64,000 nt of DNA from Sphyrna mokarran (Eukaryota), in assembly GCA_024679065.1 (NCBI GenBank), contig JAGIQG010000005.1, positions 99,572,001-99,636,000 on the forward strand, in the 5' to 3' direction. The position numbers and the translations under genes were made by a program. This document shows, piece after piece, positions 1 through 64,000 of this stretch (position 1 is the stretch's first letter; each line of letters opens with the position of its first letter). The notes beneath the pieces were generated by a model. That model was not told where the DNA came from and ran no database searches. It was given only the letters and a program-made list of their open reading frames with translations.

Positions 1-1184
1 CTTTTGTTACCGTTAAGATGTCTGTCCTTCAGTAGCACCATTGTAATGGCTTTCTGCTAACTTTTCATTCAGTTAAAATTTGCATAATAAGTGAAGCAGT
101 CAGGCAAACTCTTGCATTCTGTTAGAACTGAAGGATAGGCTTTCAACACCTTGCCTTTGGCTATTTGTTTCCTCTGTAAAGAGGGTGGTTGTCTGATTTA
201 GATAAATTAAAATAAGCTAACATTGTCTAAAATGTGGTCCTGCTGTCCAGAGTTTCAGGACAATATGTAACTCTTCCAGTCAGTAGGCATGAAGTGCACT
301 TATAACTGCAAGTGTGCTGTCTGTGATATTGGTAGAGTTGCCAAATCTGGCTGGATATATTCCAGTTGATATTGGTGGAAGTGATGACATGAGAAGTCAA
401 CTCAGTGTCTGCCCAGTCCTTACCTCAAAAATTAGGTGTGTAATACTCATTCCTTAAAGAGATGTTTGGCTATTTGCAAATAGAAGTGAGGAGCTAGGGT
501 TTTAATGCCTCTGAGACCTCAGTCCAAGATTAATTTGCTCTAAGGCAATGGTGCAATGTTTGCACTTGTGTTGTGCGTAGAACTAATTTTATTAACAGTT
601 CTTCCTTAAAAGGACTATTGGAGGTCCAGTAAGTTTAGATGGTGTTGCAGCAGGCCAAATACACTGCTGGTTGTTGTCCGTAATTTGTGAAACCAGTACC
701 CTGATATCTGGTATGCCTCAGGCCTCTCAATTCACTTAGCAGAACCCTTTCAACCAGTGCTTGTGTGTGTGGAGTGCTCAGAGTTTCCAGAGTTACTGGA
801 GTAATTTTCAATCCTTTGGATGAATTTGGGTTCTAATGAACTTTGTAAATTCTGAAAAGTAATAGAAAGTTGTATCAAAGAAAGAACACAATTTCTTGAG
901 GCAGTTGTATGGTATTTTTGTTTATGGTCAAAGAGATTGTGAGGTTAAGAATATTGGTAGACCAAACACCATTGGAAGTAGGAGCGTCAAAACAAACGGG
1001 TAGTAGTTTTTGGGTGGATGTGCATTTTTTAAAAAAGGAATCGAAAGAATTTGAATTTTTTTATTATCTAATTGAAAGACATGGAGAAAATCAACGTAAT
1101 TACTCCTTCATTCATGGGAATTTTGTGCAATGATAACATATTTGAAGAAAGATGTTGGCTGTAGAATGGAATTACTCATAGGAT

Positions 1185-1478
1185 GTAGAATTCTTACAGT
1201 TCAGAAGAAAGTCATTTGGTCCATTGAGTCCACACCAACAACAACTCCACCCAGGCCCATTCTCCGTAATTCCGCACATTTACCCTGTTAATTCTCAGAA
1301 ACCAAGGGGAAATTTTAGCATAGCTCATCAACCTAATCTGTATCTCTGGAGTGTGGGTGGAAACTTACGTAGATGCAGTGAGAATGTGCAAACACCACAC
1401 AGTCACCCAAGGATGGAATTGAACCTGGGTTTCTGGCACTGTTATGCACCAGTGCTAATCACTGTGCTACTCTGCTCC
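1185..1478 (-). mobile_element. V-SINE (HE1-like) with CR1-type tail
   Basis: Minus strand has a tRNA-like head (GCACAGTGATTAGCACTG..GGTTCAATTCC), a V-domain (GTGTGGTGTTTGCACATTCTC) and a ..CTGTAAGAATTCTA tail. Confidence 0.75.
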
Positions 1479-2734
1479 CGTAAGAATAAAAGCAAAGAGT
1501 GTGGAGTGAAGAAAATTATGAAAAGAGTCAGAAAAATATGTACACCTGTAGACCTTCTGTTGATTTACAATAGTGTATGTTGGGAACTTGGAATTGTGAT
1601 TTTCTGAGTTCCAGCATTTGTTTAGAATGTGTGGTTGCACAATCCAGAGATACTTGATGTGACTTGTTTGGTTGGAGAGGAAATATTTTGAAGCTTAAAC
1701 ATTCACTAAAATATTTACAATAGTCAAATTAGAGCTGTGCTTGATCTTCTGAGAGGTCCAGAAACTTAAGGCAAATAAAGTGCAATTAAACACATAGTTC
1801 GCGTTCTGGTATTCTGCAAGATGAGTGCCTATGTTGTGAGGATTGCAGGATGGGGGTTAACAAGGATATGGTCAACATTTTTGATGATTAAATGCAGACT
1901 GAGAAAAAAATGTTTCAAGCAAGGGAGTGGCGCCTTAGGTACTGAAATGGTGTATATAACAAAATAGTGCTAATTGTTATAAATCTGTATTCCTGAAAGC
2001 ATAATTTTGTTGTTCAGTCTGCTTATCTGTGGTGTATCAACCACAGTGCATTCCCTGATATGATTTGGGAACCACTGTAGCATGCCTCTTAATTAAAGTA
2101 AATTTTGATTTCAAAGTTGATTTGTCATCATTTGTAACTGATTGGAGTATCTAAAGTTTGAAACAATTTCACTTGATCCATCCTCGGGTTTCATGCCCAG
2201 ATGTTTTATGGGCTAAATATAGTTGCCCATTTTCTGTAGCTTTTTTTTTGAAGCTAAACTTAACCATTCCTCTATAAATGGCAAAAGAAATCCTGAAATG
2301 TGGTGTGGCTAAATTGATGCAGATATTAATTTTAGTGTTCCCACAGCTCCCATCCTTTATCAGACGTGTTCCACTACATTGAAGCAACTGGTTATCTGTA
2401 TTCGGATGCATTGCTCTGGGACATTGCTTCATGTAAAGCCTTAATTTGTGATCTTACTAGCTTCATAATTCTGCACATTTAATCAGATTTCATAAAGCTG
2501 TTCCAAAGAACCTCACCATGAGTTACTTTTGAAGGAGAATAGTTTATAGTACCACTGTAAGGAGTGGTGAAATATCATTGCAGTTTGACAAATAACTTTG
2601 AATACCCTCAAAAAGGTAGTCAAAGATTCCTTGCTGTACTTGAATCTGTCAGTTTGCAGACACAACAATCGTTTCAATCCTGTAACTGATTCATTTTATG
2701 AAGTGTTGTACTTAGAATGTTAGAGGACTATTAA

Positions 2735-3022
2735 AGTTTATTTATAACTGTCATAAGTAGGGCTTACATTAACACTGCAATGAAGTTACTGTGAAAATCC
2801 TCTCCTCCGGCATCTGTTCAGGTACACCGAGGGAGAATTTAGCATGGCCAATTCACCTGACCAACAAGTCTTTTGGACCTTGGAAGGAAACTGGAGCACC
2901 TGGAGGAGACACATGCAAACACAGGGAGAATGTGCAGACTCTGCACAGACAGTAATTGAGGCAGTGAAGTAGCATTGACTGGCTGCGAAGCAGCAGTGCT
3001 AACCCCTGTGCCACTGTGCTTC
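2735..3022 (-). mobile_element. V-SINE with alternative (Rex1-like) tail
   Basis: V-domain followed by GGATTTTCACAGTAACTTCATTGCAGTGTTAATGTAAGCCCTACTTATGAC. Confidence 0.7.
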
Positions 3023-3845
3023 CCTTAAATATATAAATGCAAATGTTTGCTGCTTGTGAATTGATAGAAAATGGATTCTCCAGTCATTGCAAAGCAGCAG
3101 TCAGCAAAGATAATTTGCGTGCCCAGATGAGGAAAGTGCAAGTGTCATTCATTTTGCTGTGCTTAAATTGAAGTCCTCCAGTCAGGTCATATTTTCAGCT
3201 CTGCATTCAGTTCTGATCACTGAGATACAAGGCAATAATTCATGCCCTATGGATAACGTACAAAGGGTCAGAGGGGCTGTTTCATTGGGTTATAAGAACT
3301 TGATCTCGGGTAGACTATTACAAACTCAAAAGCTTCAGGCTTTAAAGAAGGAGATTACAAGGGACTTTGGAAATATGCAAGTAGAATGGCAAGTTAAAGG
3401 TTACAACTGTTATTGTAAGACAAAGGAATCCAATTCTAAACTGCCAGAAAGGCAAGCAGGTGAAATATTTCAGGAAGAATTTCTTTATGCAGAATCTTTA
3501 CTGGTTGCAATGTCTTTTTAGTTGGGAGAACATAAGAAATAGGAGCAGGAGTAGGCCATTTAGCCCCTCAAGCCTGCCCCACCATTCAATAAGATCATGG
3601 CTGATCCGACAGAGGTTCGGTTCCACTTACCAGTCTGTTCCCCATAACCCTTAATTCCCTTATTGATCAGAAATCTGTGATTTAAGCATATTTAACTAGG
3701 TAGCCTTGTTTAATATGGGAGAGTGGACAAAAACTCTGAAATAATTCAACAGATGTTTTGAGTGAATATGGGCTTGATGTAAAGTAAGATTATGTGAAAT
3801 GAAGAGCTAAGTGGACTCCTCCCTATGTATATAGAATTAGGGAAT

Positions 3846-4800
3846 GTTAAGCCTACAATCTACATCAAAATATTGATCATCCTCAATACTGGTGCCTCAT
3901 AAGGCTTTGTCCTCAGCTGCCGACTATACTCCTTATATACCTATGACTGTGCAGTCAAATTCCCCTCCAATTAAATTTTCAAGTTTGCTGATGACACCAT
4001 CGTAGTGGGTCTCCAACTATGACAAGATTGAATAGAGGAATGAGAGAGAGAATCCGCAAACTGATGCGGCGACAATAATCTCTGCCTCAATGTCAGCAAA
4101 ATGAAGGAGATTGTCTTCGACTTTAGGAAGTGTAAACATCAATGAGGATGAAGTAGAAAGAGTTGAGAGCTTCAAATTTTCAGGTGTCTAGATCATCAAC
4201 AACCTGTTCTGGTCTCCCCATTACGACACTATACAGGAAGAAAGCCTGCCAATGTCTCTACTTTCTGAGAAGTCTAAGGAAATTTAGTGTCTTAGCTACA
4301 ACTCTCACCAACTTTTACAGATGCACCATCGAAACCATTCATTCTGTTTATATCACAGCTTAGTATGGCTCCTTCTCTGCCCAAGACTGCAAGAAACTAC
4401 AAAAGGTTGTGAGTATAGACCAGTCCATCATGCAAAGCAGCTTCACATCCATTGACTCTGTCTACACTTCCTGCTGCCTTGGTGAAGCAGCCAGCATAAT
4501 TAAGGACCAACGCACCCCGGATATTCTCTCTTCCAGCTTTTTCTATTGGGGGAAAAAAATTACAAAAGTCTGAGATCATTTACCAACCGACTCAAGAACA
4601 GCTTCTTCCCTGCTGCTGTTAGACTTTTGAATGGACCTACCTCATACTAAATTGATTTTTCTGTACATCCTAGCTACAACTGTAACGCTACATTCTGCAC
4701 TTTCTTATTTCCTTCTCTGAGTGGTATGCTTTGTCTGTATAGCATGCAAGAAATGATACTTTTCATTATGCTAATACATGTGACAATAAGAAATCAAAAT
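3846..4800 (+). mobile_element. Rex1/Babar LINE, 3' fragment (decayed RT)
   Basis: Degenerate GAPQGCVLS/LYSLYTYDC/KFADDT motifs and KKACQCLYFLRSLRKF..LTNFYRCTIE. Tail ..ACATGTGACAATAAGAAATCAAA. Confidence 0.8.
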
Positions 4801-6433
4801 ACAGAATCTGGTCACTAGCATGTTGCTATTTGTGGACGTTTGCTGTATTTGCATGGCACAGGAGTTTGCACACAGCAGTGTCTCCTGCAACAGTGACTAC
4901 ACATCAAAAAAAAACTTCAGTAAGTGCTTTGAGACATCCAGTGGTTGTGGAAGATTCTTGAGAAATGCAAGCGTTTTTCTATTTTAGAATTTACGGAATA
5001 CAAACAACCCATTTGGTCCAACAGGACTATGCCAATGTTCACATTCCGTACAAAACTCCTCAACCCCACTTCTTTCCCATCTGCAATATACCTGCAGTGT
5101 GTAGGTGAATGCTAAAGGAATGCACTTTAAGATATAATGGGATGTGTATGAAGGAGTCAATAAGGTGAGCACACAAGGATCACTTACTCATGAGTTGATT
5201 TTAGTGGGGATGGATTATGCTTGGCCAGCTCACTCTCAGTCCCGTACAGCTGTTCTTGGGGCATTGACAAACCAGGGCAATTTGAGACGTGTTTCAGTGC
5301 CATGGATGATCTGCGGCTGTGTTCACGAACTTTACAGTTGACAACACAGCAGTTCTACGATACTTTCAGCACCATAAGGGATACCATTTCTTCTGCTATA
5401 ACTGTCAAAGCAACTTCATTTGTGTGACTTGAAAAAGTGTGGCTGAAATTCTTGTGTACACCAGCCTGCATGCAGTGCTCACCTGAATATAGCTGTGTGG
5501 TGGCTGGTGTGCACAGGTAGCTATGTGGAACCACAGGTGAGAGCGGTGAGGCCAGCTGAAGTTTATCGATTCACCTGTGGAAGTATGGGCCCAGTATCTG
5601 TCAAGCAGCTGACTCATTCATCCCAATTTCATCTAACCCTGTCAATATATCCTTCTATTCCTTTTTCCTTTCCTATATGCAACAGTTTCCCCAAAATATA
5701 TCAATGCTATTCATCTCCACTGCTCCATGTGGCAACAAATTCTGCATTTCCTCAATTCTATGTTGGATGGAGCACAGTATGCTACTGCCATGATTTTCTC
5801 TGTCCAATGTGAACAATGCCTGCAGGTACCTACTGGTATCTCAGGAGATAGAAAATGGTAAATTCCATGTTGTTGACATTAAAAAAAATTATGTACACAA
5901 GTGGAATGAATCAACATTTGTAAATCACAGACATTGTGTTCTCAAATATCAGTCTGTTCTTTGTGCAGTTTAATCCTGATTTTAATAATTTACTTTTACC
6001 AGTAACTTCTACTATAGGAGAAATATGAGGCTCCTGAGATCAAGGGTAACTGTTTCTGGTTCAAATCAGGCCACTCAATATGTTAGCTTAGACGTAATGC
6101 ATGAGGTATTTCTATGTTTCATGGCTGAGAGATCAGAAACAATTTAAGTATAATTGAACAATTTGCCCTGTATGTAATACTAGGGTGGGTGGTGGTTTTA
6201 TCCTGCTCTTTGTATTTTTTTACCCACCAAATAACAGGCTATTGTAATTGACTGGTGTATTTCAATTGGGATGACATTGTACCTAATCATTTAAACCAAC
6301 TCAATATTGGGCTTTATTTGCTAGTTTCAGACGAACATTGTACCCTGTACAATGTAGAGTACCACTGCATAGTTACCAGTGTATTGTGTTCATAGAGGGT
6401 CTAAGCTCTAGAAAGCCGGTAACAGAATTGTGT

Positions 6434-6743
6434 GTCTTTTGTTTTTATTCCAGTTCAATCCAGTCAAGTCCAATTCAGAGTCTCATCAAGTGAGACATTC
6501 CCGATCCAAGCTGACAAGACGGGACTCTCACCTCCTGTCTTGGGCTTGATCTACATGATCCAAACTGATTGGAGTAGGTAAAGCTCCTCCTCCAAGACTT
6601 GATCTCATTTGCATCTGAGCCAAAAAGGCTGAGGTGTCGCTTTTAAAAATTGCTTCAAGTGAAGCTAAAATGTAACCTAATGACTTCAGCCAAGTTCAGC
6701 ATGTCGATACTACATTTGATTTTAGCCAAAAGGCCAAGAAGCA
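6434..6743 (-). mobile_element. U2 snRNA-headed short retroposon (SINEU-like), copy A
   Basis: The minus strand begins GCTTCTTGGCCTTTTGGCTAAAATCAAATGTAGTATC (U2 nt ~4-40). A ~270-nt body shared with 57800-58110 follows, ending A-rich (GGAATAAAAACAAAAGAC). It is flanked by an 8-bp direct repeat, AATTGTGT (6426-6433 and 6744-6751). Confidence 0.85.
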
Positions 6744-6849
6744 AATTGTGTTAATTCTGACTAGGGCCGTGAGTTATTATTGAAGGTTGATTTTTGTTTT
6801 GAAGAATAATGTGACAAAACAGGTGTTATTGGACCACAGCATTAGGATA

Positions 6850-7200
6850 GGTGATGGTGCTGTGGTATTGTCACTGAGCTACGTTCACAACCTTTTGTAA
6901 TTTCTTGTGATCTTGGTCAGAGCACAGCAATACCAAGATGTGATATGTTTGGAAAGGATGCTTTCTGTGGTACATCTGTAAAAATTGTTGAGAATCATAG
7001 CTGACGTGCCAAATTTCGGAAGGAAATCTGTCACTCTTATATGGTGTGGTTTGCATATGACTCCAAATTCTCAGCAATATGGCTGATTCTTAACTGTCCT
7101 CTGAAACCGGTCAGCAAGCCACTCAATTCAAGGGCAGTTAGGAATGGGCATTAAATACCTGACCATTCAGTGACGCTCATCCCATGAACGAATATTTTAA
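6850..7200 (+). mobile_element. Same tRNA-headed SINE family, middle replaced by an inverted Rex1 fragment (~6883-7017)
   Basis: Head GTGGTATTGTCACTG, then the reverse complement of Rex1 3' coding sequence (similar to 4280-4420), then the body GGAAGGAAATCTG.. and the tail CAAGGGCAGTTAGGAATGGGC..CCCATGAACGAAT. Confidence 0.65.
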
Positions 7201-7724
7201 AAATGCAATGCTCAAGTGCTGGGGTTATTCAGCAGTTGGCATGCAGGTCAGCAGTAGGGGAACTCCTTTTGATCTTGCCACCTCCTTCCAATTCTGCAGA
7301 GTTTCCAGATTTGCAAGGCCAGTAAAGAAAATCATTTCCTGATTCTGCCATATTATAAAAGTGTCAACATTGAAGCAGATTGAATGTTTGGATGTGACAA
7401 GTCATTCTTTTATGTGATTAAGTGAGTTGATCATTGTTAGATTTGAGTAGTCATTGATTTTCCTGAGATGGAAAAAGGACTAGCTGAATTAGCTAGTAGA
7501 AACGAGGGAAAAGTATACCATGCAGTCATTTTATGACTTTGTTGGAAGATTTGGAAAGTGGGCCCTTTTGCAGTGTAAACGGGGCAGATTTTCATTGTTC
7601 CTTTTAGCTTTGGGACTTAGACTAGAATTCCTTGTGTGAACTCTTTTCGTGAAGTTTTCTTTGGAATTTAGTCTTTTGATAAGATCATTAGCTTTGCTGG
7701 GCAATCCTAGATACTGGCAGGAAT

Positions 7725-8815
7725 GTGACTAAAAGCATTGGAACATTGAACAATCAAAGGATCAGAGTTAATCTGAGGCAGGCAAAAAGTATAAGGAAAA
7801 GTCAAACCAATAATCACCCCCAAGGCTCAGTACTGGCTCCAACCATGTTTAATCTGTACACAAATGATCTTCCAAAAACTACTTCCCAAAAATTCATACT
7901 TGCCAGAGACATTTGTCTAGCAAAGATGATTCCTAACTTTGATACCTTGGACCAGATCCTAAGCTAGGACTTATTAAAACCTGAATGATGCTGCAATATG
8001 TGGCAAATCGAGCCAAACTCTGCAAAATCAGTATCCAGCTTATTCTGTCTTCACAATGTGAAAACGAATAAACAGCTCAGCATCCAAATGAATGGCTATA
8101 AGTCAAAGCACCACCCAACACCAACATACCTCAGAGTGACCCTGGATTGCTAAGATCAAGTCCAGAAGCAACTTGATTGAGCAGACTGCTTTGGCAATGT
8201 GGGATGCTGCTGTCAGCATTCAGCAAACCTCAGCATCGTACTCTTTTGTACTCCATTGCAGAATGTTGCACACTGTTTGGTCAAGATCTACACATGCACA
8301 TGCACACCACCAAGCTGAATACTATCTTATGTATCATTGCTGGAACACTGCTCCCAGTCCTGGCCAACATTACTCCTCCACATCCACCCACTTACAGCAA
8401 CCACAAAATGATAGAAGAAGTTGGCAATGCTTCTGCCCCACCTTCGTGCTGATCTAATCAGTCCAAGGTAAGCCTCGTATTAAGAAGACTGATCTGGAAA
8501 AGCCCTCCCACTCAGGACTAACCTGGACAAATGAATGGGAATCGTTGGACATGACTAACAAATACCTAGTCCTCAATCCAACAGTTGCCTGAATTTCAGC
8601 CTTCCAAGCAAAGAATGGTCCATCCTCAACAGGTTCAGTCAGGACTGGTCATGGCTGCTGCTCACCCAATCTCCACAGATGGGCACTGCTGCGTATGTAT
8701 CTGCAAAAGGGAGAAGACTGTACCACACCACTGAAGAGTGTCCAATCTAGACTCAGCAGAGGCCTATCCGCACTCCACACAACAAGACAGGGAGAAACTG
8801 CTGGGTTCCTGATGA
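7725..8815 (+). mobile_element. Vingi (Ingi-related) LINE, decayed RT/C-terminal fragment
   Basis: PQGSVLAPTMFNLYTNDLPKTTSQKFI..DICLA, YLRVTLD, YSIAECCT..WSRSTH and LPVLANITPP match Vingi-type RT motifs as recalled. Confidence 0.65.
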
Positions 8816-9627
8816 CATCTTTTCATTCATCTTCCCTTTATTTTCTCCTTGTGATGGTGCTGACTCTTGATGGTGTACAATTCCTCAGCTGCCAGCAATC
8901 TTCAGTATTTTATGCAAGTGATCATTCTTAATGTAAGATGAGTGTTGAAAGGCAATTCTCCATGGCTGACCTGATCTTTTTTTTTCCAGTGATTTTTTTT
9001 TTTCAAAATTCCCCACTGCCCTTTCCTGGGAATATGTAGAGAAGTTATAACAGTTTCCCCACTCCCATTCTGTTTAACTTGTTACAGATCAAGATTAAAT
9101 TTTAGACTTTCTTGATTTGCCTGACACTATTATCACACTGTCTGAAGTATTACTCCCTATAAGTGAAGCTATGAGCAAAGTCTAAGAGGTTGGACAATAA
9201 AACCCGAAGTGTATCTTTAAATTTTTAAGTGCACTTAAAAGTTAGTGTCTCATGTTAGCCGGCATTTTCAAGGGAACAAGGAAAGAATTAAAAATGCAAA
9301 TGCCTGCACCTTATTACACACAGCCCAAAGATTTATGCTGTTTTATTCCAGAATTTGTTTTCCAAGGAAACTACAGTGCATCTGCAGAATCCAAAAAGTA
9401 TTACATTCACAGTCATAAATCATAACTGACATTGATACTTGGCTCAGACTATTTAAAATATTACCCATTTTAGGGTGGCTGTTTAAATGAGGAACTTTGT
9501 TTTCAAAACTCAGACTGTCCTGTACTGCTCTTGAAATGTTTGTGTAGTGAGTAACCGTAACTGTGGAGGCATATGCACTAGGTGGGGGAGATAGGAAATA
9601 TTCATTACATCAGACTTTCAGTTAGTT

Positions 9628-9653
9628 TCCCCCCCCCCCCCCCCCCCCCCCCC
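9628..9653. repeat. Poly-C homopolymer (others: poly-G ~16009-16038, poly-C ~25397-25424)
   Basis: Uninterrupted runs of about 25-30 nt. Confidence 0.95.
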
Positions 9654-10834
9654 AATCCACCCTTTGACTTTGTAGTTTTGGTTTGTTTTCTGGTCTCCTG
9701 TAAAGTTACAGGTCAGTCCTGCTAGTTTCTCTAGAAGTAAATGACAGCATCATAGGGGGTTAGTTATTTATCTCCTCAACGCACTCCACCCCAAGAAGTA
9801 ATGTATCCATGCCCCCCTCTGTTGACTTGGCTGCAGTTGCAAATTGAATAAACCTTTTCAAAAGGTGGCTTCTACACAATATTATGACTGCATGGAGAAA
9901 AACTGAAATCATCTATTCCAACAGTGAAATGGCTTATTTTAGTGCCTTTACAGACTATTAGCAGTTGAAATATTTGTTTGAAAGATAAGTGAGCCAGCAA
10001 TGCCAGTTAAGTAGTCAGTGATGATTCGGCCCCATTTTAAAGGCAACTTGGCTGCAAGACGAAAGTAAAACACGCTTACACAATGAGGTTTTCAGTTCAT
10101 TTTGGGTCACGTTCCAGGTTTCAAATATAGAAAAATAACTATAATTTTTATTCCACACCTGGCCAGAAATGCGTTCATCCAATACTATTTATTCATGGAA
10201 CAAGTAGGCTCAGCTAACTTACTTTCATCTCATTCTCTTAAAAATGTCTTGTTAATATTTGTTGGGCATGAAATAGCATTAGAGGGGGTACAAGGCATGT
10301 CTGGGTGGAAGAAATGGTTGTTTAGTATGATAGCACTTTTAGAAGAGATCTTTGTTCTGCACGTAAACAAAATCTGCTTTCATGAGAATGGAATATATTT
10401 CAATTAAATCCTTGTTAAATGTGCAGCAACAGCAATACCCCTGATTTTTGTGACTAAAAACCATAAAATTGAAAACAGAATTTGGAATACTTCATGTTGG
10501 GTAAATCACTGCAGGCTGAATTTCAGTTAAGCTGGCATGGAGTTTGAGCTAAAACAGCTTTCTATTCTGAATTTGGAACAGCTTGGTCTTGTTTAATATC
10601 GTGTAGAGTAACAGTTGGCCATTGGAGATGAAGTGCGTGTGGTCCTCTTTCCACTGTGTGAAAACAAAACCAAAACTGTCTGCGTCACCTTGACTATTTT
10701 TTTGTGCAACCAAGGTATAAAAGCTAACTTGAAACAAAAGAATAGGTGGCTTAACGGGAGGGGTGACCAAACTGATATATCAGTGAATTTAGCGTAATTA
10801 TCAATTAATTTTCCACCTTTTTGCTTATTTTGGA

Positions 10835-11095
10835 CAGCATAGTAAACACTGCTACCTCAGAGTGCCAGGGACCTGGATCAATTCTCGCCTTGGGTCAGTG
10901 TCACGTGGAGTTTGCGTGTTTTTCCTCCAGCTACTCCAGTTTCTTCTCACAGTCCTAAGATGTGTGGATTGGGTGGATTAGCCACATTAAATTGGCCCTA
11001 GTGTCAGGGGAACTTACAGGATAAATATGTGGGGTTAGGGACTGGCTGAAATTATTATTTCTGCACGCTTGATGGGTTGTAAGATTCTACGATTC
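10835..11095 (+). mobile_element. V-SINE (HE1-like)
   Basis: CACTGCTACCTCAGAGTGCCAGGGACC head, GTGGAGTTTGC V-domain, GATTCTACGATTC tail. Confidence 0.7.
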
Positions 11096-11576
11096 CACTC
11101 ATCCCCTCTTCCAAAAAATGTTGAGATATTCCTGATTGTGGAGGTAATCTACACAAATCAGCACAAGACTCTTGGATTAATGAATAAGGGGCCTAGAGTA
11201 AGGTGAGGGTAAATAATTGACTCTACTGTCCTTGGGCGATTGGGACAGAAGAGGTAAATCAGCCAGCTTTCCCAGGCCTCCAGTTATCCTGATAGGACAT
11301 GTGCTTTTGTGAACACAAGGTGGGACAGGCAGTCGAATGGTCTGCTATTACTTGCTGATGACCATTGCAAATCAGTAATGGCTACTTTGGTAAAGTACCA
11401 GGAGGAACTGTGTGCATGTATTCACACTTTTAAGGAGAAATGTGGGAAATTCGAAGTCTGAGAAGAGAGTGTTCTAAACTTTGAGCACAGATGTGGTTGC
11501 CATTATGTATTGAGATCAATAATTTGCATGCAGTCAAAAAGGGAATATAGCTTGAACAATGGATATTAATTAGCAC

Positions 11577-13140
11577 CATAAGAACATAAGAAATAGGAGC
11601 AGGAGCAAGCATCTACCCCTTCGAGCCTGCCCCCCCGCCCCCAATAAGATCATGGCTGATCTGAAAGTGGTTCAGTTCCATTTACCCGCCCCCGCCTGTA
11701 GCCCATAACCCATAATCGCTTTATTGATCAGAAATCTATCTACCTGTGACTTAAACGTATTCAGTGAGGTAGCCTCCACCACTTCAATTCCAAAGATTCA
11801 CTACTCTCTGAGAGAAGAAGTTTCTCTTCAACTCTGTTTTAAACTGACTCCCCTGTATTTTGAGGCTGTGTCCTTTAGTTCTTGTTTCCTTTCTAAGTGG
11901 AAAGAATCTCTCCACCTCTACCCTATTTAGCCCCTTCATTATCTTATATGTCTCTATAAGATCACTGCTCAGCCTTCTAAACTCTGAGTCCAGGCCCAAT
12001 CTACTCAATCTCTCCTCATAACCTAACCCCCTCATCTCTGGTATCAACCTTGTGAACCTTCTCTGTACTCCCTTAAAGGCCAATATATCCTTTCGCAAAT
12101 AAGGGGACCAAAACTGCACACAGTACTCCAGTTATAGCCTCACTAGTGCCCTGTACAGTTGCAGCAAGACCTCCCTGCTTTTATATTCTATCCCTGTTGC
12201 AATAAAGGCCAACAATCCATTCTCCTTCTTGATCATCTTCTGCACTTGCAGACTGAGTTTTTGAGATTCCATGCACAAGGACCCCCAGGTCCCTCTGCAC
12301 AGTAGCATGTTGTAATTTTTCACTATTTAAATAATAGTACATTTTACTATTATTCCTTCCAAAGTGGATAACCTCACACTTGCCAACGTTATACTCCATC
12401 TGCCAGCTCCTCGCCTGCCCACTCACTCAGCCTATCCAAATCTCTCTGCAAACTTTCTGCGTCCTCCAAGCAATTTACTTTCCCACTCATCTTTGTGTCA
12501 TCGTCAGTCCCCTCCTCCAGATTGTCTATGTATACGATAAACAGTTGAGGCCTCAGCACCGAGCCCTGCGGCACGCCACTAGTCACCAACTGCCAACCAG
12601 AAAAGCACTCATTTATTCCAACTCTCTGCTTCCTGTTAGAAAGCCAATCTTCAATCCACGTTAACACTTTACCACCAACTCCCTGTGGCACTTTATCGAA
12701 CGCCTTCTAGAAATCTAAAAAACACCACATCGACCAGTTCCTCTCTGTCAATTGTACTCGTTACATCTTCCTAAAAATCCAGTAAATTCGTCAAACACGA
12801 CTTCCCCTTCAAGAATCCATGCTGCGTCTGCTTGATAGAATCATTCTTTTCCAAGTGTCCTGCTATTTCTTCTTTGATGGATTCCAGCATTTTCTCAACT
12901 ATGGATGTTAAGCTAACCAGCCTGTAGTTATCCGCCTTTTGTCTACTTCCTTTTTTAAACAGAAACGTAACATTAGCTGTTTTCCAATCAGCTGGCACTT
13001 CCAGAGTCCAGTGATAAATTACTACAAATGCATCTGCTATTACTTCTGCCATTTCTTTCAGTACCCTGGAATGCATTCCATCTGGGCCTGGGGACTTGTC
13101 TACCTTCAGTCCCATTAGTCTACAAAGCACTACCTCTTAA
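11577..13140 (-). mobile_element. CR1 LINE 3' 1.6 kb (decayed RT)
   Basis: ORFs KSPGPDGMH..WKTANV..QHGFLKGKSCLTNL, GVPQGSVL, WQMEYNVGKCEVIHFG and VQRRFTRLIP; (TTCTTATG)n tail. Confidence 0.92.
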
Positions 13141-14029
13141 GTAATTGTAATCATTTTAGTAATCACCACCATATATGTCCTTGTCTGGCAGAATTAAGGG
13201 ATTATCCTTTCACTCAGTCCATTCCTTTGGGAAGTACTTTAAATAATTTTATCAGTCTTGTTATCATTGCATGTGGGAAATGGCTTTCTTGTTGGAGAAA
13301 GAAAAATTCAATCGGCTTTCACCTCCCTTTATGAAGTTAGTTATCATTACTATTCTGCAGCTGCACTGTTCTTTTCTTCCAAGATCTTTACAGGTTGAAT
13401 GAAGTTTAGCTATGGAGCTTAAAATTGTTCATACAATTGGGAGCTCTTGAGCTGAACATTTATCCAAGTTGTTGGCTTATCTACATCGACTGGAATTTGT
13501 ACACAGTTATTTCAATATATCCTGTTATAGTTTAGGTGCTGACATAATACCACAATACCCTGCATTATTCAAGATGTTTGTATACAACATTCAGTCGGGG
13601 GAAGAGGTCTTAAATCAGAGCAATGTCCCACTCACCAGATTCACTCTGTATATGCTGTTCTATGCCTTGGTAGGTATGTTTTGAGTTTTGCGTGAGCTGA
13701 TTTTCCCTGGATAGGTCAAGGACTTCATTGACATTCAAATATTAAGGTCTGATGGCTTTGTTCAACTTCCTGGAGCTGTACTTTTAGCATATGTCTCTGG
13801 CCATGAAGGAAATGTTGGGCATTAAGGCAAAGCAGGTTCAGAAGAGGGCCAACCAGTTTGATTTTATTCTTGACACATTTTCTGATAGCCCAGAAAGAGC
13901 AGGAGTCGTTGTCCTCTTGTCAGGTGTATGTCTGTTCAATGGGAATTTGAGATTGTGTCCACTGGTTACGTGGCTGGATGAGTCAATCATGAATCAAAGG
14001 GGATGTAATAGTTCTCTCCTCCCTTCCCT

Positions 14030-14560
14030 GCCTCCTGAGTTATTTGCTGATCCCTGGTGGCAAGGATGGGCCACCATGTTGGTAAGTTTGTGGAGGATAC
14101 AGCAGACCATAACTAATCATGATAAATGCTCCAGCAAGCACTGCAATGTTCCTGCACAGTGGTACAGGTAGCAGAACCATTGCTTGGATAACCCAGAGGC
14201 CTACTCAATCATTTTTTTTGTGAGAGCATGTCTCATCAGTATGTTTTTGGGCTGGACACTAGATTCATGATTCAGATGGTAAGAAGATGGTCCTTGTCAC
14301 CCAGCAGGCATTTGATGGTTTGATGTGCTCAAAGACGGATGGGCCAACAGAATGAAAGCATCTGTTGTCAGGATGCCTTGCATTTACCTACATGAAGTGT
14401 AGTGCATAGTGACCCCCAATTGTACATTCAGGGTGTAGAAGCTTTATGTTAGAAACAGTACCTATAAAATTACTGATAGTGAATGGTTTCTTGGTCTATC
14501 AGCAAAACTGTTTTCCTGCAGGTTTTACTTGCCTTTCTTGGTTAAGCAGAACGCCATATA
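14030..14560 (-). pseudogene. PIF/Harbinger (HARBI1-like DDE) transposase relic
   Basis: Minus-strand degenerate motifs occur in the expected order: FYTLNVQLG (cf. GFHSLNVQLVC), HPDNR/DAFIL, CLLGDKD (WLLGDKGY), HALTKKMIE*ASGLSKQWFCYL (TRAVIEQAIGLLKxRFRCL), GTLQC..VMVCCILHKL (GALQY..VVCCVLHN). Confidence 0.7.
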
Positions 14561-14609
14561 AGCACCACGTTTGGCATAGAGAACTAGTCACCTCCCTTAT
14601 GGTATTCAG

Positions 14610-15370
14610 AAAATAATCAGGGTAATGGTCTTTATACCTTGAGGAATAGAATATAAGGGTTCATGTTTCTTTTTTATTCCTTTTGTGGAACATGGGCATC
14701 TCTGGCTGGCCTGGGAGGGCTGCTGAGAGTCAACCACATTGCTGTGGCTCTGGAGTCACACATAGGCCAAGTCAAGGAAGGACGGTAGATTTCCTTCCCG
14801 AAGAACACTAGTGAACCCGATGAGTTTTTCTGACAATTGAAAATGGTTTCATAGTCATCAGTGGATTCTTAATTCCAGATTTTTTTAAATTCAAATTCAA
14901 CCATCTGCCGTGGCAGGATTCAAACCTGGGTCCCCAGGACATTAGCTGAGTATCTAGTGATGATTCCACTGGGCCATGGCATCAGGCATACAAACTATGG
15001 TTAGACTACACCTGGAATATTCGAAGCATTTGTGGCATCATACAATAAAAAGGATATATTAGTTTTGAAGAGAGTGCATTGTAGTTTTACTAGAATGATA
15101 CCTGGAATCCAAGGGTCAAGTTACGGTGAGAGATCAAACAAACTTGGTTTGTATTCCCTGGCATTAAGAAGGTTAATGGTGACTTGATCAAAGTTTTCAA
15201 GTCATTAAACAGAATAAATGGGGTAGATTGGAAGGGATTATTATCACCAGTTGTAGTGTAAGATTGGCAGCATAGTCTAAAAATTAAAGTCCGACCTCTA
15301 AGTAGTGAAATTAGGAAACAGTCCCTCATGAAAAGAGTGGTGTAGAGGTTTGGAATTCTCTCCCGCTAAC
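14610..15370 (+). mobile_element. CR1 3' fragment interrupted by a SINE
   Basis: Degenerate RGIEYK / VRLHLEY / FTRMIPG motifs. Confidence 0.65.
14666..14983 (-). mobile_element. tRNA-headed SINE matching the 5' UTR and 3' tail of the 19478-22573 LINE
   Basis: The minus strand has CAGGTTTGAATCCTGCCACGGCAG..CCAGAGCCACAGCAATGTGGTTGACTCT joined directly to GCCAGCCAGAGATGCCCATGTTCC..GGAATAAAAAAAG. It interrupts a CR1 fragment. Confidence 0.75.
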
Positions 15371-16009
15371 AACAATTAATAACAGTTTGATTTTAATTGT
15401 GTATCATGAGCCTCCTACTCCTTTTTGTGCCTTATCCAATTTAGCCCCCTGAGGATTTTTTTATAATAAATTTGAAACCACCTGCAAAGTATTTGCATTC
15501 TTTAATTGTCCATTACTTTTATTTCTGTTCCTGGTTAACTGAACACTCGCCTGTTTTCTGCAGTTTCCTCCTGCTTAGCTCAAACTGGATTCAGCAATGA
15601 TCTCTATATGTTGCTTCCTCAATCTTTTTCCATCTCCGCATTTCATTGTATAACTGCTGAGCCCATGCTTGAATAGTTTACACGAAAGGCCAATCTGCCT
15701 TGAAGCTCTGGGACTTTGGCCAGCTGCAAAATAAACAAAACAGAACAACAGTCATAACATACCCTCATTCCCCCTCATGCTCATATACTCCTCATGCCTC
15801 ATCTATGCCAACTCATGCCACCACTCCCATTGCGTGTATCAGGGAGATTTCCTTGTGCATATTGGGCAGGTGCCCCTTCAAATTGCCGTGGATGGATTTC
15901 TCCCTTGAGGGCGCTATGCGCGTGGTGGGAGGGTTCCCCCTTGTGCACGTGGCGTGGTGGGGAGTGGTTCCCCCTTGTGCGCGTGGCTTGGTGGTGGTGG
16001 TGTGGTGGT

Positions 16010-16040
<31 letters not shown>

Positions 16041-17884
16041 GCGATTTCTTTTATCCCCCACTCTGTGCAAGTATCGCCCGGGATGGGGAGGGGTGTTGCG
16101 ATATTCCCCCCCCACTCTGTGCAGGTCACGGGGTGGGGGAGGTGCAAATATTCATTTTTGTAATAAATACACCCTTGATAAATGTTATCCTCTGGAGTTG
16201 TGATTTAGCTTGGAGCAGGCAAACCAATCGCAGAAACATTGAAAATAAGAGCAAGAGTAGGCTGTTTGTCCCTTCAAACTTGCTGCACCATCCACAATGA
16301 TCATGACTGATCAACCAACTGAGTAACTATCTTGCCCATTGGTCTCTGATACATGCCCGTCCCCTACCCTGCCTATCCTTTGATCCACTTTGTCCCAGGA
16401 GCTATATCTACCTCCTTGTTGAAAACATACAATGTTTTAACCTTAGCTGTTTTTTTTGTGGTAGGGAATTCCAATTGCTCAGGAACAGGTGATTTTTCAG
16501 ACTTCAAGTGTTTCTTGACCATTTATTTGTTAGATTGTATGAAATTGATTGCTTAATTCAATCAGAAGTTTTTTTCCATGTGATTTTAAAATAAATTGAA
16601 CATTGAAACATTGTACACTGAAATTTTATGCCAATCCACTTAGCTACCTTCATAGCAGGCAGTCTACTTTTCTTGTTGTTTTCTGAATGTTGAAAGTGTA
16701 GTGTAATGGGGATTTTAACCTTCATGTAATGAAATTGGCCTTCAGTATTGTACAGCCATAACAATGCCAGACATATAGCTAAGTGCTCCTTGAGAGCTGA
16801 CATTATACAGAAGCGATCTTTTTTTCTAAACAACTACTGAGAGCTGGCACACAACTGGAGAGCGCAGTCCAGATAATATTACAGCCACTGTCGAAGGTTT
16901 GAGTAACTTGAGGCCTAACAGCTAGTGGGCCTCGTTGTTTCCCGACTGTCGAAGTGTGAAAAGTACAAAGCAGTGTCACTGAAGGACTTGCTGCAAGGCT
17001 TTGATTTCAACAGTGGTAGTTAAAATGTAATCTGAGAAACAGGAAAAGCCAAGGGAAAAAAAAATTGGTGGAGGACAAATAGGATCCTTATAAGTTCATA
17101 GCAATTAACCATGATGCAGTCAAAATGGCATTCTTCTGGATCATGGGAAGGAATTTTTGTACTGATCTTGAGATGATGACCTCATGGTGGTTAATGGACC
17201 AAGTACAAATGTCTCTGTATCTTGATCTGCAGAATACCTTGTGCTTTTTTTAAAGGGTAAGCATGTCAAAGTATGGGTCTGATAGATAAATCACTGTATC
17301 TTAATGTATGTAGAATGATTATTCAAAGTTTTTATTCCTTTAATCTTGCCAGCAGTGGATTATATTTCAATGGACTAAAGCTACTTTTGCCCAGTTCAAT
17401 CTTTATGGTGTATGCCAAGCATCCTCACATAAATACACATTAAATACTAAGAGAGAGAATGTGATTTAGGACATTGATTTTTAGAACTGCAGGTTGAGAG
17501 TTGGTAAATAGTCCCATTACACTGAGGTCATGCTCTGAGCCAAGCTCAAATAGTAAAACACTAAGTATTGTTCGTGGTGTCCCTTTCCAGAAAGGGTTGA
17601 TGTTCAGAAGTGGAGGTTTATAATCTGAATTCTGCAGTCTGGCATGCCTCACTACCGCTGTCAGTGAGAACAGAGAATTTGCGCCTAGCCCAGTCTCCAT
17701 TCACTGTGGTAGGATGGTGAATCCCAGCTGTGAGTGAGGTTGGAGAACTCTAGCCAATGTTTGGGGATCCTGATGCTTTCAAGTAATTTGTGTTTGGAAT
17801 ACTAATAATGCCAATGGAGGGAGACTATGCAACTGTTGCCTCAGAAGCAAAAGTGTCCAAGTTAAACAAGCTGAAGATGGAGAT

Positions 17885-18115
17885 GATTTACCGCACTAAC
17901 CTTCCTGACACTAAGAGGGCAATTTAGCATGGTCAACCAACCTAACCCACACACCTTTGGACTATGGGAAGAAACTGGACCGTTCAGAGGAAACCCACGC
18001 AGATACAGGGAGAATATGCAAACTCCACACGGACAGTCACCCATGGCCGAAATTGAACCCGGGTCCCTGGTGTTGTGAAGCATCAGTGCTAACCACTGTG
18101 CTACAATGCCTCCCT
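17885..18115 (-). mobile_element. V-SINE (HE1-like), 3' truncated
   Basis: Head plus V-domain (GTGTGGAGTTTGCATATTCTCCCTGTATCTGCGTGGGTTTCC). Confidence 0.75.
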
Positions 18116-18369
18116 GTAATGTTTTAATGTTTTAACCAAAAAAAGACCTGCACTATGCGTATTTGGCCATGGCCCACCCAGTGCATGTGCAAAATTTCTA
18201 AGGCCCATTGGAAACTATAGGTCCTGAACTATACTGCTGATTTTAACAGTAAGGTAAACTTGTTTAAAAATAAGCTGAAAACCTCGGGCAAATTGATTCA
18301 GACAAGGCAAATGTCTAATTTTATTTCATATGTATATGGTTATAATATACACTGTTTCACATATATTGT

Positions 18370-18730
18370 ATATAGGTAATCAGGCAGAGTTAATATGGCT
18401 TTGTGAAAAGGAAATTCTGTTTAATCAATAAATTGGAGTTCTTTCAATGAGTCACGTGCTGTGGATTAAGGGGAAACAATTGGATATATTGTACATAGAT
18501 TTCTTGAAGGCATTTGATAAGGTGTCACATCAAAGGTTAATGCAGAAAATAAAAGATCATGGTGTGTAAGGAGTTATATATTGGCATGGATTGAAGATTG
18601 GCTAGCTTCACAGGAAGCAATTAACATGAATGGATCTTTTGCTGGTTGACAGATGTAACGAATGGTGTGCCACAGGGATCAATGCTGAGGCCTTAATTTT
18701 TTACAGTCTGCATAAAAGAATTGGGCAAAC
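18370..18730 (+). mobile_element. CR1 RT fragment
   Basis: Degenerate GFVKRK..DFLKAFDKVSH..GVPQGSML. Confidence 0.7.
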
Positions 18731-19477
18731 TAATTCCCTTCTCTCTCACCTCCCCTTCCCAAAAAGATCCATAATCCATTTATATTAGTGTGAGGGTACG
18801 ATTTTTGAAAGTTGCTGGCAGTGCTGATTTGAAGCTCCATTGCACTGAAGCCCACAATCATACTGTCACAAGCAACTCTTTCTAGTTCCAGATGTTCATT
18901 CAATACTTTTGCATGGAAGTTTCATTATCAAGCTTTTATGTTAAAGCATGATCAAACATTGTAGCTTAAGATAATGTATAGATTTAAGTATTATTCACTG
19001 TTGAACTGGTTCTTTTTGTTGTCAGTTACATAACTTCTCTGTAAGCAGTCTTAGTTTGTGGGTTTAAGATTACTCTGCCTTTTCATTGGTTTTTACTTCT
19101 TTACCTGTAATATTGGCTTACTGACCCTTCAGTAACATTAAATTTGCAAAGACATCTGGCTTCACTTACCTTGTGTTCAGTGTATAATAATTCAACGAAG
19201 ACTAATATTTTAAAGATAATTACAGTGAATATCAAGCTGGACATTCGACAAGAATTCAAAGCTTTTGGTGAAGAAGTGAAACCTATAGACTGCTTACCCA
19301 CAAGCAGCTGGCTACAATATAACCCAGCCTATTGCATATTGACACCTAATGGGGTTTGGCAGCACTCAAGTTCTATTTTTGAGTTTGATTTTTAAATGTG
19401 TCAAAAGTGGGCATATTCCTTAATTTCACAAGTTGGTGCAAGTTTGACCTTTTTAGTTATTCTCTGTTTGTAGCTAA

Positions 19478-22400
19478 GGGATCTAGTGGTATTATTGCTC
19501 AACTATTAATCCAGAAACGTAGATAGTGTTCTGGGAGCCTGGGTTTGAATCCCACCACAGCAGCTGGTGGAATTTGAATTTAATAAAGAATACCTGGCAT
19601 GAAGAGTCTACTAATGACCATAAAATCATTGTCGGTTGTCAGAAAAACCCATCTGGTTCACTAATGTCCTTTTAGGGAAGGAAATTTGCCATCCTGATCT
19701 GGTCTCCAGAGCCACAGCAATGTGATTGACTCTTTACTGCCCTCTGAAATGGCCTAACAAGGCACTCAGTTGTAACAATCGCTACGAAGTCTCAACAAAG
19801 AAATGAAACTGGTGGACTACTGGGCATTGACCTCAGCACTAGAAAAGACAATAGCAAAATGAGCAGCCCTATTGACCCTGCAAAGTCCTCCTTATTAACA
19901 TCTGGGGGCTAGTGCCAAGATTGGGAGAGCTGTCTCACAGATTAGTCAAGGAACAGTGTGATATAGACAGTCTCATGGAATCGTGCCTTACAGATTACAT
20001 CACAGCACCATTACTGTCCTGGATATGTCCTGTCTCATCAACAGGGCAGATCCAGCAGAGTTTGTGGGCGGTACATGCTACATAGTTGCGAGGGAGTTGC
20101 CTTGGGAGTCCTTAACATTGACTGCTGGATCCCATGAAGTCTCATGGCTTCAGATTAAACATGGGCAAGGAAACCTCTTACTGGTTACCATGCACTGTCC
20201 TCCTTCAGCTGATGAATCATTGCTCCTCCATGTTGATCAATACTTGGAGGAGGCACTAAGGATGGCAAGGATACAAATTATACTTTAGATAGGGCATTTC
20301 GATGTCCATCACCAAAAATGGTTTGGCCGCAGCATTGTTGACTGAACTGGTTGGGTTCTAAAGGATATAACTGCTAGACTGGATCTGCAGCAGGAGGTGA
20401 AGGAACTAACAGGAGGAAATAATGTACTTGACCTCATCCTTGCCAATCTGCTGGCTGCAGGTGCATCTGTCCTTGACAGTATCAGTAAGAGTGGCCACCA
20501 CACAATCCTTATGGGGACAAAGTTGCGCTTTCACATTGAGAATAACTTTCATCGTGTTGTGTGGCACTATCACCTGTGCTAAATGGGACAGACTTCGAAC
20601 CGAGCTAGCAACTCAAGACTGTGCATCCATGAGGTGTCGTGGGCCATCAACAGCAGTGGATTTGTACAATCTGCAACCTCATGGCCTGGTGTATTCCTCA
20701 ATCAACCATTACCATTAAGCCAGGGGATCAACCCTGGTTCAATGGAGAGTGCAGAAATGAGATATCAACCTGGTGAAGCTACCAAACAGGACTACTTGCA
20801 TACCAAATGGCAAAAACAGCAAGTGATAGACAGAGCTAAGTGATCCCAAAACCAATGGATAAGATTTAAGCTCTGCAGTTCAGTTGAGAATGGTAATGGA
20901 CAATTAAACAACTCACTGGAGGAGGAGGTTCCACAAATATCCCCATCCTCAATGATGGAGGAGCCCAGCACATCATGCAAAAAATGAGGCTGAAGAATTC
21001 ATAGCAATCTTTAGCTAGATGTGGTGAGTAGATGATCCATCTCCGCCTCCTCCAGTGGTCCCCAGCATCTCAGATGCCGGACTCCAGCCAATTCAATTCA
21101 CTCTACGTAATGTTAACAAATATTTTGCAAGCATCGGATCCTGCAAAGGCAATGGGCCTAATAACATTCTGGCAATAGTACTGAAGACTTGTGCTCCAGA
21201 ACTTGCCACTCCCCTAGCTAAGCTCTTCAGTGCAGTTACAACACTGGCACCTACCCAATAGTGTGAAAATTGCTTAGGGAATATGTCTTCTAACAAAAAG
21301 TGGGACAAATCCAACCTAGTCAATTACTGCCCAATCAGCCCACTTTTGATCATCAGTAAAATGATGAAAAGGGTCATCAAAAGTGCTATCAAGCAGCACT
21401 TGCTCAGTGATGCCCAGTTTGGGTTTTGCCAAGATTACCCAGCTCCTGATATTACATTCTTGGGGTTCAAACATGTACAATCGAGCTGAATTCTAGAGGT
21501 GAGAGTGACACCCCTTGACATTACGCATTTGACAAAGTGTGGCATCAAGGAGCTCCAGCAAAACTGGAATGAGTGGGTATCGGGGCCAAACTTTCCACTG
21601 TTGGAGTCATACCTGGTGCATAGGAAGATAGTTGTGGTTGTGGAGGGTCAGTCATCTAATTTCCAGGATATCTTTGCAGGAGTCCCTCAGGATAATGTCC
21701 CAGGTCCAACAAACTTTGGCTGCTTTGCCTCTTTAAAGGTCAGAAATGGGGATGTTCGCTGATGACTGCACAATATTCAGCACCACACGCAATTCCTCCG
21801 ATATTGAAGCAGTCCATATTCAAATGCAACAAGATCTGGACAAACCTAGGTTTGGGGTGACAAGTAACATTCGCACCACATGAATGCCAGGCAATGAATA
21901 TAACCAATAAGAGACATGCTAACCACCATTCCTTGGCATTCAATAGTGTAACCATCACTGAATCCACCATTGTCAACATCCCTGGGGTTACCATTTGCCA
22001 GAAACTCAACTGGACTCACCACGTAAACACAAGAGCAGGTCAGAGGCTAGGAATACTGTGGAGAGTCACCTCCTGACTCCCCAGAATCTATCCATCTAAA
22101 TGGCAAAAGAAACAGGAGTGTGATGGAATACTGTCCACTTGCCTGGATAGGTGTAGCTCTAACAATGCACAAGAAGCTTGACATCATCCAAGATAAAGCA
22201 GCCCGCTACAATCGTTCAGTCCTTCCATCATCGACATTCAGTAGCAGCAGTGTGTACGATATACAAGATACAACACAGCAATTCACTAAAGGTCCTTAGA
22301 CAGCGCCTTCCAAACCCATGACCACTTCCATCTAGAAGGACAAGGGCAGCAGATGAATGGCAATACCACCATTTACAAGATCTCCACCAAGCCACTTACC

Positions 22401-22573
22401 ACCCTGACTTGGAAATATATCATCGTTCCTTGCTCACTTGATCAAAATCCTGAAATTGTCTTCCTGAACATGGACTGCAGCGATTCAAGAAGGCAGCTCA
22501 TCACCACCTTCTCGAGGGCAATAAATGCTGATCAGCCAGTGATGCCCGTGTCCCTTGAATGAATAAAAAAAAA
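19478..22573 (+). mobile_element. Near full-length decayed CR1-group LINE (Zenon/Crack-like; APE + RT, no ORF1) with a tRNA-SINE-like 5' end
   Basis: B-box-like GGGTTTGAATCCC at 19541-19553. APE motifs (HEVSWLQIKHGQGNLLL, LDLILAN) and RT motifs (LKTCAPELATPLAKLF, NYCPISPLLIISK, AGVPQDNVPGP, FADD) follow. The 3' tail is GGGCAATAAATGCTG..CCCTTGAATGAATAAAAAAAAA. Confidence 0.8.
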
Positions 22574-22577
22574 TTAA

Positions 22578-23502
22578 GGGCATGATTTTTGGATAGCCAC
22601 TGAAAAAGTTGCCTTAAAGCTCTTCTCAGCTTCCCAGACAGTGAACCACCATTTCCCCAAAATGGAATGTTTTGTTTGAAGTAATATGATTGATGCTATG
22701 AAACACATTGACATTAAATATATAGGTTGTTCTTATAACAAACAGTAATTTCACCAATTTCAGGTGTAAGATATCAGCCTCATTGCATTATCTGCAGCCA
22801 GTGGTGTCAACTGAGGAGTCCGGAGGGGTGAATTCAGGGAACTGGTATTGGGACAGAACAGTCACAGTCTGAGATGACAGTGCAATATGCTAAGTTGGCA
22901 GGTCCAGAGTGAAAATCTCGGTTGCTGAAGATCTGCTAAGGGGACAGGAGATGGGGCTCATGGAGGAGGACTATTCAGTTGGCCTGAATAACAGATAGGG
23001 GCAGAGTCAGGGTGGGCAAAGGAATTCCAGTGGATGCTGGCACTGAGGTGAGAGAATGTATGTAGATGTTGATCATGGTGGCGTCCAGTGTAATGTGGGA
23101 AAGTTCAAAGGTGACAGAGGGCAGAAGAATGATAATATTGGATAGGTCAAGGGTGATGGTGATAAGTTGATAAGTGACAAGAACAGAAGAGAGGTGATAG
23201 CCCAAGTCTGGAAAGTGATGGCCGCAAGGACTTGAAAGGAGTAATGCAGATCTTCAGGTCTGTATGAAATGAATGGTTGTCTGGGTGCACTTTAAATGTG
23301 GTGCCAAGATCTTTGACCCTTTGCCAACTTAGGTCTACCCGGTCACGAGATACACCATGCTCCTTGCAGATGCATAATTGATCAGCTGAAAAGCAGAAGA
23401 TTGCATGTGTTCAACTGGATTGTCGGACCATCACCCAGCAAGAATTGCACCAACTTTCCCACCTATCACTGGACTATAGACCCAGAATGGAAAATTCTGC
23501 CC
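22578..23502. mobile_element. Larger non-autonomous element with GGGC-type TIRs
   Basis: GGGCATGATTTT ... GGAAAATTCTGCCC termini; the interior is unexplained. Confidence 0.45.
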
Positions 23503-24169
23503 ATTGTTGCAGGTGATTTGAAGGACAAATCCATTGAGTGAGAAAATTGAGAAATTCAGCATATCAAAAGCAGAATTGGAAAGACTACAAGATTGCATGT
23601 AGTGATAGGGAGTGATGCAAATGCTTGTAATCTTTGTCTACTATTCCTTGTGTTCTTTATAGTTCATATCAACCGCCATTTGCTTTTTAAGTCATGCTTT
23701 ACTTGCATTGATTGTGTTAAAGTTACAAGAAGGGAAACCCTATTGTAATTTTCCATTTGGGTGAATATAGTCTGTGCTTCTTCCCCACCCTCTACTTTCA
23801 GTATGTTTTGTCATGGGATACTGCAGGTTCTGGTAATAATCATGGCAGTCGTGCTGCAAGTTAAGGGGGATGTCATAGGAGAGATCTCTTTCAAAAATGG
23901 TTTCTTATTTCTGAAACATGATCCTTTGTTTTGTGTGTTTAATGATAATGAAGTGTTTTGAAAAATCAGGAATAGTTCCTGCGAGCAAAAAGTGATTTCC
24001 GCGCTATTATTTTAACAAAATCTGACTAAACAAAGCCAGTTCCTTAGTAATAAAAACAAAAAGAAGCAGCCAGGCTCTGGCAAGTCTCTCCAGCAATTTC
24101 TAAATGTATTTCAGATTTCAAGCATCCACAGAAATTTTGCTTTTACTTCAAATCTCTTTATAGTTCGGA

Positions 24170-24702
24170 AAGCTGTCCAACACCTCTACTTAGAAGACTA
24201 AGGAAATTTGGTATGTCTATTATGACTCTCACTAACTTCTACAGATGCACCATAGAAAATATTTTTTTCTGATGTACCACAGTTTAGTATGGCTCCTGCT
24301 CTGCTCAGAAAACTACAAAAGGTTGTGAACGCAGCCCAGTTCATCACTCAAACCTACCTTCCACCCATTGACTCTGTCTGCACTTTCCACTGCGTTGGAA
24401 AAGCAGCCAGTATAATTAAAGATCCCATGCACCCAGAACATCCTCTCTTCCATCAGAAAAAAGAGACAAAAGTCTAAGATCATGTACCAACCGACTGAAC
24501 AACAGCTGCTTCTCGGCTACCATCAGATTTTTGAATGGACCCACTCTCATTAAGTTGAGCTTTCTCGATACACTAGCTATGATTGTAACATTCTGCATTC
24601 TGTCCTTTCTTACTCTGTGTACGGTATGTTTTGTCCGTATAGTGTGCAAGAAACAATGTTGTTCACTGTATATCAATACATGTCTTAATAATAAATCAAA
24701 TT
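24170..24702 (+). mobile_element. Rex1/Babar LINE 3' fragment
   Basis: Colinear with 4240-4800 (LRKLQKVVNAAQFIT..KAASIIKDP). Confidence 0.8.
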
Positions 24703-24923
24703 GAAGAAATAATCTTTAGTATGTGAAGAGTGAATGTTGAATGTTCATGATTGCAGCCTAACAGTTACTATCTCCTGGATTGTACGAGTGACCAAAAGTT
24801 GGAATGAATTTCTATGTCACAATCATGTAGCAAACTGAAAGAAACTTGGATTTCAGGCTTTGGTGCGGCTGTTCATGCACTGTCAGACCTTCTCAGCCAA
24901 GTTTAAGTCTGGAGAAAGAAGTT

Positions 24924-25504
24924 GGCCTGAATTTTTTGGATGACAAGGTCTCATTTCCCACTGAATGCCTGCATCAAATGACTGTTAAGTGCCGGCAAGC
25001 AGAGTTTCTGGCCCTCACTAGGGAGGAAAGCCAACCTCAGAGAGCTTCAGGCCAATCAATTTACTAGCAGCCCTTTAGTCCCCGCAGCGACAGTGCTGCT
25101 TTGGACAGAACAAGAAATGCAAGAGGGCATCAGAGCCCAAGTACAGCACCAGGAGCCTAGGTAAACTCAAATGGTCCCAAGGAGAGGTGGGAAAACCTGG
25201 TGTGTCAAGGAGATGATCGGGCAGAAGTTGGGGAAAGGGAAGCCATGCATGCTGCAGGTTGGAGGCCACTGGACCTTAGGATGGAGATGTGCTCAACATC
25301 AACAGGGGGGGTTCTGATGGAGCGTACCCTGCCTTTCAGCCTGAGATGCCATTCTGTTACAGAAGTTCAATCCTCCCCGCAGCCTGAACCATTCTCTCCC
25401 CCCCCCCCCCCCCCCCCCCCCCCCCGATCCCTCCCTCTTCTCCAACTCCACCTCCTCATCCATCACCTAAAACCCTGCCAATGGGAGAAGTAAAATATTC
25501 TGGA
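24924..25504. mobile_element. GC-rich non-autonomous DNA-transposon-like relic with a poly-C tract
   Basis: GGCCTGAATTTT start and GTAAAATATTCTGG end; GC-rich interior like those at ~15700-16150, ~28260-28930 and ~59300-60150. Confidence 0.4.
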
Positions 25505-26541
25505 TCATCATTTGTCGTGAAAAGTATTTTTTATTGTCATACTGAAACATGACTGTGTTCTTAATGGCCTCTTTACAGATGGGACTATAATAAGTTCTTG
25601 TAGTTTTGTTCTTTACAACAGCTATCAGTAAATTGGGTTTTGAAGCTCTTGGACTTGTCCTGACTTTCTTCAAAACGTTTTTTTTTGTTTTCGTTTGGAG
25701 TTATTTCCAGCGGTGGCAGTCACATGGTGATCAGCAGATTTTTGTTTAATTCATGTGACACAATTCTGTACATATTTTTTGATAAACGTAAGCCTCTGTG
25801 GTTTTTGGCAATCATGTCTGGCTTCCTCTGAATCATTCAACCATCCAAATGCTTCTCATGCAGCATGTCTCTCTATCTGGCCAATTCCACCACTTTCCCA
25901 CAACCAGTGTAACAGACAGATTACTTTTGTCTTTTCCCCTTATTAGTAACAAGTAGTCTTATGTCAAACTTGGGGTCACCCAGACCGATTGCAAACTTGA
26001 CATGACAGTTAATAAGTGGTCGAAGTTGCAGTGCATGTCGCATCACAGCTGGATGCTATTACGTGGTGACTGGTTTGCTGTGACAGTGTTCAGTGTCTTC
26101 TGAATTGTTGCTGGAATTCTGAAGTTTGATTGTGTTTTTTGGAAATAAGTACGAGCTGTGTAATTTAAAAACAAAATATTTTAATGCCACAGACCTCAAA
26201 ATTTGTTAAGGTACAGCCTATATCGCACATTTGGACAAAAGCCCAATGGAACATGAGCAAATTTTGGAGGTTTAATTTTGAATGAAATGTCTAATTGAAT
26301 TCTCTGGTCAAAATGTACTTGTGACAGCATATTTGTACATCACAGTAAACATTTTGGTAAGTTATGAACAGATGTGGAAGGAGGATTTAAAAAGTGACGG
26401 GTTTGAAAAAAATAGAATGGTAGAAATTCGTATTTTAGAAATTCTTATTTTACAAATTCTTACAAGAGTGGGATAATTTCCTGATAAATGACTCCACTCA
26501 TTGTGATTGATCCTTTATATTTCTATTTCTGTTTCCATCAG

Positions 26542-26613
26542 GGACTTACGATTCAATAAAATCAAAGATATTCCATCTGGAGCCTTCAGGCGTTTGAAGC
26601 ACCTCAACACACT
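26542..26613 (+). CDS. PXDN: Peroxidasin LRR exon (corresponds to vertebrate PXDN exon 2): (x)DLRFNKIKDIPSGAFRRLKHLNT(L)
   Basis: 72-bp exon with a polypyrimidine tract and cag acceptor (ttctatttctgtttccatcag) and a gtaagt donor, phase 2-2. The peptide closely matches the peroxidasin LRR as I recall it ([24 protein letters not shown]). PXDN versus PXDNL cannot be settled with certainty from 48 aa. Confidence 0.9.
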
Positions 26614-26659
26614 GTAAGTGCCTCTTCGCTAACTTCCTCATCTATGTTTTGTTCGATAA

Positions 26660-27125
26660 GTTTTAGGAGATTTACAAGGATAAGGATTTGCCTGGATTGG
26701 GTGGCATGCCTTATGAGGATAGGTTGAGGGAGCTTGGTCTTTTCTCCTTAGATGAAGGATGAGAGGTGACTTGATAGAAGTGTATAAGATGTTGAGAGGT
26801 ATAGATCAGGTGGATTCTCGGATGCTTTTTCCAAGAGCTGGAATGGTTGCTACAAGAGGACGCAGGTTTAAGGTGCTGCAGAGTAGGTACAGAGGAGATA
26901 TCAGGGGTAAGTTTTTCACTCTGAGGATGCTGGGTGAGTGGATTCGGCTGCCGTCAGTAGTGGTGGAGGCAAATTTTTAGGATCTTTCAGGAGGCTTCTG
27001 GATGAGTACATAGGACTTATTAGAATTGGGGGTTGTAGGTAAACCTAGTAGGTATGGATATCATTAGCGCAGTTTGTGGGCCAAAGAGCCTGTTTGTGCT
27101 GTAGTTTTTATATGTTCTATGTTCA
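26660..27125 (+). mobile_element. CR1 3' end immediately downstream of the PXDN exon
   Basis: RGDLIEVYKMLRGID..RGKFFT; (TGTTCTA)n tail. Confidence 0.85.
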
Positions 27126-27667
27126 AGTTCCAAGAGACAGCATAGCTCTGCAAGACTTGTGCAATTTCTGTGTTATTCAAGTTGCCACAAAACAAAATTA
27201 TTGCAGAATGATATAAAGTGAGCATCCATTCCACTGTAATAACCTTCAGCCAAATGCAAGTAAAAGAGCCCAAAGTAATGTTTGCCATTACTGTTTGCAG
27301 CATTGTTTGTTTGAATTTGTATGACATTGGAATACCTGTAGAAAAAGGTGCCATGATAATTCATAGAATCATAGAATCCCTACAGTGCAGAAAGAGATCA
27401 TTTGGCCCATTGAGCCTGCACCGACCACAATCTCAACCAGGCCCTATCCCCATAACTTACCCTGCTAACAGGCAATTTAACATGACAAATAATCAGCACA
27501 ACGTTGGATATAATTAATTTATAAAGCACAGGATTCTGTTTTTGCTGTTTAGTAGCCAAACATGATCATGAAATTTATGCAGATATAATTAAAATTTGTC
27601 AAGCTATCTCCTCCTTATCTCTCCAGTCAGTGCTGGGCTTAATACTTTCACAGCATGAACCAAACAG

Positions 27668-27850
27668 TGGGTTTCCTCCGGGTGCTCCGGTTTCCTCCCA
27701 TAGTCCAAAAGATGTGCTGGTTGGATGCGCTTGCGATGCTAAAGTCTCACTCAGTGTACCCTGACAGGTGCCGGAGTATGATGACTGGGGGATTTTCACA
27801 GTAACTTCATTGCAGTGTTAATGTAAGCTCACTTATGACATTAATAAATG
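27668..27850 (+). mobile_element. 5'-truncated V-SINE with alternative tail
   Basis: GTGGGTTTCCTCCGGGTGCTCCGG.. followed by GATTTTCACAGTAACTTCATTGCAG..; a separate HE1 tail piece lies at ~27361-27490 (-). Confidence 0.7.
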
Positions 27851-27854
27851 AATA

Positions 27855-28190
27855 TCACTTTTACCTGAATCAGAAGGCTTGAACTCAATTCTACTTGGCT
27901 TGGGCACATAAATCTGAGCTGACATAACAGTGCAACTCTGAAGGACTGCTGCAGTGTTACGGATGGTGTATTTTAGATGTGAAATGATATTGTCTGTTAG
28001 GCATTCTTGACTAAAACTGGTTAAGTATTCATTTAGCTTGATGCTGTTTGTTGGATTTTGCTGAGTGTAGACTGTGATTTATTTATGTCTATATGATGAG
28101 TGACTGCACTTGAGAAACACAATTAATTAGTTGTGAAGTACTTGGACGTACTCTGGGAGAAAGGTACAGTAGAAATACAAAATTATTTTC
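27855..28190 (+). mobile_element. Deu-domain SINE, decayed
   Basis: CTGAATCAGAAGG..GCTGACA..GTGACTGCACTT..TGTGAAGTACTTGGACG layout; a further tail piece lies at ~4805-4983. Confidence 0.5.
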
Positions 28191-28954
28191 TTGGTTCATG
28201 GCATAGTTTGTTTTAAACTTTACTTGGAGTGTTAAAGGTTCTGTTCTGTCCAGTACTCTGGAGCTGGATTTTCAGGATGGAGGTGGGAGTAGGAGGCAGG
28301 TTTGTTTCTTGGTCGTGAACACCCTCTTCCACCTGCCCAAGAGAGGTAGAAACTGTCTGGTACCCAGTGGATGTGAACTGTCCATGTGGGCTGATATTGT
28401 TACCCAGTTACTGGATTAGTGGGGCAGGGGAAGAGAACAGGAAGGGCGCAGGGCCATTGGAAATGCAGACCAATTCTGACTCTGGCAAACATTCCTATGC
28501 TCCTGTTTGAATAATAACGTTGATAAAATGGAATGTACTAATTTTTCACATTCTGGAGGACATGAAAGCTGGGATAATGTAAGAATATAAGAATTTCTGA
28601 AACATTTCCTGTGATGAGGTAGGCCACCTTTGTTCCTCTTTGCCTCTTCACTATGACATGTCAGTTGACCTCTGGCATTCAAAATGCCACCAACCCTGTT
28701 CTCAGCACCCTTGAGATGGTCTGCATTACATAGCGCCTCCAGGCTGCAGTGAAAATTTGTAAATAATCAAGGGTGAGCTCCCTGGTGAGCTTCTTGTGTG
28801 TCTTAATTGGCCTACTCATTGCTGCAGGTGAGTTTACAACCTCACCCTCCTCCTATTCTCTACTTGCCTTCTTGAAAGACGCTGGGCTGAGGTGGCAGAT
28901 CAGCTGTCAGCACCATCTTGTCAGTTGCCCATCTTTGTTCTGACTTGGTTTGAC

Positions 28955-29633
28955 ATCCAAAAGTAGACAAAGTAGAAAGGATTGAGAGCTTCAAGTTTTT
29001 AGGTGTCCAGATCACCAACAACCTATCTTGGTCCCCCCATGCTGGCACTATAGTGAAGAAAGCCCACCAATGCCTTCACTTTCTCAGAAAGCTAAGGAAA
29101 TTTAGTATGTCAGCTACGACTCTCACCGACTTGATAGATGCACTATAGAAAGCATTCTTTCTGGTTGTATCACAGCTTGGTATGGCGCCTGCTCTGCCTA
29201 AGACTACAAGGAACTACAAAAGATCATGAATGTAGCCCAATCCATTACGCAAACCAGCCTCCCATCCATTGACACTATCTATACTTCCTGCTGCCTCGCC
29301 AAAGCAGCCAGCATAATTAAAGACTCCACATACCTCGGATATTCTCCCTTCTTCCTCCTTCCTTCCTTCCTTTCTTCCTTCGGGAAGATCACACAAAAGT
29401 CTGAGGTCATGTACCAACTGACTCAAGAACAGCTTCTTTCCTGCTGCTGTCAAACTTTTGAATGGATCTACTTTGCATTAAGTTGATCTTCCTCAACACC
29501 CTAGCTATCACTGTAACACTACATTCTGCACTCTGTCTATGAACAGTGTGTTTTGTCTGTCTCATGCACAAGAAACAACACTTTTTTCCATTATGTCAAT
29601 ACATGTGACAATAATAAATCAAATCAAATCAAG
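28955..29633 (+). mobile_element. Rex1/Babar LINE 3' fragment
   Basis: Colinear with 4150-4800; ends GTGACAATAAT(AAATC)n. Confidence 0.8.
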
Positions 29634-29696
29634 AATTCTGCCCCTGATTTCTAGATTTCAGGGTATTTGGGTCTTGATAGTATTCGTTTACTTAAG

Positions 29697-30006
29697 TCAT
29701 AGAATCCCCACAGTGCAGAAGATGGTCATGCAGCCTATTGCATCTATATCGACAACAACCCCATCCAGGTCCTATCGCCATAACTCCAAGTTTTTATCCT
29801 GGTAATCCCTCTAACACCCAAGAGTTAATTTGGCACAGCCAATTCACCTAATCTGTACATGTTTGCACAGTGGGAGGAAACTGGAGCATCGGGAGGAAAC
29901 TCACGCAGAAGCAGGGAAAATGTGCAAACTCCACACAGTTAATTACCCAAGGCCGGAATTGACTGGGACTCTGGTGCTGAGACAGCAATGCTAACCACTG
30001 TGGCAC
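29697..30006 (-). mobile_element. V-SINE (HE1-like)
   Basis: Head, V-domain and CR1-type tail. Confidence 0.75.
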
Positions 30007-30441
30007 CTGCTTGTCTTCCTATTCCTTAGTGCTTAACTTGCTGCTATCCAAAACATCTTTTAATCTCTGTTGCACCGAATTCCTCAAACTTCACCTTCAC
30101 ACAGCTCCCCAGAAAAGGGTTCTCTTGTCCTAATAAACAGCCTCTTAATTTTCAAATTAGCTAATATTCTGGCCCAATCCTTAACTCATTTTCTACTTGA
30201 CCATTCCAGTCATTGTCATTATTTGGATTGATACTGACTTGTTTATTCTTTATTCTTTTTTATTTATCCTTTTTTTCTCTTGTCATCTGTGGCTCAGTTG
30301 GTGGCCTCTGAATCATAAAGTTCCAGGTTCAAGTTCCACTCTAGGGCTGAACCTCCAATGCAGTATTAAGGAAGCATCTTTCAGAGGAGATGTTAAACTG
30401 AAGCCTTGTCTGGCTGCTAGGTGGATGAAAAAGATCCCATG

Positions 30442-31219
30442 TGTTAAGACTCAAGCTAGAACCTCCACGGTGTTTTATGAAAATAGCCTAGACCCACATT
30501 TTTAGATTTGAATTTGGCATGGGTGAACATAAGGTGTTTTACTCCAGGTATAATTCTTTTGATCCACTAGAAGCTTTTATCGAACAAAATTTAAACAGAG
30601 TGAAAATATAATAAAAAAGATTTACTAATACTTTTACCAGTTATAAGAATCAGACATGATATGGTATAAACCTTAACAGCTAGCTATCTATGATGTTCAA
30701 AATCAAATAACATCCCACAAACACCCAATTTTATGGACTTAGCGCAAAAACAAGTGTGCTCATGTGATGCTGGATTTTGCAGCATTTTAACGCTTCCTGT
30801 GAATTGGTCCTTTCAATATTGGATTAAAACTCTGAAGCTTTCCAGTCCTTGAATTTTTAGCACACCTCTGGAGGGGGGGGAGAGAGAGAGAGACTGTTTT
30901 CTGTCTCAAGTTCAAACAGGATCTGAGAAAAGCTAAACTAAAACCATGGATTTTTCTGTTGGGGTGGCGGGGGGGGAACTAGTCCCAGGCTTCACCTGAC
31001 CTGTCAATCATATTCACTCAGCAATTCCAAAACTGTCATAAATCCCCAGGACACCCCATTGGCCCAGATTAAAAATAAACATGACGCCATGATATTGCTT
31101 CAGCAACAATTAGAGGACACCAGCTGCAGACAAAATGGTGCCAATAAAATGCTTGGACCTGCTTGAAAAACCTTCAGAGAAACATGATTGAAATATATTT
31201 CTCAAAGGCACACGTGACA
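30442..31219. mobile_element. Probable solo LTR inserted in a Deu-SINE
   Basis: 778 bp bounded by TGTTAAG...CGTGACA (TG..CA, short inverted termini). It interrupts the Deu-SINE at AAAGATCCCATG, and ATG is repeated at the junctions. No ORF. Confidence 0.5.
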
Positions 31220-31228
31220 ATGTTTCAA

Positions 31229-31980
31229 AGCATGAGGGGTCACGGGCTTAGGGTGAGGGGGGTAAGGTATAATTTGGATGCTAGAGGGAGTTTTTACACA
31301 CAGAGGGTGGTGGGGGTATGGAATGCACTGTCAAGTAAAGTGGTGGAGGCAGGCACTCTGGAGTTATTTAAGAAATACTTAGATGGGCACATGAACAGAA
31401 TGGGAATGGAGGGGTATAGAAAACTGATTTAAAATAGGGATCATGAGCCTTGGGAGTCCCTGGGAAGTGTGTAAATAGATGATGATATTGATGTACTTGT
31501 TTTTATCCTACAGGTGCTTTGGTCCACCTTGTTGTCTAACGAGGGGCATACACGCGATGGGTCGTGAGAGGGCTGCTCTTGGATCTTTTTCGAGAGTATC
31601 CTACTGCTTCACATCGTTAGTGTATGCTTGACCTGGACCATCTGATGGGCAACACGACAGCTCAGTGACTATCGCTGTGCTGTGCAGATACATGGATTTG
31701 GGCCAGTGTCTGTGGGAGTTTGCGCATTCTCCCCGTGCTTGCGTGGGTTTTCTCCGGGTGCTCCGGTTTCCTCCCACATCCCAAAGATGTGCTCTTAGGC
31801 TAATTGGCAAAACAAATTCTCCCTAAATTGTCTCAAATTTGGTTTTTAATCCATAGATCCATAAACATGGACAGGGATCGCGGATAGAAGTGGGAACATC
31901 GAGGTAGTGGCACAGGCTCGTTGGGCCGAAGGGTCTGTCTCCCGTGCTGTTTTGTTTTGTTCTTTTGTTCTTTGTTGTTC
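31229..31980 (+). mobile_element. CR1 3' end with an extended ~550-nt 3' UTR containing a V-SINE remnant, copy 1
   Basis: ORF2 C-terminus RGHGLRVRGVRYNLDARGSFYTQRVVGVWNAL..YRKLI* (stop at 31432), then unique sequence, a V-domain (~31706-31810) and a CR1 terminal hairpin with a (TTGTTC)-like tail. Colinear with 61234-62186. Confidence 0.85.
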
Positions 31981-33978
31981 AGAGCAGGGGAGTTAGCCAG
32001 GATACTCGGGATAATACTTATTCTTCAAGCAGCATAAAAAAAATAGGCTAACAACAGGTGCTATCACATTTTTGTTTGTGGGAGTTTAATGAGCATGCAT
32101 TAATTGCCACATTTCTTGCATTACAACAGTGACTGCTGCACTTTTTAAAAAAGCACTTCATTGCTGTAAAATGCTTTGAGATGTCCGACGGTGTTGCAAA
32201 GTAGTGTATGAATACAGATCTTTTTTTTTCTCTTTCTTGTTCAGTCATTTGCAAGATAGGAAATGAAAGCTACCAAAAGAATGTTTGCATTTATATAGAA
32301 GCTTCCCTGTCTTCAAAACATCACAAGGTGTTTCATTTACACTGAATTATTCTGAAATGCTCTGCGTGGAATTGCAGTAAAATGTCAAGCATAATGCATC
32401 AAGAAGGTTCCCACAGACTGCCGCTGGATAAATAATTATTAATTGTTTTTTCTTAATAGCTGAGAAAGGGATATTGGTCAATTTTTTTTAAAGATCAGAA
32501 TATCATTCTTTTGTTCAAACAAGAACATGTGATTTTATACCATTGGAACAGGCAAATGAGACTCTGGTTAGTGTTTCATCTTAAGAGCCAAATCTATGAC
32601 ATTGCAGCACACCTTACGTATTCAAGTGGAATGCTGTCATGTCAATTTATTCAACATTTGTTTATTATAATCATTGGCTGCATTATTGTTTTTGCCTCGC
32701 ACTATGCCTGAGTTCTATTTATCTAAGGTTCATCTAAAGAAATTGATGTTGAATTTCCTGAGTCTTGGCTCTTTCTAACACTGAAGCCCTATGACACACA
32801 TGCATAAAAATGTTTAAGTATTACTGTTTAATTCTGGCAAAATGTGTCACATTGGCAAGATTGTTCTCTTACCAACTTTTCAAAGGTAGGACAAGTCAGA
32901 CAATACGTCTCTGCTTTTAGACCAAGAATAAATGTCAACTTAATTGCAAATAATGTTTGATAGACACAGGAGAACACAAACAGGTACTAATGTCACAAAT
33001 ATTTTGAAAATGACTGAATTAATCCCAAACTAGAAAACATATGTTTTAAAATATAATCCTTAGACATTGTGGTAACAACATTCTGGAAAGAATTATTTAT
33101 AGTTGTTAAGTCCACCCCACACATGCACACACTTCTCCCCCTCCCTCCATCTCTATCTCTGTGCCACTTGATATTGGCTGCAGTCAGAGTGAACAGTATC
33201 TTCACAACTCCTTGGGATGAATCTGCCAGGTGGGAACAAACGCATTGCCATCGTAGCTTAACCATCGGGAGGAGAACACAAGTGATACCCAAGTACCTTA
33301 TGCTTATAAGGGTGCCCCGTTAGTCAGCTGCATGTGCTGACCCTGAACACCACCTACCTGAAAGTATCCTCTCATTTTATCATAAGCACTTACTTAGTTC
33401 TGTTTAGGATTTGAATAGAGGAGGTTCATGCAGAGTGTTCAGAATCCAAAGGTTCATCAGGAAATCTGAATCTAAAGTGATGAAATGTAACCAACTAGTC
33501 AGAACCATTGAAGGCTATTCAGTATTTAGGAAGAACAGATAGAAAGGAAAAGATAGTAAAGTTGCATTGTTGATTAAAGATGACATTGATACAATATTGA
33601 GGAAAGATATTAGCATAGATGATGTGGGATCTGTATGAGTTAAGAAATAACAAGAGGCAAAAAGCATAAATGGAATGGTAGACAGAACACCAACTATAGC
33701 AGTAATGTTGGGAAAAGCATTAGACAGGAAATCAGAGATGCATATGTTAAAGGAACATCTTTGATTATGGGTGACTTTAATATGCAAATAGATTGGGAAG
33801 ATCAGATTAGTCACAGCAGAATAGAAGATGAATTTCTTGAGTGCGTAAGGAATGGTTTTCTGGAGCACTATGTTGAGGAATCAGCAAGGGAGCAGACCAT
33901 TTTGGACTGGGTTTTGTGCAATGAGAATGGATCAGTTGCATTCTAGTGTGAGGAAACACTTGTGGATAAGGGACCATA

Positions 33979-35565
33979 GAGTTTACATCATGGCCTTTGG
34001 CCCAATTTGTCCATGCTGCCCTTTCTTTTTTTAAAAAACCATAAGGTAATCCCAATTGCCTGCATTTAGCCCATATTCCTCTACACCAATTTTACCCATG
34101 TAACTGTTTAAATGCTTTTTAAAAGACAAAATTGTATCCACTGCTATCACTACCTCAGGCAGTTTGTTCTAAACACTCACCACCCTCAGTGAAAAAATTG
34201 CCCCTCTGGACACTTTTGTATCGTTCCCCTCTCACCTTAAACTATGCCCTGTAGTTTTAGAGTCCCCTATCTTTGGGAAAAGATATCGACTATCAAGCTG
34301 ATCTGTGCCTCTCATTATTTTATAGGTCTCAATAAGAGCACCCCTCAGCCTTTTACGCTCCAGAGGAAAAAAAGTACCCGTTTATCCAGCCTCAAACCAT
34401 CAAGCCCCAGTAACATCCTAGAAAATTTTTTCTGCACTCTTTCTAGTTTAATAATATCCTTTCTGTAATAGGGTAATCAGAATTGTGCACAGTATCCCAA
34501 GTGTGGCCTTATCAATGTCTTGTACAACTTCAATAAGACATCCCAGCTCTTGTATTCAGTGTTCTGACTGATGAAACCAAGCATGCTGAATGCCTTCTTC
34601 ACTACTCTGTCCACCTGTGACTCTACTTCCAGGGAGCTATGAACATGTACTCTTGTATCTCTTTGCTCTGTAATCTCCTCAATGCCCTCCCATTAACTGA
34701 GTAAGTCCTGTTTTGGTTCAGTCTACCAAAATGCATCACCTCACATTTATCTAAATTAAACTCCATCTGCCATTCGTCAACCCACTGGCCCAATTGATCA
34801 AGATCCCAATGCAATCCTAAATAACATTTTTCATTGTCCACTATGCCACCAATCTTGGTATCATCTGCAAACTTACTAACCATACATGCTATGTTCTCAT
34901 CCAAATCATTAATGTAAATGACAAATAACAGTGGATCCAGCACTGATCTCTGAGACACGCTACTGATCATAGGCCTCCAGTTTGAAAAACAACTCTTTAC
35001 AATCACCCTCTGGCTTCTGTCAAGAAGTCAATTTTGTATCCATTTTGATACCTCGCCCTGGATCCCGTGAGATTTAACCTTGTGCAACAACCTACCATGT
35101 GGTACCTTGTCAAAGGCCTTTGTAAGGTCCATGCAGACAACATTAACTGCACTGTCCTCATCTACTTCTTAGATGAGTTTGAGTTTTCAAAAAACTCGAA
35201 TTAAATTTGTGAGATATGATTTTCCATTCACAAAGCCATGCTGACTGTCCCTCATCAGTCCTTGTGTCTCTGAATGTAGATCCTGTCTCTTAAAAAAATA
35301 CTTTTCAACAACTTACCCACCACAGATATGAAGCTCACTGACCTGTAGTTCCCAGGCTTTTTCCTGCAACCCTTTTTAACAAAGACACCATTTGTCACGC
35401 TCCAGCCTTCAGGCACTTCACCCATTACTATCGAAGATTCAAATACCTCGGCTAGGGGACCTGCAATTTCCTCCCTAGCCTCACATAATGTCCTAGGATA
35501 CACTTCGTCAGGTCCCAGGGATTTATCTACCTTGATGCGCTTTAAGACTAACAGCACCACTTCCT
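33979..35565 (-). mobile_element. Nested CR1 3' 1.6 kb
   Basis: KSLGPDEVYP.. and KFADDTKIGG..WQMEFNLDKCEVMHFG; ACCATA repeated at both junctions (33973-33978 and 35566-35571). Confidence 0.9.
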
Positions 35566-36763
35566 ACCATAATATGGTAGAATTGTTTGTCAAAGTAGAT
35601 AGGGATGTAGTTCATTCTGAGACCAAGGTCCAGAAGCTCAATAAAAGTAAGTATTGGTCGTGTGAGGCATGAATTTACAATGATGGACTCGGAAACGTTA
35701 CTGAAAGCAAAGGCAGTGGCAGACGTTTAAAGGACGAATAGGTGAACTCCAGAAGTTGTTTATTCCAGTTTGGTGGAAGAGTGGTAAGGTACTTGTGGCC
35801 AAACCATGGTTAACAAGGGAAATTAAAGATAGTATCTGATTCAAGGAAGAAGCATACAAATAGGCAAGAAAAAGCAGTAGGCCTGAGGATTGGGAGCAGT
35901 TCAAATTTCAGCAAAAGAAGACCAAGGGATTGATTAAAAAGTTAAAATTAGAGTATGGAAGTAAGCTAACAAGGAACATAAAACCTAACTGTAAACATTT
36001 CTATAGGTATAAAGAGAAGAATATCAACAATAATGAATATAAGCCCCTTACTGTCATAAACAGGAGAATACAAAATGGGGAATAAAGAAATGGCTGAGGA
36101 ATTAAATTTGTATTTTGCTTCAGTCTTCCCAAGGGAAGATCGGAATCATGTACCAGGAGTGCTGAGGAAAACAAGTTTTAGCGAGGAGCTGAAGGAAATC
36201 AGCATTAGTAGAAAAATGGTTTTGCGGAAATTGATGCAATTAAAGGTGGATAAATCTCCAAGGTCTGATAATCTTCATCCCAGAGTACTTAAGGAAGTGG
36301 GTCCTAGAAATAGTAGATCCATTGGTGATTAATTTGCAAAGTTCTCAGAATCTGGATTGTTTCCTACAAATTAGATGTAACTAATGTAAGCCTGCTATTC
36401 AAAAAGTGAGGTACAGAGAAACCAGGGAACCATAGACCAGTGAATCTAACGTCGGTACTGGCAAAGTTGCTGGAGTCTATTATCAAAGATTTCATAACTC
36501 CACCTTTGAAAAGCAGTGGTATAATCAGACAAAGTCAGCTTGGATTTACAAAAGGGAAATCATTCTTGACGAATCTATTGGAATTTTTTGAGTATGTAAC
36601 AAATAGACTTGACCAAGTAGAACCAGTGGATAAAGTTCATTTAGACTTTCAGAAGACTTTCGACAAGGTCTCATGGAAGAGAATACTATGTAAAGTTAAA
36701 GCACATGAGATTGCAGGTAATGTCTTGTATTAGTTAGTAGAGGGGAAGCAATGAGTTAGCACA

Positions 36764-36946
36764 AATTTCCGCAAAACCATTTTTCTACTAATGCTGATTT
36801 CCTTCAGCTCCTCGCTAAAACTTGTTTTCCTCAGCACTCCTGGTACATGATTCCGATCTTCCCTTGGGAAGACTGAAGCAAAATACAAATTTAATTCCTC
36901 AGCCATTTCTTTATTCCCCATTTTGTATTCTCCTGTTTATGACAGT
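36764..36946 (-). repeat. Perfect 183-bp inverted copy of 36050-36232
   Basis: Base-by-base reverse complement; the ORF track shows the same MGNKEMAEELNL..MVLRK peptide on both strands. Confidence 0.95.
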
Positions 36947-38249
36947 CTTTTTCTGATTGGCAGTCAGTGACTAGTGGGATACTGCAGGACCTCATTTGTT
37001 CACATTATATTTTAATGGTTTGGAAGAGGGAACTGAATATATTAACTCCCAATTTGCAGATGATATAAAGTTGGTTGGGAGGGTGAGCTGTGAGGATGAT
37101 AGCAGGATTTGAACAGATTACGTGTGTGGGTATGTGCATGGCAGATGCAGTATAATGTGGAAAAATGTGAGGTTATCCACTTTGGTAACAATAATAAGAA
37201 GACAGATTATTACTTAAACAGGTGTAAATTGAGCAAGGTGAGTGTTCAAAGAGACCTTGGAGTCCCTGTGCATCAGTCACTGAAATTAAGCATGCAGGGA
37301 CAGTAGGCAGTAAAGGTAACAAATGGCATGTTGGTCTTCATAGCGAGAGGATTTGAGTATAGGGATAGAGATGTTTTGCTGTAATTGTATAGGATGTTGG
37401 CGAGGCCACACATGGAATATTGTGTACTGTTTTAATGTCCTTATCTGAGGAAGGATGCCTTGCTATAGAGGGAGTACGGTGGGGGTACCTCGGATGGCAA
37501 GTCTAAGTCAGTTAGGATTATATTCATCTAAAGCTCAGAAGAGTGAGAAGAGGTCTCATCGAAACCTATAAAATTCTAACAGGGTTAGACAGAATAGATT
37601 GAAAAAGATGTTCCCAATAGTGGGGGAATCCAGAAGTAGGGGTCATAGTTTGAGACCTTTTAGGACTGAGGTGAGGAGAAATTTCATCGCTCAGAGGCTG
37701 CTGAACGTGTGAAATTCACTCCTATAGAATGTAGTTGAGGACAAAATGCTATCTAATTTCAATAAGAAGCTAGATCTAGCTCTTGGAGCTAAAGGCATAT
37801 GGGAGATGAAGGGAAAGAGAGCAGGTGGTAGGGAGGAGGAAGAATCATGGTATTGAATTTGATGATCAAAATGAATGGCAATGCAGCCTTTCTGGATGTA
37901 CTGTTTTTTTCCCATAATCAACATTGTTCTTCCATTAGGACTCTTCTGCTGCCACCATCATCTGTTGCCCTCTGAGACACTTGCTACACCTAAACTCCTC
38001 CCTCCACCCTTTTTTGCAGATAATTGCAGCCCCACACCAATCCTCCTCCCACATTCCCCTTTCCTAGACTTAGTCTCCACCTCCAAATTAATTTTTTTAA
38101 TGAACATGCAGGAGATGTAGATTGGGTTCTTGTATTGAAAGTCAGGAGACCAAAATTCCAACAGTTCATCCTGTCTTTGGGAGCAGATTTGTTTCATCTC
38201 CTGGCAAATCAAGTGCCCCCGTGCACCGTAATTCTTACTGCTGGCAGGA

Positions 38250-38770
38250 ATGGAAAATTCCATCCATTTCATTTGTAACAACCTGTATTTCCTTCTCCTA
38301 ATATGATTGTCTAGGTTCCCCTTAAGCAGAACTATACTATTTGCTTCGACCATTTGTTATGGTAGCACTTTCCCCTTTGAATAAAGACATTCCTTCTGGA
38401 TTATGTATTAGATTTCTTGGTCACTATCTTGTCTTGATGGCCACAAGATCTGCTCCTCTTCAGAATAGGAAATATCTCTACATCTCATAATTTTTAAAAA
38501 AGCTTCCATTAGATTACTTCTCAGCTTTTTTTCAATGACTAACGAACCCAGTCTATTCCTTTCCTTTCCTGATATGTATCCTGAGAACATTCCTGGGATC
38601 ACCCTTGTAAATCTGTTCTGCACTTTTCCAGGTGATCAGAACTGCCCAGAGACCTCTATCTGTCGTTTAGGTTCAATAAAGATTGAATCCAACTTTCCTA
38701 CTTATCAATTCTATATTGATTAATTAATATAGCCTTGCTAACCTTTGGTGCAACTTTTTAGTGATTGATT
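38250..38770 (-). mobile_element. CR1 3' fragment, highly decayed
   Basis: QNRFTRVIPG..LRSNLMEAFLKIM. Confidence 0.6.
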
Positions 38771-41229
38771 CGGAAATTGTTTTTAAATTCCGAACCATTA
38801 ATGTAGATTGCGAATATCAGTGGTTTCAGCATTGATCCTAGTTCAGCACTTCCCTTTTTTACAATGTATGGAGTATCCATAGATGTTTAGTAGTTTATTG
38901 TGACAACAATATCATCAATGATTGAAATATGAAGATTTTGATGCAGTCTTTAATTTGGAATACACAAGTTTTGTAGAGTGTCATACTGGTCATTCATTCA
39001 TAATATGTGGTGTGCTGGCAGTGGACCTAAATTCTGTTGTCCATATATCTAGTTACAAAGAAAGTTTGCCCATGTGTAAAAGACTTTGTGCAGAACTCAA
39101 CTTTCCAGCTGGTTAAATAAATTAAATTCATTTATGGGCTATGCTTCAGCAACCAACTGTGGTAGACAATTCTATATGCTAACCATCCTGTGTATAAAAG
39201 ACTTTTTCTCTCTATGCTTCTTCTCTTTGTACTGGTCTTAAATTAGTGTCCGACCAGTGAAAACAGTCTGTCACTATTATTGTTATATAATCCTTCATTA
39301 TCTGGCAAACGGTTGTCAGATTGCTTGTTAACCATTGTGTGATTGCTGGGGGAGAGGTGGGTAGCAGGGAGCGAGGTTGGGCAGGCGGCGTTGGTAGAGT
39401 GCATCAGGATATGCAAGCTCAGAAATCCTCTCCATCGTGCAATGCTCATCCCTAGTAACATCATTATTTTTAACACTACAAGTTTATTTCCTTTCTTTCC
39501 TTTCCCTATATTTCCAAAATGTATCCAGAATTTTTTTTACATTGGCCAGCATCCAGCATGTGTTTGACAGCTTTTTTTATCCTCTCTATCTTGCTGCAGC
39601 TTTTCCATAATGCCTATAATTTCCCATATCCCTTTCTCTCTCCTGAAATCGAGATGTTTGCACATTTTAGTGTTATTCTATCAATTCTCAAGTTGGATAA
39701 TTTATGTATGTAAGAAAGGCACTTCCCAGATCTTACCAGTTGGATAAGGATCTTTTTATTCCTCTACTGTACTTTTTGTTCTCCAATCACCTGTCCATCT
39801 ATATGGCCATCTTTTTGTTTGTTGTTGGCTGTTGTGCAGATTAGGTTGATCATGCTAAATTGCTCCTTAATGTCAGGGGGATTAACAAGGTAAATACGTG
39901 GAATAACGGGGATAGGGCCTGGGTGGGATTGTGGGATTGTTGTTGATGCAGGCTCGATAGGCTGAATGGCTTCCTTCTGCACTACAGGGATTCGATGATT
40001 CTAAGTACTTACCAGACTGGCTCCAAGTAAGTGAGGGGCAGTGAAAGTTGATGCCAGTTGTTGTTAAATTATTTGTCTAGAAATTAGTCTTCATAATTTA
40101 AAAAATTGCAATTGGAAAGATACGCTCAGGTGAAGTTTTGGTAGCTTCAACATTTAGAAGAGCTGTAAGATTTTAGTTTTGTTTCCTAATACATCAGAAA
40201 ATTGCACAAGATTTGGTATCTACTCCTATTTTATGCACTACTATCTCTACAGGAGAAAATATTTTGTTCTAAAGTACTTGTTTACAGTTTGTTTAACATA
40301 GATTAGGCCTGGTTAGTCACATCAGGATAAATAAGAATTCTTATTGTAACTAAGGCCTGCTTTATTTTTTTTTTAAAAAAAGCAATTTGTATTTTTTCTG
40401 TTGGTGCTGCGTTTACTTAGTTTGTTGTTGTGAAAGGAGTCTTCAGTCACATGACATTTGGTATAAAAGCGCATGTGTGCATGCTGCCATAAATATTTTA
40501 GCTGACTATTGGTTAAATGAAAAAACAACTAACTCTATCGTTAATTTCTTGTAGAATTTCTTACACGAGATACAACCCATGAAGTAGTAATGAACTGCTC
40601 AAAACGTGTATCATTGTAAAATACTAAAATACTTCCCAAAATTAAATCTTCAAACATGAAGAGCTGTTCACTGTTTCTTATTGCTGAGATTATAACTGTG
40701 TGGCTTTATTAAAAGAACATTTGTAGGATTCTACTTTACTTAACTGGAGGTAATTTTGAGGTATAAAAGGGATTGGGTGACCTTTTCTGAACTTTGCTGG
40801 CGCCAAGCATGGTTGATTTGATGGTTAAAGGGGATTCTAGGTTGCTTTACTGGGGAGCAGAGATATTAGGTGTTCTCCAGATGGAATATAGCAAGGGTGC
40901 CTGTGATGGCTGTGGCAGACTGTGTTAGGCTTGTAAAGTTTCCTATGCAGTTTTGTTTTAAACTGTTTACTTGACTGCTAATTGGGTTTTAAAGATAGCT
41001 AATCAGCATTTTGACCTGGGTTCATATTGCCATAGATGGATTTTGAGAGGAACAGGCAGGCCATAGAAAGTCATTGAAATGTTGGCATACAGGGGTTTCT
41101 GAAGATACTCTTGAACTTCAGAGATAGGCTTGCAAGAATCTGAAAGGGCAAGAGTACTGAGATAGAGGCAGCAGGTCTAACCATGCTGAATGCACATGGT
41201 AGCTCCTGAATCTAACAGGCTATGTCATT

Positions 41230-41490
41230 CACCAACCCATTTGGTCATGTCCATAAGGAGGGTGAAATCTGCCATGTTTGCCAAGTCTAACTTGTGTGTT
41301 TGACACCACCAGTACACTAAGTGGTTCATTGTTAACTGCCTCTGAAATGGCCTATCAAGCCACTCAGTTACATCATATTGTATCTATGGCACATGGACTG
41401 CAGCGACTCACCACCTACTTCCCATGAATAGGCAGGGATGGGTAATAAATGCTGGCCTTGCCAGTGGTGCTCATCTTCCAAGAACAAAAA
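41230..41490 (+). mobile_element. Same SINE family with a longer LINE-derived tail
   Basis: Body CTCTGAAATGGCCTATCAAGCCACTCAGTT joined to CATGGACTGCAGCG..GGGATGGGTAATAAATGCTGGCCTTGCCAG. Confidence 0.6.
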
Positions 41491-41739
41491 GAAGCTAAAA
41501 ATAACCTGATTCATGGGCAGACTTGATGCCAGATGTTAACAGAAGTTAATGTGGCTTTGATGACAGCTGCAATCTGTTTGTCAGCTCGGAGTGAAATCTG
41601 TGTTCAAGAAGGTTTATATTACAACATTACACCTCAAACACTTTGTTATTGGAAGTAATCATATAGTGTAAATGAGTCAAAGTATGAGTACTGTAGCATA
41701 ATGAGTATTTGACTGGATATGTAAATCACCATAATGATG

Positions 41740-42380
41740 CTTTCCCTCCATCAGTGATGCGTGGTGGCAGCAGTGTCTACCATATACGTGATGCCCTGCA
41801 GTAACTCGCCAAGCCTGCTGAGCAGCACCTTATGAATCTGTGACTTGTACTATCTAGAAGGATGAGGGCAGAAAATGCATGACAAGACTAAGTTCCCGTT
41901 CAATTCACATCCAATCCTGAATTGGAACTATAGCGCCATCCTTCCCTGTTGTTGCGTGCTTGATTGACACACCATCTATCCCCTGAGATATTTACTCAGT
42001 GCACAGTGGCCCTTGTGTATGAAGCAGTTTGCCAACTCTCCTTTAACATCACCTTCCTGACCCATGATCTCTACCAATGCAAAGGGACCATTGCCACCTG
42101 CGTGTTCCCTCCCTGACTTGGGACTGTATTCTGGCTCCTTCACTGTTGGTGTGTCAGAATCCTGGAGCTCCCTTCTTGGTGAGTGCACTTGCACCAGATG
42201 GACTGCAGGGGATCAAGACTGGTTTGTGTAGGCTTAAAAGGCCCTGTTCCATTGCTGTAATTTTCTTTGTTCTTTGTTCTTTGTCCTTTGTTAATACAAC
42301 TCGTCACCAGCTTCTCAAGGGTAATTGGGTACGAACATCAAATCCTGATCTTGCCAGAGATGTACACATCCCATGAAAGA
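41740..42380 (+). mobile_element. 3' fragment(s) of the Zenon/Crack-like LINE family
   Basis: Similar to 22220-22573 (GCAGCAGTGTCTACCAT.., CTAGAAGGATGAGGGCAG, tail CTTCTCAAGGGTAATT..CATCCCATGAAAGAAT). Confidence 0.6.
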
Positions 42381-42765
42381 ATTCTTTAAAAATCCAGAGG
42401 CCTGGACTAACAATTCGAAGTGCGTGAACCCAAATGTCAACATAGTTACTGGAATTCAGTTTTGTTTTAAAAAAAAAAACCCATTTTAACATTTCCTTTT
42501 TAATCAATGAAAGAGATCAAGTTGTTCTTCTCCCCAACATCTCCACCCCAACACTTTAACCAAGTGTTGATTCTAAAATTATACAGAGCACCAATGAGTT
42601 TTTCAGTCTTCTACATTGATTTACACAATACAATCAGATATATTTTTTCTAAAATAGCTGCCACTTTTGAGGGAAAAAGACAAATGAACATAAATTATAG
42701 CTTGAAAGAAGTAAAGTTACTTTTTTGTATTCATTTGGTTTATAACATTTTTCTTAATTTTCCAG

Positions 42766-42837
42766 ACTGTTAAACAACAATCAAATTAGGAGAATTCCCA
42801 GGGGTGCATTTGAAGATCTGGAGAACTTAAAATATCT
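42766..42837 (+). CDS. PXDN: Peroxidasin LRR exon (corresponds to PXDN exon 3): (L)[23 protein letters not shown](L)
   Basis: 72-bp exon with acceptor tttttcttaattttccag and donor gtgagt. It splices in frame to the 26542-26613 exon (CT|A = Leu) across a 16,152-bp intron. The peptide matches PXDN [24 protein letters not shown] as recalled. Confidence 0.92.
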
Positions 42838-44084
42838 GTGAGTAAACCACTTCAGTGTTTGGATGTTGTTATGGACCATTAAACGCCTGTAGAATTTTGA
42901 GAAAATGTGTTCAGTTCCTGTTCTCTTTCACTTTTGGCAAATTCTCACTAATGCCTGAAGTTAATTGATTGCTCAGGAACTGCCTGGTAGGACACTTGTA
43001 TTTTAGAGTCTGTGTATGCCTATCAATCCACAAGAAAGTTTACTTTCTATAGGAGAGAACGTGTGTATTTGACATTTGTATTTTGTGTTACTGGTGAGCA
43101 TTACCAGTTGAACATGCACTTTCTCTGCATCTTTTGGTTTGCAGCTGTTACTATCAGAGAGGCTTGCCTGGATTGAGTTGGTTTCTTGGCATTCTGTTCT
43201 CTTTCTGTATAAGGATTTTCCTGAATGCCATCCATTTTGAGATTGTTTTAAGTATGAGAAATCAATGAATGTTTTCTGTTGCTGCAAATAAGGAAGCAAA
43301 GGATTGCTTGTATAATTTGCAGCAGCTTTTTAGAAGGTTAAAATAAAGTTGGTGATCATCTTTTTTTCTGAAAAAATGCTTTATAATTTGCTGCTGTTCT
43401 GTTTGCTAATGGATGCAGTATTCTGGGGATTGTCATAAAAAATACTTTCTAGATGTCAAGCCTTTTAAAATCGGATTTTTAATATTAAAAATTTGAACAC
43501 ATTATGTTTCAGGACACTGTTATTAATCTTTAGTCCTGAACACAAATAGGTGACAAAAGGGGGCCTCTTGATATATTTTATTTCTTGTTAACTGGTTGTG
43601 TTTTCCAAGGTTGCTTTAACCTCCAAGATGAAAAGTGGGAGTGAGAAAACTGAAAGAGAAAAAAAGTCAATGCATTAAATTTAAAATGGTTAAAAATAGA
43701 AGTGGGAAAGAATACTATTAAAAAGATACAAAATTTAAAATGAAAATGCAGATGAAGTGTAAAAGTAATCTGGGCAGTAGTGAATAATGTACAATTTTTA
43801 ATTGATTGTGCTTTTGGTATGTGGTACTTTGACATTCATAATTGCAGTTTATTAGTTATAGTAAGGTTGACTAGCTGTCATAAAGAAAAGGCATTTGCAG
43901 AGTTAACAAATTTTTATTTGCTGAAATAAAAAATTTGCAGAAATGAAGATGGCAGGACAGGAACACTATTACAGCTCAAAATGTGGGGGTTCCTGGGCTC
44001 TGGTGTGATCCGTGGCAAATACGTCTGTAGTAAGTGTCTGCGCTTGAGGAGATACGGCTTGGAGTCACTAAACTGGAGATTGAG

Positions 44085-45680
44085 CTGCAATAACAAAGCT
44101 TTTGAGAAAGATACAGCGATAATTGTATGATTTTAATCTATATACAGATTGAACCAATCAGATTGGCAAAGGTAATCTGGAAGACAAGTTCGCAACATGT
44201 TTTCAGGACCGTTTCGTAGAGCAGCCAACCAGAGAGCTGGATATTCTGGATTTGGTCATGTGTAATGAGACCTCGTATATAATTATCTAATGACTTCATA
44301 ATAAAAATAAATCTAGATAGCAGTGATCATAACACGATTGAATTTTGCATCCTGCTCAAGGAAGAGAAAAGTAGTGCTAAGACTAGTGTTTTGAATTTAA
44401 TTAAGGGCAAGTATGAAGTTATAAAGACAGACCTGGCTAATCTGTGAAATTAGATCGGGGAAAGTCAGTAAAGATGCAGTGGCAAACATTTAAGGAGAAA
44501 TTGTAAATTTGGCAAATATAGATTCCAGTGAAAAAGAAATGTCCCAGGGGAAGGATATACAATCTGTTAACTAAGGAAATCAAATTGAAAGAAACCGTAT
44601 ACAATTCCACAATAATTTGTAGTTGGTATGGAGATTGAAAGAATATTTTGAAATTTGAGTATGATAGGAAGCTAGCTAGAAATATCACAGGTAACAAATA
44701 GTTTCTACAGTTATTCAGAGAGGAAACACATCAGTGAAGTGAAATTGGTTCTCTACAGGGTGAGCCTGGAGAATTAATAATGGGATTAAGGAAATGGTGG
44801 ATGAATTGAACAGATATTTTGCATCCATCTTGACTGGAGAAGGCACAAGTAACACCCAGAAATACATATGCATTAAGACGTAAAGAAGAAGGAAGGACTC
44901 AAAATAATTTACAATCAGTACTTTGGCTGCAAGAATCGAAAATCAGCACATTATTTAAATGGGGAGAAATTGCAAAACTTTTGAGATAGAGAGGGATCTG
45001 GGTGTCAAATGAATATGAACTGCAAAAGTTAGTATGCAGGTAAAAGTGATTAGGAAGGCAAATAGTGTTATTTGTTGTAAGGGGAATGGAATATAAAAGT
45101 AGGGAACTTTTGCTATAGTTGTAGAAGATATTGGTGAGATGTTATTTGGAGTACTTTGCACAGTTTTTTGATCGAATTTAACAGTAGGCATATTAACATT
45201 AGAAGCAGTTCACTCAACTGACCCCTGAAATGGGGTTATCCAGTGAGGAAGCATTGGATAGGTTGAGCCTGCTTCCATTATAGTTTGAAAGAATGAAAGG
45301 TAATCTGATTGAAATGTATAACATCTGAGAGGACTTAACAGGGTAGATGCTGAGAGGATGTTTTCCCTTATGACAGAGACTGGAACTAGGGGACACAGAA
45401 TAACAAAGGATTTCCCATTTGAGCCAGGGAATGGGAGAAATTTTTTCTTTGAGCATTGTGAGCCTTTGAAACTCTGTTCCACAGAGTGATGGAGGTTGCA
45501 TCATTGAATATTTTTAAAGCTGAGTTGGATAGATTCTTGATTGACAAGGAGTCAAAGGGTATGGAGATAAGAAGAAAAATGGAATTGAGTCCACTGTCTG
45601 ATCAGCCACGATTGCGTTGAATGGTGAAGCAAGCCTGAGGGGCTGAATGCTCTCTCCTAATTCATGTGTTTGTATGAATA
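44085..45680 (+). mobile_element. CR1 ORF2 remnant with large internal deletion
   Basis: APE-end motifs (ILDLVMCNE, SDHN), EMVDELNRYFASI, then the RT C-terminus and 3' UTR. Confidence 0.75.
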
Positions 45681-45849
45681 CTTTAATCCTTCTAATCCTC
45701 ATATTGAAGTTTATTCTTTGCTGCAATAAATTTTTCATCAGTTCTATGCGTAAATCTCAAAAATACCACTTGCCTTCATGCAACTATAGAAAAGTTACAG
45801 GAGGCCATTTGGCCCATGTTGCCCATTCAGAAAGCAGAGGCAGCTACAG

Positions 45850-47986
45850 ATAAAAGCTACAGAGAGTTAGTTACTCCTAGAAGTGATACGTGGGTGACTG
45901 CTAGAAGGGATAAGAAGCAGTCAGAGCAGCAATTTCCACCGTGGCTGTTCCTCTGCAAAACAAGTACTCTGTTTTGGATGCTGTTGGGGAGGACGACTCA
46001 ATGGGGGTAAGCCATGGGGTGCAGGTCTATAGCACAGGTTCTGTCAGATGGGAAGGAGGAAGAAGAGTAGGGGATTAGTCATTGGGGATTCCATAGCTAA
46101 GAGGACAGATAGGAGATTCTGTGGGAACGAGTGAGACTTGCGGTTGGTGTGTTGCCTCCCAGGTGCCAGGGTCCGTGATGTCTCTGATCCTTAAGGATTG
46201 GAGACTCTTAAGGGGGAGGGGAACCAGCCCCAAAGTCACCCATGACATAAGTAGGAAAAGGGATGGGGATGTAAGACAGAAATTCAGGGTGTTTAGGGTG
46301 GAAGCTTAGGGTTAGAACAAACAGAGTTGTTATTTCTGGTTTGCTATCCGTGTCATGGGATTGCAAGGAGAAGAATAGAGAGAGAGAGTGCGTTTGAACA
46401 CGTGGTTAAAGGGATGGTGCTGAATGGAGGGTTTCAGATACCTGGACAATTGGGGCTCATTCTATGGTAGATGGGACCTCTACAAAAGGGATGGTTTACA
46501 CCTGAACCAGAGGGGTATCAGTATCTTGCGGGGGGGGGGGGGGAAATTTTGCCAATGCCCTTTGGGAGGGTTTAAACTGATTCAGAAGGGGGATGGCAAC
46601 CTAAATTGTAGCTCCAATGTACAGGAGGTTGAGAGTAGGGAGATCATGGATAAGGTTTCAAGGTTGCACCAGTGTACTGGCAGGTGGGAGGGTAGTTTGA
46701 AGTGTGTATACTTTAACACTAGGAGCATATGGAATAAGATGAGTAAACTTCAGTCTGGATTAGTACCAGGGACTTCGATGTTGTGGCCATTTCGGAGACA
46801 TGGATAGAGCAGGGACAGAAATGGTTGTTGCAGGTTCTAGAGTTTAGATGTTTCAGTAAGAGCAGGGAAAGTGGTAAAAGAGGGGGTTTAGTGTGGCATT
46901 GTTAGTCAAGGACAGTATTACAGTGGCAGAAAGAAAGTTTGATGAGGACTTGTCTACTGAGGTAGTGTGGGCTGAGATTAAGAACAGGCAAGGAGAGGTC
47001 ACCCTGCTGGGAGTTTTTTATAGGCCTCCGAAAAGTTCCAGAGATGTAGAGGAAAGGATTGCAAAGATGATTCTGATAGGAATGAAAGTAACACGGTAGT
47101 TGTTATGGGGGACTTTAACTTTACAAATATTGACTGGAAAAGCTATCGTTCGAGTATAGTATAGATGAGCTGCAGATCTGGGCTGAGAGGTGGCAAATGG
47201 AGTTTAATGCGGAAAAGTGTGAGGTGATTCACTTTGGAAGGAGTAACAGGGTTACAGTGTATTGGGCTAATGGAAAGAGTCTTGGTAGAGTGGATCAGTA
47301 GAGAGATCTCAGTGTCTGTGTGCATAGATCCCTGAAAGTTGGCACCCAGGTTGATAGGGTTGTTAAGAAGGTGTATGATGTTACTTCTGTTGATAGAGGG
47401 ATTGAGTTTTGGAGCCATGAGATCATATTGCAGCTGTACAAAACTCTGGTGCAGCTGCACTTGGAGTATTGCGTACAATTCTGGTTGCTGCATTATAGGA
47501 AAAATGTGGAAACGTTGGAAAGAGTGCAGACAAGATTTACCAGGATGTTGCCTGGTATGGTGAGAAGGTCTTCTTATGAGGAAAGGCTGAGGGACTTGAG
47601 GTTATTCTCATTAGAGAGAAGTTAAGAGGTGACTTAATTGAGGCATACAAGATGATCAGACAATTAGATAGGGTAGACAATGAGACTCTTTTTTCTCAGA
47701 TATGGTGATGGCTAACACGAGGAGACATACGTTTAAACTGAGCGGTAATAAAAATAGGACAGATGTCGGAAGTAGGTTGTTTACTCAGAGGGTAATAAGG
47801 GCATGGAATGCCTTGCCAATAGCAGTAGTGGACTCGCCAACTTTAAAGACATTCACATGGTCATTGGATAGACATATGGATAATATTGGAATAGTTTAGG
47901 TTAGAGGGTCATTAGATTGTTGCACTGACCAGTGGAACCATTGAGGTCGAAGGGCTTGTACTGTGCTGTAATGTTCTATGTTCTAT
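45850..47986 (+). mobile_element. CR1 with ORF1 SGNH-esterase remnant and APE start, joined to the RT C-terminus by a deletion
   Basis: VIGDSI, GRWDLYKRDGLHLNQRG (esterase), LKCVYFNTRSI and LLGVFYRPP (APE), then a jump near 47160 to WQMEFNAEKCEVIHFG; (TGTTCTA)n tail. Confidence 0.88.
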
Positions 47987-48675
47987 GTCAGCCAAGGACA
48001 CCTAGATGCCTTTTCTAATCCCACCTGTCTGCATCTGCCCATTGTCCTATGACTTACAGCACATAAGTGCAAATCCAGGTATTTTTTAAGAGAGTTTAGG
48101 GCTTCTGCCTCCTCCACCAACAAGGCAATGAATTCCATCCCTACCACTTATGTAAACAAAAAAAGTTCTTCATGTCCCCTCTATCTTCTGCCATTTATCT
48201 TGACTGTATATCCCCTAGTTCTAGAATTTTCCATCAAGGGGAAACAATTTTATCTATCACTTCTCCTTATAATTATAATATAACCTCAATCTGCCCAAGC
48301 TGTCCTCATAGATATGCATTTCTAATCCTGATAATATTTTTGTAAACTTCTTCTGCACTCTCTCCAGAGGAATTTCGAACTTCCTGTAATGTGGTATCCA
48401 GAGCTGCAGTTGTGGTCTCGCCAGTGTTCTGTACAATTCCAACCAATCCCAGCATGGTATTGTACCTCTGCTTTTTTTAATCCTATACCTCTGCCACTGC
48501 ATGTGCCTTCTTTACATTCTTGTCTACTTGAACTGCTGACTTTAGAGACCAGTGTTCTTGTACTTTTTGTTCTTTGTTCATCTCACCCCTTAGTATATTC
48601 CCATTTATTGTGTGTTCACTGTAACTGTTTGATCTGCATAAATGTATTACTTCACACATCTGTGTTAAAATCCAT

Positions 48676-49729
48676 TTAGATTTAAGTCCAACCGATTTTT
48701 TTTTGATAGTAAACTCACAAGCTTTTGAGGTTTTCCTCTTTGTCAGGTGAAAGAGATTTTCTGGTTTCAAACAGCACATATAACAGCACAGAATGTTTAC
48801 AGATTATAATTAGAATGCGAATCTTTACACCTAACCTGCTATTCAAGTCTTAAAGTGGTCGACAATGTGGACGGAGCACTGAGCACAGGTTAAAGAGATA
48901 TGTATTGTCTCCAGACAGTATAGTAAGTGAGGTTTTTTGCTAACCCAGGCAAGTCATGGGGGGTACAGATAGTGTGACATGAAGCCAAGATCCCTGTTGA
49001 GACCTTGTGTGTGCAGAACTTGGCTATCAGTCTCTGCTCAGCGACTCTGCACTGTCAAGTGTCATGAAGACCACCTTGGAGAATGCTTACCCGAAGGTCG
49101 GAGGCCGAATGCCCGTGACCACTGAAGTGTTCGCCAACAGGAAGGGAGCAGTCTTGCCTGGTGATTGTCGAGTGATTTTCATTCATCTACTGTTGTAGTG
49201 TCTGCATGTCTCCCCAATATACTGTGCTTCGGGACATTCTTTCTTGCAGCGTATTAGGTAAACAACATTGGCCGAGTTGCAAGAGTATCTACCGTGTACC
49301 TGGTGAATGGTATTCTCACGTGTGATGATGTCATCCATGTCGATAATCCGGCATGTCTTGCAGACGTTCTGTGGCAGGGTTATGTGGTATTGTGGTCACT
49401 GTTCTCCTGAAGGCTGAATAGTTTGCTGCGAACAATGGTCTGTTTGAGGTTGCGCAGTTGTCTGAAAGTGCTCCGTCCACTCACATTGTTGACCACTTTA
49501 AGACTTGAATAGCAGGTTAGGTGTAAAGATTCGCATTCTAATCAGTAATCTGTAAACATTCCGTGCTGTTACAAGTGCTGTTTGAAACCAGAATACCTTA
49601 TTCACCTGACGAAGAGGGAAACCTCGAAAGCTTGTGAGTTTACTATCAAATAAACCGGTTGGACTTAAACCTGGTGTTGTCGGACTTCTTACTGTGTTTA
49701 CCCCAGTCCAACACCGGCATCTCTACATC
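48676..49729 (-). mobile_element. Penelope-like element: 5'-truncated GIY-YIG endonuclease remnant with inverted pseudo-LTRs, inserted in a CR1
   Basis: Minus strand ~49467-48965 reads ..SCNSANVVYLIRCKKECPEAQYIGE..PVGEHFSGHGHSASDLRVSILQGG..GLNRDLGFMSHYL (frameshifted). ~48680-48880 is the reverse complement of ~49468-49670. 11-bp TSD TTAAAATCCAT at 48665-48675 and 49730-49740. Confidence 0.9.
49600..49639 (+). ncRNA. Minimal type I hammerhead ribozyme motif in the Penelope pseudo-LTR
   Basis: ATTCAC-CTGACGA-A-GAGG(GAAA)CCTC-GAAA-GCTT-GTGAGT. It has the core boxes CUGANGA and GAAA, stem II with a GAAA loop, a palindromic stem III (AAGCTT) and stem I ATTCAC/GTGAGT. Predicted cut after 49633. 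Confidence 0.8.
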
Positions 49730-51077
49730 TTAAAATCCATCTGCCGTTTTAGTGCCCATTTCACCAATCCATCTATAACTATTATGGGCAGTACCAATCT
49801 TTTTGTAAATATCTACTTGTATATTTAGGATCCTGCTTTTTAGTCCTTCCCATTGGATTTTCTCTGATTAATTCTCTACCAATGCTATCCAGTCCATCTC
49901 AGCCACTCCTGCTTTATCTCTATCAGGGCAATGCTAAATCTAACTGAATAGTGATCACCATCCCTGATATGGTTGCTGACTGTCACTTTCCCTTCTCCAT
50001 TCTCCAAGACTAGGCCTCGGTGTAGATGAATTTTCCAAGTTTAAAACTACCTATCGTTCTGTTCTGAAGAGCAAAGTGCCCTTTTTCATTGTTCTGCAAT
50101 TTGTGCAATTTAAAACTCTGGCAAGTGTATAGTTAAAAGCAGACTGGTGACATTGCCAGCTGGCTTCCTGTGTTGGAGGTGGTGACTCATGCTGAGTTAT
50201 GTCTTCTGGGCCCAAGCAGCCATCCTGTGAATTGACCAGACAGTCTTATCGCCCTTTCTAATCTAGATGATGAGCTCAGTTTAAGCAAAGATCCATGTGC
50301 ATGTTTTCTAGGAGGATGAAGGCTTTGCAATCAAGAATGGTAATCCTGGCTTAAGTGGTTTTCATTATTTCTCTCCTGTTGTCCCCAAACTCCCATCCTT
50401 GTCGTTCATCTCAGGCTTTTTCATTGCTCCATCAGCTAATCTGGCTCAGATCAGCTAACTCAGCTGAGGAATTCAATACAGCATCTTGTTTGGCTCATTC
50501 TGTGGGACTTTGGGGAGCAATTTGTGTGATTTACACCAATTTCTTTATCAATGAAAAAGAGCATGTACCAATTAAGTGAGAATGGCAGAGGTGCTAATGC
50601 CAACGCGCAGCAGATAATGTACTGCATACAAGATTATAGCTGCGTGAGCCGCTGTCCAATTAAGTTACAAAACTGCTGAATTTGAAGGAAAACAAGGGCA
50701 AGCAGCATTCATTGTGTTAATGTGTTGTCAGTTTATTTCTTTTGTGCAACTTCAACTGTGAGAATTATGGTCGTGTTTAGGTATCTTTGCACTCAGATTT
50801 CAAATTTTATTGCTGAGGAATAGGAATTCATGATATATTTCCAAAAAAAAACCTGATGAATTTGGAGAGTGTTCAGTTTTTTTTAAGTAACTATTTTTTG
50901 TTCTTGCTCATGCTAGAATTATCGTCATTGTATATAGGCAGGATTAAAGATTCAGTAATGTGAAAGGACAACAGCTGGTATAAATTTTGAGCAAATGCAA
51001 ATCATGTAGACTAATTCAAAAGGCAATACAGTATGCAAGATTTAAAAATAAACCTTCCCTTTGTGGTGTATGAGTTA

Positions 51078-52340
51078 CACAGAAACTAGTAGCAGGAATA
51101 GGCCATTTGGCCCTTTTGAGCCTGCTTCACCATTCATTTTGACCATGGCTGATCATCAAAATCAATATTCTGATTCTTCCCCACTCCTCGCACCCCCCCC
51201 CCTCCGCCCCCAATATCCCCTGATCCCTTTACCCCCAAGAGCTATATCTAGCTAAACACACAGAGTTACTTCTGTGGTAGTGAATTCCACAGATTCACCA
51301 TTCTCTGGGTGAAAAAAAATTCTCCTCCTCCCTGTCCTAAAAGTTTACCCCTTTTCTTCAAACAATATCCCCCTAGTCCTGGACTTCCCCCACCATCGGA
51401 AACATTCTTTCTCAATCTTCCCTATCTGATCCTGTTAGAATTTTATAAATTTCTATGAGATCCCCTCTCATTTTTCTAAACTCTAATGAATATAATCTTA
51501 ACTGACTTAGTCTCTCCTCACATGACAGACTTGCCACCCCAGGAATCAGCCTGGTAAACCTTCGCTGTACTCCCTCTATAGCAGGGACATCCTTTTTCGG
51601 ATAAGGACGCCGAAACTGCACATGATACTCCAGGTGTGGCCTCACCAATGCCCTGTATAATTGTAGCAAAATACCTCTATTCCTATATTCGAATCCTCTT
51701 GCTATGAAGGCCAACAGATCATTTGCTGCCTTTACTGCCTGTTGCATCTGGACACCAAGATCTCACTGATTATCTGCCTCTCTCAATTTGCACCCATTCA
51801 AATAATAATCTGTCTCCTATTTTTGCTACCAGAATGGATCACCTCACATTTATCCACATTTACATTGAGTAGGCATATGCATGGTAGATGCAATCAGCCA
51901 GTCCAAATCACACTGAAGAATCTCTGCATCCTCCTCTCAACTTGCCCTCCTACCTAACTTGGTATCATCTGCAAATTTGGAGATAAAACATTTAGATCCC
52001 TTTTCTAATTCAACAGTTGGTGTCCAAGCACAGGTCCTGCGGAACCCCATTAGTCATTGCCCGCCAATCAGAAAAGATCCAATTCTGCCAACTATTTGCT
52101 TCCTATCTGTGACACAGCTTTCTAGCCTTCTCAAGATATTACTTTCAGTCCCATGTGCTTAACTTTACATGTTAGTCTGCGATGTGAGATTGTCAAAAAT
52201 CTAAATAAACCACATCCACCAGTTCTCCTTGGTCAAGTCTACCAGTTACATTCCCAAGGAATTCCTGTAGATTCGTCAAGCATGATTTCTCCTTGGTAAA
52301 TTCACATTGACTTTGTCTGATTGTATCACCGCTTCCCAGT
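51078..52340 (-). mobile_element. CR1 3' 1.3 kb
   Basis: ORF 51412-51747 LLAFIARGFEYRNR..LYRALVRPHLEY..RGDLIEIYKIL. Confidence 0.9.
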
Positions 52341-52399
52341 TGGACGTTTTGTTTTATTCACATTGACAGCAAACAGGATATATCCTTGGAATTTATTGG

Positions 52400-52765
52400 G
52401 GAACAGTAGTTAGCACTACTGACTCACAGTGCCAGAGACCCAAGTTCATTTCGGGTTACTGTAGAGTTTGCATGTTTTCCCTGTGATTGCGTGGGTTTTC
52501 ACCGGGTACTCTGGATGCCTCCCAAACTCCAAAGCTGTGCAGGTTAAGTGGATTGGCCATGCTAAATTGCCCCTTAGTGTCCAAAATAAGTAGGTTAGGG
52601 GAATTAATCGGATACTTGAGATTACTGGGATCAGGTCTGAGTGGGATTGCCCTTAGTTTCAGGGGGATTACATGGGATTACAAGGATGAGGCCTGGATGG
52701 GATTGTTGTTGATGCAGATCCAGTGGGCCAAATGGCCTCCTTCTGCGCTGTTGGGATTCTACACT
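52400..52765 (+). mobile_element. V-SINE (HE1-like) with internal duplication
   Basis: Head, V-domain, a duplicated CCCTTAGT..GGGGATTA segment and tail GGCCAAATGGCCTCCTTCTGC..GATTCTA. A 3' half copy lies at ~39835-40003. Confidence 0.7.
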
Positions 52766-54154
52766 ATAAGCTGTATTTAACATCAACTTCAATTACTGGA
52801 TAGCTTTGGGTCTCAATGCACTAAACTACTGCCTGTTGACTTCCATTATATACGATAGCCTAGAGTTTGTGATCACTTGTGCGGAAAGTTGATTATCACT
52901 ATGCTTGAAAGCCTCACTAAGAACTGTGACGACCTCTATAGCGAGAACTTTATCTTGCGTGCAACTATTTGCAGTGCCCTTTAATGGGGGTTCTCAACAT
53001 AGTGCTAAGCAATTCTATCATGCTGTCCATATGGCCAATTGTATAGAAAAATCCTTTCAGCCAGTTAAATAGGAAACAAAATTCAATTGCTTTTTTAAAA
53101 AAATTACACTGAGCAAATTAAAGATCAGGACGCATGGGGTGATGGTATAAACCAAAATAGTATTTGAGAAAGGCTTTAAAATGAATTAGTCATTAATCAT
53201 AAAGGAGATTTTTAACAAATTTCCGTAAATATAACTTTTTTCGTTGGCTGTTTGTTGTTCAGCAATAGTTATTACTCAGATTGCTGTTTACAAACTCTTG
53301 ATACATCTGATTGAACACCGTGTAATATTTTATGGAGTTTCTAACAGTGATGTGAGTAGGAATTGGGAAATTCTCACCTCAATCACTGATTCCAAGTAAT
53401 TGCAGGCTCTGCCAGGAGTTGTCTACAGTGCAGCTTATGGTGGAGGACTGAGTTACTGACCAAAACTTCAGAATTCCCATGTTTCTCTGCCCATGTGCTA
53501 AATTCTGAGGTTATGGTCAGTCTTCAGGGGAAATGACGGTGCATGCTGACAGTTTGTTGTCAAAACCCCCAGCAAAATCTGAACAGTTATTTGTTGAAGT
53601 GTAATGCATGAAGCAAAAATGTGAGTGATGAGTGGCGTTTATCCCCGTACATCCAATTATAAACCTTTAATATAATAAATGTGCAAGTTTGCTGCCAGAT
53701 AAATGTTCCAGAAAAATGGTTGCACAAGATGCTAATGTGCTCTTCTTTTCAATTAGGTTCAATTAGGATTAGGTTGGATTATTGAATGACTAAATAAAAT
53801 AATTTACTTAGATTTTTGAATTGACTACTAATATAGGGCGCTGTTAGCAATCCTGATTTAAAGCATAATGTTTCCTATGAGTTTGAAAGTGTGCATCTTT
53901 TAATCTTGTTAAGTATACTTGTTGTGCACAGCAGTATTTCAAACTTCTTTGAAATAGCATCCATGGGAACTAGTTTAATGGATTCAATTAACGTTCCTTT
54001 ATTAGGGTTCAAATATTTGTTTAGATTTATTTTCCCATGTATTATGTGCATTCATAATGATCCAAATCTAACTTTTGAGAAAAAGGGAATGCAAAACCTT
54101 CACAAACAGAATGTTTCGGAAAAGGTTTTTGCGTTGCTTCTCCAAAATAAACCA

Positions 54155-54482
54155 TCATAGAACCTATAGAATCCTTACAGTGCAGAAGGAGGCCATTCAG
54201 CCTATTGAGTCTGCCCCAAACTCAAACCCACCTAGGCCCTATTCCCGTAACCACATATATTTGTCTGCTAATCCCCTGACACTAGGGTCAATTTAACTTG
54301 GCCAATTCACGTAACTCGCACATCTTTGGACTTTGGGAAGAAACAGGAGCACCCAGAGGAAATCCATGCAGCCACTGGGAGAATGTGCAAACTCCACACA
54401 GACAGTGACCCATGGCCAGAACTGAACCCAGGTCCCTGGTATTGTGAGGTAGCTGTGCTAACCATTGTGCCACCATACCGCC
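54155..54482 (-). mobile_element. V-SINE (HE1-like), full length
   Basis: GGCGGTATGGTGGCACAATGGTTAGCAC head, V-domain and (TTCTAT)n tail. Confidence 0.8.
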
Positions 54483-55269
54483 TCTGGTCACTAGTCACCT
54501 AATATTTCACGACACCATTATCCACAGCATATCTTTTTGATATGTGGGGTTTTCCTCCTTAACTCGTGGAATTCAATAACAGTCTGCTTACCTTCTATTT
54601 CCAAACAATTTTGTCAGATTGCTTATACAACAAATGTATGTTGTAGGAAAGTATATCCTGTCCTAAATAGTTGCAGTTTTTTCCTGATGCCTTTGGATTA
54701 GGGCTATTCAAATCCTGGCTGAACGTCAGGAGGACCAGTGAAAACTCTAATCGAATAGTTGAAGCTTCAGGAACCAGATTGCAAAAATCAAGTCATCTCC
54801 ATGCTTGTGTTTTGAAGTTTGGATAACATGAGTAATATCAGACTTAAAATTCTGGGCTGTCTTTATGAAATAAGCAGCAACAGGTGGAGTAGGAACTTTT
54901 TGCAGGCCAGAGTTATGTAGCTCAATATTTGACAGTTGCTGCGGTGAGATATCGGGGTTATCAATTGATAGATACTGGATACTGGACTGTACATTGAGAC
55001 TTTACAGCTCACCAAGGCAGATTCAATGGCCCAGCCAAAAGTCCACTGACTTTCAGCAAGATTGGATGATCTTGATAGCAGACAGGGCTGGAAAATCCTG
55101 CTGTTGGTTTAGCAGCTGGAAGTCAGGCCTGTACCAGAAGATCCTTTGCCAATATGTATCAGTGGTAAGAAAAATCAAGTGTAAATCAAGTGAGTGTAAA
55201 ACTGAGAAGTCAACTAGCTGCTGACCATTTTCCATCTAGTGGGAAAATCGCTCCCATAATCCTGTGTCA

Positions 55270-56760
55270 GATCAACCTACAGAAAAGTACTGGGGATGAG
55301 GAGAATGGAGAAGCCTCTCCTTAAAGCAAGAAAGTTTAAGGGCAGCTTTGATTGTTATTTTCAAAATTACGAAGGATTTAGATAGAGAAAATAAGAACAA
55401 ACTATTTCCAGTGGCTGAATGCTTGGTAACCAAAGGATGATTGGCAAAAGAATCAGAACAACATGTGGAAACATTTTTTTCTGTACGCAGTTTGCTGTGA
55501 TCTATAATACAGTTCCTGAAAGGATGGTGAAAGCAGCTTGTCAGAGCTTTCAAAAAGCAATTAGTTAAATACTTGAAAGGGACAAAAAGGGAAAGAGTAG
55601 AGGGAATGGGATTAATTGGATAGTTCTACTAAAGAACAAGCACAAGCACAATGGGCTGAATGGCTTTCTTCTGTGCTGTGTCACTTTGATTCTACACGCT
55701 GCCAAACAAAACACATAACAAGTAGAAGCAGTAGTTGGTCATTTGGCACCTTGGGTCTGCTCTACGCTTAAAGAAGATCATGGCTGATCTGACTGTGGCT
55801 TTAAATCCATTTTCTTATTTTCTATCTATCTGCCATCTTCTTTGACTCCCTTGTCAGTCATCTGTCTAACTGGCCCTTGAAAATATTTATTGATTCCAAA
55901 GATTATTGATTCTCTGAGAGAAGAAATTCCATCTTGTTCTCCTTGAATGTGAGTTCCTTTGTTTTTAAACTGTGCTCCCTCATTCTAAATGCCTTCGTAA
56001 GGGGAAGCAAGTTCTCAGTTTCTACTAAGCCCTCTCGGAATCTAATGTTTCAGTAGGATCACTTAGCATCCTTCTCAACCCCAATCAGTAGAGGCCAACA
56101 CGCTTAACCTTTCCTCCATAAAGCAATCCCTTCAGAGCTAGAAATAAGCCAAGTAAGCATTCTCTGAACTGCCTCCAATATAAGTATATCCCTCCTTAAG
56201 TAATGAGGCTAAAACTCTACACAGTACGCTATTTGTGGTCTCATCAATATCCTGTATGATTGTAGCAAAATGTCCCTACTTTTGTATTCTATTTCCCTTG
56301 CATTGTGGCTAACATTCCATTTGCCACCCTAATTATTTGCTGTACCCACATGCAAAGTTTTTGTGATTCATAGACAAGGACACTCAACTTTTTCAATACT
56401 GTAGCATTCCATAGTCTCTCCATTTAAATAATATTCTGCTTTTCTATTCCTTTCGTCAAATGGACAACCTCAAATTTTTCCATGTTTATACTCCATCTAC
56501 CAAATTTTTGCTTACTCAATTAACCTACCCATATCCCTTTACAGACTCTTCTTTTCCTTCCTGCAACATGCACTCCTGCCTACCTTTGTATCGTTGGCAA
56601 GTTTGGCAGCAATGCCCTCCATCCAAGCCACTAATCAATGTCATAAATGTTTGAAACTCCAGCAGTGAACACTGTGAAACTCCACTTGTTACAATTTGCT
56701 AACGTGAGAATAACCTGTTTATCCTGTTCAACTGTTCCCTGTTGACAAATCCTCATCTCC
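55270..56760. mobile_element. Two tail-to-tail CR1 3' fragments (~55270-55690 +, ~55715-56760 -)
   Basis: Degenerate CR1 C-terminal motifs and terminal hairpins (GGGCTGAATGG..CTTCTGTGCTG). Confidence 0.7.
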
Positions 56761-57439
56761 AGATCCAGCATTTTATCACAACACCTCCAAAAATATTGCA
56801 CAATAGTTTAAAACACTTCGCAAAAGCAGATTTAAATTAAATTTTATCTCTTCTGTAAGTTCGATGCCAGGTCCTTGAAATGGCACTGATGCACCATCCA
56901 TCTTGCAGCTCAGCACTTTTTTTTTTTACAGAGTGATGTGTAAACTTGTTCAATGGATCTACCAAGTCCAAACTGGGAACTTGTGTGTCTCATCAGGTAG
57001 GGATGCATGACATCAGGGTATCGTTGATTCAGTTGCTTCCAGGGCACATGGACACTTCATGTGGATAGTCTGTTCAAGCGGATACAGTATGCAGGCTGCA
57101 CCAGAAGCAGCTGGCAGCACAGTACAATGCACACCCCCTGGCAGGACGTAAGGCGCATGTAGCAACACCTGATGTTCAGTGGAATAAACTATCGTTGTTC
57201 CTGGATTTACTTGTGAAAATGTTCCCAACCCTCGTTTGTGGTGTTTGTTTTTTCATTCTTTCCTTATATCTGAGAAGTTGATATGGATGATGTTTTGTCT
57301 AACGTGGCAATGGGTTAATCGCCAGCACCTTGAATTTGAGCTGTTTGTCTGTGCCAGTTTGCCATGTTTTAACATGGGAAGTAGAGTACATAAATTCTTG
57401 AGTGACTGCTTAGTGGAACACCTTCATTCAGTACACAAG

Positions 57440-57799
57440 CATGACCCCAGTCCTCCTGTTGTTTGCTATTTTATCTTCCCCTCACGCTCATGTTTCTGTC
57501 TTTGACCTGCTGCAATGCTCTAGTGAAGACCAACGCAGACTGGGGGAGTTTTCTAACTCAGCATGTTACAGCTCTAGGACTCAACATTGAGTTCAACAAC
57601 TTTTGACTGAAGTTTCTCCTCCATCTTAAATCTTTTTTTAACAAGTATCCCATGTGTGTATTGTCTCAGTGCAAATCAAGTCTCCTCCCCCTCATACAAC
57701 AGGCTATCTTGTTGCAATCTTCCACAGCAACACTTTAATATCTAACTCTCTCTCTCTTCAGTTCCAACGAAGACCTGAAATGTTAATTCTGCTTTCGCT
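57440..57799 (+). mobile_element. Penelope-like 3' relic (GIY-YIG C-terminus plus degenerate hammerhead region)
   Basis: Degenerate ..SVFDLLQCSSEDQRRL..GLNIEFNN, then CAGTTCCAACGAAGACCTGAAATGTT. Related pseudo-LTR pieces lie at ~62934-63060 and ~24070-24150. Confidence 0.6.
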
Positions 57800-58110
57800 A
57801 TCGTTTCTTGGCCTTTTGGCTAAGATCAGGTGTAGTATCAGTGTGCTGCACTTGTTTGAAATCATGAAGTTGGACTGAGGCTTCATTTGAAGCAATTTTT
57901 TTAAAACAGCTTTTTGGATAAGATGCAAATGAGATCAAGCCTCGGAGAAGGTGCAATGCCTGCTCCAATCAGCTTGGATCATGTAGATCAAATCCAAGAC
58001 AGGAAGTGAGAGCTCTGTCTTGTCATCTTAGATTGGGAATGTCTCAACTTGTTGAGACTCTGAATTGGACTTGATTTGATTAAATTGGATTAATTTTTTT
58101 TAAAAAAGAC
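57800..58110 (+). mobile_element. U2 snRNA-headed short retroposon (SINEU-like), copy B
   Basis: ATCGTTTCTTGGCCTTTTGGCTAAGATCAGGTGTAGTATC (57800-57839) is U2 nt 1-40 with 3 substitutions. The body is colinear with copy A and ends AAAAAAGAC. No clear TSD. Confidence 0.85.
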
Positions 58111-58149
58111 ATTACTTCATGTAAGTAGAAATTTAAACTGTTATGGTTA

Positions 58150-58462
58150 GGGGGTGGCATGGTAGCACAGTGGTTAGCTCTGGTGCCTCACAACTCAAGG
58201 ATCTAGGTTCAATTCCTGGCTTGGGTCACTGTCTGTGTGGAGTCTACACATTCTCCCCATACCTGCATGGGTTTCCTCTGGGTGCTTCGGTTTCCTCCCA
58301 CTGTCTGAAGGACATGCTGGTTAGGTGCATTGGCTGTGCTAAATTCTCCCTCAGTATACTGAACAGGCACCGGAGTGTGGCGACTAGGGGATTTTCATAG
58401 TAACTTCATTGCAGTGTTAATGTAAGTCTATTTGTGACACTAATGAATAAGCTTTCAACTTT
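58150..58462 (+). mobile_element. V-SINE with alternative (Rex1-like) tail, full length
   Basis: GGTGGCATGGTAGCACAGTGGTTAGC head, GGTTCAATTCC B box, V-domain and tail ..GTAACTTCATTGCAGTGTTAATGTAAGTCTATTTGTGACACTAATGAATAA. Confidence 0.8.
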
Positions 58463-61233
58463 AAAAAGAAACTGCATCACTGAAATTGTCCTTTAAATTG
58501 CCTGCAGTCATTTTGCTTTTTCTTGGGCTTTGAACCTTTTTTCTCCTTGAAGTCTCTACATCCTCTTGAGTCTTCTTGAGCTATTCGGCAATGTTGAGCT
58601 CCCCAATTAAACAGATACTCATCCGCCTCAGCATTTTTTTTTTAACTTAACCACAGCTCCGCTTTGACCATGTGGCAAAAATCTTGGAACCCATTCATTG
58701 GCTTTCTTAGTGAGGAACAATTCTGTTTGAGTCATTTTCTTAATCTTTGCCTCATGATAGTGATGAAGCACCGGCCCAACAACAAACAGCAAGCAAAATA
58801 CCATCGTCGAAGGTTTTCCTTCATCTATCTTCCCCTATCAATATTCAACATTATGGGAATACAGCCAATGCTTGAGTTCAGAATCTTGTTAAAGTTGCTT
58901 TGGTGACTGGAAGTGCTTATCTAAAATATTTCCACATGTACTATAGAATAGATTATTCTAATCTCTGAATTCTAGCTCTATTTCAACCATGACAATGAGC
59001 TGATGGAAGGTTATGACTTCAGCTACCAGATACAGGATACAGACACTAGGAATACCAAAAATTTTGGTTCACAGCTTCCGCACATTTATTTTTAGTAATT
59101 TTAATGACATGGCCATGGAGGAGGAGTAGTTTGAGCATCACTGGGGTGTGTTTTTACACATGGAGCAGCTGCTCTTACTGGGGACCATTGCTGAATTGGT
59201 GGGAAATTATTCTGGATTACGATTGTTTTTTCAGTTCAACTTCACACTTGTATCTCTCCCCACTTTGTGCATTGTGGAGGTCCAAATCGTGAACCTCATT
59301 AAAAACGCAGGGGAGCGGGGCCTACTTGTGCCAGAGTCTGACATTCTGAAGCTCTGCGCAACCCTAGTGGCCCAAATCTGTCAGTCTCCCTGTTTCCTGG
59401 CCAGCTTGATCACTGGCCAGACCGGGACCTCTGCAGTGCTGCCCCTCCAGCCCCCTTCCATGGCCCTCCGCAACAATTCCCAGGGCAGCCCTGACCGCCC
59501 CAGAGTGCCGTGATGTCCAGTGTCCCCCTCCCTCCGCATCCAGCAGACCCCAGTCCGCCCTGATTGCTGGCCTCCTCCAGCCCAGACAGATTGCCAGGCA
59601 AAATGGTAGTGAGAACCCCCCATGCCCACAATAAGCCCTGCCCCCTTGGCACTGCCTGATGTCTGGGCAGTGCCAAGAGGCCCCCTCTGCACAGGCACTT
59701 TGCCCCTTGGGCAATGACAGTGGTTGCAGGCTGGCACTGCCAAGATGCCTATGTCTGGGGGCACCACTCCTCCACCGTCCAACTCCCTGGGGGACCCCGA
59801 TTGCCTCTCCTTCGTTCTAACGGGATGTCCTGCTGGTTCCCCAAATATGGGGAGCTACTTTAAACTCCACCGGAATGAAGTACTCTTGGCGGGATGAGAA
59901 ATTCAATCGGGACCAATAAGTTCAAGATAATGAAATGCTAAACATATTTAAACGACATTAAAAAAAAATTCAAATGGCTTGCCTCTCTTCCTGCTGGTTT
60001 CCAGTGTGGTCTGGATTCCAAATGTTCTCTGGCTCTGGGAGATGCACATGCATTCCTGGTGCATGTGCAAATCCTGGAAAAAGGCCAACGACGCGCATTT
60101 GCCATCCCGACTCACCAGAAGAATTGTGGTTCGCAATGAGAAAATTGCCTCCGATATTACCAAACAGTTGAGCATCCAGCCACAGTTCTTTGTTCCTGTC
60201 CTGCTGTCCCTTGTTTTTTTGTTAAGAAATGAGAGACCTTTGTTAAGTGTAACTCATTGAAAAAAAAATTAAAAGTCCGATAAGAGGATTGACACTTTTT
60301 TTGTTATTTGGCACTATTGCTGTTAATTTAAGGTTATTTTTGTGCTTAGAAATGAAATTAGCCAATACGATGAATAAAATAATGTAACCAGCATCACAAA
60401 AGAGACACCTTGTGCAGTAGGATGACAAAATGACCTGAAGCAATTTTGAATGAGGAAAAATCAGTTTTCTTTTTGCTCCTTTTCTTGCTGTCTCTTACTG
60501 CTTCTCTGTTATTTAATCTGTAAATTTATGTGAACAAATATTTGTAGTCCATTTGTTGGCCTCTTGCAGCTGTCTTTTCCAACTGGGACTCAAACACATG
60601 GTGGCTTTCCCATCCCTACTCTCAGGTGATCAATATGACTGGAGGATAACTGTCCCATCTGGATGCTAAAGTAACTGGTACATTATCAAGACACGGGTTT
60701 TGGATCATGAGAGACCTGACCACCTTATGAAAATGGTAGATTTGTTAAATGAATGTCTTATGTACATTTTCTCATTGGAAGAAGGAGGTAAAGTCAAAGC
60801 AATCACTTGTAAACTAAAATGGCCTTGTACAAGCTTTTAAATCAACACATGCAAACAACATAATGATCATCTGTATTAACTTGAAGTTTCCATGAGTTCT
60901 GCAGAATGTTTTAATCAGAAACACAGGTTGTCACTATTGAGACCACTTGAGCAAGATAACCAGTTCTCATAAGTGCCATCTGAGAGGCACCAACAAGCAC
61001 CAGACTTCCCTAAGGGCAAGAGGGGTGGTTGTTCAAAAGATAATATTCTGCAGGTAAGCCTCATCATTGAAGGTCAGTTAGCTCAGTTGGCTGGACAGCT
61101 GTTTCGTGATGCAGAGCAATGTTCGCAATGCAGGTTCAATTCCTGAACTAGTGGAGATTATTCATCAAGGCCCAGCATTCTCAACCTTGCCCCTTGTCTG
61201 AAGTGTGATGAGCCTCGGGTTAAATCACCACCA

Positions 61234-62186
61234 AAGAACAAAACAGCACGGGAAACAGGCCCTTCGGCCCAACAAGCCTGCGCCGCCACCTCAATGTTGC
61301 CAGTTCTATTCGTGATCCCTGTCTAAGTTTATAGATCTATGCATTGAAACCAAATTTGAGACAATTTAGGGAGAATTTGTTCTGCCAATCAGCCTAAGAG
61401 CACATCTTTGGGATGTGGGAAGAAACCAGAGCACCCGGAGAAAAGCCACACAAGCATGGGGAGAATGCGCAAACTCCCACAGATACCGGCCCAAATCCAT
61501 GTATCTGCACAGCACAGCAATAGTCACTGAGCTGTCGTGTTGCCCATCAAATGGTCCAGGTCAAGTGTACACTAACGACGTGAAGCAGTAGGATACTCTC
61601 GAAAAAGATCCAAGAGCAGTCCTCTCATGACCCATTGCGTGTATGCCACTTGTTAGACAACAAGGCGGACCAAAGTACCTGTAGGATAAAACAAATACAT
61701 CAATATCATTGACAATTTACACACTTTCCAGGGAACTCCCAAGGCTCATGATCCCTATTTTAAATCAGTTTTCTATACCCCTCCATTCCCATTCTGTTCA
61801 TGTGCCCATCTAAGTATTTCTTAAATAACTCCAGAGTGCCTGCCTTCACCACTTTACTTGGCAGCGCATTCCATACCCCACCACTCTCTGTGTGAAAAAA
61901 CTCCGTCTAGCATCCAAATTATACCTTACCCCTCTCACCCTAAGCCCGTGACCCCTCGTGCTATTTGAGTCCATCCTAGAAAGAAGCTTAACCCTGTTTA
62001 CTCTATCTATACCCCTCATAATCTTGTACACCTCTATTAGATCTCCTCTAAGTCTAAGTCTTTCTGAGGAAAACAGTCCCAATTTGCCTAACCTCTCCTC
62101 GTAACTCAGACCTTCCATACCAGGCAGCATCCTGGTAAACCTCCGCACTCTCTCCAGAGTCTCCACGTCCTTCCGGTAGTAAGGCG
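61234..62186 (-). mobile_element. CR1 3' end with the same extended V-SINE-containing 3' UTR, copy 2
   Basis: ORF 61846-62166 (LERVRRFTRMLPGMEGLSYEERLGKLGLFS..) followed by the same UTR as 31433-31980. It is inserted in a tRNA-SINE (61072-61233 / 62187-62228) with ACCA repeated at both junctions. Confidence 0.85.
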
Positions 62187-62559
62187 ACCAGTCAGCTCAA
62201 AGGGTCATCTAGGGCAATGGCAACTTTACAGACCCATCATGAGAAAAAGGCTTTTGTCATAAACACAAGATGTGTTGATTAAATATGTGATGTTTATAAT
62301 GTGTTTCAATTGCATTTGCCAACTGTCGAATCACGTTTAGGACATGAAAGTTATAGATGATTAGGTTCTAAGAAACTAGGCTTCTGTGATTTTTCTTTTC
62401 CGTGAGTGGAAACCTAGAAAAGCAGCAAATGTCAAAATAAATTGCAAGTGATTTTTGATTTTGTCTTTGTATTGAATCTCTGAAGGAAATGGTCCTAATT
62501 GTTGTCACATAGTTATTGCACAAGTGGACTGCATTCTTTTATATCTGGTTTCATGTGTG

Positions 62560-62750
62560 CCTTGCACTCTTTTCATCTCACCACCATCTGTGCCTTCAGC
62601 TATGCAGGGCCTAAGCTCTGGACTTTCCTTCCTAAATCTTTCACCTTCTGTCTTGCTTTAAGAAACCCTCAACCCTGCCCCTTAATACTACTTCTTTGAT
62701 CAAACTTCTAATTGCTCCTCCAATGTAATTGTCTGTTATGCATTTTAGAT
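62560..62750 (+). mobile_element. L2 LINE 3' fragment
   Basis: GCCTTCAGCTATGCAGGGCCTAAGCTCTGG (AFS.AGPKLW); similar pieces at ~58480-58690 and ~63885-63980. Confidence 0.5.
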
Positions 62751-62933
62751 GGTTTTCCTTTTTTAAAATTGTTGTATAAAAGTAAGCTATAGTAAGCGAA
62801 TGAGTAGTGGAGAAAATTTGCAATATAAATGTATTGAAGTAGACGTGTGAGAATCGGAAAATTTGTATCAACAGCATTTAAGAACCTAGCCATTAGTTAA
62901 ATAATGCTACTAAGAAAACAAAAAATTTTCAAA

Positions 62934-63060
62934 AACGAAGAGTCATCCAGACCCAGAACGTTGGCTTAATCTCTGCACAGATGCTGTCAGCCCTGCTGAG
63001 ATTTTCCAGTATTTTTCTGTTTTTGTTTCAGATTCCTGTATCCGCAGTATTTTGCCTTTT
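62934..63060 (+). mobile_element. Short Penelope-related pseudo-LTR fragment with a decayed hammerhead
   Basis: ACGAAGAGTCATCCAGACCCAGAACGTT..CAGATGCTGTCAGCCCTGCTGAG..TCCGCAGTATTTTGC. Confidence 0.55.
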
Positions 63061-63306
63061 AAAAAAAATTTCCAGTTGTTCATCTGAAATGTTGAAACAG
63101 ATGAGCAATTTTTAAAAGTAAAAGATTGTTGAGAAATCTTAAATTTTGCAACAATTTGCTTGATTTTTGTGGTAAACAAGTTCTGTAGCATAAGGATGAA
63201 TATTTTGCTTTTAAGCCTGTTCCTGTGTAGGATTGAAGATGTCTTGATGTCCATGTAGTTTTTAAATACCTCTCAATACTATATTATCTGTAGTATTAAA
63301 GTCATC

Positions 63307-63407
63307 GGGTGGGATTCTCCAATTGCACTCACTCCAAGACCGGAAAATCTCGCCTGAGGTCAGTGGGCCATTGCATGGTCCATGTCTGTGGTGGGAAAAT
63401 TCCGCCC
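63307..63407. mobile_element. MITE with GGGC-type TIRs (probable non-autonomous PIF/Harbinger)
   Basis: GGGTGGGATTCTCC ... GGAAAATTCCGCCC imperfect 14-bp TIR. Related termini occur at ~63710-63878 and ~55085-55255. Confidence 0.6.
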
Positions 63408-64000
63408 ATTTTGTCCTGCCGACTTTGATTTCCAAACCCTTGCAGTGATCATGCCGATAAGATTTTTGATATTGTATCCACGTTAAATTATACCTCTGCT
63501 GTCACATTTTAATAAGATTCCCTCTTAATGTGTTAAGACTGTGAGGTTACAATTTCATACGCTGGCTGCAAGCATCTATGAGAAGGATGTGCTGATTAAT
63601 TTTTGTTTTTTCAAAATCCCCTGTCAGTAATCTTATGAAAGGTGTGTATTGTAGAATATTAAAGGTTCAATTCTTCAACCCTAGTGTTTGTTAAAGAATT
63701 CTCATCCTTGGGTGGGATTTTCCGGTGAGTGGCAGCAAGACAATCTGCCATTGGATGGCTGTGGGATCTTATGGTCCAGCCATTGTCAGCAGGATTTCCC
63801 ATTGATTACACATCTCACTGTTGGAAAATGCATAGCTAGAAGATTCCAGTGGTGTGGATGGCATGAAAAATCCTGCGCTTGTTTCAAACGTCTCCATGAT
63901 CTCGGTCTTCCCTATCTTTTTAATTCCTTTCAACTCTATGACCTCTTAAGATATCTGTACTCCTTCAATTCTAGCATATCCCAGTTTTAACTGCTGTAGC

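Follow-up and report, generated by a model that had tools for sequence, protein, structure and literature searches.

A U2-headed retroposon family in the shark Sphyrna mokarran and its probable link to U2 genes and a Tx1-type LINE

Introduction

Three families of short retroposons headed by U1 or U2 snRNA sequence, SINEU-1 to SINEU-3, are known from crocodilians (Kojima 2015, PMC4494074). U2 genes are also a target of LINEs: Keno, a member of the Tx1 clade, is U2-specific, with a 3' flank that begins at U2 nt 38/39 (PMC4494074, PMC4640811, PMC6136364). A comparable use of a host gene is found in R2 elements, which reside in 28S rDNA and are co-transcribed with their target, as summarised in PMC4494074. 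The literature covered here, with Repbase, Dfam, SINEBase, most subscription papers and shark-genome supplements outside its scope, yielded no snRNA-headed SINE beyond crocodilians, and no further one appears in the available text of PMC5786205, PMC5381603 and PMC5499810.

Here we analyse a 64,000-nt stretch of the genome of Sphyrna mokarran (GCA_024679065.1, contig JAGIQG010000005.1, positions 99,572,001 to 99,636,000), referred to below as the window, in which a sequence-only reading had noticed two copies of a possible U2-headed SINE. The element belongs to the SINEU structural class by its head, its length, its A tail, its status as a unit, the addition of heads and a target linked to Tx1. 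As far as the available text of PMC4494074 describes SINEU, both have a U2-derived head, are shorter than 500 nt, are non-coding, end in an A tail and contain internal oligo-T; both have gained snRNA heads repeatedly, include copies in tandem and run to thousands of copies; and both have a target in common with a Tx1 family that itself carries snRNA heads.

The element and its family

The two colinear copies in the window (Table 1), which lie at the places first given for them, are identical at 240 of 286 aligned bases (BLAST E 8e-72), and they begin, as had been proposed, with the 5' end of U2: the consensus agrees with nt 1-40 of the genome's own U2 gene at 39 of 40 positions, and the copies reach Rfam U2 scores of 54.7 and 35.1 bits. 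The 8-bp target-site duplication first assigned to the copy at 57800 really belongs to the minus-strand copy at 6434-6743; the 57800 copy is without a clear duplication, and the A-rich end ascribed to it is a decayed tail.

Table 1. Features of the two element copies in the window
Feature	Position	Strand	Remarks
Element copy, full-length	57800..58109	+	intermediate between subfamilies; 89-90% identity to both consensus sequences
U2 head, U2 nt 1-40	57800..57839	+	stem-loop I and branch-point recognition sequence
Antisense U2 arm	57843..57872	+	copy at 57800
Predicted pairing covering the branch-point recognition sequence	57843-57854 with 57827-57838	+	copy at 57800
Internal second U2 head	57907..57926	+	partly deleted here; consensus: U2 nt 4-27
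Hairpin module 1	57933..57980	+	
Hairpin module 2	57986..58034	+	duplicate of module 1; 0/300 shuffles reach the score
Terminal hairpin	58041..58058	+	
A/T-rich tail, decayed	58090..58109	+	target duplication unclear; consensus: AATAAA and A run
Second element copy, full-length	6434..6743	-	younger subfamily A; 93% identity to consensus
U2 head of second copy	6706..6743	-	U2 nt ~3-40
Target-site duplication, 8 bp, 5' member	6744..6751	-	second copy; ACACAATT
Target-site duplication, 8 bp, 3' member	6426..6433	-	second copy; ACACAATT

The sequence downstream of the head had been taken to be unrelated to U2. This holds for most of it, but not for consensus nt 42-75 and nt 109-132. The former corresponds to U2 8-41 in reverse complement but has diverged, with 17 of 34 positions identical. 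Pairing is possible at 26 of the 34 (P 3e-4 when compared with random genomic DNA), and among the 17 differences there are 9 A-to-G or C-to-T changes, which keep wobble pairs. The latter is a second head, identical to U2 nt 4-27 at 23 of 24 positions. The remainder of the consensus has no significant similarity to U2. An internally deleted U2, hinted at by the Rfam alignment, is not supported as the origin of the body (no significant match to U2 nt 41-191, P 0.03-0.99 in 24 comparisons with shuffles), nor is another RNA family, the one copy scanned having no Rfam match at E<=10. Neither U1, U3, U4 nor U5 lies beside the element at the 40 copies examined.

Two inverted repeats were also seen in the window. 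One, LINE-like, has 183-bp arms that are 100% identical and lie ~530 bp apart (36050-36232 and 36764-36946); the arms of the other (48678-48880 and 49467-49672) are 89% identical.

The element is a real, dispersed family of non-coding retroposons of ~310 nt with an A tail. The high copy number suspected from the two window copies is borne out: a 32-nt pattern from the 3' part occurs at 1,851 places with at most two mismatches, its reversed control at none, and a 30-nt pattern spanning the head-body junction is found 1,118 times in the genome. With the 57800 copy as query, 2,770 candidates were obtained, and all 40 that were scored are near full length. Arbitrary regions amounting to 370 kb contain three copies, which suggests more than the pattern counts do, though the sample is too thin for a copy number. 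We put the total at no fewer than ~1,900 copies and possibly many thousands.

A sample of 70 copies was drawn with the 3' pattern as sole criterion (the first 70 among 100 sites listed, one being passed over). Their 5' ends pile up at the start of U2: 56 begin within the head, 36 of them between nt 1 and 12 and a further 20 between nt 13 and 40; another 5 begin at nt 41-108 and 9 further on. The head is therefore general and accompanies the body in most cases. There is no common sequence upstream of U2 nt 1 among these copies, and their flanks are unrelated apart from common repeats, which speaks against segmental duplication. Target-site duplications, whose generality had been proposed as a check, are clear (score >=8) in only 8 of the 70; mismatched pairs give 0.5%.

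Plain U2 retrocopies are present in the genome and some element copies are arranged in tandem, so that one-off U2 pseudogene chimeras or segmental duplicates could be imagined instead of a family. The number of 3'-pattern sites, a single junction common to 1,118 copies, two subfamilies with fixed junctions and the unrelated flanks refute this explanation, which we credit with practically no probability.

The 106 near-full copies compared with the consensus have a median identity of 93.3% and a maximum of 96.7%. Subfamily B, the older one, has its junction at U2 nt 37 (64 exact sites listed, 20 read) and is 28 substitutions apart from subfamily A, each of the two having its own fixed junction. 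Matches to the body occur in four public runs bearing four organism labels (4,513, 2,210, 1,197 and 86 contigs), with A-rich ends; the run with 86 contigs is only guessed to be RNA, and contigs cannot prove a transcript. As four differently labelled runs contain the body, the family is common to several species.

Three copies on one contig (L007, L013 and L023; G000:C760, 1.6-3.1 Mb) are 96.7-98.3% identical and share the same contig end, with unrelated flanks. They point to a late local burst from a single source.

The distribution of 5' ends also bears on transcription by Pol III. A conventional Pol III SINE, with A- and B-box-like motifs supplied by the U2-derived sequence, would account for two exact matches to the B-box pattern, at nt 141 and 194, and for a near A box at nt 123. 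The four T runs of at least four residues in the consensus (nt 15, 76, 97 and 120), already held against Pol III on first reading, lie upstream of the sole A/B-like pair and should terminate transcription. Moreover, the B-like motif arises incidentally from a U2 word, and the 5' ends cluster at the first head, which precedes the near A box by ~120 nt. We consider a Pol III SINE very unlikely.

Predicted fold of the RNA

In the predicted structures the antisense arm covers the branch-point recognition sequence; this sequence is paired in the models of all three copies folded and open in that of the true U2 5' end. The consensus gives a far more stable fold than dinucleotide shuffles do (z -4.8), whereas results for individual decayed copies are uneven (z -4.2, -1.2 and -1.8). 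The head-arm helix is paired in 90.9% of cells across 26 copies, compared with 30-39% in slid controls. In the head hairpin of these 26 copies compensatory changes are absent and column shuffles were not beaten, and RNAalifold applied to 26 copies gave no covariation support. Subfamily B folds at -111.6 kcal/mol, a value reached by none of 300 random mutants of A (average -84.5), and the substitutions between A and B avoid stems at P 0.05. An Sm site is absent from the consensus.

One copy (L191; G000:C771, ~54.35 Mb, minus strand) is hyperedited, with G at 45 of 76 sense-strand A positions, compared with at most 6 in 106 others, and a U2 extension upstream of it is unedited. The pattern is consistent with ADAR-type editing of a double-stranded RNA intermediate. 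An A-to-G excess was also noticed in three LINE 3' ends (L255, L258 and L260).

A Tx1-type LINE with U2 heads

A LINE family with 2,502 first-look candidates is found at the same U2 site. Its layout is Tx1-like, and we take it to belong to the Tx1 clade. It encodes an ORF1 RNA-binding domain (PF23058), RVT_1 and zf-RVT, together with an endonuclease piece that has no Pfam match; relatives of the LINE carry PF03372, an exonuclease III-type domain. The best named match of its protein is from a devil ray (75%). Truncated at the 5' end, pieces of the LINE occupy the nt 38/39 site in variant U2 genes and are accompanied by duplications.

The LINE has U2 heads of its own. A full-length copy begins with U2 1-57, the ~16-bp duplication lying outside the head, and a second copy begins with U2 2-51. 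Among the 20 furthest-reaching of 38 matches to the 5' region, 13 have a U2 head, nine of them with a single junction (U2 1-35), and one U2-headed 5' end lies directly behind variant-U2 upstream sequence. The head is missing or a remnant in four, and in the other three U2 ~30-52 follows other sequence, which is U3- or U1-like in the two that were scored with Rfam. This suggests that other genes of the snRNA type are also hit by the LINE or used for switching. Stacked heads were observed at L380, L382 and L383, in the form of a U3-like 5' end with U2 34-52 and of a U1-like 5' end with its remnant and U2.

Targeting by the LINE is not strict: of 28 non-query 3' ends, one adjoins U2-like sequence. 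The LINE also inserts into element heads, its 3' end being found at most 60 nt upstream of 2 of the 70 sampled copies, and its 3'-end motif is absent from the 370 kb of random DNA.

The second head of the element and the next ~17 nt align with the main 5' end of the LINE, for which a head-masking hairpin similar to that of the element is also predicted. Beyond the U2-derived part the two have no significant sequence in common. Similarity past the second head and ~17 nt, which would point to a derivation of the body from the Tx1 family, is non-significant (P 0.02-0.67, 16 comparisons). Since no significant sequence is shared beyond U2, the partnership of element and LINE rests on their common target and the A tail; the LINE is the likely motor of the element because it uses the same U2 site and has its own U2 heads.

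Another LINE, Utopia or a CR1/L2 element, might instead move the element, the overlap with Tx1 being coincidental. The tail of the element is indeed without homology to the Tx1 family, and Utopia has the same U2 target site, with reptile families of relaxed specificity among its members (PMC4640811). Its endonuclease is restriction-like, in contrast to the exonuclease III type of the LINE relatives here, and cartilaginous fishes are absent for Utopia from Table 1 in the available text of PMC4640811. In this genome only the Tx1-type LINE was seen at the U2 site, and an A tail with duplications of variable length suits such a LINE. Movement by another LINE is, in our judgement, most improbable.

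A separate repeat was noticed at L263-L268 (G000:C1548, 102.13-102.16 Mb), where a 5.9-kb unit is present three times at 94-96% identity beside an 82-bp tandem array. The unit contains a truncated LINE and exons that, by eye, resemble immunoglobulin domains.

Element copies in U2 genes

The U2 genes of the genome are four near-identical copies in an ~8-kb tandem array on contig C949 and one on C224. An A run joined to U2 nt 38-63 occurs at nine sites, five with the element directly upstream, one with a Tx1-type 3' end and three with other sequence. All 23 sites of U2 nt 39-66 were classified as five intact genes, 13 uninterrupted pseudogene pieces, four cases following an element tail and one other; the four would be expected by chance at 0.0004, assuming 20,000 random copies. 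There are eight distinct loci at which U2 resumes at nt 38-42 after the element, including L051, L125 and the C949 locus. In the unbiased sample a single copy of 70 is followed by U2, so targeting is weak overall, and no target consensus outside U2 is evident at the element and LINE insertion sites examined.

The C949 locus is a fifth U2 unit, ~39 kb from the array, which reads from upstream homology through U2 ~3-37, the body, an A run and U2 40-191 to downstream homology. The upstream homology is broken by a later insertion; the downstream homology spans hundreds of bases. Three more loci with gene-resident copies were recovered when the sequences upstream of the main U2 gene and of a variant U2 gene served as queries. 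On C557 the U2 upstream region abuts element nt 1-54, followed by a LINE piece; on C993 the variant U2 upstream region is followed by U2 2-40 and the element; C927 is the fourth. The C993 copy (L326:3950-3980) has its internal U2 stem-loop inverted in place.

None of these loci was found to hold a live source copy. The C949 copy is decayed (87-88% to the consensus), and the three gene-resident copies that could be tested were rejected as parents, their nearest neighbour among 126 copies reaching at most 89.8% identity. As the gene-resident copies are decayed and lack close daughters, no actual source locus has been found.

Two dispersed copies retain the 3' half of U2 and stop ~35 nt past the mature end, like plain pre-U2 retrocopies; in one of them a 7-bp duplication encloses the whole unit. 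Read-through from a gene-resident source fits these copies, as does a later insertion into a U2 retrocopy if the 5' join was seamless.

Additional U2 sequence was also found in front of the element. Of 55 sites with U2 nt 19-45, 30 were read: 13 belong to the element, 4 to a LINE 3' piece, 1 to a LINE 5' end, 7 to full U2 and 5 to other sequence. Extra or longer U2 heads on the element are thus present at 13 of the 30 loci, and all 13 leave U2 at nt 47-61. In several of these chimeras the target duplication lies outside the whole chimera. One extension is common, at 98.2% identity, to two unlinked insertions with unrelated flanks, so extended forms must themselves have been copied.

The extended heads bear on the SINEU model of Kojima, in which heads are acquired when reverse transcription switches template to free U2 RNA, source copies owe their transcription to unrelated Pol II promoters in the flanks and insertions in U2 genes are dead ends. 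The extended copies mostly have unique junctions, and in none of the 12 with a readable tail does the U2 3' half follow the tail (10 nt in one). These features speak for template switching, as do the U1- and U3-like heads on some LINE copies, the unedited upstream extension of L191 and the fact that no tested gene-resident copy is a demonstrable parent; template switching has been argued for SINEU-2 in PMC4494074. On the other hand, SINEU-2 has flank-derived extensions, unlike the 70 copies sampled here, which have no common upstream sequence. Within U2 genes, element copies and LINEs also begin precisely where the upstream region ends, and the extension ends agree with the range (nt 42-59) over which LINEs have inserted into U2 genes at the DNA level. 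We regard the model as rather unlikely for the present family; template switching and a source in U2 genes can nevertheless coexist.

The variant U2 gene mentioned above (L198 / G000:C927:557-560 kb, L311-L323) has a different 3' half and a repeat unit of ~390 bp. The units seen after its upstream region are broken by the LINE or the element, none being intact. Two dispersed units start within U2 (nt 94 and 102) yet contain the next upstream region, as if the variant-U2 promoter itself had been retrotransposed.

Discussion

We consider it probable that the element is a retroposon that inserts at the U2 site, with source copies in U2 genes that are transcribed from the U2 promoter and copied by the proteins of the U2-headed Tx1-type LINE. 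In such a cycle the LINE endonuclease would nick U2 DNA at nt 38/39, the A tail serving for priming. A copy that landed in a U2 gene would be transcribed from U2 nt 1, and its RNA would begin with a fresh U2 head; heads would be re-acquired and stacked because transcription starts at that nucleotide. Most daughter copies would land elsewhere, promoter-less and dead. The arm over the branch-point recognition sequence could keep the RNA from behaving as a faulty U2.

A U2-gene locus transcribed from U2 nt 1 would yield exactly the structure of the dispersed copies, and borrowing both the U2 promoter and U2-targeting LINE enzymes would explain how promoter-less elements are copied. The external snRNA-type promoter postulated by the sequence-only reading gains anatomical support from the copies inside U2 genes; transcription from the U2 promoter is what we infer from this arrangement.

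The element is set apart from SINEU by its host and its target, and its origin is likely to be independent of that of the crocodilian families. The preferred target of SINEU is a Mariner transposon (Mariner-N4_AMi), whereas that of the element is the U2 gene at the Keno site; the host is a cartilaginous fish rather than a crocodilian, so the distribution of the named families is not matched (PMC4494074). Element copies sit behind U2 upstream sequence, a candidate promoter of a kind that PMC4494074 could not identify for SINEU. The antisense arm after the head is likewise undescribed for SINEU there, and SINEU-3 is an internally deleted U2 with an 83-nt middle U2 fragment (PMC4494074), whereas the body of the element has no significant match to U2 nt 41-191.

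The insertion site of the LINE and the element is the same as that of Keno (37/38, with the 3' flank from nt 39), but Keno is described as U2-specific, whereas LINE and element are mostly found outside U2, exporting a U2 head (PMC4494074, PMC4640811, PMC6136364). By analogy, the element's behaviour would be that of a non-autonomous Keno passenger whose targeting is relaxed.

R2 and the element would be alike in being promoter-less and dependent on transcription of the target gene, a dependence that for the element follows from the proposed cycle. A derived group exists for R2 as well, the SIDE elements. Unlike R2, the element targets a Pol II snRNA gene, keeps host 5' sequence as its head and is mostly dispersed.

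Of immediate consequence is the annotation of U2 genes. Nine matches above 46 bits were obtained with the Rfam U2 model in 40 loci (L120-L159), one of them being a U2 3' half, and the window copy also passes the Rfam U2 gathering score (57800-57982). Because element copies exceed this cut-off, U2 annotations of sharks and rays may be inflated.

How SINEU is transcribed is treated as an open question in the available text of PMC4494074; an element and a LINE that both lie at the U2 transcription start make the question testable. If the snRNA-headed design arose a second time, in a vertebrate lineage far from the first, it would count as recurrent, and the masking predicted for the branch-point recognition sequence ties the structure of a retroposon RNA to splicing tolerance. 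We hold belief and doubt in even balance over the wider proposal that cartilaginous fishes have independently evolved a promoter-parasitic SINE-LINE pair, homing to U2 genes, with the first 35-60 nt of U2 as a renewable head and, in both partners, an antisense arm that hides the catalytic front of U2. If it is true, co-transcription with the target from an snRNA promoter would add a fourth mode of powering SINEs, one in which the hijacked transcript is masked so that splicing is not poisoned.
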